In this document: positions 1 to 11,687 of the stretch, in pieces
Position numbering within the stretch: position 1 is the first letter of the stretch
Layout: the number at the start of each line of letters is the position of its first letter
NCBI GenBank assembly: GCA_038227875.1
Contig: JBBRPR010000115.1
Coordinates: 1-11,687 of the forward strand
From: Planctomycetota bacterium
Lineage (GTDB): Bacteria; Planctomycetota; SZUA-567; H5-PLA8
Reading direction: 5' to 3'
DNA: 11,687 nt
Program-made: the position numbers and the translations under genes
Notes under the pieces: model-generated
The model's database searches: none
Told to the model about the DNA's origin: nothing
Seen by the model: only the letters and a program-made list of their open reading frames with translations

Positions 1-1
1 C

Positions 2-367
2 CAGGGACCCAAAGACACCACAAGCGCGCGTATCAATTATTTAGAAGGAGAAATGAGTCCCGATCCCATTACGCGAGTAAATAATAAAAGAGGCGCCTTT
101 AATCTCGCGCTCAATCGAGCAGAATCGCAAAATATCGTTCACGACGCGGCAGCCTTGCTCGCTGAGAATGCACTCGGTAAGGAAGAGCGGGCAAAAATAT
201 TAGATGAGGCGATGCGCGCCCATTACAACCTTAAAGAGTATGAGGCCTCACTTCAGATAGCACGAGAACTTCAAGGATATACCGGTTTACCAGCTCAGGT
301 CGCTGATGGACAAAAATTTGAAGTGATGATAAAAAATCAGGTATTTAATGATATCGAAAAGCCCTAA
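2..367 (+). CDS. 3' end of a hypothetical protein with a TPR-like helical C-terminus (probably starts upstream of the window)
   Basis: The frame is open from base 2 (QGPKDTTSARINYLEGE-M53) to TAA 365-367. The GAAGGAG before ATG53 is only 2 nt from it, too close for an RBS. The C-terminal ILDEAMRAHYNLKEYEASLQIARELQ looks like a TPR-type helix pair. Confidence 0.6.
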   Translation, partial: QGPKDTTSARINYLEGEMSPDPITRVNNKRGAFNLALNRAESQNIVHDAAALLAENALGKEERAKILDEAMRAHYNLKEYEASLQIARELQGYTGLPAQVADGQKFEVMIKNQVFNDIEKP

Positions 368-1809
368 AACGTTTTCTTTTTCTCATCCTCCGAAGGTGCA
401 GGTTTCAAGTCGTTTTGAATTTCCTTCTCTGCCGCCTTTGCTGCTTTACGGACGTTTTCACACTCATCAATTGTAGCGTCTCCTAATAGTCCCAGTGCGC
501 ATTCAGCATTTCGGCCAAAGCCACCTAACAACTCGGATACGTATTGTCTGGTACGGGGATTTCGATACTTTAAAAGATCCTTCACTTTGGATGCGATGCC
601 TTTACTATCGTGAGTTTGTTTTAAAACATTTACAGCCCACTGGTTCAAAATGTTCTCTCTGTCCTTTAGCGCCGAAATTGCTATAGTTTCAATGTCATTT
701 TCTTGCTGTGGAGACAATTTCCAATCTCGAAAGCTCTCAAACACATTGGGAATTTGAATTCGAACCAGGTCTCGGTCATCCTGCAACATTACCAAAAGGA
801 TTGATGTCGGCTCACCCCCTCTAGCCATATCTTTCAATTGATTTATATTCTGCTTAATGTTGTCCGAAAGTAGTGCGAATCGCTGTTTGTTGCCGTTCGA
901 CAACTTAGAAAAAAGTCGCGGCCTTCCGTCAAACAGCTCAGCAGCATCATACAAATCATAAATATCCTCTTTCTCAACTTCGCTTTTTAGAATCGAAATC
1001 TGTAGATCATTTCCCGGAATTTTGACCAACATTTGAATTATTTTCATTTCATGTTTTGGTTCTCGGCGACTCGAATGATACGCTTTGAGCAAGTCTCCAT
1101 ATAAGCTGGGAAAATTAGCGAGCACAGTCTGTCGATTTTCCGGTAATAGCCAAATATCCAGTGCATTGAGAAGTGTGTCTGCATATAGAGAATGGCTTTC
1201 TGACAGCCATTTTATAAGTAATCCAGCAGCCTTTGGACACCCAAATGACGAAACCGCGTAGACCACACCCACACGTTCTACGTCATCCGCGTCTTTCCAA
1301 AATGATTCAAAAAGATCAAGCATCTGGCTCTGAAGGGAAGAATTCAACAGAAGCTTAGGCTCGATCAATGACGGGATCGCGGCAATTGATGCTACACGTT
1401 GTGAGTCCGAGAAATCATAATATCTCAAAAGATGTAAAGTAAGCGTTGCACAACTGAGGTCCGCTTGCCTCCGCCGTTCGAAAATATGAACGGTTTGAAA
1501 TCTCAAAAGATAGGTGTCATTTAACTCAACATCTGCTTTAGCAAGCGAACTTTTGGTTTCCAGATCGGCCAAATGCGAAAGCTTTTCGAACTCTGTGGGA
1601 TGATTCTTCTGATACGTTAGCGCTGATATTAACCACGCGCTATCGCCATCAACCGACGATGCTCCCTGCGAAAGGTAGTGCCTAACAGCTTCCCGGTATG
1701 ACGCACCGTGTGCGATCGCAACTGAATTAATCGATACGTTCTGCTCCGCAGCCTCAATCAACGGAATACCTATCATAATTAAGGCGATCGAATGTAGCAA
1801 AATTTTCAT
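364..1809 (-). CDS. Exported HEAT-repeat (alpha-solenoid) protein, 481 aa
   Basis: Long ORF in AT-rich DNA. N-terminal Sec-type signal peptide MKILLHSIALIMIGIPLIEA|AEQ. C-terminal HEAT/PBS-lyase-like repeats (LLKYRNPRTRQYVSELLGGFG; LLGDATIDECENVRKAAKAAEKEI). Starts 22 nt after the PAD stop. Confidence 0.8.
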   Translation of the reverse strand: MKILLHSIALIMIGIPLIEAAEQNVSINSVAIAHGASYREAVRHYLSQGASSVDGDSAWLISALTYQKNHPTEFEKLSHLADLETKSSLAKADVELNDTYLLRFQTVHIFERRRQADLSCATLTLHLLRYYDFSDSQRVASIAAIPSLIEPKLLLNSSLQSQMLDLFESFWKDADDVERVGVVYAVSSFGCPKAAGLLIKWLSESHSLYADTLLNALDIWLLPENRQTVLANFPSLYGDLLKAYHSSRREPKHEMKIIQMLVKIPGNDLQISILKSEVEKEDIYDLYDAAELFDGRPRLFSKLSNGNKQRFALLSDNIKQNINQLKDMARGGEPTSILLVMLQDDRDLVRIQIPNVFESFRDWKLSPQQENDIETIAISALKDRENILNQWAVNVLKQTHDSKGIASKVKDLLKYRNPRTRQYVSELLGGFGRNAECALGLLGDATIDECENVRKAAKAAEKEIQNDLKPAPSEDEKKKTF

Positions 1810-1831
1810 GGTACACCCTGAATCAAGATTA

Positions 1832-3889
1832 CTAGTGTTTCTTTAATGGTTCTCTTACCACATTTGTCAGACAATGCAATTCCCCGCCGCCCGCATATGG
1901 CCCGCTCGCGTCAACCAAAATTGGAATAATGAAGTCCGGTTTATACGAGTTCGTTCCTGCTATAATGCTCTTAAATTTCTCATCAAAATCCGGCAATCCC
2001 GGTCCACCGATTGTGGCACCAGCTCCCGCATTCGCGGGATAGAAAAATACAAGATCGCCGCTGGATCCCGGAAAAACGATCGGCTGAGAATTGTTGTAGT
2101 CATGCGTTAATTGGGATTCCTTAACGAACATTCCTTGCTGGATTGCAGGGGGATTTCGAATTAGCACGGGCGTGCGAGTGACGCTGGCCGAAATTGGAGC
2201 CGTAGAAAGGGTGCTAACAATTTTAGTGTACACTGAGTCCACTAAAGTTAACTCCTTTCCAAGATCAGTCGTAGCGACAATTGCAGCTTGAGCATCTTTA
2301 TAAGTTTTGAAATTGATTACACTCCCAGGGCCATCAAATGTGGTTCCGGGAGCAACGGCATTTATAACCTGCGACGCGCTATTCGCACCATAATTCGCCG
2401 AAACAAACATGGTGAACCCGCCTTTATTATCGAGCGGGACCACTGTTGCAATCTCATCAATGTGGCCCACTCCAATTCCTGAAGGATCCAGCGTTACCAG
2501 TGCATTCGACGACAGCGTCTGAACCTTTTGTCGAAGAAAGAATTTTACAGCTGTGGTGTTTGCCCTTGTCGTCATTATGTAGCCGTATGGATGCGCTGTG
2601 TCATTCTTAATTGGCGGCAAAACTCCGTATGCCCCCCCTTCATCACCAGCTTGCGCCGAAATAAAATACCAACCAGAGTTGGCGCTTAGTTGCTCCTTAT
2701 CCCACTCACCTAATCCATTCAGTCGACCAAATACGTGCAAAACACTTTCTTTGCTGGGATCTTTGGAAATTTTTCGACAAAATCCAATGATTGTTCGATC
2801 CTGCGAAAAATCCTCTTCGCCATTTGCCTTGGCCTTTATAACTCCTTTTGCCAATTTCTTATTATTAATAATATTTTCCTGAATGGAATCGTGGAATTGT
2901 TCCCCATTATGAGCCCAATCGGAATAAAAAAAGTTAAATTGCACATCAGTAGCAATAGGTTGGGTGTTCGGAATTGCTATAAACGGTACACATAGTAAAA
3001 CAACCGAGCTAGTAAAGGCGGACTGAGGGAATGTCGGCGCCTGGGCAGCCGTATTTTCGACAACCGTTAGGGTGTATTTAACTTGTTCGCCGAATTTTAA
3101 TCCTTCAGCGAGAAGAATGTGCTTTTTACCATCCTTTAAAATATCTGTTACGTCGACAGAAAGGTTTTTCTGATTAGGGCCGAGCAGCATTTTTGCATCA
3201 CCAAGCTTCTTTTCAACATGACCACTTTCTTCTAATTGCAAAACTGGTTCAGCTGCGTCGCTTGGTATGTGAAATACTCGGCTGAGCTGATTTGCGTCAG
3301 AAATCGCTTCTGGACCTTTATCCACCGTTAGAAGAACTTTATTATATTTATAAAACGTATCTGAAATCTTCGGAAGCTCAATTCTTAACTCCGACAAATT
3401 TTTAACATCATCCTTCCCGTTAATAATATCATCATCCATATTGGTTTCAGAAGATTTGGCGTGAGTACCCGTTTGTCCACAATTCACCATTAATAATGCT
3501 CCATTTTTCAGATAGTCCACCGGATTCGACTTGCCTTGAATATCATCGTCCGTAATGACTCCGTCTCGATTCGTATCGGCAAGAATTGATAACCGAACAA
3601 GAGTTACGATGGTCTTTACATCGGTTTTTCCAGTTCGCACTGCCACCACTCTTGCACCATTTGCAGCACTTATTATTATTGGAGCGCCGGCTTTGAATCC
3701 TGGGACACCTTGTTTGAATTGAAATTTTGCTACTGCGTTATTAAATTGAAGAACGCCATCGGAGCTCGCGGTGAAATTTCCTAATGCGGGCACAGGAAAT
3801 TGAGGATTGGGAACTAATGCCTCTTTAATTGCGGTCGCGATTTCTTTTGGTTGTTTAATATCAACCTTCGAGCTTAACACAATCAGCAT
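1832..3889 (-). CDS. Protein-arginine deiminase (PAD, animal/cyanobacterial type: PAD middle domain plus catalytic pentein domain) with an N-terminal beta-rich segment; possibly 5'-truncated
   Basis: Motifs are collinear with human PAD4: SILADTNRDG (3560-3589), GALLMVNC (3479-3502; PAD4 GAILLVNC), FSQD (Asp at 2798-2800; PAD4 WMQD350), GDEGGAYGVLPP (PAD4 LDSFGNLEVSPP), VGHIDE (2453-2470; H471/D473) and GGELHCLTNVVREP (Cys at 1871-1873; PAD4 HGEVHC645GTNVRRKP). ATG at 3889 gives 685 aa, but the AT-rich open frame continues to a junction near 3979, so the start is uncertain. Confidence 0.9.
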   Translation of the reverse strand: MLIVLSSKVDIKQPKEIATAIKEALVPNPQFPVPALGNFTASSDGVLQFNNAVAKFQFKQGVPGFKAGAPIIISAANGARVVAVRTGKTDVKTIVTLVRLSILADTNRDGVITDDDIQGKSNPVDYLKNGALLMVNCGQTGTHAKSSETNMDDDIINGKDDVKNLSELRIELPKISDTFYKYNKVLLTVDKGPEAISDANQLSRVFHIPSDAAEPVLQLEESGHVEKKLGDAKMLLGPNQKNLSVDVTDILKDGKKHILLAEGLKFGEQVKYTLTVVENTAAQAPTFPQSAFTSSVVLLCVPFIAIPNTQPIATDVQFNFFYSDWAHNGEQFHDSIQENIINNKKLAKGVIKAKANGEEDFSQDRTIIGFCRKISKDPSKESVLHVFGRLNGLGEWDKEQLSANSGWYFISAQAGDEGGAYGVLPPIKNDTAHPYGYIMTTRANTTAVKFFLRQKVQTLSSNALVTLDPSGIGVGHIDEIATVVPLDNKGGFTMFVSANYGANSASQVINAVAPGTTFDGPGSVINFKTYKDAQAAIVATTDLGKELTLVDSVYTKIVSTLSTAPISASVTRTPVLIRNPPAIQQGMFVKESQLTHDYNNSQPIVFPGSSGDLVFFYPANAGAGATIGGPGLPDFDEKFKSIIAGTNSYKPDFIIPILVDASGPYAGGGELHCLTNVVREPLKKH

Positions 3890-3978
3890 GTATGTGACGC
3901 CCTTTTCAGAAGGGTTAGTGTCATTAACACCAATAGTGAATACGGGACCCTCAAGGCTATCGGAACTTGGATCTTCGG

Positions 3979-4098
3979 CAGCGGCGTCAGCCCGTCCTCG
4001 TCGAGCGCGTTGACCTGCGCGCCACGTCCGAGCAACAACTTGATCAGTGGAAGTTTGCCGCCGCGCACTGCGTAGTGTAACGCTATTGAATCGAATGA
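3979..4098 (-). pseudogene. Orphan ankyrin-repeat fragment
   Basis: Translates as SFDSIALHYAVRGGKLPLIKLLLGRGAQVNALDEDGLTPL, a textbook ankyrin repeat (ALHYA...G...LIKLLL..GA.VN..D..G.TPL). It is preceded by an in-frame TGA (4099-4101) and similarity stops abruptly after TPL. Confidence 0.8.
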
Positions 4099-4120
4099 TC
4101 AGTCGGGCTCTGCTCTTAGG

Positions 4121-4606
4121 GGCGCGTACATTCGCGGCATCGCGCGCAAGAGCATCAAGATTTCGCCGAAGTATGCGCCGCCTGGAAAACCGCCGCGCTC
4201 GCGCAAAGGACGCCTGAAGGACGCGATCATCTTCGCGGTGGAGAAAAAACAGCAGCGCGTTGTCGTTGGCCCGACGGCAACGGAAGTCGGGCAGATCGGA
4301 CGAACACACGAGCAGGGCGGCACCGAACCGCCGAAAACGAAGAAAGCCCGGAACCCCAACTGGAAACTTGAGGTCGGCGGTCACGGCCCCGTTCGAAACG
4401 ACACGAACGGGGTTGGATTCGCCAAGTTGGAAACGGAAGCCCAGGTCGAACGCGCAAAGAAGATCGCGCCAGCCGTTCAGGCTAAAGAAGCGCAGGCCAC
4501 GGCGCAGACCAAGTCTCGAAAGTACCCTCCGCGCCCGTTCATGGGACCGGCATTCAACATCGCCAAGGAACGCTTGCCCAAGTTGTGGGCAGGCTCGGTG
4601 AAATAA
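4121..4606 (+). pseudogene. 5'-truncated HK97 gp10-like tail completion/neck protein
   Basis: The basic coding frame extends upstream of the track's GTG4238 to GAYIRGIARKSIKISPKYAPPGKPPRSRKGRLKDAIIFAVE and ends in the typical YPPRPFMGPAF motif; HEQGG resembles the family's 'EFG' motif. There is no start codon between TAG 4073 and 4121. It lies directly before the major tail gene. Confidence 0.7.
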
Positions 4607-4621
4607 GAGGAGACCACGACC

Positions 4622-5086
4622 ATGAGTGCCAAACTCGGCATGCAAGCAAAGCTCTACCGCCTCACCGCAGGGGTGCGCGGCGCGTGGCCCGGTTCGGGCG
4701 CGCCCGCGAATCTCGTCGAACTGGGCAACGTGAAGGACGTGACGCTCAATCTCGAAACCGGAGAAGCCGACGTAACGACCCGCGCCAACAGCGGGTGGAA
4801 AGCGACCATCGCCACATTGAAGGAGGGCAGCCTTGAGTTCGAATCCATCTGGGACCCCAGCGACGGCGGGTTCTCCGCGCTCAAGGACGCCTACTTCAAC
4901 AACACACCAGTCGCGTTGGCCGTTCTGGATGGATCGAAGGACGTTGTCGGATCGCAAGGACTGTGGGCGGACTTCAGCGTGACGAATCTCACACGCGAAG
5001 AGCCGCTCGAAGATGCCATCAAGGCCAAGGTCACGCTCAAGCCGACGTACTCGGCCATTCCGCCAGCGTGGGTCACCGTCGCGTAA
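4622..5086 (+). CDS. Phage major tail (tube) protein, 154 aa
   Basis: RBS GAGGAG 4607-4612. Tail-tube-like motifs NVKDVTLNLETGEADVTTRANSGWKATIATLKEGSLEF and FSVTNLTREEPLEDAIKAKVTLKP. Sits immediately before the chaperone and tape measure genes. Confidence 0.85.
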   Translation: MSAKLGMQAKLYRLTAGVRGAWPGSGAPANLVELGNVKDVTLNLETGEADVTTRANSGWKATIATLKEGSLEFESIWDPSDGGFSALKDAYFNNTPVALAVLDGSKDVVGSQGLWADFSVTNLTREEPLEDAIKAKVTLKPTYSAIPPAWVTVA

Positions 5087-5125
5087 CACGGGTCCATCTT
5101 GGAATCGACTCTCACGGAGGAACAG

Positions 5126-5608
5126 ATGCGCACTTTCAAAGACACCGCAGGCCGCACGTGGACGTTGCAGATCAATGTCGACGCCATCAAGCGCGTTCGC
5201 GGTCTGCTGAACGTCGATCTGCTGGAGATCGCAGACGGCAAGCTCATTGAGCGGCTGGCAGGCGATCCGGTTCTGCTCTGCGATGTCGTCTTCGCCATCC
5301 TCAAGCCCGACGCGGACGCACAGCAAGTCTCCGACGCCGACTTCGGACGCGCGATGGGCGGCGACTGTCTGGAACAGGCCACGACCGCCTTCTTAAAGGA
5401 GCTGGCCGATTTTTTCCCCTCGTCGAAGCGCCAGGTGCTGCACCTGGCGCTGGCCAAGCTGCGGGAGGTGGATGCCAAGATCGTGGCACTGGCCGAGAAG
5501 AAGCTATCCAGCCCGGCGCTCGACGCGCGGATCAATACTCTGCTCAAAGACTTTGGCGAACCATTTACGAGCTCGCTGGAATCGTTGGCTGTCCACCCGG
5601 TCAGTTGA
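5126..5608 (+). CDS. Tail assembly chaperone (lambda gpG analogue), 160 aa
   Basis: RBS GGAGG 5116-5120 precedes ATG5126 (MRTFKDTAGRTW...), a better start than the track's TTG5099. Located between the major tail and tape measure genes, with an overlapping -1 frame ORF. Confidence 0.8.
   Translation: MRTFKDTAGRTWTLQINVDAIKRVRGLLNVDLLEIADGKLIERLAGDPVLLCDVVFAILKPDADAQQVSDADFGRAMGGDCLEQATTAFLKELADFFPSSKRQVLHLALAKLREVDAKIVALAEKKLSSPALDARINTLLKDFGEPFTSSLESLAVHPVS
5395..5451 (+). promoter_or_regulatory. Candidate programmed -1 ribosomal frameshift signal
   Basis: SD-like AAAGGAG 5395-5401. In-frame slippery heptamer T TTT TTC 5410-5416. Perfect inverted repeat AGCGCCAGGTGC-T-GCACCTGGCGCT 5427-5451. 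The -1 frame is open from 5251 to TGA 5845-5847. Confidence 0.7.
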
Positions 5609-5847
5609 CCTTGCGCGAACTGCTCTGGATGGCGGAAGCGCGCAGCAAATCGGAATGGGGCCGCGCGTCGGCGCTGCTCGCGCTCATCGCAAACGTGAAT
5701 CGTGATCCGAAGAAGGGCGCTGCGTTCACCCCTTCGGATTTCAATCCGTATGAACGCAAAAACACGGACGTGCCAGTCACGAAGCTAACCGATCTTAGCA
5801 TTCTGAAGTCGGTCTTCGTGGACCGGCACTTGGGAGGAAAAACATGA
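5605..5847 (+). CDS. Tail assembly chaperone C-terminal extension (gpT analogue), probably expressed as a -1 frameshift fusion with 5126..
   Basis: -1 frame relative to the chaperone, with only a weak TTG start and no clear RBS. Protein-like sequence continues upstream of the TTG (LWRTIYELAGIVGCPPGQLTLRELLWMAEAR). Confidence 0.75.
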   Translation: MTLRELLWMAEARSKSEWGRASALLALIANVNRDPKKGAAFTPSDFNPYERKNTDVPVTKLTDLSILKSVFVDRHLGGKT

Positions 5848-6056
5848 GTGAAGAAATCATTCCGGTGAAGCCGGGATACCAGACCACGGAGTTTTGGCTC
5901 TCGGTAGTGGCGCTGCTCTTGGGTCTGGCGCTGGCCAGCGGAGCGGTCCACGACGGAGGCCTCGCTGCGCAGATCATCGGCGGCGTTCTGTCGGTGCTCT
6001 CCAGCCTTGGCTACACGGCATCGCGCACGAAAGTCAAGAGCGCGGGAGGTGAATGA
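5844..6056 (+). CDS. Putative holin, 70 aa, two transmembrane helices
   Basis: RBS GGAGG upstream and ATGA overlap. KPGYQTTEFW motif followed by two hydrophobic segments (FWLSVVALLLGLALASGAV; LAAQIIGGVLSVLSSLGY) and a basic C-terminal tail. Confidence 0.65.
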   Translation: MSEEIIPVKPGYQTTEFWLSVVALLLGLALASGAVHDGGLAAQIIGGVLSVLSSLGYTASRTKVKSAGGE

Positions 6057-6233
6057 ATGAGTCTGATCGTGCAGGCGGTGGTGGGCATCATCGGGATGCT
6101 CATCGAATTGTTCATCCCCAATTCTGTGGAGGTCGCCCGTGAAGTTCATGACAAAGCTGCTCCTTCTTCTGACGTTTACGCTCAACCTTCCCGGTTGCGC
6201 CGTCTCTGCTTCCCGCCCCTTGAAGACGAATGA
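6057..6233 (+). CDS. Small membrane-anchored protein, 58 aa, candidate inner-membrane spanin (Rz-like); absent from the ORF track
   Basis: Strong RBS GGAGGT 6045-6050, 6 nt before ATG6057. Sequence MSLIVQAVVGIIGMLIELFIPNSVEVAREVHDKAAPSSDVYAQPSRLRRLCFPPLEDE has an N-terminal hydrophobic helix and one C-terminal Cys. It fills the gap after the holin. Confidence 0.65.
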   Translation: MSLIVQAVVGIIGMLIELFIPNSVEVAREVHDKAAPSSDVYAQPSRLRRLCFPPLEDE

Positions 6234-6429
6234 AATCACGTGGGCGAAGATGGGCACGCCGGCGCGCATCGTTGACGAGCAGAAAGTTAAAGTGCTGGTT
6301 CCAGATGGGAAGGGCGGGTGGACGCCCGGAAGGGGCAATCTCGCCGGCATGGTCGCCATCGACGAGCCGACGCTGGATTACTACCGCACCGTCGACCGCA
6401 AGCAGCCCCTGCCGGAGCCTAAGAAATAG
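6139..6429 (+). CDS. Lipoprotein, 96 aa, candidate outer-membrane spanin (Rz1-like)
   Basis: RBS GGAGGT 6128-6133, 5 nt before GTG6139. Signal peptide MKFMTKLLLLLTFTLNLPG-C with lipobox-like LPGC. Begins out of frame inside 6057..6233 (95-nt overlap). Confidence 0.65.
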   Translation: MKFMTKLLLLLTFTLNLPGCAVSASRPLKTNEITWAKMGTPARIVDEQKVKVLVPDGKGGWTPGRGNLAGMVAIDEPTLDYYRTVDRKQPLPEPKK

Positions 6430-8439
6430 ATGGCCTCCGCATCGGGTATTCGCGCCGGGCTTGCGTACATCGAACTGTACGCCAACGACGCCCGGCTGGT
6501 CAAAGGACTGAACGCCGCCGCCGCGAAGCTCAAAGCATTCGGGGCGGCCGTGCAGGACATTGGCACGAAAATGTCGCTGGCCGGAGCGGCTATTGTCACG
6601 CCGCTGCTGGCCAGCGCCAAGTCGTTCTCCGATGTCGGTGACGCACTCGACAAAATGTCGGCGCGCACCGGCATTTCCGTCGAGGCATTATCTGAGATCG
6701 GATTCGCTGCCGATCAATCCGGTACGTCGCTGGACGACGTGGAAACCGCCGTACGCAAAATGCAGAAGACCATCGCGGCGTCCGCGGGCGGATCGAAGCA
6801 GGCGATAGCTGCGTTGGCAGAGTTGGGACTTACTGCGGAGCAGCTTCTACGGCTATCCCCGGAAGATCAGTTCACGGCCATCTCCAAGCGACTATCGGAG
6901 ATCTCCGATCCGGCATTGCGCGCGGCCGCGACAATGAGTGTCTTCGGAAAATCTGGCACGGCACTGACGCCCCTGATCGGCGATCTTCAGTCGCTACGCG
7001 CCGAAGCACAGGCGTTGGGATTTACGATGTCCACGGATGCGGCCAAAGCCGCCGCCGCGCTCAACGATGCATTCGGGCGCGTGAAAACTGCCGTGCAGAC
7101 GGTCGCAAACGCCATTGGCGCAGCCCTGACGCCCCTCCTTATAGATGTCTCAAACCAGATCGTGGCAGTTTTGGGCGACATTCGCCGCTGGATTAACGAA
7201 AACAGGGGGCTGATTGTCTCCGCGCTAAAAATCGGCGCGGTGGTAGCTGTCGCTGGAGCCGCCCTGGTTGGATTGGGTGTCGCTCTTGCAACCGCAGGCT
7301 CAATCATTGGCGGCATTGTGTCGGGCATCACGGGTGCCATTTCAGCAATCAGCACCGCCATCACCATCGTCACGTCTTTAGGCCCCATCTTGGCTGCCGC
7401 CGCGTCCGGCATCGCCGCTGTTTTCGGCGCGATCATCACGCCAGCGGGAATCGTCATCGCGCTGCTGATCGGCCTCGCAGCGTATGGAATCTACGCTTCC
7501 GGCGTGGTGGGGCAGGCGCTGGATTACCTCGGCGCGCGATTTGACGACCTCAAAAGCGTCGGAATGGAGTCCCTGCAAGGGATCAAAGATGCCCTGGCGG
7601 CGGGCGATATTTCTTTGGCCGCGCGCATTCTGTGGCTGTCGCTCAAAGCCGCATGGCAGAAGGGCATCTTCGAGCTCAATACCCTCTGGTTGGGCTTCAA
7701 AGAACAGTTCCTGTCCGTCGCCACGGGCGCATTCTACGGAGCCGTCGCGCTCGTCGCCGAAGCGTTCTATGGTTTGAGAACCATTTGGACGCAGACCATC
7801 AACTTCTGGTCCGATGTGCTCGACCGGTTTGCCGGGTTCTTCGTCAAGACCTGGAACGAACTCACCGGCTTTCTCGCCAAACAACTCACCGAACTTGAGG
7901 GCACGTTCGACTCGTCGATCAACGTTACGGCCATCAATAAACAGATCGACCGGGAAACGCAGCAGAAAAATACTCAGGTCTCGCGCCAAAATCTCGACGC
8001 GCGAGTGGGACGCGAAGCGGATTTGCAGGGTATCGAGCAGGAGCGCAAAGGCGTCATCTCTTCCATCGCCGAGATGGCGGGGAAAGAAGATGCCCAGCGC
8101 CGTGCGAAATTTGCGGCCGAACTGACCGACTCCGAAAAGGCGCTCGAAGAGGCGCGCGGCGAATGGAAAGCTGCAATTGAACAGGCGCGCACGCAACGAT
8201 CCGCCAAAGAAACAGAATCAGCCAACCGTGCTCCACTGCCCGAAATCAATCTTCCGGACATCACGCAGCGCGCGCAGTCCGTGCTCGACGTGAGCGGCAC
8301 ATTCAACACTTCAGCCATCGCTCAACTTGGTGTCGGCAGCACCGCGACCGAGCGCACGGCAAAAGCATCCGAAGAGACTGCACGAAACACGAAGCGCATC
8401 ATTCAAAAAATGGACGAAGAAGGAGCGACCTTCGAATAA
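6430..8439 (+). CDS. Phage tail tape measure protein, 669 aa
   Basis: Ala/Gly-rich helical protein with N-terminus IRAGLAYIELYAND and TMP core motifs (LDKMSARTGISVEALSEIGFAADQSG, LSPEDQF, VFGKSGTAL). It has a central hydrophobic stretch and a coiled-coil C-terminus ending ERTAKASEETARNT. Confidence 0.93.
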   Translation: MASASGIRAGLAYIELYANDARLVKGLNAAAAKLKAFGAAVQDIGTKMSLAGAAIVTPLLASAKSFSDVGDALDKMSARTGISVEALSEIGFAADQSGTSLDDVETAVRKMQKTIAASAGGSKQAIAALAELGLTAEQLLRLSPEDQFTAISKRLSEISDPALRAAATMSVFGKSGTALTPLIGDLQSLRAEAQALGFTMSTDAAKAAAALNDAFGRVKTAVQTVANAIGAALTPLLIDVSNQIVAVLGDIRRWINENRGLIVSALKIGAVVAVAGAALVGLGVALATAGSIIGGIVSGITGAISAISTAITIVTSLGPILAAAASGIAAVFGAIITPAGIVIALLIGLAAYGIYASGVVGQALDYLGARFDDLKSVGMESLQGIKDALAAGDISLAARILWLSLKAAWQKGIFELNTLWLGFKEQFLSVATGAFYGAVALVAEAFYGLRTIWTQTINFWSDVLDRFAGFFVKTWNELTGFLAKQLTELEGTFDSSINVTAINKQIDRETQQKNTQVSRQNLDARVGREADLQGIEQERKGVISSIAEMAGKEDAQRRAKFAAELTDSEKALEEARGEWKAAIEQARTQRSAKETESANRAPLPEINLPDITQRAQSVLDVSGTFNTSAIAQLGVGSTATERTAKASEETARNTKRIIQKMDEEGATFE

Positions 8440-9224
8440 TGGCTGGCCAGCTGATCGAACTTTTCAACAGCCGTACTGAAATCTCAGGCGACAAGCCGTC
8501 TGCCGAGTTTCAGTATGTTGCGCTGCAGTGCGCGGATGAGAATGAAGTCCGCACGCTGGCTTATTCAACGTCGCCAGCCGCTTATAGTGGATTGATCCGG
8601 CGCTCCGTAGAAATCTCGGAACGATTGGCGAACGATACATGGAAAGTCGTCGTTCGTTATGACGCGCCGCAGCCCTATGAAGACACGACACCGCAGCCGG
8701 TGTTCTCGTTCGATTCCACGGGCGGCACGCAGCACATCACGCAGAGCATTCAAACCATCAATCGCTACGGCCCATCGGCGTCCACGTTGCTTGGCGGTGC
8801 CATTGGCTACGACGGCGAGAACGTCGCGGGCGTCGACATCACGATCCCTGTCTGGAACTGGCAGGAGACGCACTACCTCACGGACGCCCAGCTCAACACG
8901 CCTGCATACTACGCATTGACCGGCATGGTCAATTCCGATGTGTTCGAAGGCTATCAGCCTGGCGAAGTACTGTTCCTCGGCGCGTCTGGCCAGAAGCGGG
9001 GCGACAGCCGCTGGGAAGTGAACTTCAAATTCGCCGCGTCACCCAACCAAACCGGCATAAGCGTCGGCACCATTACGGGAATCTCGAAGTGGGGATGGGA
9101 CTACCTGTGGGTGCAGTACGGTGAAGACGTGGACAACACGGCCAAAATTCGCATCAAGAAACCCATCGCCGTTTACGTCGAGCAGGTCTACGACGTAGCC
9201 CCGTTCTCCATCCTGGGGATATAG
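8439..9224 (+). CDS. Phage tail-tip protein (distal tail/hub position), 261 aa
   Basis: TAATG-coupled to the tape measure gene. Beta-rich and aromatic-rich (FSFDSTGGTQHITQS, GEVLFLGASG, KWGWDYLWV). Function inferred from position only. Confidence 0.7.
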   Translation: MAGQLIELFNSRTEISGDKPSAEFQYVALQCADENEVRTLAYSTSPAAYSGLIRRSVEISERLANDTWKVVVRYDAPQPYEDTTPQPVFSFDSTGGTQHITQSIQTINRYGPSASTLLGGAIGYDGENVAGVDITIPVWNWQETHYLTDAQLNTPAYYALTGMVNSDVFEGYQPGEVLFLGASGQKRGDSRWEVNFKFAASPNQTGISVGTITGISKWGWDYLWVQYGEDVDNTAKIRIKKPIAVYVEQVYDVAPFSILGI

Positions 9225-9225
9225 C

Positions 9226-10098
9226 TTGAAAAAAGTTGCGTCGGGACAACCACTGCGTATTCCCGCATCCACGTTCAACACGATGGTGGACGCGGCGAGC
9301 GATTTTCAGCGGCGCTCGCTCAATCGTGGCTCCAGTGCCGTGCCGCCTGACACCAAAAATGGCATCATCATTGTTCGCAATCAGTCGGGATCGGATCGTG
9401 ACCGTTTCGATGTGCTTGGTCTATCGACCGTCATCATCACGCCGACACAAAACGCGCAGAAGTTCGCCAGCCGCTGGGCGCTCAACGCGGCGCTTCCCGC
9501 CGCCACACACACTGGCAAGTTCGCGATTCTACAGGAGCCCATCAAGAGCAACGCTTTTGGACTCGCGATGATTGTCGGCGTTTCGCCGGTCTACGTCACG
9601 CGACCGACGGGAGAAACGTCTGAAATCGCCGGTCTCAAGGTAGGGCAAACCTATCTTGAAGCCGGTCTCACGGGCGCGCAGATTTTATGGGAGGATTCGG
9701 GGGGAACGACGCCGCATCTGGCATTGGTGCGCATGCCTGCCGCACTTGATCTGACGATCATCCGCATGCGCGTTACTTCGGTGCAGGGCGATTATCTTGT
9801 CTGCCAACGTTGGACCGGTTCTGCGTGGTCGGCAACGAATGAAAACGTCGTCAAGCCCTATCTGCTGCGCACGTCCGGCACGTCGCGCAACGGCATTACT
9901 TACGTCTACTCGAATGGTTTCACGCGAACGGCGACGCAGGGCGCCAGCAACGAGACACAGGTCATCGTGCCATCGTACTACACCTCCGGCGACGAGGTCT
10001 TCGCCGCACCCGTGAATTACACCGGTGTGGTAGTGGCAACGAACGAACTCAAGCTCGTCGATATCAACGCCGACGGCCGCGCGTGGGCGAAACAGTAA
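9226..10098 (+). CDS. Phage tail-associated structural protein, 290 aa
   Basis: TTG start 1 nt after the previous stop, with GGGGA 6 nt upstream. Coding-like codon usage. Apparent two-domain beta-rich protein ending DINADGRAWAKQ. Confidence 0.7.
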   Translation: MKKVASGQPLRIPASTFNTMVDAASDFQRRSLNRGSSAVPPDTKNGIIIVRNQSGSDRDRFDVLGLSTVIITPTQNAQKFASRWALNAALPAATHTGKFAILQEPIKSNAFGLAMIVGVSPVYVTRPTGETSEIAGLKVGQTYLEAGLTGAQILWEDSGGTTPHLALVRMPAALDLTIIRMRVTSVQGDYLVCQRWTGSAWSATNENVVKPYLLRTSGTSRNGITYVYSNGFTRTATQGASNETQVIVPSYYTSGDEVFAAPVNYTGVVVATNELKLVDINADGRAWAKQ

Positions 10099-10754
10099 TG
10101 GCGACACCATTCGACTCATTCAACCGCAGCCCATTGGATGCGTTCATCCAGAGTCCGCTGCTGGCGCGCGGCGCACCTTCTGGCGGATCGTTCAGCCGCA
10201 CGGCGGCGCTTTCGTTCGCGATCACGCCGACGCCCAGTTACGTGAAATACCCTCAATACTCGCTCTTTATTCCGAGCACGCGGTTCATTCAGCGCTACCA
10301 GAACAGCGGCGGGTCGCTGGTCTTTCTCGATGAATTCACACTCGCCGGCGGCGGCGACATGCTCGTTGGCGCGGGGAAGAGCGGCACGCTCTGGCGGATT
10401 GAACGTGCGCGTACCAGCGTGGCGACAGTTCCCGCCAGCGCGCCTGCAAGCGCGTACTGGCGCGTCCGTGTGCGGGCATCCAATCCGCCGAACGGAATCG
10501 CCGCCGATATTTACATGGCTCACGAGTCGTCGGCATGCACATTTAATGGTCCCGCATCCGGCTGGTATCTCGGCAAGGCAATTCCCAACGTGGACAACTA
10601 CTTCAATCCTGGCGCGCTCATTCCGGGCCAGCGCTACTACCTTTTCTTCCAGGGCGAGAACGACTGGTCTTACATGAACATTTCGAACACGCAGTTCTAC
10701 CAATTCCATGCCAGCAACGACGGCACGGCCATCCGTTTGGAGACTTTCATATGA
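10098..10754 (+). CDS. Hypothetical tail-tip protein, 218 aa, possible receptor-binding/variable module
   Basis: TAATG coupling puts the start at 10098 rather than GTG10083. The stop overlaps the next gene (ATGA 10751-10754). Aromatic-rich beta-type C-terminal region. Confidence 0.65.
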   Translation: MATPFDSFNRSPLDAFIQSPLLARGAPSGGSFSRTAALSFAITPTPSYVKYPQYSLFIPSTRFIQRYQNSGGSLVFLDEFTLAGGGDMLVGAGKSGTLWRIERARTSVATVPASAPASAYWRVRVRASNPPNGIAADIYMAHESSACTFNGPASGWYLGKAIPNVDNYFNPGALIPGQRYYLFFQGENDWSYMNISNTQFYQFHASNDGTAIRLETFI

Positions 10755-11236
10755 TCGGCTTCGGTCTTCGCGGGATGTTCAAGCTGAAGCATTTTCGCTC
10801 CGGCGTGTTGATTGCCGAGCACGCGTTCCCAAACGCCGTCGTGGATCTTGGTGCGAATCTCCTGCTTGAGACGATGTTTCGTGGGGCCGCGCAGCGGAAT
10901 TGGTACATCGGGCTGATCAATAGTGGGCTCATATTGAACAATGCCGACACGATGGGTTCGCACGCAGGTTGGACAGAGCTTGCTGCGTACTCGGAAGGCG
11001 CGCGACCGCAGTGGATCGTGAATAATCCGGCGGCAACTCGGCGGCTCGTCAACGCAGGGCCCGATGCAGGCATCTTTCACTTCACGGCGGCGGCAACACT
11101 GGCAGGCGCGTTCCTATCGGACGATGCCACGAAGGGTGGATCGGCGGGCGTGCTTTTCTGCACGGCAACTGTCACAAGTCTAAGCTTGGTGGCTGGCGAT
11201 GCGGTGACGGTCAGTTATCAATTGCAGATCACTTAA
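10751..11236 (+). CDS. Phage minor tail/tail-fibre-associated structural protein, 161 aa
   Basis: Recognisable phage structural family pattern: N.VV..G.N.LL...F, WYIGLI, ADTM.SH.GWTE...Y...RP.W, GAFL.....KGG..GVLF, GD.VTV.Y. Confidence 0.75.
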   Translation: MIGFGLRGMFKLKHFRSGVLIAEHAFPNAVVDLGANLLLETMFRGAAQRNWYIGLINSGLILNNADTMGSHAGWTELAAYSEGARPQWIVNNPAATRRLVNAGPDAGIFHFTAAATLAGAFLSDDATKGGSAGVLFCTATVTSLSLVAGDAVTVSYQLQIT

Positions 11237-11476
11237 TGCTGGACCGAGCCGCACCGAACTAATAGCGCCTGATTGCGCCTGCCCATGTACAAACACGCTG
11301 CCGTACAACCGCTCTTCACCGCTGGAAATTCCACTGGGATCGTTCGCGGTTGATACGTTCGTGCGTGGCAAGAGGACGGCGAAACGCTGCCGACGAACGG
11401 CTCCGTCTGGCATCCGCCGTCATCGAACGAAAACACAGGCAACCTCTACTTCGATTTCAAGGTGTACTATGATTGA
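11236..11476 (+). pseudogene. Probable degraded (deleted/frameshifted) tail gene
   Basis: The coupled ATG at 11236 stops after 8 codons. One frame reads TELIAPDCACPCTNTLPYNRSSPLEIPLGSFAVDTFVR and another continues WQEDGETLPTNGSVWHPPSSNENTGNLYFDFKVYYD-TGA 11474-11476, overlapping the next start. This is the only large gap in an otherwise tightly packed operon. Confidence 0.5.
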
Positions 11477-11687
11477 TTGCGTCTCAATGGCAGGCGTCTT
11501 TTGTGTGAAGCACATCCGTGACGGCGTAGTTCTTGCTGAGCATGAGCTGCGCAACGCGATCACGAACGTCGGCAAGACCGACATGCTCAATGACTACTTG
11601 GGCACCGGGGGCCTCGCTGGCGGTCAGTGGTTCTTCGGGCTGATTGACAACGCCGCCTTCAGCAGCACCAACGTCGCAGACACGCTC
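11469..11687 (+). CDS. Partial phage structural protein, paralogue of 10751..11236 (runs off the window)
   Basis: AAGGTG then ATG11469: MIDCVSMAGVFCVKHIRDGVVLAEHELRNAITNVGKTDMLNDYLGTGGLAGGQWFFGLIDNAAFSSTNVADTL. It aligns with MIGFGLRGMFKLKHFRSGVLIAEHAFPNAVVDLGANLLLETMF...WYIGLINSG...NADTM. Confidence 0.8.
   Translation, partial: MIDCVSMAGVFCVKHIRDGVVLAEHELRNAITNVGKTDMLNDYLGTGGLAGGQWFFGLIDNAAFSSTNVADTL

Follow-up and report, generated by a model that had tools for sequence, protein, structure and literature searches.

The window, that is, the whole 11,687-nt stretch of Planctomycetota DNA that was analysed, carries two adjacent minus-strand genes, one for a putative protein-arginine deiminase (PAD) and, directly downstream, one for a putative exported HEAT-type partner. 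A prophage module of the siphovirus type lies beside this cassette, as context and outside it. The features are as follows.

2..367 (+): incomplete ORF (121 aa) that runs off the contig start, convergent with the partner gene, AT-rich; its stop overlaps the partner stop
364..1809 (-): partner gene, 481 aa; signal-peptide-like start, helical repeats, weak HEAT_2 match at residues 378-457
1810..1831 (-): 22-nt spacer between PAD stop and partner start, with a weak AGGGTG Shine-Dalgarno-like motif
1832..3889 (-): PAD gene, 685 aa; N-terminal region of ~97 aa, PAD_M and catalytic PAD, without signal peptide
1835..3016 (-): PAD catalytic domain; D364 (QD), H476-x-D478 (GHIDE), C673 (ELHC)
3089..3598 (-): PAD_M (middle, Ig-like, calcium-binding) domain; Pfam, 34.3 bits in the genome scan
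3599..3889 (-): N-terminal ~97 residues of PAD, fold unknown, matching no family
3890..3972 (-): end of the AT-rich DNA, ahead of the PAD start; either a short leader or what is left of a lost 5′ coding part
3973..4068 (-): ankyrin-repeat gene fragment, ~30 codons in a frame that differs from that of PAD; Ank_4, 23.1 bits
4120..11687 (+): truncated prophage tail module with genes for tail completion, major tail protein, tape measure and distal tail, and with chaperone-like ORFs

The minus-strand PAD ORF ends at the TAG at 1832-1834, and the ATG at 3889, the first start codon within the AT-rich DNA, gives the 685-aa protein from whose Met residues are numbered here. The frame stays open as far upstream as 5326, only because it runs antisense to GC-rich phage genes. 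The original prediction placed an animal-type PAD domain at the C-terminus, and Pfam searches bear this out: both PAD_M (PF08527; 31.7 bits, cut-off 24.8) and PAD (PF03068; 34.9 bits, cut-off 25) matched above cut-off, the latter over only the first half of the profile. A phmmer search of the PDB matched human PAD4 (E 4e-7), and in that alignment QD, GHIDE and ELHC fall on the active-site motifs of PAD4. Across an alignment of 43 sequences, D364, D478 and E479 never vary, and H476, H672 and C673 almost never do; judged from this alignment, the catalytic Asp/His/Asp/Cys set is kept. The enzyme had also been set apart from the Porphyromonas PPAD/agmatine deiminase type (PF04371), which we take to share with it the modification of guanidino groups by means of a catalytic cysteine. 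This distinction holds, since Pfam gives only PAD and PAD_M at E ≤ 0.01 and no PF04371. The window PAD is strongly diverged: its nearest relative (locus L142) is 27% identical (pairwise E 3e-38), identity to anything found is at most 27-30%, and in the tree it occupies a long branch within a 10-row set of mostly metagenomic proteins.

The beta-rich, "Ig-like" N-terminal region that had been noted is mostly PAD_M, followed towards the N-terminus by the ~97 residues without a match; PAD_M is standard in PADs, and this region is no toxin-delivery module. For the ~97 residues, neither Pfam (PAD_N included, at E ≤ 0.1) nor the ESM-Atlas gave a match. All phmmer matches to the protein start at query residue 81 or later, and among 1.84 billion representatives the first ~80 residues have no homologue, with or without another toxin domain, which counts against an N-terminus shared with interchangeable toxins. 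Moreover, the window PAD has no signal peptide and no trafficking domain, and the export signal carried by related PADs is missing, so this copy may no longer be exported.

The partner was expected to be a signal-peptide HEAT-repeat protein encoded 22 nt downstream, and its ORF does open at this distance from the PAD stop, with the ATG at 1809. Since the spacer is short, contains the AGGGTG motif and shows no terminator-like site, the two genes are probably co-transcribed. Both inspection by eye and a simple hydrophobicity rule mark the partner N-terminus, MKILLHSIALIMIGIPLIEAA, as signal-peptide-like (residues 1-23, about 1741-1809), which leaves the window copy with a compartment mismatch between an exported partner and a PAD that lacks a signal. 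The HEAT_2 match (24.6 bits, E 3e-5) is under the Pfam cut-off of 27.7, and in the ESM-Atlas each of the ten nearest clusters belongs to a HEAT family (best score 0.94). A sequence search found no homologue of the partner. It scores -0.7 bits against a 16-sequence partner-family profile, is undetected at E ≤ 100 by the N-terminal partner profile described below (genome-wide search), is not among the HEAT_2 matches of its genome at E ≤ 1e-4, and by BLASTP has no similarity to the partner at L142. Because the family profiles miss it and HEAT_2 falls below cut-off, we assign it to the partner family by position and protein class.

The AT-rich island and the prophage neighbour are both as originally described. 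GC is 0.40-0.47 across 1-3980 and about 0.60 beyond, against 0.596 for the genome; the PAD and partner genes themselves are at 43-44% (genome 59.6%), and the cassette lies 15 GC points under its genome. That such AT-rich DNA keeps ORFs of 2 kb and 1.4 kb intact, and that these match families, goes far beyond chance. The convergent ORF at 2..367 matched no family, and 3890..3972 yielded no promoter-like site. Matches to tail genes fall within 4238-8439: the tape measure, the major tail protein and, weakly, tail completion. The ankyrin fragment, which the PAD 5′ end abuts, is 78% identical at the nucleotide level to a segment of an ankyrin gene (543 aa) that lies on another contig (C19) of the same genome, and on this match we read it as a recombination scar. 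Three other metagenome runs contain related phage DNA that matches the window from 4120 rightwards only; to the left of that point it continues with another sequence. The junction is no artefact of assembly, since an independent Logan contig of 4101 nt, which may stem from the source sample, covers 1771-5871 with zero mismatches. The window copy was probably acquired horizontally, and the 5′ export or carrier part of its PAD was probably lost at the junction near 3973-4120.

Conservation of the neighbourhood had been suggested as a check on the pair, and the pair is indeed conserved. PAD is present in 39 of 401 Planctomycetota genomes. At 23 of the 30 loci examined (a count that includes L034, added from the partner-profile search), an exported ORF starts about -60 to +65 nt from the PAD stop; the other seven have no partner. 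HEAT_2 matched at E ≤ 4e-4 in all 13 partners tested, eight of them above cut-off, and at E from 1.7e-11 to 0.018 in five further ones. Exclusivity was assessed with a profile of the N-terminal 175 positions of the partner in the same 401 genomes. It matched 21 genomes, all PAD-positive, and none that was PAD-negative; all 22 strong matches lie directly beside a PAD match. The 401 genomes hold no orphan partner genes, unlike what is seen for classic immunity genes. Exported HEAT-type neighbours also accompany diverged PADs (L013, L014, L017, L132, L133, L134 and L137) as well as the nearest relative, L142, and at eight of nine diverged loci the cassette has a lower GC than its flanks.

Outside Planctomycetota, the partner follows PAD at 18 of 79 loci, in Myxococcota, Acidobacteriota, Gemmatimonadota, Gammaproteobacteria and one cyanobacterium, and a well-supported 39-row PAD clade that includes Nostocales, Actinomycetota and Paenibacillus lacks it. 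Among relatives, PAD_M-PAD is a C-terminal module found behind lipoprotein signals, in giant HYR/PKD/cadherin proteins and on a Mu-gp43-like tail protein. The export signals of enzyme and partner co-vary: lipoprotein PADs pair with signal-peptide partners, while the partners of two PADs fused to the Mu-gp43-like protein are ~205 aa long and have no signal peptide. Between related PADs, the partner diverges beyond recognition. Collectively, these comparisons of gene order argue that PAD and the exported HEAT protein behind it form a conserved two-gene module, recurring across phyla, and because the layout recurs in this way the window PAD and its partner are very likely a cognate pair. No description of the module was found in the literature searched.

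Our best explanation, held tentatively and as one joint reading, is that the window PAD is a protein-arginine deiminase of the animal/bacterial PF03068 family and that its partner is a binding protein serving as a compartment-matched, immunity-like inhibitor. The enzyme would convert peptidyl-arginine to citrulline with release of ammonia. The HEAT protein, translated from the same transcript, would share the compartment of the enzyme, bind it and stop it from citrullinating the producer's own envelope proteins until its release or delivery. That the two proteins bind each other, that the partner inhibits and that the enzyme acts on extracellular proteins is our inference; the inhibitor role is likened to that of the potempins, which are exported, co-encoded and producer-protecting.

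Linkage, exclusivity and co-localisation fit an inhibitor, an activator, a chaperone or a targeting subunit alike. Accordingly, this same evidence agrees equally well with a second reading, rather unlikely in our view, in which the pair is cognate and the HEAT protein is no inhibitor; it would be a chaperone or export helper, a substrate-recruiting scaffold, or an activator of a surface deiminase, with modification of, or nitrogen harvest from, extracellular proteins as one possible role. A strict 1:1 pairing in which no partner stands alone is seen more typically for subunits than for immunity genes, solenoids of the HEAT type serve as binding scaffolds in general, and there are carriers with adhesin-like Ig, PKD, cadherin and HYR domains. 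However, many PAD clades function without such a partner, the cyanobacterial and human enzymes are active alone according to PMC8826395, and the divergence of the partner between related PADs suggests an interface under diversifying pressure.

The toxin/immunity layout of the original prediction survives in part: the pair is very likely cognate, long carriers of very different kinds end in PAD_M-PAD, export signals run in step, and Imm-HEAT is a recognised immunity class according to PMC3482391. A full inter-bacterial polymorphic toxin system, with PAD as an effector into competitors, the HEAT protein as immunity and the window copy as an orphan C-terminal module off its carrier, appears improbable. 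It would suit the low GC of the cassette, the PAD 5′ end at the scar, and the two genomes with a carrier of Mu-gp43-like (DNA_circ_N), OmpA and PG_binding domains, one of which has a tail-sheath gene 6 kb upstream on the same strand. Likewise, one related genome (G018) encodes, near its PAD, an 886-aa protein whose N-terminal part is similar to that of the PAD (pairwise E 1e-5); the C-terminus of this protein differs, and it has a small exported partner of its own. The window PAD, in contrast, has no trafficking domain, the search of 1.84 billion representatives gave no protein that joins its N-terminus to another toxin domain, the 401 genomes hold neither orphan nor arrayed partner genes, and the family consists mostly of ordinary lipoproteins of constant architecture. 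No PF03068 enzyme is shown to be toxic in the literature searched, and deiminases go unmentioned in the portion of the polymorphic toxin catalogue text covered here (PMC3482391).

Incidental adjacency, with a PAD that acts on a distal substrate (e.g., a ribosomal peptide, as citrulassin) or is a decaying, non-exported relic beside an unrelated exported HEAT-like protein, is very improbable: the partner does fail every homology test against its family, the PAD carries no signal for export, the locus is a rearranged junction next to a prophage and Streptomyces offers a precedent for distal substrates (bioRxiv 10.1101/2020.07.16.207027), but chance would very rarely put a HEAT-type gene 22 nt behind PAD where HEAT_2 amounts to 102 stretches in 62 frames of a 9.3-Mb genome, the same layout is found at the eight diverged loci named above, both ORFs are intact in AT-rich DNA, and a second PAD fragment of the same genome (C81) is also followed by an exported protein, with a 4-nt overlap.

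Among known systems, the window PAD resembles the two-domain (PAD_M + PAD_C) bacterial/fungal and three-domain cyanobacterial/animal PADIs (PF08527, PF03068), for which human PAD4 structures such as 1WD8 and Cummings et al. 2021 (PMC8826395) are the references. It has PAD_M, a C-terminal catalytic domain with Asp/His/Asp/Cys, a length near that of animal PADIs and partly kept calcium-site motifs (DTNRDG, DDDIING). It differs in its low identity, the half-covered PAD profile, the undetected PAD_N and the dedicated downstream HEAT partner; the main text of PMC8826395 mentions no HEAT partner, operon, neighbourhood or synteny. The Streptomyces PAD that, according to Harris et al. 2020 (bioRxiv 10.1101/2020.07.16.207027), puts citrulline into the distally encoded lasso peptide citrulassin belongs to the same Pfam family and has proven peptidyl-arginine deiminase activity. 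The same source calls the gene contexts of 837 bacterial PADs "highly diverse" and reports that PAD gene GC tracks genome GC, whereas the window has a fixed partner and strongly deviant GC.

Polymorphic toxins with Imm-HEAT/Imm-ank, among whose listed immunity classes are HEAT repeats (Zhang et al. 2012, PMC3482391), share the C-terminal enzyme domain, the fast-evolving repeat-protein gene directly downstream, atypical GC and, in relatives, varied N-terminal carriers; they differ in trafficking domains, N-termini shared with alternative toxins and poly-immunity or orphan immunity loci. By analogy only, the proposed pair would resemble KLIKK-peptidase/potempin operons of Tannerella forsythia, where a secreted enzyme is co-transcribed with an exported specific binder that shields the envelope. 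According to PMC9890683, potempins are co-encoded, exported lipoprotein inhibitors that protect the producer from its secreted KLIKK peptidases; in that system the enzymes are peptidases and not a deiminase, the inhibitors are small beta-barrel lipoproteins and not a HEAT solenoid, and the inhibitor gene lies upstream rather than downstream. With the exported lipoprotein PAD and secreted HEAT module of Planctomycetota and Myxococcota, the window shares gene order, strand, tight spacing, an exported partner of helical repeats that are of HEAT type towards the C-terminus, and a G-x-x-Y-x-x-x-[RV] stretch ~15 residues past the partner signal peptide (by eye, post hoc). Unlike that module, its PAD has no lipoprotein signal and its partner, missed by the family profiles, has 481 aa against about 340-390 aa. 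The window would hold a very diverged local copy of a widespread, unstudied gene pair, maybe an enzyme and its own inhibitor.

The two genes considered here lie side by side at the left of the window, next to phage DNA, in the following arrangement.

1 to 3980: AT-rich island, holding both genes
2 to 367, plus strand: partial, convergent ORF of 121 aa in AT-rich DNA, matching no family, its stop overlapping that of the HEAT gene
364 to 1809, minus strand: 481-aa HEAT-type protein, the candidate partner, directly downstream of the PAD gene
1832 to 3889, minus strand: PAD protein of 685 aa, ending in a TAG stop
3973 to 4068, minus strand: ankyrin-repeat fragment of 30 codons, between the phage and the PAD start, in a frame that differs from that of PAD
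4120 to 11687, plus strand: phage tail module

The window is an entire contig of 11,687 bp (C115) from a genome 9.34 Mb long (176 contigs, 88% complete, 59.6% GC). The ATG at 3889, from which residues are numbered, is the first start codon within the AT-rich DNA. Upstream of this codon the PAD frame is open as far as position 5326 only through lying opposite GC-rich phage genes, and a gene call of 1085 aa, whose extra 400 residues are antisense to these genes, was dropped. Profile searches bear out the original prediction of a PAD-type enzyme. The PAD family (PF03068) is matched with 34.9 bits, above the Pfam gathering score of 25, the match covering profile positions 3 to 214 of 395 alone, that is, the first half of the profile. 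Ahead of this catalytic domain, PAD_M (PF08527) is matched with 31.7 bits against a cut-off of 24.8; on the genome scan the two families score 29.9 and 34.3 bits, respectively. They are the sole Pfam families at E ≤ 0.01, and PF04371 (PAD_porph/agmatine deiminase) is not matched, in agreement with the view that the enzyme is distinct from the Porphyromonas PPAD/agmatine deiminase type. NCBIfam and PHROGs gave nothing for either the PAD or the HEAT-type protein.

The best solved relative is human PAD4 (E 4e-7), and the window motifs QD, GHIDE and ELHC align with the PAD4 active-site motifs QDE, GHVDE and EVHC. The catalytic residues of PAD4 we take to be D350, H471, D473 and C645; in an alignment of 43 sequences, D364 and D478 (window numbering) are invariant and H476 and C673 nearly so. 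The calcium-site motifs are partly kept, the consensus N-x-DDD reading NCGQTG in the window protein. Calcium-dependent deimination of peptidyl-arginine is the activity of the family and is putative for this member. Residues 1 to about 97/98 match no Pfam family at E ≤ 0.1, PAD_N included; no Pfam domain lies upstream of PAD_M, and an Atlas search with the first ~97 residues was without a match. By Pfam, the cupredoxin-like PAD_N domain of the three-domain (animal and late cyanobacterial) PADI is thus not detected in the window protein. Moreover, it begins MLIVLSSKVDIKQPK and has no signal peptide according to the crude rule by which signal peptides were called throughout.

A word-indexed homologue search returned the query alone, for PAD and for the HEAT-type protein. 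Of 1.84 billion representatives searched exhaustively with phmmer, 49 proteins passed E ≤ 1e-3, the query among them; the best foreign match has 75.7 bits and 29% identity. All 48 foreign matches are PAD proteins in which PAD_M-PAD is C-terminal and the preceding part varies (TSP3, Calx-beta, cadherin and Ig domains, or DNA_circ_N together with OmpA and PG_binding). An N-terminus shared with interchangeable toxin domains, as had been envisaged, did not emerge: the first 80 residues of the query lie outside the best matched stretch in all 48, these stretches beginning at residue 81 or later. A metagenome scan gave a closer relative, L142 (27% identity over residues 118–684, pairwise E 3e-38). 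A quick maximum-likelihood tree with an arbitrary root, built from 116 PAD_M-PAD regions, places the window PAD on a very long branch (1.37) within a 10-row set (SH-aLRT 99) that also holds eight metagenomic proteins and the PAD of a genome of the same family; long branches meet there. The branch of the window PAD and L142 is at the edge of detection by the Pfam PAD model, and surveys based on PF03068 therefore undercount it.

Which genes accompany PAD genes was followed in 401 sampled Planctomycetota genomes, 39 of which have PF03068. At 22 of the 30 PAD loci examined, a script picked out an ORF on the same strand whose start lies about -60 to +65 nt from the PAD stop; these 22 ORFs have a signal-peptide-like start and a common G-x-x-Y/W-x-x-x-R motif. 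Locus L034, added from a search with a profile of the partner N-terminus, raises the count to 23 of 30, and to this extent the neighborhood is conserved. Downstream of the remaining seven lie a GH26 gene (two loci), a UvrA-like gene (two), nothing (two) and an unclear ORF (one). HEAT_2 was found at E ≤ 4e-4 in all 13 partners tested, in eight of them above the cut-off, and five further partners gave Pfam E values from 1.7e-11 to 0.018. Most PADs of this 30-locus survey start with a lipoprotein-type signal. The N-terminal partner profile (175 positions) has matches in 21 of the 401 genomes, every one of them PAD-positive; all 22 strong matches (E ≤ 8e-34) are directly beside PAD. Save for one further match of 27 bits elsewhere, no mainstream partner copy was found away from PAD in the 401 genomes.

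The pairing extends to diverged PADs. An exported ORF with HEAT_2 follows the PADs of L013 (at least 897 aa; 21.4 bits), L014 (2,057 aa, with HYR, PKD and Big_7 domains; 57.6 bits) and L017 (33.1 bits). Exported ORFs with HEAT_2 likewise stand after L132 (at least 1,661 aa; 35.1 bits), L133 (34.2), L134 (22.3, plus HEAT_PBS 27.8) and L137 (52.7), and the exported ORF after L136 matches nothing in Pfam. The PAD of L142 bears a signal peptide, and its exported partner (HEAT, 28.4 bits) overlaps it. In this PAD gene (L142, 2428–4548) Pfam finds PAD_M only at E ≤ 0.01, and the motifs H-A-D-E and E-T-H-C are kept. Partners of diverged PADs share 15–22% identity with the window partner and among themselves; the HEAT_2 background in the window genome amounts to 102 stretches in 62 frames over 9.3 Mb. 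In eight of nine diverged loci, the GC of the cassette falls below that of the flanking DNA. No HEAT partner accompanies the four PADs with Arg in place of His before the catalytic Cys (L015, L016, L131 and L135). This Arg-variant subgroup of Planctomycetota reads GGARCGTN or GGPRCGTN, and one member is followed by a prepilin-type (N_methyl) protein.

In the window itself, the TAG stop of PAD is followed by a 22-nt spacer and by the ATG at 1809 that opens the 481-aa protein on the same strand. No terminator-like site was found in the spacer, and a promoter/terminator scan of the window did no better than on shuffles. Spacing, strand and signal-peptide-like start (by eye and by a simple hydrophobicity rule) agree with the predicted exported HEAT-repeat gene, while the repeat assignment is sub-threshold (HEAT_2, 24.6 bits, E 3e-5, below the cut-off of 27.7). 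The nearest Atlas clusters are HEAT families in ten cases out of ten (best score 0.94), at a recognition value below the usual level. Against the full partner-family profile the protein scores -0.7 bits, in the genome search with the N-terminal profile it is unlisted at E ≤ 100, and BLASTP finds no match to the L142 partner. Since family profiles and BLASTP miss it, its assignment to the module rests on position and class. A G-x-x-Y motif was given zero weight as support, the regular expression having been fitted post hoc. The sole match of the N-terminal profile in this genome (23 bits, contig C21) was rejected as a partner homologue, since it is a HEAT/TPR membrane protein that is unrelated and has no PAD in its vicinity; the profile is therefore not fully specific.

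Outside the phylum survey, one genome per species was scanned; this gave at least 600 PAD loci, 80 of which were kept for analysis. A partner-like downstream ORF (local profile E ≤ 1e-3 and/or HEAT_2/HEAT_PBS E ≤ 0.01) is present in 18 of 79 loci, the relative's own contig being left out and two of the 18 repeating loci of the phylum survey; a locus was scored as having no partner if no same-strand ORF of at least 80 aa with a profile or HEAT match started within 300 nt. The 18 are spread over Myxococcota, Holophagales, Longimicrobium, Gammaproteobacteria, Planctomycetota and one cyanobacterium. No partner was seen at any locus of the Nostocales type, and the tree holds a 39-row clade (SH-aLRT 100) without a single partner, made up of Nostocales, Actinomycetota, Paenibacillus, Methanophagales and Bacteroidota.

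In relatives, the export signals of partner and enzyme vary together. The partners of seven Myxococcota PADs with lipoprotein signals bear signal peptides. In Heteroscytonema (L098, 1–4800) and Longimicrobium (L091, 1–4704), PAD_M-PAD is the C-terminal end of large proteins (at least 1,568–1,600 aa) that begin with DNA_circ_N (Mu gp43-like), OmpA and PG_binding_1, and their partners, of the ~205-aa HEAT type, are without a signal peptide. The cyanobacterial PAD fusion has a Phage_sheath_1C gene 6 kb upstream on the same strand (L141, 7203–8393); it was found by Pfam on upstream ORFs, an initial sheath search having matched other contigs. This arrangement raises the possibility that a contractile-tail protein may carry the citrullinating domain there.

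In genome G018, the N-terminal 225 residues of the PAD protein resemble part of a neighboring 886-aa protein (BLASTP E 1e-5), which has a different C-terminus and a small exported neighbor of its own. The PAD protein and the 886-aa protein are each followed by a small exported protein, of 435 and 252 aa, respectively; the C-termini in this array are PAD in one gene and unknown in another. Three large genes are arrayed at this locus (L013, contig C793, 1–8943), the third being N-terminally alike by eye. The layout is like that of polymorphic-toxin systems.

As foreseen, the window cassette lies in an AT-rich island that abuts phage DNA: both genes have 43–44% GC versus 59% for the remaining contig, and the DNA to its right encodes a siphovirus-type tail module with a weak tail-completion match, a major tail protein and a tape measure. 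The final 141 nt of the window recur, without a difference, at one end of contig C147. The ankyrin fragment is 78% identical in nucleotides to part of a 543-aa ankyrin gene on another contig of this genome (L128, contig C19, 6969–8600); it is a recombination scar at the junction of island and phage and ties the window contig to this genome. An independently built Logan contig, perhaps from the source sample, spans 1771–5871 with zero mismatches, so the junction is not an artefact of one assembler. Three microbial-mat metagenome runs from other studies contain relatives of the tail module, 95–99% alike, from 4120 rightwards only, and to the left these relatives continue with a common, different sequence. 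The truncation point of the phage is thus 4119/4120, and in those samples, none of which covers the PAD island, the island does not belong to the phage. That the cassette is phage cargo was rejected, as related phage DNA elsewhere is without it and diverges exactly at 4120. At the other end, the partial 121-aa ORF lies in the same AT-rich DNA, indicating that the island extends beyond the contig start.

Export signals are mismatched in the window pair, the partner having a signal-peptide-like start and PAD none. Signal peptides are present in the clade relatives L142, P0008 and P0010, and the PAD start is 84 nt from the gene-fragment scar. The window PAD has probably lost a 5′ part that served as export signal or carrier. 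Both window ORFs are nonetheless intact.

The same genome contains a second PAD fragment (L003, contig C81, 12272–14984), cut by the contig end so that the C-terminal 183 aa are left. It scores 67.7 bits with PAD, lies in DNA of 44–45% GC and is followed by an exported 253-aa protein of no family (4-nt overlap) and then by a 168-aa ORF. Ahead of the matched part it reads GHVTVYE where PADs show GHVDE, and this copy may lack a catalytic Asp.

Collectively, linkage, exclusivity and matched localization make a direct physical partnership of the PAD and the HEAT protein, as judged from these genomic data, the most economical explanation. We favor the partner being a compartment-matched inhibitor, because it evolves faster than the enzyme, because PADs of other clades are active without a partner (PMC8826395) and because the PAD module is mounted on delivery-type carriers. 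That the partner is instead an accessory or regulatory subunit fits nearly as well, the computed evidence separating the two roles in no respect. A strict polymorphic-toxin system, at whose modularity only the relative in G018 hints, fails two defining tests: the window PAD has neither signal peptide nor trafficking domain, and no N-terminus common with alternative toxin domains was found for it. This reading is weakened further in that, one 27-bit match aside, no orphan genes of the mainstream partner family were found in the 401 genomes.

The inhibitor reading can be carried further, to an extension that we consider improbable. PAD-HEAT modules would then make up a new effector class, in which citrullinating enzymes are secreted or injected and each has its cognate protein inhibitor; the HEAT partners would be the first natural proteinaceous inhibitors of the PAD family, and the island a mobile, fast-evolving cassette of this arsenal. 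The deiminase, arriving as a lipoprotein or borne by giant adhesin-like carriers or by contractile-tail proteins, would neutralize arginines on envelope or cytoplasmic proteins of competitors or prey.

Animal PADs have been studied intensely in gene regulation, neutrophil traps and rheumatoid arthritis. For bacterial PAD relatives there is, to our knowledge, essentially one known role, the tailoring of lasso peptides. A dedicated, cross-phylum, compartment-matched partner would imply that citrullination outside the cytoplasm is regulated or restrained in many bacteria, and, if it is an inhibitor, would offer a natural protein scaffold that blocks PAD-family enzymes. The window shows that the pairing survives in the PAD branch that has diverged most, in which both proteins have changed beyond recognition by sequence, and it places such cassettes in DNA that is low in GC and apparently mobile, this one genome having two copies; relatives of the enzyme mount the same module on toxin-style carriers. 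Taken together, these features make a toxin/immunity-type function testable with expression and binding assays.

Our literature search gave no link of PF03068 PADs with toxins, immunity proteins, contractile injection systems or HEAT partners. The main text of two bacterial PAD surveys describes no partner (Cummings et al. 2021, PMC8826395; Harris et al. 2020, bioRxiv 10.1101/2020.07.16.207027), and their supplements may show gene neighborhoods. According to Harris et al., PAD contexts are "highly diverse" and the GC of PAD genes tracks that of the genome; the window cassette is an exception in both gene context and GC. The polymorphic-toxin catalogue includes Imm-HEAT and Imm-ank and, in the text consulted, does not mention a deiminase (PMC3482391). 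In the window pair, the candidate partner occupies the directly downstream position that the immunity gene has in polymorphic toxin systems (Zhang et al. 2012). A precedent for the co-encoded inhibitor proposed here is provided by the potempins, co-encoded inhibitors that shield Tannerella from its own secreted peptidases (PMC9890683).

Follow-up and report, generated by a model that had tools for sequence, protein, structure and literature searches.

By its domain matches and alignments, the minus-strand open reading frame (ORF) at positions 1832 to 3889 of the window (the whole 11,687-nt stretch of Planctomycetota DNA that was analyzed) is a genuine, strongly diverged member of the PF03068 protein-arginine deiminase (PAD) family. 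On comparison with its relatives, the loss of calcium ligands from the encoded protein (here called the query PAD), with retention of the catalytic tetrad, is real and lineage-specific. The reading we favor, which we consider about evenly poised between right and wrong, is that the query PAD is a diverged PF03068 deiminase that is no longer calcium-switched and would be active without calcium. The relevant features are as follows.

Positions 364 to 1809, minus strand: HEAT-like gene (481 aa) beginning 22 nt past the PAD stop, with an N-terminal hydrophobic signal-like segment.
Positions 1832 to 3889, minus strand: PAD gene, 685 codons plus the stop (at 1832 to 1834).
Positions 1871 to 1885, minus strand: GELHC, carrying catalytic C645 (PAD4 numbering).
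Positions 2453 to 2470, minus strand: VGHIDE, carrying catalytic H471 and D473.
Positions 2621 to 2638, minus strand: GGAYGV, replacing the family motif GGNxE, with G422 at the E411 position.
Positions 2702 to 2743, minus strand: VLHVFGRLNGLGEW, counterpart of PAD4 D369-R374 (Ca2 ligands and substrate-binding arginines).
Positions 2783 to 2809, minus strand: FSQDRTIIG, retaining catalytic D350 (D364) and Q349, with R at E351, I at E353, and F at W347.
Positions 3392 to 3484, minus strand: degenerate Ca3/Ca4/Ca5 loop NCGQT...NMDDD...KDDVKNLS, with N153, D168, and D176 kept.
Positions 3542 to 3577, minus strand: kept Ca6-type loop DTNRDGVITDDD, aligning with PAD2 DADRDGVVE.
Positions 3590 to 3889, minus strand: N-terminal ~100 residues of the query PAD, preceding PAD_M, without a Pfam match.
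Positions 3960 to 4098, minus strand: high-GC remnant that lacks a start codon and contains a single ankyrin-like repeat, delimited by six-frame translation and GC steps.
Positions 4121 to 11687, plus strand: remnant of a siphovirus-type tail module, identified with Pfam and PHROGs.

The query PAD consists of the N-terminal segment, PAD_M, and the PAD catalytic domain, in that order. It matched the Pfam PAD model (PF03068) with 35.8 and 35.1 bits (cutoff 25) and PAD_M (PF08527) with 29.4 and 31.8 bits (cutoff 24.8). The PF03068 match spans only model positions 3 to 214 of 395, and the C-terminal half was recovered through the alignment with P0049, the nearest full-length relative (BLASTP over query residues 9 to 685, E = 2e-24), and through the GELHC motif. 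The Pfam search gave no match to PAD_N (PF08526) at E ≤ 1, nor to PF04371 (PAD_porph/agmatine deiminase) at E ≤ 0.01 or E ≤ 1. NCBIfam provided no name for the query PAD or its downstream neighbor, a word-indexed homologue search with the query PAD returned no relatives, a single-protein search for related loci found nothing among genome or metagenome contigs, and the phage records held no protein match to it. The original prediction had placed the start of the ORF at position 3589, which is a TCA codon where PAD_M homology begins and not a start codon; the true start is probably the ATG at 3887 to 3889, the first plausible one, giving 685 aa. Residues ~67 to 100 of the added segment align with P0049, while no significant homology to P0004 or P0049 was detected 5′ of Met1. 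The query PAD has no evident signal peptide, in contrast to the signal-like N termini of P0049, P0006, P0010, and P0022 from the same clade and of the neighboring HEAT-like protein.

Positional equivalences with human PAD4 were established by four methods: phmmer against PAD4 chains, MAFFT on 37 rows, MAFFT L-INS-i on 75 rows, and a 64-row profile that aligned with PAD4 over PAD_M plus PAD_C with E = 9e-139. All four place PAD4 D350, H471, D473, and C645 at D364, H476, D478, and C673, in the motifs FSQD, VGHIDE, and GELHC, bearing out the prediction that the catalytic tetrad is kept. They likewise reproduce every substitution originally named (D155, D157, D165, D179, E351, E353, E411, and W347). 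In the calcium-binding loop of PAD_M, D155 corresponds to G138, D157 to T140, D165 to N150, and D179 to N164; at Ca1, E353 corresponds to I367 and E411 to G422, with Q349 kept as Q363; and D388 is Asn. In no alignment with PAD4 and the relatives were acidic ligands restored at D155, D157, D165, D179, E353, or E411. The claim that the calcium ligands are mostly replaced held for Ca1, Ca2, and Ca3/Ca4, but N153, D168, D176, and the Ca6-type loop are kept. Nor are E351R (R365) and W347F (F361) special changes as had been supposed, both being ordinary among bacterial PADs: among the 74 rows having a residue at the respective columns, only 9 have E at the former, and 31 have F at the latter.

The net charge of the Ca3/Ca4/Ca5 loop has dropped to −3, compared to a mean of −7.2 (standard deviation, 2.6) in 57 relatives, with six acidic residues left in the PAD_M loop. 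At the Ca2 ligand positions E351, D369, S370, and N373, the query PAD has R365 followed by V, F, and L or G, the alignment of this loop being ambiguous. The VLHVFGRLNGLGEW loop contains no acidic ligand and a single Arg (R389), which phmmer pairs with R372 and MAFFT places in the R374 column, again reflecting a locally ambiguous alignment. The Ca6-type loop, in turn, follows the pattern D105-x-N107-R-D109-G-V111 and matches the family consensus throughout (D in 48/56 rows, N or D in 49/56, R in 50/56, G in 50/56, and D116 in 40/52).

The replaced positions are well conserved elsewhere in the family. Among rows having a residue in the column (up to 74), D155 is conserved in 81%, D157 in 90%, D165 in 93%, D179 in 92%, and E353 in 81%, and E411 is E in 75%, with nine further rows having D. 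Of the 42 columns showing at least 80% conservation across the other rows, the query PAD keeps 31, differing at 5 of 8 calcium-ligand columns versus 6 of 34 others (Fisher P = 0.02), a modest enrichment to be read with the mutual nonindependence of ligand sites in mind. In the tree it groups with nine other sequences in a supported clade (SH-aLRT, 96), on a terminal branch of 1.87 compared to a median of 0.66. In the eight tabulated clade mates, the D155, D157, D165, D179, and E411 columns are all D or E (E411 being D in two), and E353 is kept in seven; the ninth, P0049, keeps the calcium-ligand motifs in pairwise alignment. Since the ligands are kept in these relatives, P0049 included, the loss is specific to the lineage of the query PAD and lies on its long branch. 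Elsewhere in the alignment, both Ca1 carboxylates are missing in 7 of the 72 other rows despite an intact tetrad, and six of these seven also lack the D155/D157 pair. Such coupled loss is the pattern expected if the fold can persist in a calcium-free form.

The PAD and HEAT-like genes share an island of 43% GC content, against 60% for the genome. The GC content jumps from 41% to 62% at about position 3950, approximately 60 nt from the 5′ end of the PAD gene. Between the island and the prophage breakpoint sits the high-GC remnant at 3960 to 4098, whose repeat we take to be ankyrin-like by recognition of the motif. The tail module beyond it comprises a 5′-truncated neck gene, a tail tube gene (4622 to 5086), a tape measure gene (6430 to 8439), and distal tail genes. 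IMG/VR relatives match the window only from base 4120/4121 onwards, and in one related locus (L050) the gene at the breakpoint encodes 194 aa, about 33 codons of which are missing in the window. The 5′ end of the PAD gene directly adjoins this recombination scar, with the truncated prophage next to it. Searches of the window gave no DNA match in the phage records, no Rfam hit, and no tRNA, and no repeats were found flanking the low-GC island. Other low-GC islands of the same genome carry a defense-like ATPase pair, an integrase, and an FGE-sulfatase domain, all unrelated to the PAD.

The protein encoded downstream of the PAD is HEAT-like by marginal criteria: it scored 24.6 bits against HEAT_2, under the cutoff of 27.7, its protein-atlas features are closest to HEAT clusters (0.94, 182 shared), and PADLOC gave a weak HEAT-type match only. 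A homologue search returned only the protein itself. Of the ORFs tested downstream of other PAD genes, 13 of 19 match HEAT_2, and pairs of a PAD and a secreted HEAT-repeat protein occur in the same phylum (loci L010 to L032). These pairs share with the window the gene order and a signal-bearing helical-repeat partner. They differ in that their PADs keep the calcium ligands and in that their partners are not matched by the window's HEAT-like protein, which has no relatives and no detectable homology to a profile of 15 partners of canonical PADs (hhalign E = 0.15). The genome's second PAD pair was considered as kin and rejected, the similarity of its PAD fragment (C81) to the query PAD being undetectable and the 253-aa protein encoded downstream of that fragment being dissimilar to the HEAT-like protein. 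The original prediction had interpreted the query PAD as naturally calcium independent or of altered specificity, which would fit a need for a dedicated inhibitor; the results weigh neither for nor against altered specificity. Its starting point, ligand loss with the tetrad kept, is upheld by the alignments and the clade; the appeal to a dedicated inhibitor is not, because secreted HEAT-repeat genes also follow PADs that keep all calcium ligands.

For a calcium-free deiminase, we envisage that the ligand changes would have arisen under selection on the protein, in which case the calcium switch would no longer be in use. In PAD4, kcat/Km falls from 20.8 to 0.02 to 0.05 s−1 mM−1 in D155A, D155E, and D155N and to 0.04 s−1 mM−1 in D179N (PMC3559651). 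The same kinds of change thus nearly abolish PAD4 activity, which means that the query PAD, if active, would have to function free of the switch. Side-chain packing and Lys/Arg residues would hold its active-site cleft and PAD_M/PAD_C interface; the candidates are I367, Y421, and R365 near the former Ca1/Ca2 sites, plus three lysines of the former acidic loop (K145, K159, and K163). Such a protein would carry out peptidyl-arginine deimination without calcium activation, binding no more than a single structural calcium ion, at the Ca6 loop. An open frame of 685 codons in DNA of 43% GC content argues against recent decay, and for neutral drift to replace 6 of 10 ligand columns, the sequence would presumably have to diverge far beyond the point at which a frame stays open. 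A broader version, in which the exported HEAT-like protein encoded alongside has taken over control of an active, switch-free PF03068 deiminase (by activating, inhibiting, or chaperoning it) and the query PAD is one of several independent calcium-free bacterial lineages, appears rather unlikely.

The query PAD may instead be a pseudoenzyme with a binding or scaffold role, as PADI6 in animals, or the 5′-truncated, unexpressed leftover of an exported PAD from the low-GC island, which we regard as a serious but minority possibility. Mammalian PADI6, the one characterized PF03068 member in which most calcium ligands are gone, retains only 7 of the 16 found in PAD4, and no activity is reported for it (PMC10542454); this precedent, together with the near inactivity of the PAD4 D155 and D179 mutants, counts against calcium-free activity, as do the long terminal branch and the lack of an evident signal peptide against the signal-like N termini of clade mates. 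The Asn found at the catalytic His position of P0004, the closest phmmer relative, may indicate a clade drifting away from catalysis. The PAD gene itself may be truncated or unexpressed, given a 5′ end near a junction flanked by gene remnants (the ankyrin-like remnant and the truncated prophage gene); a simple scan found no sigma-70-like promoter upstream, and the sequencing runs listed as holding the sequence included no RNA run. However, the tetrad and 31 of the 42 highly conserved columns have been retained at about 75% sequence divergence, whereas PADI6 has lost its Cys; the reading frame is intact in AT-rich DNA; an intact partner-like gene follows 22 nt downstream; identical copies occur in sequencing runs from two studies; and, homology to P0049 or P0004 being absent upstream of Met1, 5′ truncation is no more than a possibility.

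That the enzyme is still calcium dependent, using fewer ions or rebuilt sites (the Ca6 loop, D152 to D154, D160 and D161, E417, and Asn/Thr oxygens), seems to us quite improbable. The intact Ca6-type loop, the persistence of N153, D168, D176, and six acidic PAD_M-loop residues, and the calcium requirement of PAD1 to PAD4 and the Cyanothece enzyme (PMC8826395) would all fit this explanation. D165 and D179 have become Asn, whose carbonyl oxygen is able to ligate calcium, and Asn/Thr side chains together with D152 to D154 and D160 and D161 could still bind some of the ion. Yet the Ca1 carboxylates are now Ile and Gly, which are unable to ligate, D155 is Gly, V, F, L, and R occupy the positions of the Ca2 ligands, and a loop net charge of −3 is too small to neutralize three calcium ions; besides, D179N and D155N do not rescue activity in PAD4 (PMC3559651). 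An assembly or binning artifact, with the low-GC PAD and the high-GC prophage joined in silico only or the ORF shaped by sequencing errors, is extremely improbable. It might be suspected from the sharp GC step, from the source being a metagenome-assembled draft (88% complete, 4% contamination), and from run X2, in which the two parts occur only on separate small contigs. Against it, a second assembly (Logan) contains the identical ORF and the identical 1,164-aa frame, and its 4,101-base contig bridges the GC junction, covering positions 1771 to 5871 with 0 differences at a uniform depth of 12.4 (12.8 in the next contig). Fragments of the PAD gene recovered from runs X2 and X3 likewise match without a single difference. 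The identity of the ORF across the second assembly and the runs of two studies thus argues against assembly error, and the protein sequence would be unaffected in any case.

If the calcium-free reading is true, a natural PF03068 member with the catalytic set but without Ca1 and Ca3/Ca4 would reveal which contacts can substitute for calcium ions and would be a candidate calcium-free citrullinating reagent. Were several calcium-free lineages to exist, the PAD fold would not inherently depend on calcium. If the query PAD is inactive, it would instead parallel the PADI6 pseudoenzyme in bacteria.

Among known systems, human PAD4 and PAD2 (PF03068; PDB 1WD8, 1WDA, and 4N20) have the PAD_M plus catalytic-domain architecture in common with the query PAD, at ~20 to 25% identity. 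They share with it D350, H471, D473, C645, Q349, N153, D168, and D176 and, for PAD2, the Ca6-type loop. The query PAD differs by lacking PAD_N and by replacing E353, E411, D155, D157, D165, D179, E351, and D369/S370/N373, with D388 as Asn. Both human enzymes have an absolute calcium requirement (PMC3559651 and PMC8599989), and how PADs become activated at cellular calcium levels is described as an open question in PMC9174705. In the literature consulted, the PF03068 enzymes with described activity, PAD1 to PAD4 and Cyanothece PADI, all need calcium (PMC8826395). PADI6 resembles the query PAD in having lost most calcium ligands but has also lost the nucleophilic Cys, whereas the query PAD keeps the tetrad. 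Among the papers retrieved, calcium-independent peptidyl-arginine deiminase activity appears only for the unrelated Porphyromonas enzyme. This is PPAD of Porphyromonas gingivalis (PF04371), which has the same superfold and, as a bacterial enzyme deiminating peptidyl-arginine, is reported to work without calcium; it belongs to another family, of which the query PAD shows no match.

Bacterial comparators within the family are the two-domain bacterial/fungal PADIs (Cummings et al., PMC8826395) and the citrulassin-biosynthesis PAD of Streptomyces albulus (bioRxiv 10.1101/2020.07.16.207027). Bacterial PAD genes are reported to have a GC content that tracks that of the genome, unlike the query PAD gene at 43% in a 60% GC genome. 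According to PMC8826395, the two-domain enzymes generally lack Ca2 and Ca4, while Ca1 and Ca3 are fully conserved and Ca6 is functionally conserved. The query PAD shares with them PAD_M plus PAD_C without PAD_N, the absence of Ca2/Ca4 ligands, and a D125-to-N Ca6 loop; unlike them, it has lost Ca1 and Ca3 and carries an extra ~100-aa N-terminal domain.

The PAD of the window keeps its catalytic tetrad, whereas most of its calcium ligands have been replaced, and larger alignments did not restore the acidic residues. In a phmmer comparison with solved structures, the query protein paired with human PAD4 (E 4e-6). The residue pairs originally assigned by eye recurred there and in three further alignments, i.e., a MAFFT alignment of 37 rows, a MAFFT L-INS-i alignment of 75 rows, and a 64-row profile that matched PAD4 at E 9e-139 across PAD_M and the catalytic domain. 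D350, H471, D473, and C645 were all found in the query by the alignments, and D155G, D157T, D165N, D179N, E353I, and E411G were reproduced by all four methods. E351R and W347F, also part of the original prediction, are real substitutions but ordinary ones: among the 74 rows having a residue in these columns, E351 is E in just 9 and W347 is F in 31.

Catalytic residues and calcium ligands of PAD4 (according to the ligand lists in PMC3559651 and a figure legend of PMC13023937), their counterparts in the query (685-aa numbering), and conservation in the other rows.
D350, catalytic: D364, kept
H471, catalytic: H476, kept
D473, catalytic: D478, kept
C645, catalytic: C673, kept
Q349, Ca1: Q363, kept
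E353, Ca1: I367; E in 81% of other rows
E411, Ca1: G422; E in 75% of other rows, plus D in 9 rows
E351, Ca2: R365
D369/S370/N373 loop, Ca2: no acidic residue; alignment ambiguous
N153, Ca3-5: N136, kept
D155, Ca3-5: G138; D in 81% of other rows
D157, Ca3-5: T140; D in 90% of other rows
D165, Ca3-5: N150; D in 93% of other rows
D168, Ca3-5: D153, kept
D176, Ca3-5: D161, kept
D179, Ca3-5: N164; D in 92% of other rows
D388, Ca4: N

The 74 other rows comprised 44 HMMER matches and 30 PAD frames from the same phylum and closer relatives, with percentages counted over rows having a residue in the column concerned. To obtain the matches, 1.84 billion representative proteins were searched exhaustively with HMMER, and 45 passed E<=0.001, including the query itself (best non-self match, E 4.5e-15, 29% identity); a word-indexed homologue search with the PAD gave no matches. 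The query retains 31 of the 42 columns that are conserved in at least 80% of the remaining rows, with differences at 5 of the 8 calcium columns versus 6 of the 34 others (Fisher p 0.02); this enrichment is only a moderate signal, since ligand positions within a single metal cluster do not vary independently. Between N136 and S166, the PAD_M loop carries a net charge of -3, versus a mean of -7.2 (sd 2.6) in 57 relatives.

One calcium site may survive. The query loop D105-T-N107-R-D109-G-V111-I-T113 aligns with D-A-D-R-D-G-V-V-E of PAD2 and agrees with the family consensus wherever that is conserved. D125 and E131 are described as Ca6 ligands, and D125N as binding-compatible, by Cummings et al. 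(PMC8826395); according to a review (PMC8599989), occupancy of Ca1 and Ca6 is constant in PAD2, the switch being Ca3-5 and then Ca2. Since the Ca6-type loop is kept and Ca6 is always occupied in PAD2, the protein may still hold one structural calcium, though the switch sites are gone and Ca1 is as well.

We inferred a quick maximum-likelihood tree from 60 rows (15 short or motif-less rows left out, and P0049 used in place of its fragment P0017). In it, the query falls into a well-supported group of 10 (SH-aLRT 96) with the homologous proteins P0004, P0013, P0049, and six others, on an end branch of 1.87 changes per column versus a median of 0.66. P0049 (894 aa) aligns with query residues 9 to 685 (E 2e-24) and retains the N-x-D-x-D motif, the following aspartates, QDDCE, and GGNIE; with the ligands present in a clade mate, their loss is specific to the query's lineage. 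P0004, the nearest phmmer relative, has Asn at the catalytic His and Ala at E353, with the PAD_M acidic cluster kept, and is a possible pseudoenzyme. Across 72 other rows (the fragment L001 and the poorly aligned L035 excluded), both Ca1 carboxylates are present in 63 and one is lost in 2; both are lost, with the tetrad intact, in P0038, P0045, L004, L005, L006, L029, and L033, the loci L004 to L006 belonging to the order or family of the window's genome. In six of these seven the D155/D157 pair is also missing, either replaced or with the region absent. The Ca1 and D155/D157 sites thus tend to disappear jointly, which fits a fold that is viable without calcium. Given these seven members, the query is not the sole candidate calcium-free PAD and its uniqueness is lowered; the seven may form calcium-free PAD lineages, which we did not find described.

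The window is one entire contig out of the 176 that make up a 9.34-Mb draft genome (59.6% GC, 88% complete, 4% contaminated), with the following features.

2-367, plus strand: 5'-open, low-GC ORF converging on the HEAT-like gene; weak RadB/RecA-like match (E 6e-4), far below cut-off
364-1809, minus strand: HEAT-like protein, 481 aa, signal-like N-terminus
1832-3889, minus strand: PAD
3960-4098, minus strand: ankyrin-like remnant, high GC, one repeat recognized by eye, no start codon
4121-11687, plus strand: siphovirus-type tail module of a prophage without its left arm

Bases 1 to ~3950 have 41 to 47% GC, stepping there from ~41% to ~62%; only 11 of the genome's 4,583 2-kb windows are below 45%. 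Because bacterial PAD genes normally track genome GC, as stated by Harris et al. (bioRxiv 10.1101/2020.07.16.207027), the PAD gene looks horizontally acquired. Stretches below 47% GC number 33 in this genome, several of them at contig ends (C27, C40, C52, C73, and others; loci L039 to L046). Their contents include an AAA_21/DUF4435 pair of genes and an integrase-like one, which is what acquired islands would be expected to carry. Another low-GC stretch, on contig C81, contains a second PAD gene that runs off the end of the contig (L001, 1489-2040, minus strand; C-terminal 183 aa, 67 bits to PF03068), followed by a 253-aa signal-bearing protein of no family (731-1492, minus strand); neither gene of this pair has detectable similarity to the window's pair.

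The open minus-strand frame runs from 5326 to 1832, but its portion upstream of the GC step is arginine-rich nonsense, and the first plausible PAD start is the ATG at 3887-3889, giving 685 residues. The gene edge first proposed, 3589, falls on a TCA codon, at the point where homology to PAD_M sets in. Pfam recognized PAD_M (31.8 bits, cut-off 24.8) and PAD (35.1 bits, cut-off 25), with no PAD_N even at E<=1 and no family in residues 1 to ~100.

Beyond the island, the ankyrin-like remnant lies before the prophage breakpoint and is probably repeated elsewhere, since other contigs of sequencing run X1 share parts of 3992-4205 before they depart from it. IMG/VR relatives (L047 to L050, 76 to 96% identity) match only from 4120/4121 onwards, with other phage DNA upstream; this is also the base at which contigs from two further runs part from the window, and the neck gene there lacks ~33 of the 194 codons it has in L050. 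The region is therefore a recombination scar beside a dead prophage. The join of island and prophage DNA is probably real, as a 4,101-base contig of the probable source run bridges it with no differences and even depth.

The HEAT-like product scores 24.6 bits to HEAT_2 (under cut-off), has atlas features nearest HEAT clusters, and found no relatives in the homologue search. In the probable source run, 130-1800 is deeper (~18 versus 12.4) and has a second variant with several base differences, the PAD gene having none. From 27 computed PAD-downstream ORFs, nine distant or plainly different ones were dropped; the 18 adjacent ones plus that beside the second PAD yielded HEAT_2 at E<=0.01 in 13 of 19, five above cut-off. 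The PADs of these pairs keep their calcium ligands, and the window's neighbor did not match a profile of 15 PAD partners (E 0.15). The pairing thus gives no support to the suggestion that calcium independence calls for a dedicated inhibitor.

The original interpretation is thus supported in part. We consider a PAD that has shed its calcium switch, and would not need it for activity, the most likely reading, though about an even call. Side-chain packing and basic residues would take over the role of the calcium ions. Several observations speak for function. On its very long branch, the query has retained the tetrad along with three quarters of the most conserved columns. Its AT-rich DNA carries an uninterrupted frame of 685 codons, identical in a second assembly; an intact gene follows 22 nt after the PAD, and PAD gene fragments recovered from runs of two studies are free of differences. 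A pseudoenzyme or remnant is possible but less probable. In its favor, PAD4 D155A/E/N and D179A/N are almost dead (PMC3559651), and PADI6, which keeps 7 of 16 calcium residues but has also lost the Cys, has no reported activity (PMC10542454). The substitution of the catalytic His in P0004 points the same way, as do the lack of an evident signal peptide in the query (one is present in the neighbor gene and several clade mates) and a gene start ~60 nt from unrelated DNA. Against it stand the intact tetrad, the open frame, the following gene, and the second assembly. Ligand loss would most likely predate any inactivation, because neutral drift at six of ten ligand columns would take far more divergence than an open frame could survive. 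Residual calcium dependence is unlikely. The value of the query lies in directing attention to candidate natural calcium-free PADs open to direct assay.

Two-domain bacterial and fungal PADIs generally lack Ca2 and Ca4, with Ca1 and Ca3 fully conserved, according to Cummings et al. (PMC8826395). As absence of Ca2/Ca4 and changes at E351 and W347 are ordinary among bacterial PADs, the novelty of the query lies in the loss of Ca1 and Ca3, the sites conserved in those enzymes.
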